From positions 12,590,746-12,654,745 of the forward strand of contig NC_071115.1 of assembly GCF_024256425.1 (NCBI RefSeq): a DNA stretch of 64,000 nt, in the 5' to 3' direction. Below the pieces are notes generated by a model. The model made no database searches. It was not told the origin of the DNA and worked only from the letters and a program-made list of their open reading frames with translations. This DNA comes from Clarias gariepinus. Its lineage: Eukaryota. The translations under genes and the position numbers were made by a program. Numbering within the stretch: the first letter of the stretch is position 1; every line of letters starts with the position of its first letter. Below, in pieces: positions 1 through 64,000 of the stretch.

Positions 1-139
1 GTATGAAGATTTTGCTTTAAATTGTTTGGGTTACATGTCCAATTTTATCAATTTAATTATTAATTTTTTAGTACAAAGGAAATTCATCAACAGACAGTAG
101 AATGTCTATACCAAGGGGAAGAAGTACCACAGTATGGCA

Positions 140-260
140 CAAGGACCCAAGAGTCTCATTTTAAAAGTAGACCCTGTCGCTTTGCACCTCCAGGGTCTGG
201 GTTTGATTCCCGTCTTGGGTCAGTGTGCAGGGAGTTCGCATGAGACACAAGGACCAAAGT
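140..260 (+). mobile_element. SINE fragment (tRNA-related region of the same family)
   Basis: The sequence cctccagggtctgggtttgattcccgtcttgggtcagtgtgcagggagttcgcatg matches the family core. Confidence 0.5.
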
Positions 261-2078
261 ATCACTAAGGAGAAGACTTATTAAATCTTCTTTGCAGTTA
301 TACTTTCTTTTTTTTATATTCTGTAAAAAACTTATGGGAAATTGCATTATAGAATTTATAGGGTAATTTGAGTTTTTTTATTATTTTGTAGAAATCGTCA
401 ATATAAAATTATTAACTTCAATAAAATATATCTCTTTTTATCAGTTAATTTGTTAATGGCTTTGTGCAGATGTCTGTAAGCTAACTTGGCAAAAGTATTA
501 GAACACCATAGTGTTCATTAAAACACAGAAACTGGATCCCAGAAACTAAGAAATAGAAGAATAGGCTTAATTTTTTTTATTTTACTTCTGGTAATTCAAT
601 TTACTCTGTTTTATTTTCTTTTATTTTACTCCTAGTTCTTTTGGTGCTTTATCTTTATTCTCTACAACAAACTCTGGTTTGTGTTTCATATAGTAAAAAT
701 ATTGCATGATCTGTGAGTACCAATTAATCTACTACTTTGTAAGGCTTTTAGATTAAAAAGAAGTTCGGTAAAAATCTATCCCATAGTCATTTCTGTTACA
801 GACAGTATGCAATTCTGATACGTATTAAGTAAATTAATCAATTTATTTGTGCTTATTGAAACTTTAGATATCATATATTGCACCGAGTCAAGAATGTGCA
901 TTGTATTTCTCATAAAGTATGGGTAAGATTATTCTAATCCGCACTAGAGCTCCAGACGAGCACATGTTTTTCCTCTGCAGGCCACGTGACCTAAGATGAG
1001 CAAAGTGTTTCTGGCTGTCTGCTCTGTAGCGAGATGTGATGGAATGGTTGCTAAGGAACGCAGACAGTGCCAAAGGATAAATAATAAGAAGTAGAGTACA
1101 TTTATGTGTGGTTCTTTCATTGTTAGATAACCGAGGCAATGAAAGAAAACAAATGAGAGTTTTTAAAAGTGAAGTCAATTTAACTCCTCATAGTAAAATG
1201 TTTTGCAGAGTTAGTTTAGTAGTAACACAATAAAAGATACAAGAAGAATTTAGAAAAGCAACAGTATAGAAAAAAGAGTAACAAGTGCTCAACACAAGAA
1301 AGATTTTTCTTTTAACATGAGGGTTCTTTTTATGCATATACCAGGTGCATGACATTACAGTGACATCTTTAAACAAATAACAGGCACTGCATTAACAGTA
1401 ATAAATGACTATACAGAAGCTTAAATGAACTCTAAAGAAGATAAACACTGAATATAAATGATAGATCAATAGTTCTTTTCAGTTCAGCCGTCAAATCCTC
1501 ATCCTTGTGCTACTACATGCTGCTGATCAAACATCACGAAATTGTGCAAAACAATATTAATATCTTCTCAGGTTTATCTGCAGTAGTAACGGGTGCAAGT
1601 CCACTGTTTGCTGGCGTTTGTGCTCCGTGTTTCAATTTCAGTACGGACGCCGCAGCCGAACCTCTACCTCACTTCATCACTGTACTCTGAGAATAATAAC
1701 ATACTTTGATATAACACTTTGATCAAATATAAATATATATATATATATATATATACATGAGATACGCAGTATATTACATAGCACACTTCTTATGGGATCT
1801 CTTTTTATATGGAATGTGGATTTAATCACAGTTATCAAAAGTTTAACGTATAGATACAGTATTAACAACAATTGCTTAACAAAATGCACTGCATCATGGG
1901 TTATAGAATGGTTTATGGACCTTAAGGAAGGTCAGGTAGAAAAAACAGTTTGAGCCAAGATTTCTACCAGAATAAAATACAACATAAATGGGTCCAGGTA
2001 AACGTTCCAAGTACAAAACTTTCCTGTTAGCTTTACTGTATTTACTTAATATTATGATTTAAAACCCCAAATTTAAAT

Positions 2079-2088
2079 ACAAAAAAAA

Positions 2089-2138
<50 letters not shown>
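2079..2138. repeat. poly(A) run followed by a (TA)n microsatellite
   Basis: Direct read. Confidence 0.95.
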
Positions 2139-2144
<6 letters not shown>

Positions 2145-3142
2145 ATAAAAGAAGAAGAGAAAAATAATGGAACGTGATTAGTTTTATTTTATATTATATT
2201 TTAATAATTTTAAACAAATGTATAGTTCTTAAAGTATAGTAGCTTATTTTACAAAAGAAAAACTGTTGGCCTTAGACATGAATAAAAGACTATAACGTCA
2301 ACTCATCCAGTGAGTAAGTCTTATTCATGTCCATGCTAGCTTATTCACGGCACACAACTTTGTGCTGTTCACAAACGTGCTCATCTATCCTGTACTGAAA
2401 ACCAGACCTTGTTATTATGAAAGGACAGAAACACAATGTTCCTTATAAAGTCGTGATCAGAACCAGGGTATGACTTTTTTGAGTCCAATAATCACCCAGT
2501 TGAGCTGCTAAAATGACCACATTTCCTTTGAATGGCTTTTACTGGCATGTATACATTGTGTTAGGAGAGGCCCGTCATCAGTGATTACATCAGGGCATGA
2601 AAGACGTGTGGTGAGAAAAACAAAGCATCCTGTTTTTTTTTTTTTTTTTTAAATAAATGACTAAATTTAGGGAAAATAAACTGGAAACTAATAATATCAC
2701 AATTTGTAAACATTAAATTGCATTTTTGCATTTAATTTTAAATACTTTCAGATTTTTCCCCTCTGTAGGCATTGCAGTCAGTTTATAGATTGTGTCCAAA
2801 GGAGTTTAGGATGTTCACTATGTAACATCTGTATCTTCAACATGAAGAATAACAAAAAGTTAAAGTGCAAAGAAATAATCAAACTGATGTGATGCCTGAA
2901 CGTGAATATTCCTATTATTTCCAAATAAAAAAGAAATTAACGTATTTGTCTTACAAGTTCCTACTTTGTTAATCCTTTCTCTTTTACAAAATATCAACAA
3001 AAAAAAAATATTCCTGATAAAAAATAAACAATAACTATACCATTAAGTAATTGCTTCAACCAGACAAGCGTTTCCAGTCCCCTTTCATCTGACCACTTTG
3101 TCTCAGACACCCACCACCCCATCCTCTCCTGACGTGTCCACC

Positions 3143-3376
3143 TCACTGCTGCACGCTAGCGTGATGAGAGCAGTGCTCGGCCGGCTGCTTGGTGACCCCT
3201 CCGAACACTTCCACCTCGCGGCTGGTCCAAGGGACTACATTACCCAGCATTCCCGTGCTGCAGTGGGCTATTGCGGAAAGCTCTGCACGAGTGAGCGGCC
3301 GGTCCCACATGTTAAACTGAGAGAGATCACCTAAAAGAGCCCGTGTTGCCTCGAAACGAAGTCCGCCCATTGAACC
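3143..3376 (-). CDS. nptxr: neuronal pentraxin receptor, terminal coding exon 5 (pentraxin domain C-terminus, includes the stop)
   Basis: The acceptor is cgtgcag|GGTTCAATGGGC. The translation GSMGGLRFEATRALLGDLSQFNMWDRPLTRAELSAIAHCSTGMLGNVVPWTSREVEVFGGVTKQPAEHC...* aligns with human DTLGGRFDATQAFVGDIAQFNLWDHVLTPAQVLGIANCTAPLLGNVLPWEDKLVEAFGGATKAAFDVC. The five exons sum to 1587 nt, or 528 aa. Confidence 0.9.
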   Translation of the reverse strand, partial: GSMGGLRFEATRALLGDLSQFNMWDRPLTRAELSAIAHCSTGMLGNVVPWTSREVEVFGGVTKQPAEHCSHHASVQQ

Positions 3377-4235
3377 CTGCACGAAAGAAAAGACAGCAGC
3401 AGGAGCATTGTCTTATTATTACAAATAAAACTTTTACTTTTTAAATACAAAGGACAACTTGTGTCAGGTCTGCATATTTGAAATCCTCATGAATTCTAAG
3501 CTTCATCAAGTGAACAACCAAAGAGTACACAAGCAACTTCTCCATATTCACCATGACATGTTCAGAAATGTCTATAACAGCTGTTCACTGTTTAGAAGCT
3601 GTCTCTTCTTGAATACTTATGTTTTTCTGTTCTGAACGGCAGTCGCAAAGTGTAGCAGTGTGAAAAAAAGCACCATTTAAAAAAAAAAATTATACTTTTT
3701 TAAAAATGCAAAACTTAAGTGCTAATTAATCACACTCGTTTAGAGGTGAAAATTCAATGCAACTACATGTTTATTGATGTTATTATTATTATTAGTAGTA
3801 GTTATAGTAGTAGTAGTAGTAGTATTACTTTAAAAAATAATTTATTGTCTTATAAAACACAATATATTTGTTTTTTGTCCACTGATTATGTGAAACCGAA
3901 TGAGTGAAAACCATACAACATTAATAAAATGGGTGCAACAATTAGAATACAATCCTTTTGAAATGACTAATAATTTTGCATTTATAAACACAGCACAATG
4001 TAAGAATACAGTCTTTTAAACATAATTTACTGCAAATTATATTCAAATTTGTTTATCTTACATACTGTAATACCACACCATTTATATCTCTCTATCTAGC
4101 GTGGGTTTAAATATATGAATGTACAGCTTTTATGCTCACCCTGTATATACACCTGCTTAGCTCTCATCTCTGGAATTATGACTACAGTTTTCAGCTCAGC
4201 TGGTCGTCTTGAGCGCCAGCCCGTGTATGACTCAC

Positions 4236-4415
4236 CTGTTCCTGGCCCAGGACAAGCGTTCCTCCGGGACGGATGTAGTGGCGGCTTGCCAGGTCCTTCC
4301 CCTCAACTTTCAGCTTGCCTCCCACGTAGGCGTGCCACACTCCTCCTCTCCTGTTCCAAGTGACACACACATGCTGCCAAGAACCCATGGTGAGGTTCAG
4401 ATAGAACTGTGCCAC
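4236..4415 (-). CDS. nptxr: neuronal pentraxin receptor, coding exon 4 (pentraxin domain)
   Basis: The acceptor is tatag|GTGGCACAG and the donor is CAG|GTGAGT. The translation VAQFYLNLTMGSWQHVCVTWNRRGGVWHAYVGGKLKVEGKDLASRHYIRPGGTLVLGQEQ aligns with human VAQLPLSLKDNGWHHICIAWTTRDGLWSAYQDGELQGSGENLAAWHPIKPHGILILGQEQ. The exon is 180 nt. Confidence 0.9.
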
Positions 4416-4857
4416 CTATAGGAGGAAGGAAGGAATATTGAATATTTAATCAGCATCGTTTTTCTCAAACATCGCTTTAGGGTATGCTTAAACCATCTCA
4501 GTTTGATCTGCTGATCATAACGAGAGGCTCGGGGCAGTGAGTGAAGCTCATGAATTTCAATTATGTTATTATTGGGAGGATTTACAGTCACAGGAAAGCT
4601 TGCCATGAGCAGGGGTATTAAAGAATTTTATATTAGAAAGCTTTATATTGGACTGCGACTAACATTTTAAAGGAAATTAACCAGTGAAAAAGAAATACAC
4701 TTAAATGATGCTAAGCTGGTGTAAGTGGTGAACAAATTGTCATAACTATATATAATGTGTGAACTGATCTCTTCAACTAAAAAATTCAAATACACTTACT
4801 CTTTTACTCATCTTCTAATATCCCCCGTGTTAAGCCTGGAGGCTAGTTTAGAAGACC

Positions 4858-5112
4858 CATGGCACAAGTCATTGTACACCCCCGACAGGGTGCCAATCAA
4901 ACACGCACAGACACTACAGGGAATCAGGAAATGCCTATTCACCTACTCTTCATGTCTTTGGATTGTGGGAGGAAACCGGAGTACCCTGAGGAAACCCCCC
5001 AAGCATGGCAAGAACATGCAAACTCCACGTACACAGACCTGAGGCAGTGAATCAAACCCTGACCCTGGAGGTTTAAGGCCAGGGTGCTAACCATTACGTT
5101 ACTGTGCCACCC
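4858..5112 (-). mobile_element. tRNA-derived teleost SINE (full-length copy, minus orientation) in nptxr intron 3
   Basis: The reverse complement reads gggtggcacagtaacgtaatggttagcaccctggcc...ggtttgattc...gtggagtttgcatgttcttgccatgc...ggtttcctcccacaatccaaagacatg..., the family consensus also seen at 11985 and 31135. Confidence 0.7.
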
Positions 5113-5275
5113 AAAATAGAAGACATTTTATTCAAATACTGCATTTCCGGATCAAATCGAATTGTACATTTTATTGTCCCCTTACACTAACATAACACAC
5201 AACGCATGATTGGACATGATTTCAAATTGACTAAAATGCAGTGGCCATTCCCTGGTCATAAACCACGGTTTATAC

Positions 5276-5517
5276 CTCATTTTTGATGATAAGCTCGACA
5301 GGTCCATGGACTAACTGCTGCAGCACCAGCTCATGAGGGTCTTCTGAAACAGCATAAGAAACTGCAGTTCCCAGGATGCTCTGCGCAGGCCTGAGCCACA
5401 TGCAGACAGTGAGGGCATGCAGCATAGGGATTGCTCGCTTCACCACAGCATACATTGAGCTGCTCCGCAGAGGAAATGAGAGTCTGTAACCCTCTGGAAA
5501 CCTGTTCTCAGACAGAC
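5276..5517 (-). CDS. nptxr: neuronal pentraxin receptor, coding exon 3 (start of pentraxin domain)
   Basis: The acceptor cag|GTCTGTCTGAG lies directly after a (GT)n run, and the donor is AATGAG|GTATAA. The translation GLSENRFPEGYRLSFPLRSSSMYAVVKRAIPMLHALTVCMWLRPAQSILGTAVSYAVSEDPHELVLQQLVHGPVELIIKNE aligns with human SSAYSPPDAFKISIPIRNNYMYARVRKALPELYAFTACMWLRS...ELLINDK. The exon is 242 nt and the phases fit. Confidence 0.85.
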
Positions 5518-5519
5518 CT

Positions 5520-5541
5520 GACACACACACACACACACACC
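5520..5541. repeat. (CA)n/(GT)n microsatellite abutting the nptxr exon 3 acceptor
   Basis: acacacacacacacacacacc on the plus strand, so (GT)n on the coding strand immediately 5' of the cag| acceptor. Confidence 0.95.
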
Positions 5542-6077
5542 AAACAGACATGAGCTCCTTCAAATATACTAAGCTCAAAATCTTTTATAGAAGCAATAAC
5601 AATTCAATCACAAATGGCAATTTTTATGAATTCAATAATTTTTTTTTATAATATCGAATCTGATCTGAAACTTGGACTGGTAGTGTCTATGAAAATAATT
5701 CACAATTATATGACATAGTCAAAGATATACAAAGGAATAATTTAACCCAGCTGAATTATGCACAGTTCTTTAAATGAACCCTTTACATATGTTTTTACAA
5801 CATTGGCTCTTTATGTCAGAACTAATTAAATGTTTACTGGTGCAACAATACATTACATTCTCAAATCAGTACCTTTCTCATTAAACCTTTCATTTTAAAG
5901 AGTGATCAAATTCTGCATTCATGTCAGTGTCCAACCTTAGGGATCCATACTATATATATGAATACATTGAGAAATTCCCTTCTGTTTATTTGTTTACTCT
6001 ATACAACCATTTGTTTACTCCCTCATACAGTACATTCATTCCTTTAATCCATCCCTTTCTCGTTCTCACTTTCTCAC

Positions 6078-6339
6078 CTTGCTCAAGACTGCTGATGCGT
6101 TGGTGGACAGCGTCCAGTCCGTGGTCAATGTGCTGTTGATGTTTCTTGGCTTCCTTTCGAAGTGTTTTCCTCTCCTCTTCCAGGACTTGCATCTTACGCT
6201 TCAGCTCTCGTTCCAGATCCTCCACTCGCCGCTGTGCTGAGACTCCATGGTGTGCGATTCCGCTCGAGACACTGCCTTTGCCCTTCTGACCCTTTTGCCC
6301 TGACTCTGTGTGGTTGTGAGCTAGTGGAGCCATTTCTGC
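6078..6339 (-). CDS. nptxr: neuronal pentraxin receptor, coding exon 2 (coiled-coil)
   Basis: The acceptor is ttcttgtag|GCAGAAATGGCT and the donor is CAAG|GTGAGA. The translation AEMAPLAHNHTESGQKG...RRVEDLERELKRKMQVLEEERKTLRKEAKKHQQHIDHGLDAVHQRISSLEQ parallels human ELPARVNLS...LEGQLLAQVLALEKERVALS...QGRVAELEHG. The exon is 262 nt and ends in phase 1. Confidence 0.8.
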
Positions 6340-6954
6340 CTACAAGAACATTCATGCATTATAAATGAGTTTTGATCAGGGATGCACCGAGTGACACTGA
6401 TCATTAATGTTAGATAATACAGGTGTGTAACTCAGGCTTGGTATTGGATGAATTTGAATCTGTTTTTGATCCCAGTTTACATTGATGTTGAGGCTATATT
6501 GCCTGACAAGCCTAAAGCATAAATATGAACACAGTAGAACACTTGTTCCCAGAAAGCAGGTGTTACACCATTAGGTTTGACAAAACACAGTAACAGCGGA
6601 TTGGGCAGGAAGTCAGTGCTTTGTTTCAAACCATGCTCAGAGCCTGATATAAATTTTATAGCATATTAGCACACTTTGGGTGAAAATTTTCATATTCATA
6701 TTTACATGCAACTGCATTGCATCATAATCATCATCATCAGATTGGACTGTGGACTGCAAGCAAAACAGCACTGTACTGTACACTGCAGCAGCTACAGAAC
6801 TCATACATCTTCAGACCTGCTGTATGTAATTTATCATGCATGCTCCAGAATATTTAAAATTAATAAAAAAAACGCCGAAATACTACACTTGTTCTGGCAG
6901 CATTACAGCAGCTGTAGCCTATCATTTATTACTCCACTTTTTTTCCGTCCTCCT

Positions 6955-7240
6955 TAATGTAATGTAATGCGCACGCGCGGCTTCTTAATTAATCATCAGT
7001 AGCATTGACGTTTTTGATTTCGAATGAATCACACAGGAGAGTGGCGTGAGCACGCGCGCGCTGTTCAGCGTTGCGGCACTCCTGTGATCAAACTCGGGAA
7101 TGGCGCGAGCGCTCGGACTGCAGCCAATCAGAGCCGCGCGTTTCTAGCGCAGAGCCGTAAATCACCCCGAGCACGATGCGCGCGCGAGCGAAGCAGAAAC
7201 GAGCTGCGGGGTGTGAAGGGGGGGAGACTTAAAAATATGC
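6955..7240. promoter_or_regulatory. CpG island with CCAAT box (ctgcagccaatcagagccgcgcg) and CRE-like TGACGT inside nptxr intron 1
   Basis: The sequence shows a sharp local rise in CpG density (gcgcacgcgcgg...gcgcgcgctg...gcgcgagcgctcgg...gcgcgcgcgagcg) within otherwise AT-rich intron. It also contains a canonical NF-Y CCAAT motif and a cattgacgtt element. Confidence 0.4.
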
Positions 7241-7824
7241 GTGATCATCTGCACAGCAAGCTCGCATCCAAAACCTACCACTGCTTTGCTAAACTCTCTC
7301 TGTGGGTGTGTGCGTGTATACAGTAAACGCCTGTGTTCTGCCAAATGCCTATCCTGAGTTCCTGCAGGTCACTTAGACGCGCTGTTTCGTCATATAATTT
7401 AATTCTGAATGCATTTTTTTCACTATAAGACAAACTATTAAACCATGCCACCTGTTGTTTTGTGCTTTGTGCTGTAAGGAGCTTCTGGCAAAACCATTGA
7501 CACAATAAAGTATTTTTTATTTTTTTGCTAGACACATCGATAACACAAAATACTCGCAATAATGTACAGTAGAGCGTGTAGGATTATTGGTGTGCAATTT
7601 TTACATATTGTTTGGGAGACACGACAGACTGATAATTAGATATTAACGGCTAAAAGTACTAGATTGTTCCTTTCCTTTCTTTTCCACCATAATAAAAATT
7701 TCATAGTGTGTAGTCTGGGAGGACACTGTAACCAATGCCTTTACCTTTTTCTCTTTCAGTCCAGCCTTACATTATTAATTAATTAATTAACATTCACATT
7801 TCCTTGTTAGGTTAACATAAATAC

Positions 7825-7826
<2 letters not shown>

Positions 7827-7876
<50 letters not shown>
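7827..7876. repeat. (TA)n microsatellite in nptxr intron 1
   Basis: A direct read of about 25 TA units. Confidence 0.95.
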
Positions 7877-7880
<4 letters not shown>

Positions 7881-8285
7881 GTCCTGCAAATACACTAAAT
7901 ACACGATTATGAGCATATAGGCTCCACTTTGGCTTTATTGAATTCATGAATACTGAATATAGAATAATAAATATTCACATTTAAAACTAAAACGTGAAGC
8001 ATTTATTTCAAAGTTTATGATTACTTTTAAGTCTCAACTATCCTTCCACACTATATATTTTCATTGTATTATAATAAAAGGGATCTAATTTAAGGCAGCC
8101 TTTCTAAGTGAACCTCCATATACAGTAGTGACACATCAAAGAAACAGGAAACAAAGGAGGCAAATTCCATTTCGATTATCTCGCACACTTTGATTTAGGG
8201 TAACTACTTCTTTATTATTTGCCATGAAACCATTCCTAACACACACGCACCCACACACACCACTATAGGAACAGCGTATGTGTAC

Positions 8286-8954
8286 CTCCAGTTTCTCGAT
8301 GCGCTCCTTCATGTGCATGATGGCTCTCTCCAGTTCGCGGACAGTGAGTGCAGGCGGTCCCGCGTCGTCCTGCATCATGAGCCCGTCTCGGGTGTCCCTC
8401 CTCCCAGCCCACAAGCCCTCGCCCCTGCGCGTGCCGCCTTCACAGACGGAGAGTTTCCCGGTCAGATCGCGGATGGTGCGCTGCTCGGCGCGGATCTCCT
8501 CCTCCTGCTGCTCCACGGTGCGCCTGAGCTCTTCCGCCGTAGCGCGGAGATCCCCCCACTGATCCCCCGCGTGTACAGTCTGCTCGTCCGCCTGGAAGCC
8601 TTTCGGTCTGCACTCTCCAGCCGGAACCGGAGTACAGATCAGCTTGCTGACTCTCACCACCTGCTGCTCGCCGTTGTCGCCTCCCGTTCTCCCGGTGATC
8701 CCGTAGAAGGTTGGAGAGTCAGGGCTGCTCCCATGGAGCGCATCCACCGGTCCTGCCCGGGCCACGGAGCCTGACGGGAAGGTGAGGACACCCGAACCCG
8801 CAGCCAGGGACTGGTTATCGGCGAGGGGCTGTGCGGCGGTCGAGGCTGCGGCTGCGGGCGAAGGAGAGCCGCCGTGCACCGCGGCGATGATGCAGATCAC
8901 GGCTCCGACAAACGCCACCATCCCGGCGGCCAGGATCACCACAATGAACTTCAG
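8286..8954 (-). CDS. nptxr: neuronal pentraxin receptor, coding exon 1 (type-II signal-anchor plus coiled-coil region). Start assigned to the CTG at 8954-8952; the first in-frame ATG is at 8921.
   Basis: The minus-strand translation LKFIVVILAAGMVAFVGAVICIIA...LICTPVPAGECRP...EELRRTVEQQEEEIRAEQRTIRDLTGKLSVCE...ALTVRELERAIMHMKERIEKLE aligns residue for residue with human NPTXR MKFLAVLLAAGMLAFLGAVICIIAS...FLCTPL...IRADQDTIRELTGKLGRCE...LEDAVRALRDRIDRLE. A GTACAC donor follows at 8285-8284. The exon is phase 0 and 669 nt long. Confidence 0.85.
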
Positions 8955-9250
8955 GGTGGCGGTTTGTTCAGGCGGTGAATATGAGAAACGGGTCAAGAAA
9001 GGAAGAGATAAAACGCCCCACAGCACTAAATAATCAAATAGTTGCTTGATGTTCGGCTGTAGACTGTATCGTTAATATGGCAGCAGATCAGTAGTGGATT
9101 CTTTCTCCTAATGATGCCGCCAGTGTTTTCAGTGTAGTCTCAGACCGAAGCCCCGCCCACTCGTTCTGCTTCACCGCTACGCAAATCTCTTCATCTACTC
9201 TACCCTACAAAAAAGTCATTCAGACTAGTGCGCCACTTCGCGTACACTTC
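8955..9250 (-). promoter_or_regulatory. nptxr: nptxr 5' UTR and proximal promoter region (GC-rich, Sp1-like GC box gccccgccc at about 9150)
   Basis: This is a GC/CpG-rich block immediately upstream (higher coordinates) of coding exon 1. An in-frame stop lies at 9074-9072 and no ATG falls between it and the CTG at 8954. Where the transcription start lies cannot be determined from sequence. Confidence 0.4.
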
Positions 9251-9639
9251 TAATACAAAGACTATACCGAAAGTAATGCAAAAGTGGGCAAAACCTTAAA
9301 AAAAAAAAAATAAATTGCCACAGTTGATTCAAATTGCACATATTGGTAGAGTAACTCTTCCTCTACTGTATACACTCAACATAGTCTCCATCACAAAGCA
9401 TGCATTTGCTCCATCGTTGAACCCAACTCTCGAATCCTCTTTCTTCATAAATCTGGTGTCACCTCCATAAACATTCTGTAGCACAGATGGAAACCATCTG
9501 CAGCGACAAAAGGGGTTCAGATGCAGGCTATATTGAGTTGTATCGTTGTGTACAGGAAAAGTTCTCGGCCAACATTAAAATTCAATTATTTCTTCTATGG
9601 ACCTTATAGCACATTGAGAGCATTGGTGGCTCATTAGTA

Positions 9640-9990
9640 CGTTTTCTATTCCTACAATGCAGACCTGGGTTTTTTTCCCAGCCACTAGATGCAGTGCTAG
9701 TCCCTCCCATCCTAGGTAAAATGGGAGAGATGCATCAGGAAGGGCATCTGGCGTAAATCCTGTTTCAAGTGCTTGTGCAGGTCAGGTGGTGACCACTTGA
9801 CGGCAGCAGCCGAAAAAAGAACAACAACCTTACAAGCACTGTAATACAGCCAGGATACAGCACCTATGGAGCAGAAAGGGTTAAAGGCCTTGTTCAAAGC
9901 ATCAGCAGTGGCGGGTGCTGGGGATTGAACCCCGGATCTCTTGATCAGTAACCCCAGAGCCTTAACCATTATAACCAGTATTACCACTAA
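9640..9990. mobile_element. composite of two SINE fragments: a DANA-like 3' portion (plus, about 9640-9830) and a tRNA-like SINE head in minus orientation (about 9880-9990)
   Basis: The first fragment ...ggaagggcatctggcgtaaatcc... resembles the DANA tail GGAAGGGCATCCGCTGCGTAAAA. The reverse complement of 9880-9990 is tRNA-like: gttagtggtaatactggttataatggttaaggctctggggtt...ggggttcaatccccagcacccgcc. Confidence 0.5.
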
Positions 9991-11984
9991 CACATGCAAT
10001 TAGAGCAAACTATATCAGTTAATTAAAAACTTTTTAGCCACTGTTGCATTACTTTCAGTACAGCCTTGATTAAACTGCTTAGTGCACTACCATTCCAGAG
10101 CAATACACCATAACAATACTGTGTGGTGTTTAATCTCACACAGTGAACCACTATTTTAACAATGGTACTCAAGCAAAAATGAACATAACATGCTTAAATA
10201 TACACTTACTGAGCACTTATCAGAAACACATGTACTGTACACCTGCTGATTTATGCAAGTTTTTACAAAATCAGTCAATCATGTGGTAGAAGTGCAATAC
10301 AGGGCCATATGGAAGGATTTTTGGTGCCAGTTGGACTATTTTAAGATGATTTTCTGGGATTTTCACAGATTAGACACCAGAGTTTACACTGCATGCCGCA
10401 ATAAAGAAAAACATCAAATCAGCAGCAGAACGGCAATGCCTTGTTGATGATAGAGGTCAACAAAGAATGGACAACCTGTCGAAACTTGAGGCAGGTGGGC
10501 TAAAACAGCAGAAGCCCATGTCAGGTTTCACGTACAGTATGTAAGCCAAGAACAAAGCTGAGGCTGCATTGGGCACAGACTCATAAAAAACTGGATGGAT
10601 AAAGACTGAAAAAAAAAATTTAGCCTGGTCCAACAAATCCTGGTTTCTGCTGAGGCAGACAGATGGTAGGGTCAGAATTTGACAATCGCATGAATCCATG
10701 AATTCCCCTTGTGTCAACAGTGTAGGCTGGTGGAGGTGGTGTAACGGTGTGGGTAATGCTGTCTTTGGCAAATTCGGAGCTTGTTAATACCAATCAATCA
10801 AATATTCACCGCCACAACCTATTTCAGTACTGTTGCTGAACATGTACCACAACTTATCCATCTTCTAATGGCTACTTCCAACATGATTATGCACCCTGCT
10901 GCAAAGCGAAAGTCACCTCAAACTTTAACGTTTCTTTTCTTTTTTTGTTTTAGTGACCTTCAGTTACCAAATCTGAATTCAGTAGAAAACCATGTGGATG
11001 TGGTTAAAAAAAGAGATTTGTTGACAATCATGTCAACATGGACCAGAATCTTTAAGGATAGTATCTTGTGGTATGTTATGAGAGCAACGGGGAGCAAATG
11101 CCACCCCTTAATTATCCCCCCCCACACACTTGTAGTACTTGGGTTTAGTTCGGGTTAAAATTTGGTTTAGCATTAGGGTCATTTAAATAATGTGGGATCA
11201 GATAAAGTCTGAGGCACTAGTCTGTTTAGTGCTCCTGATGTGATCACTCTATCCTGACACAATCCTGAAGAAAATATAGGAAAGTACAATCATTTGGAGA
11301 GATTAATAAACCAAACTCGGCCGTCAGTTCTCTGGAACACACATTCAATTACTCGGTTTCTTTTTCAGTCAGAGCTAAGACTCTTATTCATCATTTCACA
11401 GGCAACCTCTTTTAAGAGAAACTAGAGCTCACATAGCAGAAAGTCTATTTTCAGCAATCCCAGTGCACTTCCAAGCTTTAATTATGCTGCCTTTAATAGC
11501 TTCCTAAAGGCCATTTCATCATGCCGCACCATTCCACATATGGGTAAATGTCATTTGTGACGTTCTTCTAAATTCTTCGGGAATACTTATTTTAAAAAAT
11601 AAAAAATTAGCTCATTTCTTTTGAATGGAGCATCTGTGAAACATCTTTCAACTAGTTGGAGGAAATAAGCAGATGCCCCAGGCCTAGAAGCTTGTTTTCT
11701 CTTTGTATGCTGGTGGTTGGTGCCATCTAGTGTCCAACAACAAAGTCACAGGTTTTGAAACAAGAGTTGGGTACAAATAGACTTGTACGTCTACAGCATG
11801 ACTACAGCATGGGGCAGAGCTTCCTCTTATAAAAGCCTTACAGTTCTGGAACAGCTTAAGTGGTCAGGGGGTCGGACACAGCCTTAGTGTTTAAGTCTAG
11901 ATTAAAACCCTATTTAAGTCAAGCCCTTTGTGTATATATTCATGTGCCTGGAGTGTTTTTTTTTGGAAACTGGTATATTTTGGG

Positions 11985-12480
11985 CGGCACGGTGGTGTAG
12001 TGGTTAGCACTGTTGCCTTGCTCCTCTAGCCCAGGTTCGATTACTGGGCAGACCCGATTCCCGTCTCCATGTGCAAGGAGTTTGCATGTTCTCCCCGTGC
12101 TTGGTGGGTTTCCTCCAGATACTCCAGTTTCCTTCCAAAGACCTGCAGATTAGGCTAATTGGTCTTCCTTAATTGCCTGTAGTGTGTGAATGAGTGTGTG
12201 TATGTGCGTCTGCACTGCGATGGATTGGCACCGTGTCCAGGGTGTGCCCTGCCTCATGTCCTAAGTCTTCTAGGTTAGGCTCCAGACCTCCTGTGACCCT
12301 GAATACAGAATAAAACGGTATAGACGATGAGTAAGTGAGTGAGTTGTATATGTGGTCTATTTTGCATGTTCTCCCTATGCTTGGTGGATTCTCTCCGGGC
12401 CTTCCCCCATGTACCCAAAGTTCCCTGAAATAGGCTCAAGGCCCTCTCATGATCGAGCACGGGATGAGCGGCATACACAA
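11985..12480 (+). mobile_element. tRNA-derived teleost SINE (full copy 11985-12320) followed by a second partial copy (about 12340-12480)
   Basis: The sequence ggcggcacggtggtgtagtggttagcactgttgcc...caggttcgattac...gcaaggagtttgcatgttctccccgtgcttggtgggtttcctcc...ccaaagacctgcagattaggctaattgg...ggtgtgccctgcc... is the widespread teleost SINE consensus. The partial repeat ends in the gaatgaacg tail. Confidence 0.75.
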
Positions 12481-15400
12481 TGAACGAATGAACGATACGA
12501 TATGTTTGGATGCTATCTTCCTCCATTCTCATGACCGACTGTAACTTACCTATTTCTCCTCACTCAGGTTTGTTGATTGTTAAGTGGTTGGCCGCCGTAC
12601 ATCACAGGGAGGCCTCATGTCTGTGCTTCGCTTTGGCTCCAACTTTTAGTTTTACTGTTACACATAGTCCCACAAGGGGTGTTCTAGCCAAACCAGGACT
12701 GATTGTGTAGAATAACGGAACACCTTTAGATGGAAACTACCTTTATTTCTCTACATAATCCCCTGTGGCACTAATGCACTTATCCCATATTGGATACCAT
12801 CAAGGTAGAAAGTTCTCTCAGTAAGTCAGAGCCATGTTCAAACTGCCTGCTTTAAGTCTGAAACACTGTCCTCCTTCAACAGCTCAAACATGTGGAAATG
12901 TCTTGGAGCGGGGTCAGGACTATACAGGGGATGTGGCAATAACTTCCAGCTGAATTCCTGTTATGTGGTGCTTGTGAATGATTTGTACAGTTCCTACCAC
13001 AAACTGTATTATTCTCAAGGATTAAACGTTAAAACGCTCGCTGAATGTTCACTGGAACGACTGCAGTAGGCTTTGAGCCACCTCGGCCAGGATCATCATT
13101 CATAGACATACGGCCTCGGGTAAAACATTTGCATCTCATTCAATGTTGTTGAATGAGTCTCATCACCATGCTGTGTTTCAAGTCTTCTGTGTCAATTTTA
13201 CACCTTTTTTTTTTTTACACGTTTGAACGCCCTTCGTACATTGACCTGATCCATTACAGTACACTGAGCATTCCTAGTTATCTTTCCCTTTTATTATTTG
13301 TTAGAACTTCAGTACATCAATACAGACTAATGATAAACAACTCCACTCAGCTGGTTTGCAATATTCCCTAACATTCTTAAGCATAGGATATCAAACTAAG
13401 CTTCATAGGTATTATTTTAATTGTTCAGTTGTACATCTGAGCAAAATTATTAAAAAAAAGGTGCAATCAGACTTTCCACCGGTGTGGAAACACCGTTTAC
13501 TCAAACCCCGCTTTATGCTGATCTCTAGGATGTATATCACTGAAACTACTGTATCTTTGTAAAGATCTTAAAAACGTGATTTTTTTTGTTTTTTGCATTA
13601 AGCCACATCCTGCATCCCTGTAGAATAAACACTATCAAATATTATTAAATAGTTTAGATCACTGTTATCCTATAAAAAAAAGAAGAGTTTTTGTTGATAG
13701 CTTTCTTTAAAATATAAGTCTCCAGCGTGTCCATCACCGGAGACTTTAAGACAAAGGACTTCCCCGTTTCTCTTAAACATAAATATTTCATAAACATCAA
13801 ATAATTACAAATAATAAAAAGCCTAATCTGTCATTCTTTCACTAATCATTCAAAGTTATTCTATGCAAGTTGATGTGCAAGAGCAATAAATCACTTCAGG
13901 AAGTGCCGTTATAGGAAAACAGTCACTTTTCTACGCTAACAGTTACTCCGCTCTGCGTCATGCCACATCACACCCCCGTCTTTCTTGTATGCCGCACGCA
14001 TATTACCATAAAAAAAAGGCCAGAGTGGTTTACTTGTGTTTCAGTGTGAATGTGGAGCAAAGAAATCATACTCAAATCTAGCACAATCACAACCTTTGAG
14101 TCTGATTCCAGGTCTGTCAGTTTAATTGCCAACACTGTTGGAGTGAAAGCTGGGGGAAGTTTGTAAAGCAACCACACCACACATTCGTTTGCAAAAAACC
14201 ACAATCAAGCATTTATTTAAAGTCCCCCCCCCCAAGCTATCCTACTTCATAGCAGTACAAAAATTTATGTTCTTAATTTTGCCAGACAATTAAAAAAAAA
14301 CCTATACAGAATGCACAATTAAAATAACTTTTTCACCAGCTCAAAAACAAATTCACTTAAATTAATGTAAAAAGAAAAACATTCAAGATTTTAAAAATAT
14401 ATATATAATGAGTTAATTTAAACTCAATACATAGTTCAATATTTAAAGGCTTTTTTATGATTACATCAGCATAAAGAACACCAAGACCTACAGACAGAAA
14501 CTGGTTTAAAAACCATGTGTACACTTCCATCAGCGTTAATACTGCAGCACTATAAATAGATAAGGCCGAACCTCTCTCTCTCTCTCTCCATGCCTTCAAT
14601 CACTCACACAAAGAGGTCACGCAAAACATGTAGTTCAAACAAAAATTATAGTCATGCTTTATAAAAGAGCTTCATGTAAAAAACAAAACAACAACAACAA
14701 AGAAACCCACATCTTTACATAACATCAGAGTTTGTGATCTGCACAGTGAAAGCGTGTCCTATTAAACTCCTGTTAAATCATAATGATCATGAACCTACAG
14801 ATCCTTGACGCCTTAGAGCTCAGGTTCCCGAGTCTGGTCCTGGAGAAGCACAGATTAGTGTTTCTCTGCTCTAAGACACTGTTTAATAGCTGAATCAGGT
14901 GCGTTAGAGCAGGAAAAATGCCAAGATGTACAAGTCAAGGTTAAAAACCTGTATAAAACCCTCTGGTATCATGAGAAACCATTACAATAAAATAAAGAAT
15001 TGAATTTTTTTTTTTATCGCAGTGCTTCTATCACCAATAGGTAACTACTTACCAAATAAGTACTACTATCAAATAAATAAAAAGAAAAAATCATTTTAAG
15101 CTTCACATCAATTTCTGTCCATGTTACTGGAAATTATTTTATGGCTGGTTTGTACAGACGTTTGAGATCTTGCCAAAGCAATATGGCATCACAATAAAAC
15201 AAGAGCTTCAGTTTGGCGATGCTTAAGTGTATTAAACTATTATAAACCATCAGGGACCGAATAAAATAATTTAATAAGGAAGTTGTGGTCATGAATTAGA
15301 TGTGATAAAAGATGTGAGGGACAGATGCTGTCATGAAAACGTTTTCATGAAGATTTGTTGCTTATCTGGCACAGAGATCTAAAAGCCGGTGGTTTGAAAA

Positions 15401-17133
15401 ACAAGTACTTGTTTCTGTACGGGTACTCAACCTGTTGGGGGTGGTGGTAGTGGGGGGGATTGGAAGTTGACCCTAGCACCAGTTTATCACCTGATCCCAC
15501 AGCACTGAATTAATCATTTTGTAAACGAGCTTGCTTTCTGTCAATAGTTTACAAAGATTTTGTCAATCTTTTGTTAAAAAAAAAAAAAAAAAAAAAGAAC
15601 TCACTGAAAGTGGTTTTCAGCACCATTTCAGCATTATTGCAAGATTATTACTTGTATAATATGAATGCATGAATCCAAGTAAATTCTTGGCCGTATTCTA
15701 TAACAGAATGTGCAATAAAGCGTGTTCCCCATGTTACACTATACACTGACAATCTTCTAATGACAGACCAGTGGTAAAGAAATGACAATATCCGGCTCGT
15801 CAATCAGCATGAACCAGGATTCAGAAATCTCATTTTAGCAGTAAGCAGTCACTTCCTGCAATTTTATTAAAGAATTAAATCAAGTGACATAAGTTTGTCC
15901 TTGGTCGCGATGGCACAAAGTCACTCCATATTTAATTGGATGCTGCAACTGTACTCTCCTTGCTGCTACAAGTTTCTGCTTCGTGTTTAAGAACTTGCAG
16001 TCTTTAAAGCTCGCCTTTAATTATAACCTGACTAGAGGCTAAGAAAATTATATCAGCATGGGAAAGAGATCAAACAAGGCATTTCCTTTATAACTGCCAC
16101 ATGGCGGCCAGCGCCGCACGTCTAGTCTACCATCAACATCCAGTAAACCTTACTGGATTATCCTCAAAGGCTTTCCCAAAGCCAAAAAAAAAAAAAAAAA
16201 AAAAAAAAAATTATGGGTGATACCAGTGCTGGTAATGTGACTTGATGGCTCAAGATAGAAGAGAACCATATCCTGAGAGCATGCTGTGGTAATATAATGA
16301 TATCCAAGTGTAAATTGTAAAACCTTTTGCTTTACCAGGAACGTAAAGAAGAATATCGAAAGCAATAAAGAATGCAATCAGATAACCGTCTTCTTCTTCT
16401 AATCTACTTTTTAAAAGGATACAACATGGCACAAGTACTAAACTAAATGAAAAAAATAAATGTTAATTACAACCTTCTAGACAGATCAAGTTTACTACAA
16501 TATGTAGCCTTTCTTCACAGAGCTGAGTCCTGATAAATGTTCTTCTGAAAACAGGATAGAAAAAAAAAAAAAGAATAGAAAGTCTGCGAATATGGATCCT
16601 CGCAGTGGACCTCTGAACTATTAACTGCAGGCTGTGGTGAAGAAAAAAAATAAACGACTCTGATAAGCCCATAATTACACAGTCATAAAAGTGTTGGGTG
16701 CTTTCATGCAGTTAATCATTACACCAGACTCTTCAGTCGGCTAAAAAGATTTAAATAACCGAATGTATGTCTTTTCACGGATCAGCACACAATGTGATGA
16801 TAAAGGTCAGGGAAAACAAATGAAGAAAGATCACACCAAGTGCATCCTGTGAAATGCATTTGTCTGCCTCAGGCTAAAGATGTCGCAGATGTTCAATAAG
16901 AGATCGACATTAATCTTCACCTGGAAGAGGGTGAGAAGCCGGTCAGGTTAATGCCCTCTATTCAGCTTCAAAATAAAGCTTATATTCAGCAGCTGTGTTT
17001 ACTGAGACAGCAATATCAGTACGAGATTGGATCTTGTATTAGCCTAAAACATAACGGGGCCACAAATAAGCATTCTTCCCCGCCCACCCCACCTCATCTC
17101 TACAATCCAACATTATGGGACAACACTTCTATA

Positions 17134-17165
<32 letters not shown>

Positions 17166-17500
17166 GGACCCTTTTCAACTCACTATCAAGTTTCAAACAT
17201 GCTTTTTGTGATCAGATCCTTTTGGGGCATTCATTTAAGTGCACTGACCGGTCAAAGTGCAAAATTATCACCACAGCATTCTGGAAAGGGAAGCATTATT
17301 ACATCATAAAATATAAGAGCCAATCGTGTTCCAATATGCAAATCCAGGCCAGGCAACTCAGTCTATCAAGGAGAAAACAGTGTGGTTGGGACACTTCTGA
17401 TTTGCATATGCAAAATTCAATTTCAAACATCTTCACTGTAAAAGGCAGTATGTGTGGCATCTGAGTTCAGAGAGTATTCTTTTTTTTTTGGTTTTTGTGG

Positions 17501-18757
17501 CTAAGGGTTTGTCTTTTTTGAAGAAGATAAATGATTGGCACAGCAGGGAGATGAGGCCACTGCCGGTAGTCCAGGTGGATGGCAAAACTCTTTAATAGTG
17601 ACAGTAAGGAGGTTGGTTGTAACGTCTGTAATGACAACGTTGGCACACTGTGCGGCCATTTCCGGATGCCAATCCAGGTCCTGTTCCTCCTCTGAGGCCT
17701 CTTCAGATATGGGAATATCAGGAACTTTGGGCTGTCGGCGGCCACGAAAGTGCTGGCGCTGTCTGGCTCGCCTGTCGGTTCCATGAGGCACAGAGAGATC
17801 CAGGATGCGCTCGTTGTCTTCAGAGGAGGACGATAATGATGAGGAAGAGGAGGACGAAGAGAACATGGGAGAGGAAGGCATGGCTGACTGAGACAATTTG
17901 GCTTTCGAGTCTGTTAGCTGAGGAGAGGATTTGGCAGCATGGGAAATTTGAGAATTGGCTTCACCTGATTGTGGTAACTGATTAGTGTGAAACTGTGTTG
18001 GAGGTGGGGGGTGAGGTTCACTGTCCGAGACCTCGGAGCTTGAAGCAGATCGAGGTGGCTCGGCATGTGCTTCAGACACAGGTATTGTATTCTTAAATTT
18101 TGAGCTTTGAGAGGAAGATGCCAATGGATTTGTACCTGTTTTGTGACCACTTTGTTCAGCCTTTGGCTTTTCCTCAGAAGGGTCCATTGAATAAGCCTCA
18201 ATTGGCTTTCTAAAAACCGAAAATCCAGCACTGCTCATGGGTGGCTGCAGGCATCTAAAAGATACTTCCCCAAACCTCCTGCTCTTCCCGATTACTCTGT
18301 TCCGGGAGGGAACTTTCTGGCGCCCAACATGAGACTGATGGCTAGAATTTGGAGTCCTTTTATTGTTAGCTGGTCCAGTCTTGTCCATTACTTTTAGATT
18401 TAAGATCACCCGTCCCTTTTTGACTTCACGGGGTTTGACTTTTCGGTTAAGGATGCGGACGGTCTCACAGAAAGGGCTGACCGTCGGACGGGAAGAGAAG
18501 GGACCAGAAGAACCGACTGGTGGAGCTAAAGGGTCAGGGCGAGGTAAAGGACGTCGTGCCATCCGATGACACCGGTGGATGTCTTTCTTCAGTTTGGGTT
18601 GGGCAGCTCCAGACTGCAGCTTAGCATTTGAAGAGCCACTGGGATGGTACGAGGGTGCGGATGCGGGTGTGGGTGGAGGAGGTGGCTTGGAGGATGGCTG
18701 AGGCCGACTAGGCTTGAATTCAAGAACTCTAGGTGAGCTCTCAGCCTGTGCTCGTGA
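17501..18757 (-). CDS. cbx6: chromobox protein (CBX6-type), large terminal exon 5 (Ser/Pro-rich low-complexity region and C-terminal Pc/C-box)
   Basis: The acceptor is ctccttag|TCACGAGC, 89 bp from exon 4. A continuous 1257-nt reading frame runs to the stop at 17501-17503. The C-terminal motif [32 protein letters not shown] is the Polycomb C-box (human CBX6 ...[28 protein letters not shown]...). The five exons total 1503 nt, or 500 aa. Confidence 0.85.
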   Translation of the reverse strand, partial: [418 protein letters not shown]

Positions 18758-18846
18758 CTAAGGAGAAAGATAAAGAAAATGAATGGGGTATATTTTCACA
18801 AAAGGTAAACTGAACATGCAAGGTACACATAAAAAAGTACACTTAC

Positions 18847-18913
18847 CTTTAAAAGGAGTGTTTTAGGCTTGGGTCCTCTCTTTTTTGGTCCATAAAGTTC
18901 TTGTTCTCTTTCT
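18847..18913 (-). CDS. cbx6: chromobox protein (CBX6-type), exon 4 (AT-hook-like [10 protein letters not shown])
   Basis: The acceptor is tccctccag|AGAAAG and the donor is TTTTAAAG|GTAAGT. The translation (K)[22 protein letters not shown] aligns with CBX6 [22 protein letters not shown]. The exon is 67 nt. Confidence 0.9.
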
Positions 18914-21564
18914 CTGGAGGGACAAAAAAAGATGAGGGTGAACACTTTTCATAATTCAGGTGCTTTGGTCAGTCATACATTTTAGCATGCATCCTCACTT
19001 TAGATACAATGAAATTGGGGGAAGCATATAAAAAGCACATGAGGTGTAGGGTTATAGAATATGACTGTAGCTTGAAACATAAAACTCGTACTTAATATGT
19101 AATACTCAACAGCATTATTAATAATTAACTCATTTGTAATCTTCTTTGTGGTCTGTCCAAACAAAGAGCAGTTGGCTTTTAATTACAAGATTATTTTACT
19201 ATGAATCAAGTTTCTAGCCATAACACACCACTAAGATGGTTTACTTCTTCTGGATGATACTGGAGCAATCAACATTCTTATTCGTTCAAAACTACTGCAG
19301 TTATTAATGACATCTGTTCGAATCTGCTGTCCAGAGTCCAAGTATGTCTCTTGTTTCGTTAACAATTTATCTTTTGGATCAAATCCAATTTATAACCATC
19401 TGTAAACATTTTTTTATTATTATTATTATTTTTTTTTTACACAAATGTGTCCCACAAGAATCAGGCCTTAGACTTCTGTGTTTCACCTCATATATTTTTC
19501 TTTGCCAAGATAACTCAGCAACATGGTTTAACTCCCAGTGCAAGGTCCATCACAGCTCTTCCGCCTAGCTCAATAACCAGCTATCTAAAATCATTAATGG
19601 GTACCAGCTCACTTAAATAAAACAGATCAAACAGAAATTCTGCTTCTTGCTTGTTTGGCTGAAAATTAATCTGAACTCATTTCATTTTAGGTTTTCATAA
19701 TTGTATCCTTAAGATTACTGTAATCTCCTTTTGGCTGGCATGTTACACAGCCTTGTGCCATCTCTGTTTCTTCCTCTAATCCTGCACACAAGCTCTCAAT
19801 CCCAGGTCTACCAGTACTGATTCACAGAGTTTAGGACCATAGCTGTTAAGACTGCTTAGAAAGGTAAAGTAGCCTGCTTGAATACTTCCTGCAAAGAATT
19901 GTTCATAATGTCATCCTTTGACTCATATAGAGCACACCAAAACATCCACACATCAAACAGCCATAACGGCGCAGAGCACACTCATCAACATCAATAGACA
20001 TCAAAGATCACAGTGAGCGCTGACAATTTCCCCAATTCTCTTTCCTCTACATAATGATTCTGCACTTTCTCACACCACAAATGTCGCTAGGCTGTGACAG
20101 ATTGGTCTACAATGTGTGTGCTGAAAAAAACTTGCACCATATAGTTGAGATGAAAGGTTTCCATACATCTGATTTTTTTTTTTTTTTTTTTTTACACATA
20201 CTCATGATCATATAGCAAAGTAATCTCCTTTAGTTCCATTCTTAATTTACTATATTGGGTTTGTAGAGGATCAAATGTTTCCATACACTTTGAAAGCACT
20301 GCCTTTTATTTGCTCAACTTGAATCCTATGTCTGTGGTAGTTTTCCATAAACATCTTGCAATACTTTGCTGAACATTTTGCCCGTTCCTCCTGTCAGAAC
20401 CAGTGTCATTCATCTCCCATGCTCAAAAATGATTTTGACAAATTTTTTACGGGACATGCCAATACTTCCACTCTGTGACCTTTAAGCCATTTTGTTACAA
20501 GTTTAAAAGTTGAGATCTTTATGTTGCTGAAAACTCCAGGTACAGCCAAGTTTCAACTTTCTGTCTGATGTCATGAAGTCTCGCTTCAATATATCTAGAG
20601 AATTCTTCTTCCTCATGATGGCATCTATTTTCCGACATGCACCAATGCCTTTTTCAAGCAACACCCTCACTGTATGATTCTTCCACCCTTATTTTTAACA
20701 GCTTAAATGTTGTTGTTAGAATTAAAACCATTCTATGGTTTAGATTTTTCTAGACATTAAGGATACATTAAGGTCAATTATTAGAGCCAAACAGTTTCAT
20801 CTGATGAGAGAATTAGGATTAACAAAAGCGCCAACTCCCTCACCTGTTCCTCCACTATCTTGTGGCTCATTTGAACGTTTTAGAAATTTTTTTATTAACT
20901 TTTGGATGTTTGTTTCCGAGGTTTTATACTTAAATACAATTGTTTAAAAAGTTAGGTAATTTGGACATTTGACCATTTTACAAGGTCCCAGTTTTTTCTT
21001 CTTCTGAGGTTTAGGATACGTTTTACAGCTAAGGTCGCAATCAAAAGCTTTTAAAACTTATTACGTTTATTTCTGGAATCTATACTTTTTAATTGCTTGA
21101 ATTAAAATTTGTGGAGCTGTGAAAAAAAAAAAAGAGTGCCCTTTAATGCATGTGTATGTAAACTTTTGTCCTTAACTGCATATAGTTTGTTTCTCATTAC
21201 TGCACATGTGCAGTTGGCACCATGACCAATATAATTTGTTCCAGATTGGTATTTCTTTGAAGGTTTTGATCACACAACTAATGAAAATACCTTGGGTTAA
21301 ACTGACTAAGCTGTAAGGTGTTAGGTCCTTGCATAGTGCATTTACCTTCCTCTTCTTCTTCATCAGTAAAAATTTCACTAGCGTTTCAAAAAGTCATCGT
21401 TTATCATGGACAGGACAGCATAAGAGGGTGTGAAAAATAAGTTTTTTTTTAAGAAGATTTAAAAAAAGGCTGTACCACTTTCTTTAAAGCCTCATCAGAA
21501 ACACATCAGTGGTAGGTCCAGAAAGTTACTAATGAACTTGCATATATTGCAATCCAGACTGTAT

Positions 21565-21568
<4 letters not shown>

Positions 21569-21622
<54 letters not shown>
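21569..21622. repeat. (TA)n microsatellite in cbx6 intron 3
   Basis: Direct read. Confidence 0.95.
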
Positions 21623-21626
<4 letters not shown>

Positions 21627-22156
21627 ATATTGCCTAGCCATAGAATACAAATTAACTCCTATAAATAGCCACAAAAAGATGAATGCAAGTCTTAAATTTG
21701 ATTCTTCTTCTTATTTACTTTTAGTAAATGTATACTTTTAGGAAAATGCACTAATATCTCTCTCTCTCTCTTTAATTGTCCTATTTATTTTCAATATTTA
21801 AAATTGACATAACATTTCTGAGTATCAGCCAAGGACTGATATTGAAATGCTTACACGAAACAATCTCACTCTCTGGAAACTTCTGTCACTAAATTATACA
21901 AACCATTATGGATGTGATAATACAGATGTGCTCGTTGTTTACATGAAAGGTCTGTTTTGTGTCAGTCAGTGCAACATGCACAGCACGTATTGATGACAAA
22001 CACGACAATCTGAATCAGACGAGTGCAACCCGAACATGCACAAGTCGAGAGGTTAACACTGTCACGACAAATGTTTCTTCGCATATTAGATTTTAAGGAA
22101 ACACACAAACTTAGTGTGTGTGTGGGGTAACCAAGAAGACTGAGAATCAAACTCAC

Positions 22157-22222
22157 TTTTGTTCGAAAGCAGCTACGAGTCGGTCATCGAGGATGTTCTC
22201 CTCTGGCTCCCAAGTGCTGTAC
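22157..22222 (-). CDS. cbx6: chromobox protein (CBX6-type), exon 3
   Basis: The acceptor is gtgtgcag|GTACAGC and the donor is CAAAA|GTGAGT. The translation (K)[21 protein letters not shown](K) aligns with CBX6 [22 protein letters not shown]. The exon is 66 nt. Confidence 0.9.
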
Positions 22223-22312
22223 CTGCACACACGCAATAGAAACACAGGTATTTTATAAAAGGTATGTTTATTACGAACCAAATAATAACAATTCACATTT
22301 CAGATGACTTAC

Positions 22313-22356
22313 TTTATAGCCCAGCCTTTCCATTTTACCAAATACTCCATACGACC
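22313..22356 (-). CDS. cbx6: chromobox protein (CBX6-type), exon 2
   Basis: The acceptor is ttccag|GGTCGT and the donor is ATAAA|GTAAGT. The translation GRMEYLVKWKGWAIK matches CBX6 GRIEYLVKWKGWAIK; CBX8 has GWSQK and CBX7 has GWPPK. The exon is 44 nt and ends in phase 2. Confidence 0.9.
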
Positions 22357-22876
22357 CTGGAATGATAACATAAGCACATGGGGAAATGGGACAGTCAGAC
22401 AGTCAAGAAGCAAAAACAACAGAAACAAAATAGACACAACACTTTGAAAGCAGAGCAAAAAGCTCATTTTTTGCAAGGCTTGTCAAACAAAGGGCTCATG
22501 AGACGAGCTGTGGTTAGAGACTGATATACAAGTCACCTGAATTAAGGTTATTGTTTGGTCCAAATAAGCCTTGGCCATTTCTCGAGCACAGGCAGACTGC
22601 TCTTTGTCAAAATTAGCAAGGCGGGCAGACACAAAACAGCTGTGTTCGTCTCCCGGGCTAGCGCTAGTCTCTCTCACACACACAGGGCAGGCACACAACT
22701 AGCCTGCCTGCTAACGCTTTCTGCATCACAACACATTGTCCGAATGCCACACTGCGAGCAGGGCTAACCGCATCTACAGCGCTGCGTCTGGACCCTGCAC
22801 CCCAACCAGACAATAACCCGAGCCTTTCATGAACCGCACCTAAAGCAGGGCATTGTCACTGAAATGAATTCACTCA

Positions 22877-22917
<41 letters not shown>
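22877..22917. repeat. compound (GT)n(GA)n microsatellite in cbx6 intron 1, about 55 bp from the exon 1 donor
   Basis: Direct read. Confidence 0.95.
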
Positions 22918-22969
22918 CAAAGTTTAATCGAAGGCCGCAAAAACGCATCGCAACTGAAAATACACCAAC

Positions 22970-23038
22970 CTTACGGACGCGCCGCTTCAGGATGGCCTCG
23001 GCGGCAAACACGCGGTCCCCCGCCGCTGAAAGCTCCAT
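22970..23038 (-). CDS. cbx6: chromobox protein (CBX6-type), coding exon 1 (chromodomain N-terminus)
   Basis: A ccagctATGGag Kozak context precedes the ATG. The translation MELSAAGDRVFAAEAILKRRVRK aligns with human CBX6 [23 protein letters not shown]. The donor is AAG|GTTGGT. The exon is 69 nt. Confidence 0.9.
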
Positions 23039-23290
23039 AGCTGGGGACAGGAGACGACGCTTCGCCCGGTGAGGACACGGAAAGGAGCCCCGCGCTGATC
23101 GGGGAAAACACAAGCAGCCAGCCGCGCACAGATCGACCAGTGACTGTGGGCCCACGCGGTCACGTGACCCTGAGTAGGGGAATGCTGCAGCTAGGAGACA
23201 GGGGTAGGCGGGGATACTGTCAATCACATCCGCGCTCAACCAATCGTCGTTAGTTATGCTAAATTGCATCGACTGGGCTGTGCGCATGCG
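23039..23290 (-). promoter_or_regulatory. cbx6: cbx6 5' UTR / CpG-rich core promoter (CCAAT box ctcaaccaatcg, E-box cacgtgac)
   Basis: This is a GC-rich segment immediately 5' of the ATG on the minus strand. It holds cacgcggtcacgtgaccc and caaccaatcgtcg motifs. Where the transcription start lies cannot be determined from sequence. Confidence 0.4.
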
Positions 23291-23454
23291 TCAGAGGGGA
23301 ATTCGGGACAGTTTTTGAATTTGCACATTGTCTATACATTTTTGCCCTTTAAAAGAAAAAAAAAAACTTCTTATATGAAGCGCAAAATGTTAGAATTTTT
23401 AAGGCTATAAAATTTTATATATTCTAAAGAAACCTGCCTGGTTTACCATTCCAT

Positions 23455-23468
23455 TCTCTTTCTCTCTG

Positions 23469-23530
<62 letters not shown>
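23455..23530. repeat. compound (CT)n(CA)n microsatellite upstream of the cbx6 promoter
   Basis: Direct read. Confidence 0.95.
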
Positions 23531-24621
23531 ATGTGTGTATATATATTGTTTTATAGTATATATATGGATTTCACTTCACCTATGTATATACACTGTGCAT
23601 CTTTGATATAGGTCAGAATGGTGGCTTTCCTCACACTTCCAGGGTTGAGGGTTCAAATCTTTCATGTCCCATGCTTGGTGGGTTTCCAGCAGGTATACTG
23701 GTTTACTTGATTAGTCCAAAATAACTAAATAAATAAATAAAACGCACAATAAATTGATTGGTGTTCACATATTGCCACAGTGTTTGAAAAACAACTGGAA
23801 AAAAAAAATTGATTTACTTCTCATCTCCATCCACCATGTTGTTACTTTAATTTTTTAGCCTTAACTTCCTGTTTGAGGTTGACCACACCCCTTGTTACCC
23901 ACAGCCATGTTATTTTTATCAATCTGTGTGATAAGTTTCTTTTTTTAAAGACCCTTTGTTATGCTTCACAGACCTCACTTTAAGAGCCATGGTTCCACGT
24001 AATGCATATAAAGTATAATCTACTTCTAAAGCGTATAGATGAAATATTTTTTATAGTATTGAATTAAATTGCACAACAATGCTAAAGAATATTCTTATTG
24101 TATTCGTTGCCATAACATCTGTAAGAATACATGTACAATATTAAATTAGTGAACAAATATTTAAGAGCTGTGTGTGTGTTTATTCATAATTTTTTGCAAT
24201 GTGCTTTTTACATCATAAATACTGTACTTCAAGTAATGATAACCAGTTTCTCTGTCAGGCTTAATTCTACTGTTCTTAAATTTAAGTGGATCAGGATTAA
24301 CACGTAGTAACAATGTTACTCAAAAAACGTAGAGAAGACGTGAACTGCATGAAGAGCATGAACTGGATGATCTGTCTGTTTCAGGTGGTTAAGTCCACGC
24401 CCATACCTTGTCTGTCCTCCTCTGTTAAATAATTCACAGCTCAGTGTCAATAACTGCCCACCTGCTTGATCTCTCTCTCTTGCCACACACACACAAAGAA
24501 ACTGAGGGCACCAGTTAACAGACGACATTAAGACGGTGAACATCTCTTAGACCGAGTGGTTTTTCATTTGTTTAAAGAATATTATTTAATTGTTTGATTA
24601 TCAGAATATCTAAGCTGCAAA

Positions 24622-24675
24622 ATGTCAGGGCTCAACAGTGACCAGCTCCATCGCTCCACACTGGGAATATACACG
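24622..24675 (+). CDS. baiap2l2: BAI1-associated protein 2-like 2 (I-BAR/IMD domain protein), coding exon 1
   Basis: ATG at 24622. The translation MSGLNSDQLHRSTLGIYT aligns with human BAIAP2L2 MAPEMDQFYRSTMAIYKS. The donor is ACG|GTGAGT. Confidence 0.85.
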
Positions 24676-25214
24676 GTGAGTCTGAAAACCTCATGCTGAA
24701 AAATCCGTTCAAAGTGCTACTTTAGTGTTAATGTGTAATGTGTTCAGTTATTTTTGTTCAATCTGAGGAATACCTTTTAACTGAATGAACAAAAACTACA
24801 AGAAAGGGTGCACTTTTAGAAATAAAGGGCATATTTATGTTGCAGATAAAAAATATGTAATTAATATGTAATGTAATATGTAATTAAATATGTATTAAAT
24901 ATGTAATTAAACTGTTATTACTATCACTTTTAGAAATAAAGGGTGTACTTTTCCTTGTTTCTGGTGTGAAACCTTTAGCTTTTTTCACCTTGAATATACG
25001 TATAGAATATTGTGCACATAAAAAATATGTAATTAAACTGTTATTACTTTTAAAGTTGAGCTTTAAACATACATACACACTAATTTTATCATTCAAGTTG
25101 GTAAATGTTTCTAATATATATGCATTTAGCATTCTGAGAAATATTCAAACAAGGCAACAAGGAAATGTCTAATTTAGTATGGGCCGCTACTGACCAAGTG
25201 TGTGATAATAAGAG

Positions 25215-25216
<2 letters not shown>

Positions 25217-25262
<46 letters not shown>
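25217..25262. repeat. (TTA)n microsatellite in baiap2l2 intron 1
   Basis: Direct read. Confidence 0.95.
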
Positions 25263-25582
25263 GTAATTACTATTAATGTATTTATTTAACTACTAACAAA
25301 AAATGTTACCGACATTAAGAGTATTGTGATTTAGTGACCGTAATGAATGACTAAAACAGAAGGATTGTGTGAGCATTTTTATTTTCGATATACAAAAGTG
25401 TCCATTGTAAAATTATCTACAGTATATTCTATATTTAAAATGTTTTATGCCCATAAAATCTGTACAGTGCAGGTCTGGGTGAAGTGAGTTGGCTACCTGT
25501 TTGTTGAACTGTATATGAATTGTTGCAACTGAAAACTCATTCATATATAGAGCAAATAGAACTGTCTCTCTCTGTCTCTTAG

Positions 25583-25658
25583 ACCCTAATGGACCAGTTC
25601 AATCCCAGCCTGCAGAGGCTAGCGGCACTTGGTAATAACTACATTCAGGCTTTCCAAG
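25583..25658 (+). CDS. baiap2l2: baiap2l2 exon 2 (IMD)
   Basis: The acceptor is tctcttag|ACC. The translation TLMDQFNPSLQRLAALGNNYIQAFQ aligns with human IMEQFNPALENLVYLGNNYLRAFH. The donor is CAAG|GTAATG. The exon is 76 nt. Confidence 0.9.
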
Positions 25659-28460
25659 GTAATGAACTTGCTTTGACTGAGTGCTATATGAAAGCTGGGA
25701 GTATTGAGTAAAGTGGAAGGTGTGTGAGCGGGAAAGAAAGAGAAGAAGCTGAACTTTGGCTTAACAGTTCAAAAGTAGCCACTGTAACATGTGTTAACAG
25801 TTCACTAATATGACTAACAACAAGTAATAAAGATGCTTTGATTTACAGTACTGCGCAGAAGTCTTAAATCATTCCTCATTTCTTTATATTTTGCTTCCAA
25901 GAGCCAGACTTGGCACAGGTGCAGATGATAACAGATCATCAGGCCAGTAATTATTGAACTGGTGATGCTGAATGCTGAGTGGTTGGAACAGAGGAGAGGG
26001 GAAATGAGGTTGCTGCTGAGGTTGTTAAAAAAAACAACCAATTTTTTAAATTGGATCTTTAGTCACTTTAAAGCCTATTGCTTTGCCGAATATCTACTTC
26101 CATTTCTTATTTAATCTGCATAATTTAATTTAAGATAAAGAAATGAGGGGTGACTAAAGACTAGGGTTTACTGAGGAACAGCAACATAAATTACATAATG
26201 GTTAAATTAATCTGAACAAATAATGAACGTTTGTAAATAATGACATTTTTAAAGAACAGCATTTATTAATAACATTAAAGCCACAGTTTGAATAGAATCG
26301 TAATAAACGTGGTTGCAATTGCTAATTGAAAAAGTCCAACCCCCCAAAAACTGTTACAAATTATAAAATCAATTTTTTAAAATAAAAAGCTAGTTAAAGA
26401 AATAAAAAAATGATAATATTTAAATATCGTTAAAACTGTTTTTTTTTTTTTTTTTGAAATTTTCATATTATTTTCATAATATGATTTCAAGAAATATTTT
26501 CATATTTTCATATTTTGTAAAATTTTATGAAACAACAAATATATAACTGTGGATTATATGTGAACCTAATTTTTACATTTTAAATGTAAATTTGTGCATA
26601 TTTTAAAAAACACTCTAGTTCTGATCACTCTGATCACTAAGTTCAGGTGATATTTTTATTACCAATTGTTTGAAAAAGAGCAATTAACCTGACTGAATGA
26701 TTGTACTGTATTATCAGCAAAAAATTACATAAAAAAATTGTATGAGTTGAAATATGTGTCTTCATTAAAATACCTCTTTTATTTTAAATAAAACAAGCAA
26801 TGTCTGGATTGCATTCAAATCGTGCAGTATGTTAACTGCACAATTATCATTTATACACTACCCTTTCTCATGACTTCATTTTGTAAGTTTTACTGCTAAA
26901 CAAGATAAATCCGTTTTGGCAGTTTTAAGAAAAACATTTTGTTTTGTTTTTTGCAAATGATGCAAAAAGTATTACTAACTGATAGAGATTATTTTGTGCA
27001 TGTTTTCTTTGAGTCACAAGGGAGTTAAAATCACAAATAAATAAATACAGTACTGGGATAGGTTACTGTCTAAAAAACAATTGATCAAAATATTCAACCA
27101 AATGTATCAATATGCTTTGCCTTAATTAATCATTGGAACAATTATGTAAAACTATTGTTCTGGGGTTATAGCTAAGTGTTACAGCATTTACAGCATTTGC
27201 TTGCAGCTCGATACCTCTGGTTCAAATCTGGGTGCCCGCTGTCAACTTTCTTTCACATCTGAATAACACTCTGCTTTGTTAATACAATCATGCAAATAAA
27301 AAAAGATATGGCTTAAAAAACAATCAAAACTATAACAATAAGTTCTGAAAACATCCATAAATATTTAATGCATTAATTACCTGGGGCAGTACTGACTCAA
27401 AAGGTTAAGGCTCAGTTTTACTGATTGGTCCCCAGCAATGCCAGTCTGTAGAGCCCTTGAGCAAGGCTCTTAACCATGTGTGCCAGTGGTCATGTAAACT
27501 GGCTAAATCTGTAAAAAAATCATTTTACTTTGCTGTAAGGTACATGTGACAAATAATTGAATCTTCATTATTTTCTTTTTAATGGAAAAATATTATCCAA
27601 AATAGTTGTAGGCATGTCAGTCTAATTGCTGTTTTATTTTGCTATAAATCCCACTCTCACAGTTTGGCAAAACTGATAAATCCGCTTGGAGATGTGTTTG
27701 TGATAATATAAATATGCAATTTAGTATTAACAATATCATAATATGAGTTGTATTTTAAAATATATTTATCAAACTCGTTCTTCTGTTGTGTTTTAGTGTC
27801 ATACTGACAGTAATCTAGAATAAGATTGAAAAAGGGTTGCATTTTTTGCACACAAAACATTTTTGCTAACAAAGTTTCTGAAAGTCATGAGAAACATTAA
27901 AAAAAGAGCAAAAAGTTTATAGATTAAAATGAGTCATCAGCACCTCTACTATTTCGGTAGCTGATGGCAGAACTTTCTATCAGTTTCTATCAGTCCATGA
28001 GTGCTGGCAAAACTTCAATGGAACTAAGAGACAGTAAACAACTTTTTTTCCTGGCTTCAACATTCTCCAAAAATACAATGAGCGCTTTATTTAATTAACA
28101 GCAATGACAACTTTGTATGATAATTTTGCTTGATGACAAATAAAAAAAGTGATAATTTGTCTGTTTTCCCTCTTTCTTTTTTTTTTTTTTACTGTATTTC
28201 TTTTGCTATAAAATTTGGCTGTTCATTGTGGCATAAAAATATGTATGCTTAAAGCTTGTGAAAGTATATTGCTTTTTAGGAAAGGGAAGAAATGGTTATA
28301 GACAACATTTTGTGCTTAAGGGAAAAAATTGTGAGAAGGGGAAGTCTGAAAATAGCATTTGTCATGTCATGCAATAAAACACCTTAGGTAGTAATTTTTT
28401 TCTTGTAGGTTATGTTTAAGTTTATATGCTAATAGTGCACTTTGTATGTTTGTACTGTAG

Positions 28461-28547
28461 CTCTAGCTGAAACCAGCGAAACCTACTTTAGTGCTCTTGG
28501 TAAGATGGGTGAACAGGCCCTGCAGACCATGTCATCCCATTTACTAG
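28461..28547 (+). CDS. baiap2l2: baiap2l2 exon 3 (IMD)
   Basis: The acceptor is tgtactgtag|CT. The translation ALAETSETYFSALGKMGEQALQTMSSHLL aligns with human ALSEAAEVYFSAIQKIGERALQSPTSQIL. The donor is CTAG|GTAAGT. The exon is 87 nt. Confidence 0.9.
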
Positions 28548-30537
28548 GTAAGTTATCAGTATTGTTTTCTTTCCATGTTGCTAAGCAATGCTGTACACAG
28601 TAAAGTATTTTACATAATGAAGTGAACTGGTGTCCACATTGGACAGCTGCCACACTGTAATCTTCCTAAAGCCTAATTGACTGACCTAGTGGACTGGGTG
28701 GGGACTGGTGCTTGTTTGAGGTATTAGTTGTCAAAACCCAAAAGGCCACTGAGCTTTTAGGGTGCGTTTTCTCACTGCACACGATTTCTCCCCCTCCCTA
28801 ATCCCCTCTATATGGAATAAGATCACTGTTAAGTGATAATATTCGTGCGTAATCCATAGTATGGAATAAAATCACTGTCAAAAATATTCGTGCGTAAAAA
28901 AAGATTTGTGTGTAATTCTGTCTTTTGTCTGTGTCAGAGTCGTATATTTCAGAGTTTTATTGTAACAAACACACAAAATCTTGTATCTGTAAGCTGTCAT
29001 GCCGTAGATTTTGGAATCCAACTAAGACAAAAGACAGAATTACACATAACAAGAATTACCTTGTTATGTGTAGCTTATTAAACTTGGCTGCTGTGCTGAA
29101 ACTATTGAACGTGAAACCTCACACTGCATCAATGTTTTAACATGTTTAACATGTTTTGCTTGCAGTGTGTTTATACTGTATTTTTGAAAATAAAGGTATA
29201 CTGTAAAATCTATGATGTGTGGATGATTTGGAATAGAGACAGAATACTGGTTAGAGTGCAAAATGGTTTATTAAAAATTATTTAAGTAAAATATAATTCA
29301 AGCAAGTGTTGTAACAGAAAAATTTACACATTAAAATGTTTCGAAAAGTGAGATTTCATCTAGGCAACAAGAGTCTCCTGCTCTTGCACGTCAGGTCTCG
29401 CCTCTTTCTTCTGTTGTTAGCTGGTCTTGTGCTACTGTCAGAGGTCTCAGCCTGTGTCTCCTTCAGTACCTGTCTGCAAGAAAGTATTAAAGTAAGAGAT
29501 TAGCTGAAGGTTGCCACCATAACAGCTTGTACAAATATAATTCTTCCAACATCCAAATTTTGTCAGAGCAATCACAGATAACCTGAAATTGTGTGTAAAG
29601 CTTATGTGGATCATCAGCATCTTAATTTTCATAAATGTCTCTTAGATGTGCTGGAGTTTATATATAAAATGAGTAAGTACCTGTAACTCTAATAGCTAAA
29701 TAAGCACAACACTTAAGTTTATCACATTTTACTCTTTTGGCAGAGAATTTTTCTAAAACCTTAAAATAAGCAGACATGAGTAATTAATTTTGTTGTGAGC
29801 TAATATGAAAGGATCATCCTGTACATCTTATTATATGCATTTAAAATGTCACCACAAGATCCACAGACAATACCAGGAAATGTCGTGATAATATGAGACT
29901 CTCTTTATCAGCGTCAATAAATTTAGTATTTAATATTAACTTACTGCTCGCTCGCAGGCTCTCTGCTGGACCAGGCTCCACGCTGTTCGGTTCGGATGAT
30001 AAAGGTAGATGGTGTTGTGGGACAGTGGGGTTCTGATTCGATCTTACTGGATGTTTTTTTATCATATTGTTTATCTTTTCCACACTTCAGTATTGCACGC
30101 ACACTGTGCTACTCGAGCTGCAGTTTGTTTAACTCTGCATTCTGCTGCTACAAGTGTGCTCAGAAACGGTTCCCGAACCCCAGTGAGAAAACGCCCTTAA
30201 ATAGCACATGCAAACACTCTACTGAGCTTTGAGTCTTTATTGTTGCTATTAGCTTTGTGGCTTTCACACATACTGATAGAGAGCACATTTTATTATTTAC
30301 TTGGCACCATTTTCTAAATCTTTCCTCCTATATGGGGAAACACACAGATAGAGAGATAGATAGATAGAGAGAGAAACGAGACACAAGTGTATGTGTGTAC
30401 ATTTCAGTGTTGTGCTATCAGGTAATGGAGGTGATTCTACAATCATAAATTATAAATAATATCTAACCAACAGCTGTGACCTCACAGTCACAGCTGTTGG
30501 TTAGATATAAAGTCTCACCACACCAGAGATAAATGCC

Positions 30538-30539
<2 letters not shown>

Positions 30540-30584
<45 letters not shown>
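30540..30584. repeat. (CA)n microsatellite about 70 bp upstream of the baiap2l2 exon 4 acceptor
   Basis: Direct read. Confidence 0.95.
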
Positions 30585-30587
<3 letters not shown>

Positions 30588-30651
30588 TATTAATTTCTAA
30601 TACTATAATATTATTAATTTGTGTATGAATGTGCAATGTTTGCATTGATAG

Positions 30652-30713
30652 GTGACATACTAATACAGATTTCTGAGAGTCAGAGAAGACTTACCAGTGA
30701 ACTGTCAGGTGTG
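30652..30713 (+). CDS. baiap2l2: baiap2l2 exon 4 (IMD)
   Basis: The acceptor is attgatag|GT. The translation GDILIQISESQRRLTSELSGV aligns with human GEILVQMSDTQRHLNSDLEVV. Of two candidate donors 5 nt apart (30709 and 30714), only GTG|GTAAGT at 30714 keeps the frame. Confidence 0.8.
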
Positions 30714-30793
30714 GTAAGTTTCTTTCTTTTACAGTTACTAAACTGGGTTAAAACACTGGGTACTTCATTAAGTTTATCTCTAAAGTGTACATT

Positions 30794-30837
30794 GGGGGTG
30801 GGGGGGGGGGGGGGTGTTGGGGGGATGAGGGGGGTGG
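30794..30837. repeat. G-rich homopolymeric tract (G5TG18TGTTG6ATGAG6TGG) in baiap2l2 intron 4
   Basis: Direct read. Confidence 0.95.
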
Positions 30838-31134
30838 AATAGACAAAAAGCATCCATAAATCAATCCATCAAGAATTCCAAAAATGGAAGGTTCCACTCT
30901 TGTCACTGAAGCAAAAAAAAAAAAAAAAATAGGCGGTTTCACATACATTTTAATAGGAGAGGCATACCAAAACAATATCCTTCCAAAAAGTGCAGGTAAA
31001 TAGCATAAAATAATTTAGTTTATATAAAAGCACCAAATTAAAATTGCTTGCTGATCACAATTAATAGAGAAAGCCAACCACTTTATAATTGTTTATAACA
31101 GTTAGTAATATTAATTTATCATTATGATATGAGG

Positions 31135-31192
31135 TGGCATGGTGGTGTAGTGGTTAGAGGTAGAGTGGTAGAGGGTTTGATTCCTGCCATGG

Positions 31193-31231
<39 letters not shown>

Positions 31232-31400
31232 TGGAGTGCACATGCAGGTTGTGCTGTGTGTCTGGTTGTCTCTGTGTGCTGGGTGGGTTTCCTCTGGGTA
31301 ATCCAGTTTCCTCCTGCAGTCCAAATACATGCAAATTAGGTTCAGTGTGTGTGAATGTGCCCTACGCCTCTTGCCTAAGAGAATAGGTGGGAGTGTACTG
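31135..31400 (+). mobile_element. tRNA-derived teleost SINE copy with internal (GT)n expansion, in baiap2l2 intron 4
   Basis: The sequence ggcatggtggtgtagtggttagagg...gtttgattcctgccatgggtttgtgtgtgt...ggtgggtttcctctgggtaatccagtttcctcctgcagtccaaatacatgcaaattagg... matches the family. Confidence 0.7.
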
Positions 31401-31741
31401 TCTGGTTTTGATTATTTGGGCGCGGTTACATCTGCCTGTAAATTAAGCCAACACAGTTCTTCTTTTTTTTTAAATCATAACTGCTTTGTATATTTAATTT
31501 ACATTTCATATTTTGTTTGATTTGTGCAAAAAAGGTCAGAATAAAAAGGTAGAAGTACTATACTAAACCATACCCGTCTGTAAATAGTAACAACGATGAT
31601 TTATAATTTTACTCATTTCAATCATTTTATATTTACTTTTCAAATATACTTCCTTAATTGTAATTTAGACCGTACAGTAATTCATACTGATTTTGTCACA
31701 ATATATTGTCTCAGTGTGGTATTGTGTCACTTGTATTTTAG

Positions 31742-31813
31742 TTTCACTGGTTCCATAACGAAGTCCTTCATGAAATGGAAAACAACAGCAGACTGGATAA
31801 AAACTACATATTT
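31742..31813 (+). CDS. baiap2l2: baiap2l2 exon 5 (IMD)
   Basis: The acceptor is tattttag|TTT. The translation FHWFHNEVLHEMENNSRLDKNYIF aligns with human FHGGLLQHMEKNTKLDMQFIK. The donor is TTT|GTCAGT. The exon is 72 nt. Confidence 0.8.
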
Positions 31814-31905
31814 GTCAGTAACAGTTCTTAACAGCATTAAAATCTATTAAAAAAACATTTAAACAATATGTGTAACTTACTTATGATGCCATATCGTTTC
31901 CACAG

Positions 31906-31986
31906 GACAGTAAGAGGTGCTATGAGATGGAGGTGAGGAACCAGGCAATGGTTCTGGAGAGACAGCTTAGGAGAGGGGGTTCACAG
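31906..31986 (+). CDS. baiap2l2: baiap2l2 exon 6 (IMD)
   Basis: The acceptor is ttccacag|GAC. The translation DSKRCYEMEVRNQAMVLERQLRRGGSQ aligns with human DSRQHYELEYRHRAANLEKCMSEL. The donor is CAG|GTGAGA. The exon is 81 nt. Confidence 0.8.
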
Positions 31987-32110
31987 GTGAGACGGTATGT
32001 TGGTTTGTGAGGCAGTCAGGTACAAGCAGAGGAGATGTGATAAGGCTGGTGTTGGCATATAAGTGTGAGAAGAAAGATGATAATAATACCAATAATGTGG
32101 GTGTGTGTAG

Positions 32111-32242
32111 GATGCTAATGGATATGTGCAGTTCCTGAGGGAAAGCCATAGAGAGGCCCTGAAAGAACAAGAGAGAAGATATCGTTTTTTGGCTGAGAAA
32201 CACTGCGGACTCACTCAGTCCATTGTGTATCTCATGAACAAG
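32111..32242 (+). CDS. baiap2l2: baiap2l2 exon 7 (IMD)
   Basis: The acceptor is gtgtgtag|GAT. The translation DANGYVQFLRESHREALKEQERRYRFLAEKHCGLTQSIVYLMNK aligns with human ...AELEEKRRYRFLAEKHLLLSNTFLQFFGR. The donor is AAG|GTAAAA. The exon is 132 nt. Confidence 0.85.
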
Positions 32243-34015
32243 GTAAAACTTTTTTGACTTTGTGAGCAATATATCTCGATCAAGGGATTTTACACAGTAT
32301 TTCCCGAGTATCATGTAGAAAACTCTGATAAAGTTTTTTTTAAATCTAATTAAGTTTTCTCTAAATAAACAGTTGAAGTTTATTGGGAAGTTTTACGAAT
32401 TAATGTCCTACATTGCTATAAAACATTGTTTAACATAAATTTGTCTCAAAAATGACATTTCGTGGGTCTGGCAATTTCGGTATCTTTGATCAGGGATAGA
32501 TAAAATACTGAAAAGTATTCTTAATTGAAAGAATGGATTATTTAATAGATTATTTTAAAAATGAAAACATCCATCCAACTGAAAGAAAAAAAAATGCTTT
32601 TTTTAAATGTGCTCATATTTTTTTAAATGTTTTAAATTTTTCATTCTTAAATCAACCATGCAATTTTTCCACAAAAAATATTAATAATATCAGTCATTGT
32701 AGTTTTGCCAATCATGAGCACACCAAGTCTTTGTTATAAGCTAGTAGATGACTAGCCAAATATGTTCGCTACTGGAATTGATTTCAGTTTAAGCTGCTAT
32801 TTGCACAGCAACAAATTAGCCATGTCAGCAAAACTTACCTCAGGCTACTCAGGCAATATCACTCCCAAAGTTGTCTTTTGTTTTGAATATTAGCCCGGAT
32901 GCCAAACCTATGACTGAAGCCATGCTGATATTCAGCACAACAGAATGACCACAAGTGTGATATTGCTTTTATACAACAATTCTACAAATGTCATTTATTA
33001 TCAACAGTTTATGATTTGTTTGTTAATTTAACCAGTTATCCTTTAATGACTGGCAGAATTAGTGTTTACCTGTCAACCTACAATTAGTGGCCGACAGTTA
33101 GTGTAATTAACATGGATAAAAGTACTGTGGTTGACCGTGGTATTGAGGTGGTGGACTGTCCTGAGGAACCTATCAAAATGTTTTTTTTTTCATTTAAGAA
33201 TATCAACTAATTTCTGGGTCCTGGTTTTAAATCTCAAATAACATTAAATGGAAAGCTATGGTGTACAATTCCTGGATCAGGGGTTAGAAAGGGATTTGGG
33301 ATTCAGCCTCGTGTTAGAAGCTTGTTAGTTTGTAGTTTGTGTTAGCCATAAACCAAAAACACAAATGGTTAAGAGGCAATTCCGAACAAGTTAGAAGAGT
33401 TATTTAAGATAACATAATGTTATGAGATGCGTTTTCTTGCAAAAAGTGCTTATGTGACTAGTTTTAAATGTGAGTTTTGGCAGGCAGTTGCTCTCCCCTC
33501 TTTCAAATACTGAGAACCAAACTGACTTACTTTCAATGCTGGTAACTGTCAGTTAGTGTAATTAATGATTGTTAGATTGATAACATACATAGTTAAACGT
33601 GCTAGTGCTTTTATGATCTATATCAGCACTTGTGCAATTAAGATTACTCGATCGAAACTATCTGTTGTGTAATGTTTACTATTCTATAGATCTCATTACT
33701 GTACATAAGAATATAATAATGAAAGATTTAAAATTGTCACAATTCATGATATTTGTTTCTACAATGATAAACTTCATTTGAAGCACCCTGGAATGACTGG
33801 ATGAGCACACTGAGCCCATTCATTTACTGTGTAACATACAGTCATTGGTTGCATGACAGGAGAGAAGAAAAGGAATTCATGGCTGGTAATGAGTACTTTG
33901 AAAGTCCACTTAAGTATGGTGTTTGAGTATGGTAATGAAGAACCGCTGCCACTTCTACCTTTTAATCTCTCAACGTTTATCTGAGCAAAAGGGCAGAACT
34001 GTGTTTATCCTTTAG

Positions 34016-34108
34016 ACAGGGAACACCCTGAAGCAGAAAGCAGAAGGTTGGAGAGAGCAAGTGAATCAGTCAAGGGGGTCACGTCCAGGCAGACAGGAAG
34101 ACATGATG
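34016..34108 (+). CDS. baiap2l2: baiap2l2 exon 8
   Basis: The acceptor is tcctttag|ACA. The translation TGNTLKQKAEGWREQVNQSRGSRPGRQEDMM aligns with human ARGMLQNRVLLWKEQSEASRSPSRAHSPG. The donor is ATG|GTAAGA. The exon is 93 nt. Confidence 0.8.
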
Positions 34109-34199
34109 GTAAGAAGCTTTAAAAAATTTTATCAGTCTAAATTTCATATATTTAAATGGACAGATGTTGCTCATGTTGTTGCTTTGCTCATTTTTTCAG

Positions 34200-34257
34200 G
34201 CTGAGGATCAAAGTCAATTTTGGGCAGAACAGCCCCTAGGCAGAGTGCCTTCTAGAG
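34200..34257 (+). CDS. baiap2l2: baiap2l2 exon 9
   Basis: The acceptor is ttttttcag|GCT. The translation is AEDQSQFWAEQPLGRVPSR. The donor is AGAG|GTGAGA. The exon is 58 nt and ends in phase 1, consistent with exon 10. Confidence 0.7.
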
Positions 34258-34368
34258 GTGAGAGTTCGGAGCACAAGCAAAAATAATAATAATAATAAAA
34301 AAAACCAGTGTTTAACATTACTTACTAATAATGCCTTAATTCCTGTCTGTCTGCTCCTCCCTTTTTAG

Positions 34369-34576
34369 GGCCATCCCCCCAACCGACTCGATCCCGCTCC
34401 AACTCACTTGGAGAAACTCGTGGACCAGGTGGCAGTAGGATGATGCGAGCATTAGTTCCACACCCCCCCTCTTCGAATTCCACCCTATTGCCATTCTCTA
34501 AAGGAGAAACCATTACAGTACTTGTGCCAGAGCCTCGAAATGGCTGGCTGTACGGTTGTTCTGAGAGTTCAGCACG
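34369..34576 (+). CDS. baiap2l2: baiap2l2 exon 10 (SH3 domain)
   Basis: The acceptor is cctttttag|GG. The translation ...SRMMRALVPHPPSSNSTLLPFSKGETITVLVPEPRNGWLYGCSESSAR aligns with the human SH3 domain RRVRALVSHSEGANHTLLRFSAGDVVEVLVPEAQNGWLYGKLEGSSAS. The donor is CACG|GTGAGG. The exon is 208 nt. Confidence 0.9.
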
Positions 34577-35679
34577 GTGAGGAGAGATGATTTAACTGAA
34601 AAAATATTCAAATGTTAAATATTTACCTACAACATCATGTCACCAAATGTCTTTATTCATATTTTTTCAAATTAAAGAATACCATCTATTTTTACTTAAA
34701 AACTCAGCCATAACACTAAAAATATTATCATTTAAACCTCTTGTGCCATTGGGGCAGATCTGACTCCTTACAGCATGGCTTTGAAGAGCCTCTAGTGATG
34801 TGTTGTGTTGGCTGTTGCCAGCACAGTTGCAGGGCATCCTTTGGGTGCTGTCAGTTGCAGGGTTGGATTCTCTGTGGCTCAGACTTGTTTGTCTCACACA
34901 TTGGGCTCTTTGCTGCTGGGCCCTGTGTGTGGCACGCTGTGGTGTTCTGGGTATTCTGGTGTCTTACTTTCAAAAAAGCATTGGCTTTTTTGCTAATTTG
35001 TGCTGCATTGGCTTTTCTGTGGGATTAGATCAATCTGGCCTTTGGTCCCCATGTGCATAGGTAAGCCTTGGGTTCCCATAATCCTGTCACAGCTTTGCTG
35101 GTGTATTATTGGAAACCAGTGTTGCTCAGGTCACCTGTTAGTGAACGTAATGTTATATAATGTAATAAACCAATATAACATAAGGGTTGGTCATTGTTAA
35201 AACAGCTATAAACAGTCAGTCCCTCAACAAAAAAAAAAGGAAATAAAAGAAAAAAAATCATCTTGTGTAGTTATTAAGAAACAGAACAGTACTAAAACCC
35301 ATAACAGAAATCGTCAAATGTTACAGATTTAAATCTCATCACTGGAAAATGCTGACTCTTCCATAAATTTAATAGACATTGCTTTAAAGAAAGCTTCACC
35401 ATATAAATAATGGTACTTATGATTATCATGAATGATTGAAAGATTATAATTATAATATTTTTTTTATATAGATTTGTGAATCTGTGCATTTTGAGTTATA
35501 GAGAATAATAGAAAAAATGTAGCAAGCTGTTACAGAAAATTAATCAACACTTTCTGATTAATCAGAAAAAAAACTTCCACAATGTTGTGGTATACTGATT
35601 AGCAAGGTAAAATTTACATGCTATAGCAATAGGTTACTGTATGTGTGATGCAATTATGCTTGTGTATGTTTATTTTTAG

Positions 35680-35745
35680 ACAAGGCTGGTTCCCAGCTGC
35701 ATATATCGGTCCAATGGAGGACACATCTTGGCTGCCTGACCACGG
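35680..35745 (+). CDS. baiap2l2: baiap2l2 exon 11 (SH3 C-terminus)
   Basis: The acceptor is tatttttag|A. The translation (R)QGWFPAAYIGPMEDTSWLPDH aligns with human GWFPEAYVKALEEGP. The donor is CACGG|GTGAGC. The exon is 66 nt. Confidence 0.85.
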
Positions 35746-35822
35746 GTGAGCCAATATCTCACTTGCAAATAACACAGACATTGTCATTTTTTTTTGTTCC
35801 TGACTTTTGACTTCTCTTTCAG

Positions 35823-35973
35823 CACTGGCTCACTTAGAAGCAGTAGTAGCATGGACAACCTTCTTGACCAACCATCTGGCAACAGAACAAATGCACCTCC
35901 GCCTCCTCCACCACCTCCTTCAAGCAAATCGAGCGGCTCGCGTTCAGTCACACCCACTTCTTTTGAGAATAAA
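35823..35973 (+). CDS. baiap2l2: baiap2l2 exon 12 (Pro-rich linker)
   Basis: The acceptor is tctctttcag|C. The translation is GTGSLRSSSSMDNLLDQPSGNRTNAPPPPPPPSSKSSGSRSVTPTSFENK; human has ...SHSLDDLLDRPGNS...PAPPPLPSS... The donor is AAA|GTAAGT. The exon is 151 nt. Confidence 0.75.
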
Positions 35974-37181
35974 GTAAGTGTAAGTGGGCAAAGTCACGAT
36001 CTAGTGAAGGGTAAAAACTAAAGATGCTGCTAAATAAATGATTTCTAAGCATCCATGAAAATGTAATGTAAGCAGTTTACTGTCACAGATGCTACTAAAA
36101 TGCAGTGGGAAGATTTACCCTTATAAAAAGGATCGCCAGAAACATCATCAGTGCTATTATCACAATTACACACAACTACTGTTCTATCTGTATTGTTACC
36201 ATTTATTAAATGTAATTAAAATGTATACAGACAAAATATATCATAACATCAATAGTTATGATAATTTTTTTCGGTCATGGATTAGATAATTTTTCAGATC
36301 AAAAAAAAAAAAGTATGAGACAAATATAATTTTACTGTCCACTTGTAAAATTTAAAGTACTAAATCTCATTTGTTAAAATTAAAGTACAATATGAGGCAT
36401 GATGATTCTTTTTTTTTTTTTGATTATAGGGACACGTTAGGGTACTTTATACATTTTATATAGATTTTTATAGAACTTACAATTTTCTTTTGACCAATAA
36501 TGAAGAAAAGAAAAAATATAGATACATTTTATTATGTTGTTAATGAAAACTAGACTAAATTTTATTGAAACAAAATAGGCACCCATGAAAAAACCTATGG
36601 GCAACAGTAGAAGTTCAAGTAAAAATAATATTTGGCCTGTGTTTTGTTAGAGTGGACTGGTTTTTAAGCACTGAATAAGGGAATTTTGCTGGTGTGATCT
36701 GGCAAACCTAGTGGGGACACAAAGTGGGGGCACTAGAAGGTGTTTATTATGTAAAATCCACTAAGGAATCGCCCCAATTCTAACATCATACCATCATATT
36801 AATTAATCTCTTAGACAGGTAAATAGTTCAACTTTGCAATTATTCTGTCTAATTTATGTGCTGCATGTAAAGAGTTCAAACCTTTTAGCCAATTTTTTTG
36901 TTTCTATCCCACAAGCTAAGCTCAACAGGAAATACAGGACAGATTCGCCCCAAATGTATAAAAATTTGCAAAGAAGTAGTGTTCTTTCCATCATCTTAAA
37001 ATTCATTTTACTTAGCACACTGGTATGTTACTCGTCGATGTGGTGTGTTGAGTGCCGATTACTAAGTCTCAGTTTACTGCTTTGGCCAGCAGAGGCACTG
37101 TGGCAAAGTTCTCTTCTCCATGATGCCTCAGCCATCGTTCTGGTGGATGCAGGGGGGCAGCTCCAGCTGCTGAGGGTCTGT

Positions 37182-37184
<3 letters not shown>

Positions 37185-37222
<38 letters not shown>
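37185..37222. repeat. (GT)n(GC)n microsatellite
   Basis: Direct read. Confidence 0.95.
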
Positions 37223-37544
37223 CACGTGCTGTAGTGTGTATGTTGTCCTTGCATGGTGTGTGTTTCATCTGGTGCTAATGCTGGTCTTGTAATTACAGAG
37301 GAAGGTCATGTTGTTTCCTTCTTGTTACTAAATATGCATTTGTGTGTGCATGAAAAGCTGTGACACACAAGGTATAGGCATAAGATGGCTAATGTAAAAC
37401 ATAATCACAATTTTGCTTTAGGAAAATATCTATCTATTTAAACAATTAATCTGTTAGCCATCTCACAAACTGATCAGCAAAAGGAAACATTTCTTTGAAC
37501 AAACATATTATATGTAAATGTCTAATGTTTTAATCTTTCTCCAG

Positions 37545-37588
37545 CAGAAACAAGATAAACATGGGGCTCGACCAGAACTTTTCCCAAG
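37545..37588 (+). CDS. baiap2l2: baiap2l2 exon 13
   Basis: The acceptor is ctttctccag|CAG. The translation QKQDKHGARPELFP(R) aligns with human SEQYPPQELFPR. The donor is CCAAG|GTACAA. The exon is 44 nt. Confidence 0.8.
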
Positions 37589-37686
37589 GTACAAATAAAA
37601 TGGAAGAAAGTTTTTATCACAACATTTATGTTTGTACAAAAATCTGTTAACGTAATTCCTCAACTTTTCTATGTTTCATTTTTCAG

Positions 37687-37762
37687 AGGTACAAATCCAT
37701 TTGCGACAGTGAAGCTGAAACCCACCACAACCAATGACAGATCAGCGCCACGTGTATTCTAA
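37687..37762 (+). CDS. baiap2l2: baiap2l2 terminal exon 14 (WH2-like C-terminus, includes stop TAA)
   Basis: The acceptor is tttcag|A. The translation (R)[24 protein letters not shown] aligns with human [25 protein letters not shown]. The 14 exons total 1260 nt, or 419 aa, and stay in frame throughout. Confidence 0.9.
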
Positions 37763-37822
37763 CATATTTAACCAGTAAGAACTGACAGACACATAAACCG
37801 TCTTCATCAGAGTGCACCACTT

Positions 37823-37828
37823 AATAAA
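37823..37828 (+). terminator. baiap2l2: AATAAA polyadenylation signal about 60 nt downstream of the baiap2l2 stop
   Basis: The canonical hexamer appears in cttaataaatcagtgc, and T/GT-rich sequence follows. Confidence 0.5.
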
Positions 37829-40800
37829 TCAGTGCTATGCATTCTGTAGACTGAACAGCTGTAACTGAGTGCCTCGGATGTTGCTTGCTCATATTTCATC
37901 TGCAGAAGGTCTTTTGCTAGGAAAATGACATTTTTCTCTCAAAAGTCATGAGACCAGAGTTTTTTCTACCTTAGGTTATGAGCTGTAAATCCTTGCCCTA
38001 GTAAGAGAGAAGGAATGACATGATGAAAGCTGAGATGAGGCTTAGATGCTATTAGGGAACTTGTGTTTTTGTCCATTGAATGTATTTCACGGGGAATGTA
38101 AAAAAAAAAAAAAATAGCTTGTTTGGATTTTCACTTAAAATGGCACATTTTTTTATTGTGATATTTATATCTGATTTTAAGTAAGAAATGTTTAATTGCA
38201 AAATGAAACCTATAACCACCCCCACCCACAACCCCCACATCAATTTATTCTTTCTGCCACATCAGGGAGGTGAGATTACCATCTGGGCAAAACAGTGGCT
38301 TCCCTGAATTAACTAAATGCGTTTGATTGATTTTTGAAAAATGTTAAAGCCAAGAAAAAGGATATTTACTGTGTTTTACAGCCAATGCATTCACCCCAGG
38401 AGTCATGGACTCAAATGATAAGGTGCTATCATCAATTACGAAAATAAACTGAAACTAGAGAAGGGGCCTGATGATGCTGATGATTTATTGGAAATGTAAT
38501 TTTTAAAATGGCCTTTAATCTTTTTTAACCTCATGGTCTTAAATGATTTATGTCATTAAAAACAGGTGTGTAAAACAAACCTCAGAACCCATATAACCCT
38601 TTCCTTGTTTCAATTTACTGTCAGTTTGACTCACAACAAACAATGCAATCAAAAAATTTCATTTAACACTCAATCAACAAATTATTGATATAAAATTGCA
38701 TATTTACACTTGACTGATTTATTAATTTTAACAAGTCTGTGGAAGGTGGATTTATAGCATATTGCGAAAAAAAAATATTGATCAAAACTATTTTGACATA
38801 ATATTTTGGCATCTGTTCCTTCTATCACCTTGGTGACTGAAAGAAAACATGCACGAAATATTTTTTATACGTTTTGTTTTGCAGTGAAATTTCTTTTCTG
38901 TAAATATATTATTATTATTATTATAAAACATTACTGATTTTCCATTGGGACACTTTAGCCTGAACTTATTTCAAAAGATCAGGGATGTATCACTTCTCCA
39001 TTTTATATCCTATTTGTGTATATACAATACACCAGTGTGTAAATACTTTATGTTTAGTAGTGATGGCAAGTGTATAGTAGAGTAGTAGAGTAGTGATTTC
39101 CTATGATAAAAATTTATTACCAGGGATTCCTAAATTGGATGAATAAGCTACATTACCCAAGAATAATAATGAATAAATTGAAAAAATATTGTTTGTTTTG
39201 ATTGCTGTTTTTAATGCAAGAACTGTGAAGGCATAGTGTAATCATAGCTAACTGTGTTCCAACAAGAGTGTTCGATTGTATAGCCATAAAAGGCACTTTT
39301 GTTTGTTAATAAATAAATTGTTGTAATTCTTGGGAAATCACTGTTAAATAAAAAGAAATAAAACACTTTGGGCCATGCTCTTATAGGAAATAATGTTTTA
39401 TTCATATCTTGATACCTTACTTGAAAGTCACTTTATTATAATTTCTGTTATGCAAATTAATGTGTTATTATTTTTTACATTTTTTTAAACAGAAGTTCTG
39501 ACAGAAGGATCTCCTTAAAACATAAGTTATTATGATGTCCGGCCCTGTACTGTATATGACTACTTGCCATAATTATACTCAAATGTAAGATAATGTCAGG
39601 ATATTTTTCAAATTCTTCTTTGTTTTTTGCAGTGTGTGCGTGTGAATTGTTGCTTTTAACCTGTTTGAACCATTCCTGACAAAAAATGTGTCCCATAGGA
39701 TAGGTACTGTACCTTGACAGGATTTCAGATGGGATTTGTAAGGCGTATTCATAAATGTAAAAAATGCTACTGGATAATGCTAGCCATGTAGCTATTTAAG
39801 CTAAAGATTACTGATACAAGTCATATTTAAATGTTTATAATCGTTACCGCTAATGTTACATAAATAACATGACTGACGTAACAGAGCTTAAGATTCTTAA
39901 ATGTTTAAAACATTGCTAACATCTGCTAACTTGACAGGATTTCTGACAGGAGTTTAGATCATCATTAATTGTTTTCATCACAGCTAATGCTAGCTAGCTA
40001 ATATTAAAAAGTTGAAAAAGATCTCTGAGAGCTTTTAGACATTCATAAAATGTTTATAGCATAGTTAACATGAGCTAACTGCACAATTTCTGAAATGATT
40101 TCAAAAGGGACACACACATAAACACATAGTCCTTAAATGTTAATAAATATGACTGCTAATGATAGCTAGCTTAGATGAGTAAACTTGGGTTTTCTGAGTA
40201 GAATTCACATCATGCTAACACTAGGTAGTAGGTTTATATTAGGTACCTTGCCAGAATAGACAATAAAGCCTTGACTATTTGAATGCAACTACAAGCAACA
40301 AATGAAGAGAGTGTCTTTGCTTATATGCTACTATATCTAGTTTTAGAGAATTTGGGATAAATCCTTATAGTTAAATGGTGTTTGTATGTCAAATGTAAAT
40401 AAAGGTGTTTTTAAATACAGGTGCCGCTGTACGGTGCTGTGCATTTAAAATACATTTCTAAATCAAACTGCCTTTAATAAGTAATAAGTAGTTTCCTTAA
40501 TCAAGTACATTCCATGTAGAGCTTAGAGAAAGCAACAACGCGCAATCTTTTTTATGACAGGAAGCCTCTGCAATAAAAAGATGACGAGAAAGTACAAAGT
40601 TTCACAAGGAAAACTGACATGACTGTAAAATGTAAAATAATTTCGATTTGAATAAAATAAACATGCAAATTTTTTATTGTCATTGACTTAATAAGTAGTC
40701 TAAAATAGTGATGTAAAATGATGTAGTTTTCCATTTTTACAAGCTTATGAATTCCTGAGGTGTTGCGAATATTTGCCTGAAAGTGATTAAGGTAACAGTG

Positions 40801-41512
40801 TTTGGTGCTGGAGGGATCAGGTTTCCTGGTCATGCTGTGTTACTTTTTACCCAATGATGACAGCAGGTTTGACAGGGACTTTGTTTCTGTCCTGGCCACA
40901 AGGCAACAAAGTCACAATACACAGTGCTCTGACTCAACTTGTATTTAGATAAACACACACAATACCATGTATTCGATACTTACCTCACTCTATAACTCTA
41001 TGTACACGTGTGTGTGTGTGTGTGTGTGTGTGTCTCATGCCCTAAAGCTCTACAGGATTAGTATATTATATGTAAGAAAAACTATAAACAGCAAAAAGAC
41101 AGATGTCAAAAATAAAGACCCACAGTGAGTCAGGGCCCTCGAGGCATAATTTTATGTTTTATTTAATTTTTTTACTTTCACAGTTTGACTTCCTTCATTT
41201 GGTGTATTTCACAACAACTCTGTACCAGAGAATAGAAAGGAAGAGATGGAGACAGGCCAAGGGCAAAGCAATGTCAGAGAGTGGAGATAAGGGCAATCGG
41301 TCAGATGATAAAATGAAAAGGGAAAGAGAGAAAAGACATGAAATGCAGAATAATACAAATGAAGGGAGTGGGCTGTTCCTCTTAAAGTATCCACTGTACA
41401 TACTTCCAAGATGAAGGTTTGCACCTCTTCACCTGTACACTAACACAAACACACATTTGTATAAAAAACAGGGAAAATTAAATAGCATGATTGTAGGAGA
41501 TGAGTGAAAATG

Positions 41513-41514
<2 letters not shown>

Positions 41515-41564
<50 letters not shown>
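41515..41564. repeat. (GT)n microsatellite; a second (GT)n lies at 41007-41033 and a (GA)n at about 41655-41685
   Basis: Direct read. Confidence 0.95.
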
Positions 41565-41568
<4 letters not shown>

Positions 41569-42119
41569 AGTCATTCGGGATGGGGATGGCCTGGACAGTG
41601 TTGTCTATTCGTGGACAAGAGCAGCAAATTCTGAAAAGAGAGATAAGGAAGGGAAGGTGGGGAGAGAGAGAGAGAGAGAAAGAGATTTTTACTTAGAAAA
41701 TATAAGTTATTATGAATTTAAGTATTTAACTTTAATTTTTGAAATATACTATATAAATTACCAGGTAAAAGTGGACACACCTTAATCAATGGTCTTTGGT
41801 CTTTCTTGCTCTTTTGTAAATTTAAAAACAATTAAAGTGATATATTAAGAGATATTAAACAATGTCCTAATAACCGTTCATGTGTAGCATTGTGAGCTTT
41901 GCTCCAGATTCTTTACAGTAGATATAGATAATCTTTACAGTATGTGTTATCTGATACCATTGTTCAGTACTGTTGTACAGTATAGGAAATAACAAAATAT
42001 ATGATAAATAAATTAAGAAGAATCATTGAATTTTAAATGTATACTATAATTACACCCATATATTTTGATTATGGGCAAACAAATGTCCAGAATGTCACCT
42101 CCAGTTGTGCCATTAAGTT

Positions 42120-42525
42120 TTTCTTTCACTGGAACTAAGAGGTACTACAGTATTCCAGCATGACAATGCCCTGAATACAAATCAAGAACCTTATAAACCT
42201 GAATGCCCCAAACAAATGCTCCACACAAAGCCCTGACCTCTACTCCACTGAACACCCCTGGGATGAAATGGAACACCAGGCCTTCTTGCTATGCATCAAT
42301 ACCTGACCTCAGTAATGCTTTTGCGGTTAAATGAGCACAAATAACAGCCAAAATTAAGTGAAAACCTTTCCCAGGACAGTGGAGGCTGTTGTAACAACAA
42401 ATAGGGATAAACTCCTGTATATATTAATGGCCATGGTTTCGAAATGCGAGGTTCAAGATGCACATATAGGAGTGTTGGTCAGGTGTCCACATACTTTTGG
42501 CCATACAGGGTACTTTTGAATGTAT
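42120..42525 (+). mobile_element. Tc1/mariner DNA transposon remnant (3' transposase portion plus terminal inverted repeat)
   Basis: The region encodes a frameshifted ...QHDNALNTNQEPYKPECP...SPDL...HP-like Tc1 transposase C-terminus. It ends in a TIR-like gttggtcaggtgtccacatacttttggccatacagggtac. It lies about 50-70 bp from the parvalbumin exon donor. Confidence 0.6.
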
Positions 42526-42593
42526 CTGTGTGTATTAAAAAAACTTAAACCAAGTGTTCTTGTTTTAATCAGTTGTGTTGTTGCATTTCCCAC

Positions 42594-42703
42594 CTTCCAC
42601 TCCAATCTTGCCGTCTCCATCTTTATCAGCAACTTTTAAGAAGGCTTTGGTTTCCTTATCAGTCAGATCTCTTCCATTGGAAGCAAAGCCCTTCAGTACA
42701 AAC
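42594..42703 (-). CDS. parvalbumin-like exon (EF-site EF-hand), 110 nt like PVALB exon 4
   Basis: The acceptor is ttaag|GTTTGTACTG and the donor is GGAGTGGAAG|gtggga. The translation (K)[36 protein letters not shown](E) carries the canonical [12 protein letters not shown] calcium loop, split by the conserved phase-1 intron. No downstream terminal exon (..F.ALVKA*) was found. Confidence 0.8.
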
Positions 42704-42800
42704 CTTAATTCACATCACACACAAAAACATCAGAGACATTGAGAATTAACCTCAAACACACACTGAATAGATAAACCCATGCTGGATGTGCATGTCTTAC

Positions 42801-42934
42801 TTTAACTCTTCTTCCTCTATAAAGCCGCTGTTGTCAGCATCCAGTACATGGAAGGCCTTCTTCACATCATCAGCCGATTTTGCCTTCAGCCCCACCATCT
42901 CGAAGAACTTCTTATGGTCAAATGAGTCAACAGC
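42801..42934 (-). pseudogene. parvalbumin-like exon (CD-site EF-hand) carrying an apparent 1-bp insertion frameshift
   Basis: The acceptor is ttgtag|CTGTTGAC and the donor is GAGTTAAA|gtaaga. Before position 42895 the frame gives (A)[11 protein letters not shown]. After it, a +1 frame gives [33 protein letters not shown]. The exon is 134 nt against the conserved 133, because TTCTTCGAAGATGG replaces the expected TTCTTCGAGATGG. The original frame runs into TGA TGA. Confidence 0.6.
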
Positions 42935-43542
42935 TACAACAACATCTTAAAATTAAATCGTGAATACTGTGTACAAGTCACTTTAATCTTAACAAAAGTG
43001 TTGGTCATTGGTTAAAAAAATATGTGGGGTGTTCTTGCATCGAGGATAGGACTATACAGGGGATGCGGCGGATAACTCCCAGCCGAGTTCCCGTCATGCG
43101 CAAGTGCTGTTCATGAATGAATGTTTCTACAGCTTCCATAGACAGATGCGCTATTAAATAAATGTAACTTGTAGTAACTTAGCGACAAGTTATACAAGGA
43201 TCTTCAACAATCAGTTTTTTCCTTTGCTTAATTTCTAGATTTATGGACTTTCTTATAATGTTTCTAGCATTAAAATTTTTTACCGCGGCTAAGAGGATCT
43301 TCCCCATACGGGGCTTGAAGACTTTTGTAAATGTCAGTTAGTTTTATCCTTCATTCACAAGAAATTTCATCACAAGTTCCGGTTTGACTAGAACGCCATT
43401 TGTAGACAATGTCTAGTTTTTGGCTATTCATCATCATTAAGTGTGATTCTTCCTTGAAGGCCAAAACCTGCTGCAATGATCACTCTGCTGTAAGAATGTG
43501 TCTGACAAAACAGCACCAGCTAATAATAAATGCATTCTTTAC

Positions 43543-43603
43543 CTTTGAATGCATCCAGGGCTTTCTTTATGTCATCAGCGTTCAGGATGCTGCTCATTGC
43601 CAT
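43543..43603 (-). CDS. parvalbumin-like, first coding exon (AB domain N-terminus)
   Basis: On the minus strand ATGGCAATGAGCAGCATCCTGAACGCTGATGACATAAAGAAAGCCCTGGATGCATTCAAAG|gtaaag. The translation MAMSSILNADDIKKALDAFK follows the parvalbumin pattern (MSMTDLLNAEDIKKAVGAFS). The exon is 61 nt and ends in phase 1, as in PVALB. Confidence 0.8.
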
Positions 43604-46600
43604 TTTTGCAGCTAGATAAAGAAAAATAGATAGACAAAGGGTGAGTTAGAGAAAAAGAGACAGTTAATATATTTTCTTAGGTTGACGAGTTACTTGAATG
43701 AATAAGGTAAATGAGGTGATAAACATATAAATAATATAGTGCGAGAAAAACAGAAGTCGTATGCAGTTCGTGTGAATGCATTTAAAAAATGTGCAACTGA
43801 AAGCCAGTTCCTTATTCAGCAGAAATGAGATGTGCAGTTTTCCACAGAAACACAGGCCCACACTCCCACACAAGCCTTACATGTCTCCTCCTATGCATTG
43901 TGTAACCTCTAATGGTGCTTCAAAATTTTACTTCGCAGGAAACTTATTTTCCACTCCTTGTATCATGCAAAGTTTATTTCCTCCAGGGTTTCATTACACA
44001 CCTCTAAAAAGTGCCCGGTAGATATTTTCTTTTATGTCTCTTTTGCATGATGCATCCATCCTCAGCATATTATCTATTCTGCGATGGAAACTGTGCCTTT
44101 GAACTGAGACAGCCTGACATATTATGACTTATTTGAAACTTTGACAAAAAAAAAAAAATGTGAATAAACGTTAATAAAAAGCGTTTTTAAGATTTGGTCT
44201 GGAGTAAGTGCTTTAGAGTTATCTGGGGACCTTTTATCACATTTCATCAGTTTCCTTTTTTTTCCTTTTAAAACTGAAAGCTGCAAAAATTTTGAATAAC
44301 GCATTTTATTTTGTTTCAGCACATTATATAAATTGTAATTACAATTGACATAAAAGGCACCTAAATTCAGTTTTTAGTCATTTTAAAGACTGCCTTTTAC
44401 ATTTTAAAGTTTTGCCGTTCTCTGGTAGTGCAAGGCTTAGCAGTAACTCGTGTACATAGACACTGCAATGAAATATTTGCAAGAGGAGTGAAACACAGAG
44501 AGTTTGAGATATTAAAAAATGCGTTATCTCAGCTGGAGCATTAACAGACACACTTTTGGGGAGCTCTGAGACCTGTGTTAACTTGTTAAAGAAATAGTAA
44601 AATATTAACTTAGGTATTCTTATTTAAATATGCATAAAAATCAGACAATCTGTATCGTTTAAGTTGTATTCTCTATATAAGTTCTGCATCTGTATTACAC
44701 TTTTTATTGTCAGGTTTTTTTTCTTTTGGTCTGCTGTTTCCCCCACAAAGTTTACCCTTTAATGTTTGTTACTTCATTTATCAATTCAGCAAATTTGTAG
44801 TAAAAGATTAAAAGCTTGAGTGAACCCTTTGTGAATTAAAGCCCTATGAACACCACTGCTACATCAACTGAAAACCATACATAAGCTTAGGAAGAACAAG
44901 TTTAGACCCTCTGTTGATAAAGAAGCCAGGAGGGCAATACTAGAATGATCTTTTGACCTTTGAAAATCCCCTTTCTCCCGGAATTGCAGAACAGATTTGA
45001 GTTTGAGCACCTGCTCCTGCAGGTGATGAATACATGCACAGAACACTGCACACCTTGCAGCATTCATTTTAGCTGCCGTTTCACATTGTTGTCCTATGCT
45101 CAGGTAAATGTCAACTGACTGAAATTTAAGCTTCAGAGCGCTGACCTCGAACGACCTCAGTGATGTTTGCCCTGATATAATCGCATTGTCTTTGCAGGTG
45201 AATAAGCTGCAGTCAGCACTAACAACAGTTCTACTGACCACCATTCCTACTTGTGAAATTTTAGTTGTTGTTTTTTTTTTTTTACATGCTCCTGTTAGGG
45301 GTTGCCAAAGCAGATCATCCAAACTGCATATTTAATTTCCCCATTTTATTCAAGCTTGGGACTGGCACTGATTCCTACCTAGGTTCCCCACCTAGGAATC
45401 GAAAGCTAGTCTTTGATACAGTGGTGCAGTATTAAACAAAAGAAGAACAACCAGTGAAGACTTGCTTTGTAGGAAATAAAATTGATTTGATTTTTCCAAT
45501 AAATGTACATACTGTATAAATATGAATATAAAATCAGCTATATTAACCATTTGGAATGTCTTTACATCTATGTATGAATGCAATGACCCAATCAGCCATT
45601 TGTTTGGCAACAAAAAACATGCAGATACAGTTCAAAAGCTTGAGCTTAAAGGTTTATCAAACATAAGAAGGAAACAATGAGAACTCAGTGACTTTGACCT
45701 GGAGGTGGTGAATGGTGCCAGACTGGTTGGTTTGCATTTTTTTTTTTTTTAGAAACTCCTGATCTCCTGAGAGTTTTACACACAATCGAGTCTGGAGTTT
45801 TCACAGAATGGTGTGAAAACCCAAATCCTCCCATGAGAAGCAGTTCTGTAATTATAAGGAGTTGAAAAGTACCAGTTAAAAGTTTGCACACACCTTCTAA
45901 TTTAATGGTCCTTCCTGATTTGTATTTTTTCTACACTGTAAAACAATGCTGAAGACATCCAAAATTTGCAATAATATCAATAATTGATATTGAGATGAGT
46001 CTGCAAGTTATGCTCGGGAAAGCCTTTATAACCGCTCTTTATTTGAGGCGCTGTTAATTTGTGATTTTTGAGTCTGCTAATTCTAAATTAACTGCTCCTC
46101 TGCAGCAGGGGTAAGATTTGGTCTTGTGATGGCCTTCATGTGAACCAGTTTCATCATGGTGGTTCATGGATTGTTCAAAAGGCACTTGACAATACTTGCA
46201 AATGTTTAAAAAAGTTGCTTAATTACATAATTCCATATGTGCTCTTTGTAGTTTTGAAATCTCCAGTATTGTTCAGGGATGTAGAGAATAGATCACTAAA
46301 CATAAAAAAATTAACATTAAATTAACACTTGAAGGTGTGTCCAAACTTTTGACCAATACTGTAGGTGTATTTTCATGTTAATGAACAAATGAGGTACAGC
46401 AGAGATAGAGTTGTGAAACTGCTGGAGGAACAAGTGGCAGTGCTAAAACCTTAGTTTTGTGAATATATTGTTTAATGTTAGGAAAAATAAATCTTTTTTT
46501 TGTCTTTTTCCTATTTTCACATTTTTGGTAAGCTAATCAACACTATTGATTTAATCATAAATTGTGTACATATTTGTTATTGTCCAACACGTGACAGTTA

Positions 46601-47149
46601 CCTTTGATAAGGTGTTAGATTATTGATTTATTCGGGAATGTCCTGCTGTTTATTATTAACATATCCTGTCCAAAGAGCAACCAACAATGGAAATGTACTT
46701 TCACAAGGCCAGACAGTTTGTCAAAATGTCTGTATAATAAAAAGTAAATAGTTATTAGAATGATAATTGTCTTTGTTAAAGGATAATAGTAATTTAAAAA
46801 AATATATGGAGTAAAAAATGTATAGGAAGATCCAGGAACTAATAAAACTATAATCAGCATGACACAAATACAGTAATAGGGCAAAGAGCAAGCATGGTGA
46901 TGGTGATGGATTCTTGCCTTATTAATTATCTTTATCTCTTGTAAATAAAAAACAAGATAGAGATAGAGGAAGAGAGAAACAGATAGTGACAAATAGAAAT
47001 CAAAAGCAAGTGCCAGAATTCTCCAGGCTTAGCAGATCTATTAAGACCACAATTACAAAGAAATATTGTAAAGTTTTCCTGTCATGTAGAGATATGTTGT
47101 GTGGGGTGAGGTTCAGGTCCAGGGTTTAAATGAATACATGGTCAGAAGT

Positions 47150-47760
47150 ACACTTGCAGAGTTACAACTATGTTTAACAAAATAAACTGATCAGCCATTC
47201 CATTAAAACCAGTGACAGGTGAAGTGAATAATATTGCTCGCCCTCTTACAGTGGCACTTGTGTGGGATATATCAGTCAGCAAATGAACAATCAGTTTTTC
47301 AAGTTGATTTGTTGGAAGCAGTAAAAATGAGCAAGTGTAATGATCCAAGTGACTTTAACAAGAGCTAAATTGTAAAGGCTAGACAGCTGGGTCAGGGCAG
47401 CTCCAAGATGACAAGACTCGTGCTGTGTTCCCGGTATGCAAGTGGTTAGTATCTACCACATGGTCCACGGAAGGACACTAAGCTTAAACTGCTGAAAAAG
47501 GAATGATGATTATGAAAGAAAGGTGTCAAAACACCCATCATTGCTGTGTATGGAGCTCTCTAGCTGAAGAACAGATCAGTGAGCCCATATTGGCTTTTGG
47601 CAGTGGGCAATCCAGTGAAGTCAGTATGATGCTCTGGGCAATGTTCTGCTAGAGAACCTTGTGTCCTGGCATTTATATGGATGTTACCTTGACACATACC
47701 ACCTACCCAAAAGTTCTTGGAGGCCAAGTGAATAATTTCACAGCAGAATAAATTTATATA
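47150..47760 (+). mobile_element. degraded Tc1-like transposon (transposase N-terminal/HTH region with stops)
   Basis: The translation ...MSKCNDPSDFNKS.IVKARQLGQGSSKMTRLVLCSRYASG.YLPHGPRKDTKLKLLKK... resembles fish Tc1 transposase DFQRGMVVGARRAGLSISETADLLGFSRTTISRVYREWSEK. It carries multiple in-frame stops. Confidence 0.5.
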
Positions 47761-50700
47761 TATTTTTTTGCAGTTTTACAGAAAAAAATAACTACTTTCC
47801 AATGAAGCAAGAAATATTGTAAACTGATTAGCAAAAATATTTTGTGCATGTTTTCTTCGAGTCACAAGAGTGTTAAAAAGCATACATGCCTAAATATTAC
47901 GTTAAAATTATTTTGGTTGTGAATGTATGATGTTTGTGTGATTTTGCAAAAAGCTATAACTCCATATCCCACAGTTTTTACACAATAGCCTGCAGTTGCA
48001 CTTTTGGTTCATTACATATGCAAGTATCAATAACATATTCGTTAAGTTTAAATAAAAACATAGCAAACTCTTGCTTTAATTGTGTTCTCTTTAATGAGTC
48101 TCATTTCCCAAATTAGATCAAGTTAGAAGATCATAAGAAACATTATAAATATTATAGAAAAATTTTAGTTTGCAGCATCATCAGCCTCCTTCCCTACCAG
48201 TTTTAGTTTTACTGTGACTGCAGCACCTTCTCATAACATGGGTATGTGCCTTATGACCTGGATCAGCTGACATATGTCTGTGGTATCTTACAGTTATACC
48301 ATTGTTAAAAATCCCAACGCAGAAAAAGAGAAGTTGACAAAGCAGATGCGACAAACACATTAGCTTCTCACACACATTGTTATTTCTCTGCCTAATTTTT
48401 TATTATGAAAAGCATTACTATAACTGCATCACGATCCCCAAATACACCTGCTGCTGATAGCAGGAGAGAAAGGAAAAAAGATAAATATCAATTTGAAAGT
48501 GAAACAGAAAGTTGCACTACAAAGTTACATTACAGCATTCCACTATAGCTTTGTTAAGTACAGTATATAACATGCCATTCGCACAACATCCAAATCACAC
48601 ATTGTCCTATTTTACAGAACATATTGTGGATGTTAACTGATACATACTCGTATTTTATTAATAATGTGGACCTGAAATGACAGAGTGTAAATAACCCTTT
48701 CTGGCTTTAACATTCCCTAAAAATCCAATAAACACATTTAATTTACTCACGCAATCACATGACAGAAACAATGCAATTAGAAAACCTATAAGCTTGTAAA
48801 ACTTATTATGCATAATACATCAAGTGTGTATCATTAGTATTAAAAAATTGAACCATGAGAAATGCTTTTTATTGTCATCCTTAACCATCCTTCCCTCTCT
48901 TCGGCAGAACACAAGGGCCTTTGCTCCTCACGTCTTTCATTTTTCAATTTGCACACTTTTCTCATCAAATAAGGTTCGAGATATCTTGGATAAAACGACA
49001 CTAACAACTTTCTTCTTTAAAGCTATTTTGTTTTACACCCTATCAAAAGTATACTATGTACCTATTTACAAATCATGTTTCTGCCCTATAAAGGTACAAA
49101 GTCTGTCTGAACACTACAAATCTCATGTTCTTCAGAAAGGCTCTAACGGCACTTTCGCACGTAGTCCTAAATGTATAGTGAATATACAGTTTAACCGATA
49201 AGTGATCATGTGACTTGAATGTGCTGGGTCAGATTCAAATTCGATGTGACTTGCTCAGTATGCACAGAGCATTGATGTGAGTCAGCACTAGCACGGGGAT
49301 TTCATAGCCACGCTAGCAATACCTGCTATAACAGCTAAACTCGAGCGTCTGCCTTTCTTCCTCCTTTTTCCTCTATCCTCTATACATTATCATTATTATT
49401 ATACGTTACAATTATTTCAGCTGACTAACTCTTTGCCGGCTTCCACAGCAAAATCACAAACTCATTATTATCATTGTGAAAGTCACTTGTAATTATGAAC
49501 TTTTTCCAGTTATAGCTGCCTGCACTGAGGATCCTCTGAGATTAGCTTCTTTTACGCTTATTTTCTCTTTATTGCTCTTTTTTATTGCTATTTTCGGCTT
49601 CTAATTCTAGTGCACTAAACAGCAATATCAACCGAATAGCACATCTTCTGCCTTGACCCTGATAAGACCCTGTGGACAAATTACCTACATGCAAAAGCGT
49701 CCTCCACAATAAGAGAACCGAACTTAATTATTTGAAAAAATGTAAAGATGTGAATAATGTGTATTGTGAGATTGCATTGGTGATAAATATCACTTAGTTG
49801 TTCTTTAATAAAAATAACATAATTCTAATATTAGGATCGATCTGTTTGTAAATAACTGACTAAAATGGCACAAAGCATTGTGTGTCATATTCCGCTTTAA
49901 CAGTTTCCTCCACATAAATCTGGGTCTTGCAGATGTGCTCTATATCTGGCTAAACTGTTTTCTTTCCCTGTAGGCCGAATCCATCACTCTTCTTTTCTAA
50001 TATCTCCCTATATTCCACTTTCAATTAACAACCCCCCTCCCTCCCCCCCTCTATCTCTCTCTCTCCCTTTTTTAATGTCCATCTGTGATACAGAGTTCCT
50101 TCACTGTTAGGACTAAATTTATCAAACCCATTTGCAGGCCATTAGGTTCACCTCAAAGCAAGTAGTTCTGTTCCCAAGAGATAGGACTGAGGGAAGAGAT
50201 GAAAAGTAAGGTGTTAGTAAAACGGGAGGTTGGCAATAGGTTTTTTTTTTTTTTTTTGCGTGTGTGCTGCTGCAACATCTGGTGAAATGAGGGCAAAGCA
50301 AGATGTTTTAATGTGCATTGCTGCAATTACATCTGTCTGCTAATCTCTGCCAAAACCAACCCACAAACTATATCCGAAACAATGCAAGCGTGTAATAAAA
50401 CACTAAACAAATGCGACCTCTGGACTTGAAATGTTTAATCCTGTTTGGCTGTGGTTGTAAAAGATATTGATTAGACATCACCCATACACAGAGCACTATA
50501 ATTGCTCTTCTAAAAGAAACTCCTGAATTGTATTTTCGAGGTTCTCATCTCATCTCATCTCTCCTTAGGACAAGGAACAAGAAGAAAAGAATCCTATTCA
50601 AGTTAGAAAAACAAAAAAAGAATAAGCAGACAAAGTGACATGCAGCGAGAACAAAGACAGACAAGACAGGATTCCAGACCAGCTCCAAAAAAGGCTTCCA

Positions 50701-50969
50701 CACAAAACTGTCAAAGATTAAATCTCAAGAAGATTCAGACAGTCAGAAAAGTCAGAACCTTCATTTGATGGGTAGTGTACAGTGAAATCTTAGAGAACCC
50801 TTTTTGGAATTTAATCACTTAGAGAGTGATTAAATTCCAAAAAGCTTATGATGTATCATTGCTTCAAATGGTAGCATTTCCCATCACAGTTTTGAGGAAC
50901 TGAAAATATAGAGTAAGAAAAAATCCTTTTAATTTTGTTGACCAGCGATGTCGAAAGAGAAAGAGAGAG

Positions 50970-51008
<39 letters not shown>

Positions 51009-53379
51009 TCTGTCACTCCACTAGGGGGCAAAGTAGTGAAATAAATTTATGCATGGGATCAAGTAGTTTTACATTTTTGCTGGCACTATATAGCCAAAAA
51101 ATAAAAAATAAACCATGCAGTTGGTGGTCAGGTCTGTAAATATCTTAATTTCCTTCTTATATCTTCTTCTTATTACAGCAATATACTGGGCTTATGGTTA
51201 TGGCTCCAAAGGACCGCTGTGTGTGGTAGGCTGTGTTCTTCAGCACCAGAATTTTAATGGCGGATAATTTGGGAGGTGTGGGACCTCTGTGAAACAGGAC
51301 GGTCGATCTGATCAGAAATTTGGAGCCTGTGTCAACAACCTTAAACTATTTACCTACTAAGCACTGTATGTGGCAGGCTGTGCTAGGTGGTTTAATACAT
51401 TTCTCTCATGGCTAGATTTGACCTTTTTCAGCAGTTGGGATGCCATTGACTGTTTTGTGGGACTGAGTTGGGCTAGCTGGACTTTTGGCCTCATGGACAT
51501 AGGGCCTTGGGTGTCCATGGTGATGGGATCATGGTCAGTCCAGGTATATTATTATTAATATATTATTACCCTAAAAATCATCTTTCTGTTTTTTTTGCTC
51601 TCAGTTTCTATTCCTCTTCTGTAATTCTGCTCCACTGGTGCTCTCAGGCTCTGAGAATTGTTAAGAAAATCAGTTATGTTTTAGACTATCTTATCTTATC
51701 TAGCCTATTCATCCTTAATCTAGCCTTGTCTCTAAGAGATTAGGAACAGGAAAAAGTAAGAATGAAAAGGGATCAGAGAAAAACCGTGATGTGAAGAAAG
51801 ATAAGTGAAGTCAAAAAAAGTGCAGCGATAGTTTACTGCAGAGCTGACTCAGTGGCAGGCTTCAGACAAGCTGCATTCTGACATGATATTTCTGTGGCAT
51901 CCACAAACAACAAGTTCAATACCAACTGACAGAGCACGCAAAAGACACATTTTCTACAACAAAACAAATGGCATCCCTTCCAGATCATTTCACACCACTG
52001 AGCACTGATAGACCAACTGAGGCCCTTATCTATGGTAGTGAAATTATATTAAAGAACAGATGAGGACTCAAAGTGCCACATAATCTTGGGTATATTTATC
52101 TTTCAGGGTTACTTTCAAAGTGATCATAAAAACCTTCAAAGCCTATAAATGAAATATTGAACTTCTATAATAGAGAGAAAGCTTGTAAATGAGTGCAAGA
52201 GGCAGACAGACAGTGCTAAGCTGTCACGGTCAGGTGCACTGATGATGAGATGGCAAGTCTCCAGCCAACCTGGCTGTTATGAGACACCTGCTGGCATCTG
52301 CAGGTTATCACATGACCCTGCCAGCAGGGCATGGCAAAGAGATTATAGAAAACCATCTTTCTTTCTTGCTCTCACTCTCTCTAGTGTAATTCTGCTCCAC
52401 TGGTGCTGTCGGGCTATGAGAATGCATTTTGCTGTTCCATATTTCAGCACAGTTCACAACAGAAACCAAATTCAAGCCCAAGGGCGGATGGTGAGAAATT
52501 GAAAGGTGAAGGTTTGATTGAATAAAAGAAGTAAAAGTTATGGAATGAATGAAGGAAGCTATATGTGAAGTGCATGATGAATAGGAGAGAGAGAGAGAGG
52601 GAAATATAGAAACGACAAGAAGGAGAAGCAGAGTAACAAGATGAATTTAGAGGTTCTGGAAGGCATAGCCAGAACGCCCAATGGGATTAAAGATAAAAAA
52701 AAAAAAAGCTGCTGTAAAACATAAAATGTCACCCAGAAAATAAAACAAAAGGTTAAACCCTACCAAAGCTCAGTTGGCTTCATGATGTTAATGATGCTTA
52801 AGTGTGGACGTTACTTGACAAGGTTAAAACACACACTGACCTTTACAAGACCCAAATACAGGCAACAGTAAGAAGTGGACATTCTGAAGTGGACTATTAA
52901 ATGGGAGAAATATATTATTATTTATTTTATTTATTTAAAAATATAGTAATTATGACTTTAAATCACATGCACACACACAATATGAAGGGCAAAAATAAAA
53001 GAACAGAGTTTTTGTTAGTGATGTACAAAGGTGTTCAAGTCAAACTGGGACTTGTGAGGAATTGTGAGATCTGTGGGATCTACGGGATCTTTCTGTAGGA
53101 ACTGAGCAGCCAATCATATAAACATTACTTGCACATTACAAAAACTTTTTTGGGAGTAACTCCCATATCCCCTGCAATGCTCTATGCAATTTTCAAATGT
53201 AATGCTATTAAAATGTTCCTTGGGTTCCTGGGAGGTCAGTATTTCAGACGTGAAGATAAACCAGACTCAAAATGCAACTGACACTATTTGACACTCAAAA
53301 AAAATAAAAAAGTCTAATAATAGTCCACTGGTTTTTGTGAAAGGGCCATATTCCAGAAGAGAATCTAAAAATGAACCAA

Positions 53380-53515
53380 AATCTGCACTAAGCGTTCCTG
53401 GACAGGATCAACCCCCAATTGCTTAGATGTTTAAGGAGATAAATGTAAGTCTCTCTGCATAAAGGTGCCTGCCAAATGACGAAAAATGTAAATGTAAATG
53501 TAAAAATTTTTTAAA
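53380..53515 (+). mobile_element. SINE 3'-tail fragment (..gtaagtctctctgcataaaggtgcctgccaaatgacgaaaaatgtaaatgtaaatg)
   Basis: The sequence matches the conserved teleost SINE tail motif (gtaagtcgctctggataag.gcgtctgc.aaatgc..aaatgtaaatg). Confidence 0.5.
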
Positions 53516-53983
53516 AAATCACTTCCATTTGTTCGCAACATTCCTTTAACCAAAGGAATGATTTTTTTCCTTTAACCAAAGGAATGATGCGAGATGAGAA
53601 AGCATGTACGTGAGAGTAGTGTGGCTCAGCTGGCTTCTATTGAGCTGCTCTGATGTGACAGATAGTCACTTAAATTGTATCGGTAAACACTGGGAAGAAC
53701 ACGCTACAGGTGTCAAGAGACCGAGTAAGAGAGAAAGAGATAGTTTCTCTAAATTAATGAACTCCTGATGAGGCCACAGCTGCTTCTCTGTGTTCCTTTA
53801 ATAGTCTCTACTAATCCATATGTTTAATACAACCACAGAATGGAAAAGGAAATGAGCTCAATACGAGGAGAGAAAATGGTGAGCTTTTTTATTATCTGCA
53901 GTAAATTAACAAGACTGAGACCGGGTCATTTAGTGTTAAGAGCAAACGTAATGCCTGGTTTATGTTTTTTGGGAGAAAAACAC

Positions 53984-53987
<4 letters not shown>

Positions 53988-54057
<70 letters not shown>

Positions 54058-54103
54058 GCATCATTTCATTTTTTGACAAGTATTATTAGTGGCACTTGTG
54101 TTG

Positions 54104-54162
<59 letters not shown>
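53988..54162. repeat. (GT)n (53988-54058) and (CA)n (54104-54162) microsatellites arranged as an inverted pair around a 45-bp spacer
   Basis: Direct read. The arrangement could form a hairpin or cruciform. Confidence 0.9.
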
Positions 54163-54163
<1 letters not shown>

Positions 54164-55324
54164 AGGTGTAGTACTATTCAGGAATGTCTGTACTTGTTCA
54201 CACCAAACACTTTGACCTTTAAAAAAGTGTGTGTTCTTGCACGACATCCAATATTGTACTCTTTTGAAAATAATATGCTGCAGTGATTTTAGTCGTTGTT
54301 GTTCTGAAACTAGATTGCATCTTCCTTAAAGTAAGCGGATATGATTTACAACTGGCCATGCAAGAAAAGGTCTAAGGACACAGTGGATTACATGGTTTCT
54401 GATTGGGTCTGACCCATACATCCTTTTTCCAGCAATGCAGCACTGCTCATGCATGTCGGAAGTTATACTGTATACACAGGGAGTGTAGGGAGAACAGGGC
54501 AAACAATAAATCTTCCCCTGAACCCAGAGGACACTTTGATTACAACATTTTTATTTCAGTCTTGTAATTCTCTCTCTCTCTCTCTCTCTTTAAACTCTAA
54601 GCGTAGTCTGCCATGCTGTTGGAGTTACGCGCTCACTGCTTCAGGCTGCACCAAGTTCAGCCGCATTGCGGCTCAGAATCTAATTCCACTCTGGGGCTTT
54701 TCTCAGGTGCACCCTCTCAGGAGCTGCTTCACTAGTCCAGAGCACCATATCCTAATTATCATCAATTACAAGGGCTCTGCATATGGAGGAGAGGAGAAGA
54801 CAAGAAGACGAGAAAAGCTACGCTGCCATTAAGAACAGTTCATGCACCAGCTGCTCATGTGCACTCAGGGGTTCGGCTTTTAATCTGATCCATTTATTTC
54901 CCACAGGCTAAGTGTAATGCAGCAGTGAAAGCATGAACCTGCACTAAAATGTACTTAGGGATCAAACTTGTAGACACAAGGCATATGCTGCGCTAATTCA
55001 AACTGGTACAATTACTTGCCTGAACACTAACAATTATAGACGTTGAAGAACCCGAATGAATAGTTAATTTCTAGTAGATTGGTTGTTTCATTCAGCTTTT
55101 AAATTGTCCTAATGAAATTTCTAAAGTATCTGAAGTCAGTATAGGTTGATGAATGTAAATCTGCTAAACATTTAGGGGCTAGGAAAGCCAAATCTCTCAA
55201 AGATTCATTCCTTCGTTCAACCACTTTGTCCTGGTCAGTGTCACAGTGGATCCAGAACACTGGCTGTAAAGTGGAAATATACCAGAATGCCAATCTGCCA
55301 AGTCTCTTAAATTTGTTACAACAT

Positions 55325-55555
55325 ACATGTCTCTCTGAAGTTGGGGGATTGGTGGCCCAGTGATAGGCAGGTAGGTTTCCTGCCTGGGTTCAATTCCCAC
55401 CCAATGCCCAAACCCCAGCCACTGGAGGCAGTGCCGGTCCCAAACCCTGATAAAATGTAAAGGGAAGGGTATCCAGCGTAAAACCGGTGCCAAGTTGCTG
55501 TGCGAATCAAATGGTCCTTGTGGCAACCACTCAACAGGAGCAGCTGAAAAAAATA
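55325..55555 (+). mobile_element. DANA-like tRNA-derived SINE
   Basis: A tRNA-like head ggggattggtggcccagtgataggcaggtaggtttcctgcctgggttcaattccc leads into a DANA-like body ...gggaagggtatccagcgtaaaacc...gtggcaaccac... with an A-rich end. Confidence 0.6.
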
Positions 55556-56159
55556 CATTAACGTGTTTCTGAAGATAGCGAGCAATCAAATTTCCCCACA
55601 TCACACATCCAGTGATCTCCATTCTGGCTGTTTTATTGCCTTACAATATTTTCTAATATTGGCATGAGAGGCAGAATTAAGAAAATTAAGAAGAGCTTAA
55701 AGCACTAATATATGTTTGTTGTCATCCTATTAAAATGACCTGGCATCCCATGTGGGGTTGAATACTCCCACATTGCGACCATGGTTACCAGAATAAGCTC
55801 CAGATCCAGATCTACTGAAACCTTGATCAGAATAAAGCAGTTACCAAAAGCGAGTGTGTGAATTTTAGTTTAATGAACTGTATGATGTAGAAATGATATT
55901 ACTACCATTCACTGAAATCATTTAGCTAAAACAATGAGAACATTATACCCTTATAACACACTGCCTGACAGTTTTAGCAGGGTCAAATTATTGGCCGGCA
56001 TCTGTCAAAGAACTACTAATGGGATGTGAAATGACTGTAATTTCAGTTTGTGGAAGAAATGTGGTCGGAAGAAAATCATGATTGGAGATCACTTTAGCAC
56101 ATGGTGAAGCTGCATTGTAAAAAGCAACCAGGAGTACAAATTACAGCGGTTTAATAGTG

Positions 56160-56275
56160 AAAGTAAGTGAGTGAGTGAGTGAGTGAGTGAGTCAGTTAGT
56201 CAGGAAGTAAATCAGTCAGTCAGTCAGTAAGTAAGAAAGTAAGTAGCTAAGTAAGTATTTCCACAGAACCAATGT
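56160..56275. repeat. imperfect tetranucleotide tandem repeat (GAGT/AAGT/CAGT)n
   Basis: gtaagtgagtgagtgagtgagtgagtgagtcagttagtcaggaagtaaatcagtcagtcagtcagtaagtaag... Confidence 0.9.
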
Positions 56276-56888
56276 GATGAGAACTCACAAGATTGTGACC
56301 GAACAGCTGTGTGGCCGTAAGAAAACCACGTGTTAGTGTGACTAATCAGAAGAAAAAGCTTCTATAGGGAACACAAAAATTGTACTTTGGTGCAATGGAA
56401 AAGGTCATGTGTTTTGATGAGTCCAGATTGACCTTACTCAAGAGTGATGGCAGTGTCAGCATAAGGAGGAAGTATTAAGCACAGTGCCCACTGTACAAGG
56501 CTGTGAAGGCAGTGTTCTGAGGCTGCTTGAGTTAGTCACATCTAGGCCCAGAAACATTATGTGGCAATAAAATGAAGTCAGTACAACATCAATTGATTGT
56601 TTTCCCCCTTTCCTGATGGCATGGGCCTGTAGCAAAAAAAAAAAAAAAAAAAAAAGTGGTTCTGGGGGCATGAGGACCCTTTTTTATACAAGAACTGGTC
56701 ACCAAAATGCTGCAAAATGTTGCACCATCAATTATTTTTTTACTTTTTGTATGTTATTTTACTATACTTAAGCACAGAAATTGAATTTTTTTTTGTACAA
56801 TATAAAGATGTGTGCTATAGTGTTTGGTCAGAAATCCACATGTAAAACCTTGCACAGAGAGTAAATCTTTATGGTATTTAAAAATACT

Positions 56889-56922
56889 GCCGTAGCAACA
56901 ACAACAACAATAACAACAACGA

Positions 56923-56954
<32 letters not shown>

Positions 56955-56990
56955 ATAATAATAATAATAACAATAATAATAATAACAACA
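56889..56990. repeat. compound trinucleotide microsatellite (AAC)n(TAC)n(AAT)n
   Basis: Direct read. Confidence 0.95.
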
Positions 56991-59063
56991 ACTACATTCC
57001 AACTACATTAGAAACTACATTCGTATGGTATCTAAAAATCATCACCAGCAGCAACCAAACAGGAACATTAAAATTGAATGTGATTAAGTTAAAAGCAAAG
57101 AAATTGAAAATAATCAGTTATAGTAGTTTGACAGAAAAAGTTACAAAGAAAATCCTAAGTAAAGAATAAAGATTTCATGCATCTTAAAAACCTTTAAATG
57201 AAAACATATTGCAAATATAATGAATGATGAATATTAATTATTAATTATTAATTGATAGATTATTAATAATTAATTAAAGTAAGACCTAATAAAGAAACCT
57301 CTCAAGGCTAAAAACACGAAGCAGAAAATGCCATGAAATCAGCACTCAGCAAATTAGCTGCTTGTAGTTGTTGTTTTTTTGCCTCATTTAGCAAAATTAG
57401 TCTGCCATCTGGAATAGTGTAGTCTGCTCCTTTAAATAGGCTACAATCAGTTCAGTTTGTGCAGTAGTGCTCTCGTTACCACAGCATGCGTCCGTCCTTT
57501 GTGTGACACATCTTTATGACTTTATGGGAAATGTCACATACATTTTATGTGATTATTTGAGAACTATGTGATCTTGAATATGCTTAAATAGACTCCAGCA
57601 TCCATCTGACTTAAAAAGCAACTAAAACAACCTGTAAGGAATAAGGCCATGTGTTCTACAAATATGGAAAAAAATAGGTACATAATGGTATTAAAACAAA
57701 TGCATTATATGTGACAAGTCTGAAAGTGAAAATGCGAATAGTGTTTACCATGTGCTAAATTTACTTGTTGAAGTTGAAGTGTGACTTTCCGAAAAGGGTT
57801 TGTAAGCCAGTGCATTTTTGCTGACTCATTATCACTTTTTTCCCCTCCGTCTAGCACAGCTAACTTCTGTCTAGCACAGTTTTTAAAAAAATACTATAGG
57901 CATGCATTCCTCCATTCATTAATTAAAAAAATATTGTTTACTTGATTTGCAGCACTATTTCTCATTAGCTATAGTTACATACAATATAGGAAAAAATATG
58001 AAACAATATTTCCATATCCAATTAAAATCATTGTGCTTTAGAAATTCCAACATAACTGTTTAAATGGAAGCTGATCCGATGTGTGGTTTACGTGCTCAAA
58101 AACCTTTAATCAGACTGTAAATATTTTGACATGCACAAAGTTGTTCACCCCATTCAGCATTCAGCACACCCCAATCAGAAATACAGCAGAAATTCAACAG
58201 AAATACAGCAGAAAACAATAATAAATAAATAAAAAAAATCAACTTTGAGGTTAGGTCTGAAGCTTCACATGTTTCCCCCTCTTGTATTATGAAAGATTTA
58301 CAAGAATTTCATCTTAATTATGATTGGTTAGATGGTTTTGTTTATGTAAATTGAGAGCCAATCAGAGCCTCTTCCTCAGGCAGTGGATACAAGTTTGAAG
58401 TAAAGACTAGTGGAAGAGAATTGTTCTCACAGAGTGTCCTGTTTACTGATGAAAGCAAATTTCACTCATCGCATCATTTGATGTTTTTCCCCCATGTGGG
58501 GCAAACATGCATAGAAAAAAATATATTTATTCCAACAACAAAGAATTAAAAAGCTATTTGCCCCCTGCAGTTGTCCTACACTGCTATTAATTTTTAATGA
58601 CATGGAATTTTGAAGAGTGTTTTTTTTGTTTTGCAACATTTGCATTTGACATGTGTGGAAATATAAGTGAATATTTAAATAATGAATGGAGGAAGTACAG
58701 TAGGAGAGCTGTTATACAATAAAGAATGGAGAATTCCCATCACACATACTGTAAGATAAAAAAATACCTACACATTTTACATAACAAGCCAGTTGTAATG
58801 TAGTATTTACTGTAACTGAATGGTATACTGCTTTAAATAAAGGTAGTTGCATATATGAGAAAGGAGGAGAAAAGCAAAAATATGTTTTTTTCTCTTGCAT
58901 GCATAAAGTAAACAGAATATAGCAAAACAGAATTCAGAGGTGTAGGGAATACACTTGCCTTTATATGTATGTTAAGTTTTGGCTCACTCCACAATGCATC
59001 ACTGGTCCAAGGATGAACATCCCTTTAACTGTCCCTAACTGTCCCTAGTCATCCATTTATCTC

Positions 59064-59065
<2 letters not shown>

Positions 59066-59127
<62 letters not shown>
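59066..59127. repeat. (TA)n microsatellite; further (TA)n at 59675-59744 and 60154-60206 flank the Tc1 remnant
   Basis: Direct read. Confidence 0.95.
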
Positions 59128-59131
<4 letters not shown>

Positions 59132-59671
59132 TTTAATTGCAATATACTGTGTATATATATAAAATGTTAAATTGATTTAATGTGTTGTTGTGAGTCAAAC
59201 TGTACATGGAAATTGCAGGTAAAAATTAAGTGACATTAATAAAGTCATGTATAAAATTGAGGGGTAAAGACACCAGTCCACATGCAGTATAGGATTAGAT
59301 CTATTGCTTTGCTGCGTCATACCTAATCTGCATAAAATTGAGGAAATCTAATTCTGCATCACTCACTGTTGTTGAAATTTTAGCTTATGAATGTGCACAT
59401 AAACCCTTGCTAATGTGAACATCAGGTAAAATTTTAAGGATTCATATTTAAGCTCATTCAGATTTCATCTTTTTGTGCATGCAACAATAATTTACATTTT
59501 TATATTCTAAATAAGCTTTATAATTACTAATGCATTCATTGTTTTTTTTTTTTTTTAGCCAATTCGATGTCAATTTGTTGGCAAACTGTGCAACTAAATG
59601 CATGCAGTAATTGTTCAGAGCCCCTGAATCTATTTAATTTATCCTTTCAGAGAAGTAATTACTTTTTCAGT

Positions 59672-59744
<73 letters not shown>

Positions 59745-59748
<4 letters not shown>

Positions 59749-60145
59749 TGTAACTTTTTAAGTGGGAGAACTTGCACAATTGGTGGCTGAATAAAAACTT
59801 TTTTGCCCCACAGATCTCAACCCCATAGAAAATCTTTGGAGGGAGTTGAAAGTCAGTGTTTCCCAGGGACAGCCCCAGAACATTACTGCTCTAGAGGAGA
59901 TCTGCATGGAGGAGCGGGCCAAAATACCAGCAACAGTGTGTAAACCTTGTGAAGACTTGCAGAAAACGTTTGACCTCCGTTATTGCCAACAGAGGGTATA
60001 AAACAAAGTACTGAGATTAAATTTTGTTATTGACAAAATACTTATTATTCACCATAATTTGCAAATAAATTCTTTCAAAATCCTAAAATGTGCACTTGCA
60101 CAATTGGTGGCTGACTAAATACTTTTTTGCCCCACTGTATATACC
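59745..60145 (+). mobile_element. internally deleted Tc1-like element: duplicated TIR segment plus transposase C-terminus plus 3' TIR ending ...ttttttgccccactgTA
   Basis: It encodes [40 protein letters not shown].., which is the Tc1 transposase C-terminus; the final 25 residues are readable only after a frameshift. The TIR motif cttgcacaattggtggctga.taaa.acttttttgccccac occurs twice (59772-59808 and 60097-60139). Long (TA)n tracts flank both sides. Confidence 0.7.
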
Positions 60146-60150
60146 CACAC

Positions 60151-60209
<59 letters not shown>

Positions 60210-60874
60210 TGTTTTAACCACTTGCTTGATATGTGAATGTCCTAAAATGACTATGGACTACTGTATATTGCCCATGCTTCATATGAAGATATGAAAAATA
60301 TATTTTTTGCAATATTCCTGATAGTTGACTGGGGATAAAGACAGTTCAAAGACTACAGGGGGAAAGTTAATGCAGTTATGAATTGCAATAGTTTTAAATT
60401 AACTTTCCAAAAAACATGCACGAGTCACATTATTACACATGCCTTCACCAGCCTCAAATCACCTCGAGTACAAATTAGTCTCGAAACTCGCATATTAAAA
60501 GCCATGCATGCTTATTTTTGAGGTGGTAAAAAAAGTCATGTTTATGTATAATCATACAGGCGGTACGCTGTAAACTATTTACACATTGGCATAGGGAAAA
60601 GTGAATTATATGTTAAGTTTGCTTAAAAATAATGTAAAATCATACTGGGATTTTATATACTTAATCACCATGTGGTTGAATCCGCACATAGGCATTGTAA
60701 TATCATCAATGTTGGGTGGTCACTGCTGAGTCCTATGTTTATTAAAGAGTTATCAGCCTCTAATAAACAGAAATAGTGGGGAGAATTGTGATATAGTACA
60801 GTACATAGCAGTTGGTTCGGGGACTCAGGAGATTAATGGTAGTATCATAATCCTGACTATTGAGACTTTAACTG

Positions 60875-60918
<44 letters not shown>

Positions 60919-61850
60919 CCACCCACACTGAGATGCTGTGCAAAACAATAATTGAGCATCGTGCCTGTTATGAGATTCTGAAGTGTTGGCCTGTTACTAG
61001 ATCAATAGTTTGACCTTTGGTGATATGACAGCTGGAGTCAGCTTAGACGGTGAGTTCAGCTCTTTCAGCAAAGCTAAAAGACACACGCATACGATCATGA
61101 ACAGCTTTGTCATCAAGAATGTCTGCAATAAGAGATCCTACAAAAATAAAATGAGCTAAAGAGTTAAGAATGGAAAGTGAATGCAAATGTGTATAATGAG
61201 AAGAAGAAAAAAAACATCCTGTAGAGGCAGAAAATCCTCTAAAGACGTAAAGTTGAGCAGACATTACTGAAGGAGATTGAAATTCTTTCACAAATTAACA
61301 ATCTGCCAGACCTGCGGTCTTTATTCAGAAAACGGTTCTCATTTTCTGCAACACTCACTTACACACCGATAGTCACTCAGCATGCCTTACCGAGAGTGAC
61401 AGCAGCTGTAATGAAGAACGGCACACAAAAACATAGAAGGAAAGAAAATGAGAAGAGAAAAAGTGAAGAAAAGAGGTGATAACACGGCAAAGCTGAGAAA
61501 GAAAAGATGGATGTCGGAGAGTGTAATGAATAGAGGCAGGTAGAGAGAATCAAGAGAGAAGCATGGTTTTCTCCAAAACGAATCTCTTCTAAGCTTCTTT
61601 CGCTTTACCTTTTTGTGACCTGCATTCTATCTAACAACACAACACATCTTTCATCTAACACTGCTGCTTTTCTCTTCCTCGTGCCTTCTCTCTACTCGTT
61701 CATCTTTTTCACCGTGTCACTTGCTATATTAAAGAAAAATAGACAAATAGTGCTACTATAAGTCTATACTAAAAACTCTCAATGAACTTATATGTCAACT
61801 AAATCAATTCCTGCTTAAGCCACCTATATATCTGAATGTGTCTTTCTCTC

Positions 61851-61887
<37 letters not shown>

Positions 61888-62156
61888 GTCTCTCTCAATT
61901 GACAAATGACTCTATCATTAGACTAACTGGCAGCTTCAATAGGTCACATTTCTAAGGACAATGATTCCAATTCAGCATTGTTGAAGGTTGAAAGGAAAAA
62001 AGGAAGATCAACCTCAATGATGATGATGATGATAATGATGATCACAATGATCACAGTGCGGTCCGGATATAAACTTGTATGTAATGACAGCGAGGACATT
62101 CTGTTCCTTGGCACTGAATCAACATTATTTCATTTGGCTTCCAGATCATAGCAGTG

Positions 62157-62160
<4 letters not shown>

Positions 62161-62209
<49 letters not shown>
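62161..62209. repeat. compound (CT)n(CA)n microsatellite; similar (CT)n at about 61850-61890
   Basis: Direct read. Confidence 0.95.
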
Positions 62210-62759
62210 TTACATTCTGAGTGCCAATTTACGGTGACATTGACTTAGTCTTATCACCTATTCAGCACGTAATGATTTACAGTTCCAAATGGCTCTGAAA
62301 AGGGATTAAGAACAAGAACGGCTCCATACAGACTTTTCTCTTGTAAATAAGAACTAAGTGTGTGCTATTTGTTTCACTGAAATGAGTAAATATCATGCTT
62401 TAAAATGAACAAATGGGCAATAAAATAAAAATCAGAATGCCAGGCCATTAGTTTCCAAGGTAAAGCTGTCTAATTTGGGTGAGCCCTGCGCCCACAGTAG
62501 CCTCAGATCCTTGTTCTTGACTGACATGAGGAATATCAGTGTGTTTTTGTTTCTTCTTGCTTTTGTAGCCTAGTCACCTCAAGGGTTGGTTTACCTATGA
62601 GTTCTGAGATGCTTTTCTGCTCAGCATGGTTGTAAAGAGTAATTATTGAAATACCATTGACTTCTGGTCAGCTTCACTCATTAATAGGTCATTTCCACCA
62701 AGAGAACTGTAGTTACTGTTGTCATATTTCCCCCATTTTGCTATTCAACTTTACGACAC

Positions 62760-63235
62760 AATTAACCTGACACTCTTGAAATATACGGACACTATATTGC
62801 CACAAGTATTCGCCCTCCTGCCTTAATCCATAGGGTTTAATATAATGTTGGTCCACCATTTGCAGCTATAACAGCCACAACTCTTCCGGCCGGCTTTCAC
62901 AAGGTCCAAAATGTCTTTGTAGGCTGAAGCATTAAGAGTCCCTTTCACTGGAAGTAAGGGGCTGAGACCAATGACTGCGGATCAGTGCACAAACAAGGCC
63001 GATAAAGACATGGATAAGCGAGTTTGGTGTGGAAGAACTTGACTGGTTTGTGTCCCGACCTTAACCTATAGGACACCTTTGGGATGAATTAGAGTGGAGA
63101 CTGTGAGCCAGTCCAATATCAGTGTCTGACCTCACAAATGCGCTTCTGGAAGAATGGTTAATAATTCCCATGAACACACTCCTTAACCGTGTGGAAAGCC
63201 TTTACAGAAGAGTTGAAGCTGTGTTACGTTCCCTC
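62760..63235 (+). mobile_element. Tc1-like transposon remnant (frameshifted transposase fragments)
   Basis: The translation EFGVEELDWFVSRP.PIGHLWDELEWRL.ASPISVSDLTNALLEEWLIIPMNTLLNRVESLYRRVEA is typical of the Tc1 transposase C-terminus (..[28 protein letters not shown]...). Confidence 0.6.
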
Positions 63236-64000
63236 GTGTATTTGTTGTTTTCTTGTATCTGTTTCTTTGTCTCCTCTCTCTAAAGTATACTGCAGGTTCA
63301 GCACAGTGGTTGTCCGGGGTTCGCCAATCCTCCAATGAAACCAGACCTGTCGTTATAAAAGAGGCGGGGCTCCCTTGACTTGCCGTCAGTCGTCCTGCTT
63401 TCCGGCCAGCGGGCGGCTGTCCATTTTGTGTTGACTGCGCTTTGGTTTTGTGGTGAATTTAAGCTTGCCGTGTTTAGTCTGTATTCTGTCTTCGGCGGCT
63501 ATCAGTTAGCCTGATTCTGCTGTAGCTTGTTTAAACCTTCGAACACTCGAGACGTATGAAACACCTGCTATTGAATGACGTTTGTAATGAACCTTAAGCA
63601 CTGCTTTGCCTTAATTAATCCAGCTTTATTGTTATTTAAGTCTGGCTAAAATACCCAAGAGAAAGGAGACAGGTAAACTGGTAACTTAGAATTTAGTTTT
63701 TTGTTAATAGCAGGTAAGGAGTGACCACCACCTTTGTATTTTTGTTTTATTAGTTAGAGTAGTTTAGTTTGGGCGCCGCATGCGCCGAAGCTTCCGGTTT
63801 CTTTTCTACATTTTTGTTTGGTAGTTAGAGTATTTGGGTTGGGGTTTAGTTATCAGAACTTCTTTTGCTTTTGATAATTTCTTTGTTTTGGTGTCACTCA
63901 GTTTTCTCCTTTCCCTTTAATTTCTTTTGTTTTACATTTTTGAAATTGGTTAAAATAAAACTGCTTTTATCTTTATTCACTTGCCTGACGACTCTTCATG

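Follow-up and report, generated by a model that had tools for sequence, protein, structure and literature searches.

A probable near-cognate CUG start and an in-frame AUG at codon 12 in a neuronal pentraxin receptor gene of Clarias gariepinus, and the contrast with an ATG-type teleost paralog

The nptxr locus and its start region

The 64 kb stretch of Clarias gariepinus DNA that was analysed as a whole (referred to as the window) contains a complete gene for a neuronal pentraxin receptor (nptxr) on the minus strand. Its coding sequence is distributed over five exons and, counted from a CTG codon in exon 1, comprises 1587 nt, corresponding to 528 codons and the stop. A CBX-family Polycomb gene is located upstream on the same strand (approximately 17501 to 23227). 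The features of the two genes are as follows.

8286..8954, minus strand: coding part of nptxr exon 1 (223 codons), with the donor GT at 8285-8284
6078..6339, minus strand: nptxr exon 2, encoding the coiled-coil region (Hemibagrus protein as tblastn query, splice-site inspection)
5276..5517, minus strand: nptxr exon 3, where the pentraxin domain begins (tblastn, splice sites and Pfam Pentaxin)
4236..4415, minus strand: nptxr exon 4, pentraxin domain (tblastn, splice sites and Pfam)
3143..3376, minus strand: nptxr exon 5, with the TGA stop at 3145-3143 (tblastn and splice sites)
17501-18562, minus strand: open reading frame with the CBX7_C motif
near 22931-23227, minus strand: CBX chromodomain exon

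The translated exons 3-5 matched the Pfam Pentaxin profile (PF00354) with an E-value of 3.8e-29 over profile positions 4-194 of 194. In a tblastn search with human NPTXR, for which the query was 99% identical to a tamarin database protein, the alignment opened with residue 1 at position 8954 and the pentraxin exons were found downstream. The N-terminal anchor, with an apolar run of 24 residues, is homologous to the mammalian sequence MKFLAVLLAAGMLAFLGAVICIIA. The closest database proteins are 86–89% identical to the nptxr product, and the 90% cluster of the best match includes the ‘Neuronal pentraxin receptor’ of a bagrid catfish, Hemibagrus guttatus, which is the closest named relative (about 89–91% over exon 1). 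In the exon-1 tree, built without NPTX1 and NPTX2 as outgroups, nptxr fell within a clade of teleost NPTXR sequences (199/200 bootstraps). The CBX gene upstream matches the human gene order, CBX6-NPTXR. The gene is the CUG-type teleost paralog of the neuronal pentraxin receptor, probably nptxra.

The elements around the start of exon 1 are listed below, with numbering relative to the first base of the CTG.

8952..8954, minus strand: CTG, codon 1 of nptxr, the near-cognate start codon of the long form with the membrane anchor (residue 1 of human NPTXR in the alignment)
8955..8962, minus strand: initiation context CCGCCACC (-8 to -1), which includes GCCACC (column identity among 11 loci)
8919..8921, minus strand: ATG, codon 12, the first ATG for a scanning ribosome and a probable second start (invariant in 11/11 loci)
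8877..8948, minus strand: codons 3-26, the apolar stretch of 24 residues FIVVILAAGMVAFVGAVICIIAAV (apolar run length)
9072..9074, minus strand: in-frame TAA (sequence reading)
8955..9255, minus strand: block of about 300 bp conserved in three catfish-clade sequences, presumed promoter and 5' UTR (alignment)
9151-9158, minus strand: GC box GGGCGGGG within the presumed promoter/5' UTR block (sequence)

A preliminary description of this DNA had proposed that nptxr initiates at the CTG (8954-8952), which is preceded by GCCACC and an in-frame stop (9074-9072) and followed by an ATG at 8921, and all of these coordinates check on the minus strand. The stop, a TAA, lies 120 nt 5' of the CTG, and the GCCACC hexamer (8960-8955) directly precedes it. 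The context had been called a perfect Kozak sequence; this holds for its 5' side, but the base at +4 is A (from the second codon, AAG) where the consensus has G. Our reading also agrees with the earlier statement that the frame contains no ATG between the in-frame TAA and codon 12. Moreover, ATG is absent in any frame across the 240 nt upstream of the CTG, with the nearest one at -240. The first ATG after the CTG is codon 12, in frame at +34, i.e. 33 nt downstream. It had been described as the only in-frame ATG of exon 1; it is the first, but four later in-frame Met codons are present near the exon end (...GLMMQDD...AIMHMKE...). The proposed match between the CTG and Met1 of human NPTXR was borne out by the tblastn alignment described above.

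A single copy of the motif GCCACCCTG is present in the 64 kb window (0.17 expected), and at least one copy was found in 17 of 100 shuffles. This count by itself is not significant, and the start motif is considered non-random because its exact position is kept in 11 independent loci (see below). The conserved block of about 300 bp in the catfish clade ends at the CTG, and conservation drops abruptly 5' of approximately 9255. Judging from this alignment, the block resembles a promoter followed by a short leader. Three upstream in-frame codons, GTG at -72, CTG at -69 and TTG at -42, were considered as starts and rejected, as they are unconserved in the relatives and have poor contexts. An Rfam scan of the whole 64 kb window gave zero matches. 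A search with a fragment of the DANA SINE, as a check for zebrafish origin, was also negative; this counts for little in either direction, and the cluster membership of the protein indicates catfishes instead.

Conservation around codon 1 in eleven loci

The start region was compared among 11 independent CUG-type loci, consisting of eight teleost loci (this one and seven others), locus L014, a bird-like contig (L016) and the stingray Hemitrygon akajei (L015). The 11 loci align without gaps when codon 1 is used as the anchor. The column identity from -30 to -9 is 0.36–0.64 at almost all positions and that of CCGCCACC from -8 to -1 is 0.82–1.00, so that conservation begins at -8. Within this context, A at -3 and G at -6 are invariant (11/11). 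Codon 1 is CTG in 10 of the 11 loci and GTG, which is another efficient near-cognate codon, in Danionella cerebrum with the same context. Codon 2 (AAG) is also invariant in all 11, as is the ATG at codon 12, which is always the first ATG and in frame 0. The context of this ATG, GCCGGGATGG, with G at -3 and G at +4, was found in 9/9 ray-finned-fish loci. The deep conservation of a non-AUG start with its Kozak context that had been envisaged from the single sequence is therefore observed from stingray through a bird-like contig to teleosts, each of the loci having an NTG codon, A at -3 and G at -6; with the mammalian genes included, it extends from rays to mammals.

The type of variation changes at the CTG. 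Among the eight teleost loci, codons 2-11 contain six variable nucleotide columns with one amino-acid change, a conservative Val>Ile replacement, and the synonymous changes fall in Ile, Val, Val, Ile and Leu codons. In the same loci, nearly all columns 5' of -9 vary and three-base periodicity is absent. Judged from these substitutions, codons 2-11 are under purifying selection at the protein level, and the pattern reads as the signature of translation from codon 1 and not earlier. Aligning the 5' ends of orthologues had been put forward in the preliminary description, and the conserved CTG and the purifying selection on codons 2-11 that it looked for were both recovered. The triplets GCC GCC GGG before ATG12 are invariant at their synonymous sites in 8/8 teleost A-type loci, while codons 4-8 vary freely.

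Upstream of codon 1, an in-frame stop is present in every locus (11/11), and no in-frame ATG was found within 380 nt in any of them. In the bird-like locus, one in-frame ATG occurs at a distance of 387 nt, slightly 3' of the stop at -393. The in-frame stops, the replacement of CAA by TAA at -12 in one close relative and indels that are not multiples of three show that the sequence 5' of the CTG is non-coding.

Conservation at the RNA level was examined with the first 135 nt from the CTG. The minimum free energy (MFE) of this segment was -52.1 kcal/mol (z = +0.77 relative to shuffles), and the fold is no more stable than that of shuffled sequence. RNAalifold gave a hairpin in which nt 25-39 pair with nt 63-77, enclosing AUG12, and nearly all pairs are invariant; informative covariation was not found in this hairpin, with a two-sided change in one of 13 pairs. 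No structural claim is made for this hairpin, which would bury AUG12 against an invariant CAUCAUC; ATC ATC is also conserved in the ATG-type paralog (described below), where the pairing partner is absent. The MFE of -39.1 kcal/mol published for a zebrafish reporter was reproduced by none of the examined loci (135 nt each).

An ATG-type teleost paralog

The search with the human N-terminus also detected a second teleost group, named ‘neuronal pentraxin receptor b’ in Cynoglossus semilaevis. Members of the same ATG-type group are named ‘neuronal pentraxin receptor(-like)’ in Sinocyclocheilus, Dissostichus and Plectropomus.

The N-terminus of this paralog (nptxrb) reads MKFVVVLVGAG-x-LAFLGAVICIIASVYPRKR. 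The three copies that were read as DNA each have a genuine ATG at codon 1, and the context from -8 to -1 is not conserved among them. At position 12, none of the 49 proteins has Met; the residue there is T, S, A, L or V. The paralog nptxrb resembles the gene in the window in having a homologous N-terminal anchor (MKFVVVLVGAG.LAFLGAVICIIASV), a coiled coil and a pentraxin domain, and differs from it in the ATG at codon 1, the unconserved -8 to -1 segment and a codon 12 other than Met; its product is presumably a fixed membrane form. Met12 is thus present in 11/11 loci with a near-cognate codon 1 and in 0/49 ATG-type proteins.

The genus Sinocyclocheilus holds both CUG-type and ATG-type copies, and the two types are regarded as true paralogs because both occur there. 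In a neighbour-joining tree of exon 1, calculated with the first 14 residues excluded, the CUG-type clade (199/200 bootstraps) and the ATG-type clade (186/200) are sister clades. L014 has CTG and Met12 but falls with the ATG-type clade (182/200 bootstraps). This placement, together with the states in stingray and tetrapods, suggests that the ATG state of nptxrb is derived.

On balance, we lean slightly towards the view that, of the two copies produced by the teleost gene duplication, a single one retained the CUG/AUG12 switch. Under this scheme, codon 1 of nptxrb would have changed to ATG, and the conserved Kozak context and Met12 would have been lost, leaving the membrane form only. The nptxra-type copy would hold the CUG (GUG in Danionella), its context and ATG12 under constraint at the nucleotide level. 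We present the contrast between the paralogs as a lead, drawn from three DNA-checked copies and a simple distance tree. In the literature that was searched, no description of the nptxrb pattern (ATG at codon 1 and no Met12) was found.

Proposed use of the two starts and its implications

The CUG start of nptxr, including that of fish, is already known (rat, 1997; vertebrates including zebrafish, 2024), and the new contributions of this study are limited to the paralog contrast and the systematic misannotation described below. According to Dodds et al. (1997, J Biol Chem 272:21488), CUG is the codon for the initiating methionine of rat NPR. The preliminary description had suggested that human NPTXR is annotated with a CUG initiator, and this agrees with a 2008 compilation of CUG-initiated mRNAs that includes human NM_014293, mouse NM_030689 and rat NM_030841 (PMC2396638). 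Lee et al. (2024, bioRxiv 10.1101/2024.02.16.580719) reported that the CUG and the downstream AUG are both conserved across vertebrates and that both codons of NPR are used through leaky scanning. In mouse, the truncated anchor of the AUG product becomes a cleavable signal peptide and the protein is secreted, and a CTG>ATG knock-in mouse produces predominantly the long form and has synaptic and behavioural changes (Lee et al., 2024). Reporters with the first 135 nt of NPR from human, mouse, frog and zebrafish each gave both products, and the CUG was used far less in the frog and zebrafish constructs than in the two from mammals (Lee et al., 2024). That both starts are used, with membrane-bound and secreted products, is accordingly taken from the literature (rat and mouse, and in vitro the human, mouse, frog and zebrafish reporters).

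The gene in the window belongs to the same family as mammalian NPTXR/NPR and shares with it the NTG at codon 1, the A at position -3, a first AUG that falls within the anchor (codon 12) and the CBX neighbour; in both, the apolar run is cut from 22–24 to 13–15 residues. Specifically, the run here has 24 residues from the CTG and 15 from ATG12, and the human counterparts are 22 and 13. A difference lies in the very stable stem-loop reported 10–12 nt 3' of the CUG in mammalian mRNAs, which boosts CUG use (Lee et al., 2024), whereas the fold of the segment here is no more stable than that of shuffled sequence. The zebrafish NPR reporter (Lee et al., 2024) is likewise a teleost sequence, from which CUG- and AUG-initiated products were obtained in vitro; it differs in being from another species and in being a fusion of 135 nt to GFP that was translated in rabbit reticulocyte lysate with low CUG efficiency. 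More distant parallels are C1QL1-4 (upstream AUU; Lee et al., 2024) and the CUG isoforms of FGF2, WT1 and BAG1, in which a near-cognate codon in a strong Kozak context and a downstream AUG also give two N-terminal proteoforms with different localisation. In C1QL, a secreted protein gains an anchor through the extension, and the annotated form is the AUG one; in NPTXR, by contrast, it is the non-AUG form that is annotated.

We consider it likely that the nptxr gene in the window undergoes dual initiation at the CUG and AUG12 by leaky scanning, giving membrane-anchored and secreted forms. In the proposed mechanism, ribosomes would scan a 5' leader that is free of AUG over its final 240 nt, and part of them would initiate with Met-tRNAi at the CUG (8954-8952), aided by the CCGCCACC context. 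The rest would pass the CUG and reach the first AUG 33 nt on (codon 12), which is in a strong context with G at -3 and G at +4. The AUG12 product would retain 15 apolar residues as a cleavable signal peptide, and the pentraxin would be secreted. This 15-residue core is followed by HGGSPSPAAAAS and resembles a signal peptide. By analogy with the mammalian protein, codons 3-26 would be a signal anchor when translated from the CTG and a signal-peptide-like core when translated from ATG12, and ATG12 is a probable second start for the short secreted form. The preliminary description noted correctly that a start at Met12 cuts the anchor, but as an argument against this codon the point does not hold, as the mouse AUG is a genuine second start that yields a secreted form. 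From the same analogy, we infer that the two starts operate in vivo in this species, and any statement on their ratio is an extrapolation of the same kind; given the weak CUG use of the zebrafish reporter, the long form may be a minor product in fish.

Three alternatives were weighed against dual initiation. A conventional ATG could be supplied by an upstream exon, or by read-through from CBX, spliced in frame, as in the Hemibagrus guttatus model P0116 (1071 aa), in which CBX sequence is fused to ...FCLFSPLFSYSLPPQTAT-LKFIVV..., reading through the leader. Between its TAA and the CTG, the nptxr leader does contain four AG dinucleotides. However, the P0116 fusion exits the CBX exon immediately 5' of the conserved C-terminal motif of CBX, a motif that is intact in the window, and the AG of TTTAG in the leader is lost in the two closest relatives. 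In four of the 11 loci (L003, L001, L015 from stingray, and L009, with in-frame stops at -12, -24, -45 and -87, respectively) there is no AG from the in-frame stop to the CTG, and no canonical acceptor can add an ATG there because of this absence. The stop of L003, a close relative, is the TAA of the CAA>TAA change at -12. Furthermore, the alignment of the catfish clade has indels of 5 nt and 8–9 nt in the supposed coding stretch, and conservation across lineages starts no earlier than -8. We regard this origin of the start as extremely improbable, and we read the fusion of CBX and nptxr in P0116 as an artefact of gene prediction, brought about by the lack of an ATG. The second alternative, that translation starts solely at the ATG at 8921 and that the CTG and the next 11 codons are an untranslated leader and a mammal-like relic, is very unlikely, if somewhat less so. 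Automated annotation takes Met12 as the start in Sinocyclocheilus grahami, Cirrhinus, Danionella, Gekko and Hemitrygon, and the weak CUG use of the zebrafish reporter points in the same direction. Nevertheless, the long form did appear from that reporter, codons 2-11 bear the mark of protein-level purifying selection in their synonymous changes and single conservative V>I replacement, and the CCGCCACC context and NTG codon are kept from stingray to birds, which an untranslated leader would not retain.

The remaining alternative is the converse, in which the CUG is the sole functional start, Met12 is an ordinary methionine of the anchor and this fish makes no secreted short form. It is consistent with the annotated mammalian protein, which is the long form, and with the ATG-type paralog, whose anchor works without Met12. 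The distribution of ATG12 between CUG-type loci and ATG-type proteins, however, fits selection on it as a start codon, and the GCC GCC GGG ATG G context is frozen even at synonymous sites in the 8/8 teleost loci. In addition, ATG12 is the first AUG 3' of a leaky near-cognate codon, and both products were made from the zebrafish reporter in vitro. A sole start at the CUG is thus judged to be unlikely, although it is the least improbable of the three, and dual initiation is the reading that we prefer.

NPTXR is a textbook non-AUG gene, and its switch between membrane and secreted forms of a synaptic organiser has been dissected in mice. Automated annotation pipelines mishandle the nptxr start of fishes and other vertebrates, either by truncation to Met12 (the five taxa named above) or by fusion to CBX (Hemibagrus). 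If the proposed history of the paralogs is true, the strict link between Met12 and a non-AUG codon 1 would imply that Met12 persists for its role as a start codon and not as a membrane residue, and nptxrb would be the counterpart in nature of the CTG>ATG knock-in mouse. The teleost pair, in which the CUG-type copy is switchable and the ATG-type copy fixed, could be used to probe the purpose of the proteoform ratio.

Codon 1 in Danionella and deposited gene models

In Danionella cerebrum, which is represented by one assembly only (GCA_007224835.1), codon 1 of the nptxr locus (L002, 1468-1470) is GTG instead of CTG. The context preceding this codon, aaCCGCCACC, is the same as at the CTG loci, and the difference is an exchange of one near-cognate start codon for another. 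Met12 is the annotated start in the models of Sinocyclocheilus grahami, Cirrhinus, Danionella, Gekko, and Hemitrygon. The deposited Hemibagrus guttatus protein (P0116, KAK3520298.1) is a chimeric model combining nptxr with a CBX gene, which lies upstream in the window as follows.

17501-23227, minus strand: CBX-family Polycomb gene
17501-18562, minus strand: last exon of the CBX gene, an ORF containing the CBX7_C motif
near 22931-23227, minus strand: chromodomain exon of the CBX gene

Specifically, the equivalent of 17630-23227 is joined to about 8999 and downstream, so that the C-terminal motif of the CBX protein is omitted and the nptxr 5' leader is translated through, apparently because no ATG was available for nptxr. 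The order of CBX gene and nptxr in the window agrees with the human order, CBX6-NPTXR.

Likely promoter region and repeats

Conservation among three catfish-clade sequences delimits a block of ~300 bp that contains a GC box and ends with an abrupt loss of conservation near 9255. Because of this abrupt end, the block is a likely core promoter. Three microsatellites were found in and around nptxr.

9151-9158, minus strand: the GC box of this block, GGGCGGGG, located upstream of the CTG at a distance of about 200 nt
7827-7876: perfect (TA)25 in nptxr intron 1
2106-2142: (AT)18 downstream of the nptxr stop codon
about 5519-5540: (GT)n immediately ahead of the nptxr exon 3 acceptor

Codons 20-23 and the ATG-type paralog

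8886-8897, minus strand: codons 20-23 of nptxr, ATC TGC ATC ATC

Across the range from stingray to birds, and in either teleost paralog, the synonymous sites of these codons are almost invariant. Only two departures occur, a CGC in Danionella and an ATT in the nptxrb locus L013. RNAalifold paired their CAUCAUC with GGGAUGGUG around AUG12, with no informative covariation for this pairing. In the ATG-type paralog, the codons are conserved although the partner GGGAUGGUG is missing.

Codon 1 of this paralog, teleost nptxrb, is a true ATG in the DNA of related loci outside the window (L012 1501-1548 and 3662-3709; L013 1501-1548), and no conservation of the Kozak context was found among these three copies. 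The two L012 copies (Sinocyclocheilus rhinocerous) are near-identical exons 1, starting at 1501 and 3662 with a spacing of 2.1 kb. Either the exon was duplicated in tandem or the second copy is an artefact of assembling a tetraploid genome.

None of the 49 nptxrb proteins has Met at codon 12, where the residue is T, S, A, L, or V, whereas ATG12 is retained in all 11 CUG/GUG-type loci. The paralog resembles a natural "AUG knock-in", a copy that would yield the membrane form only.
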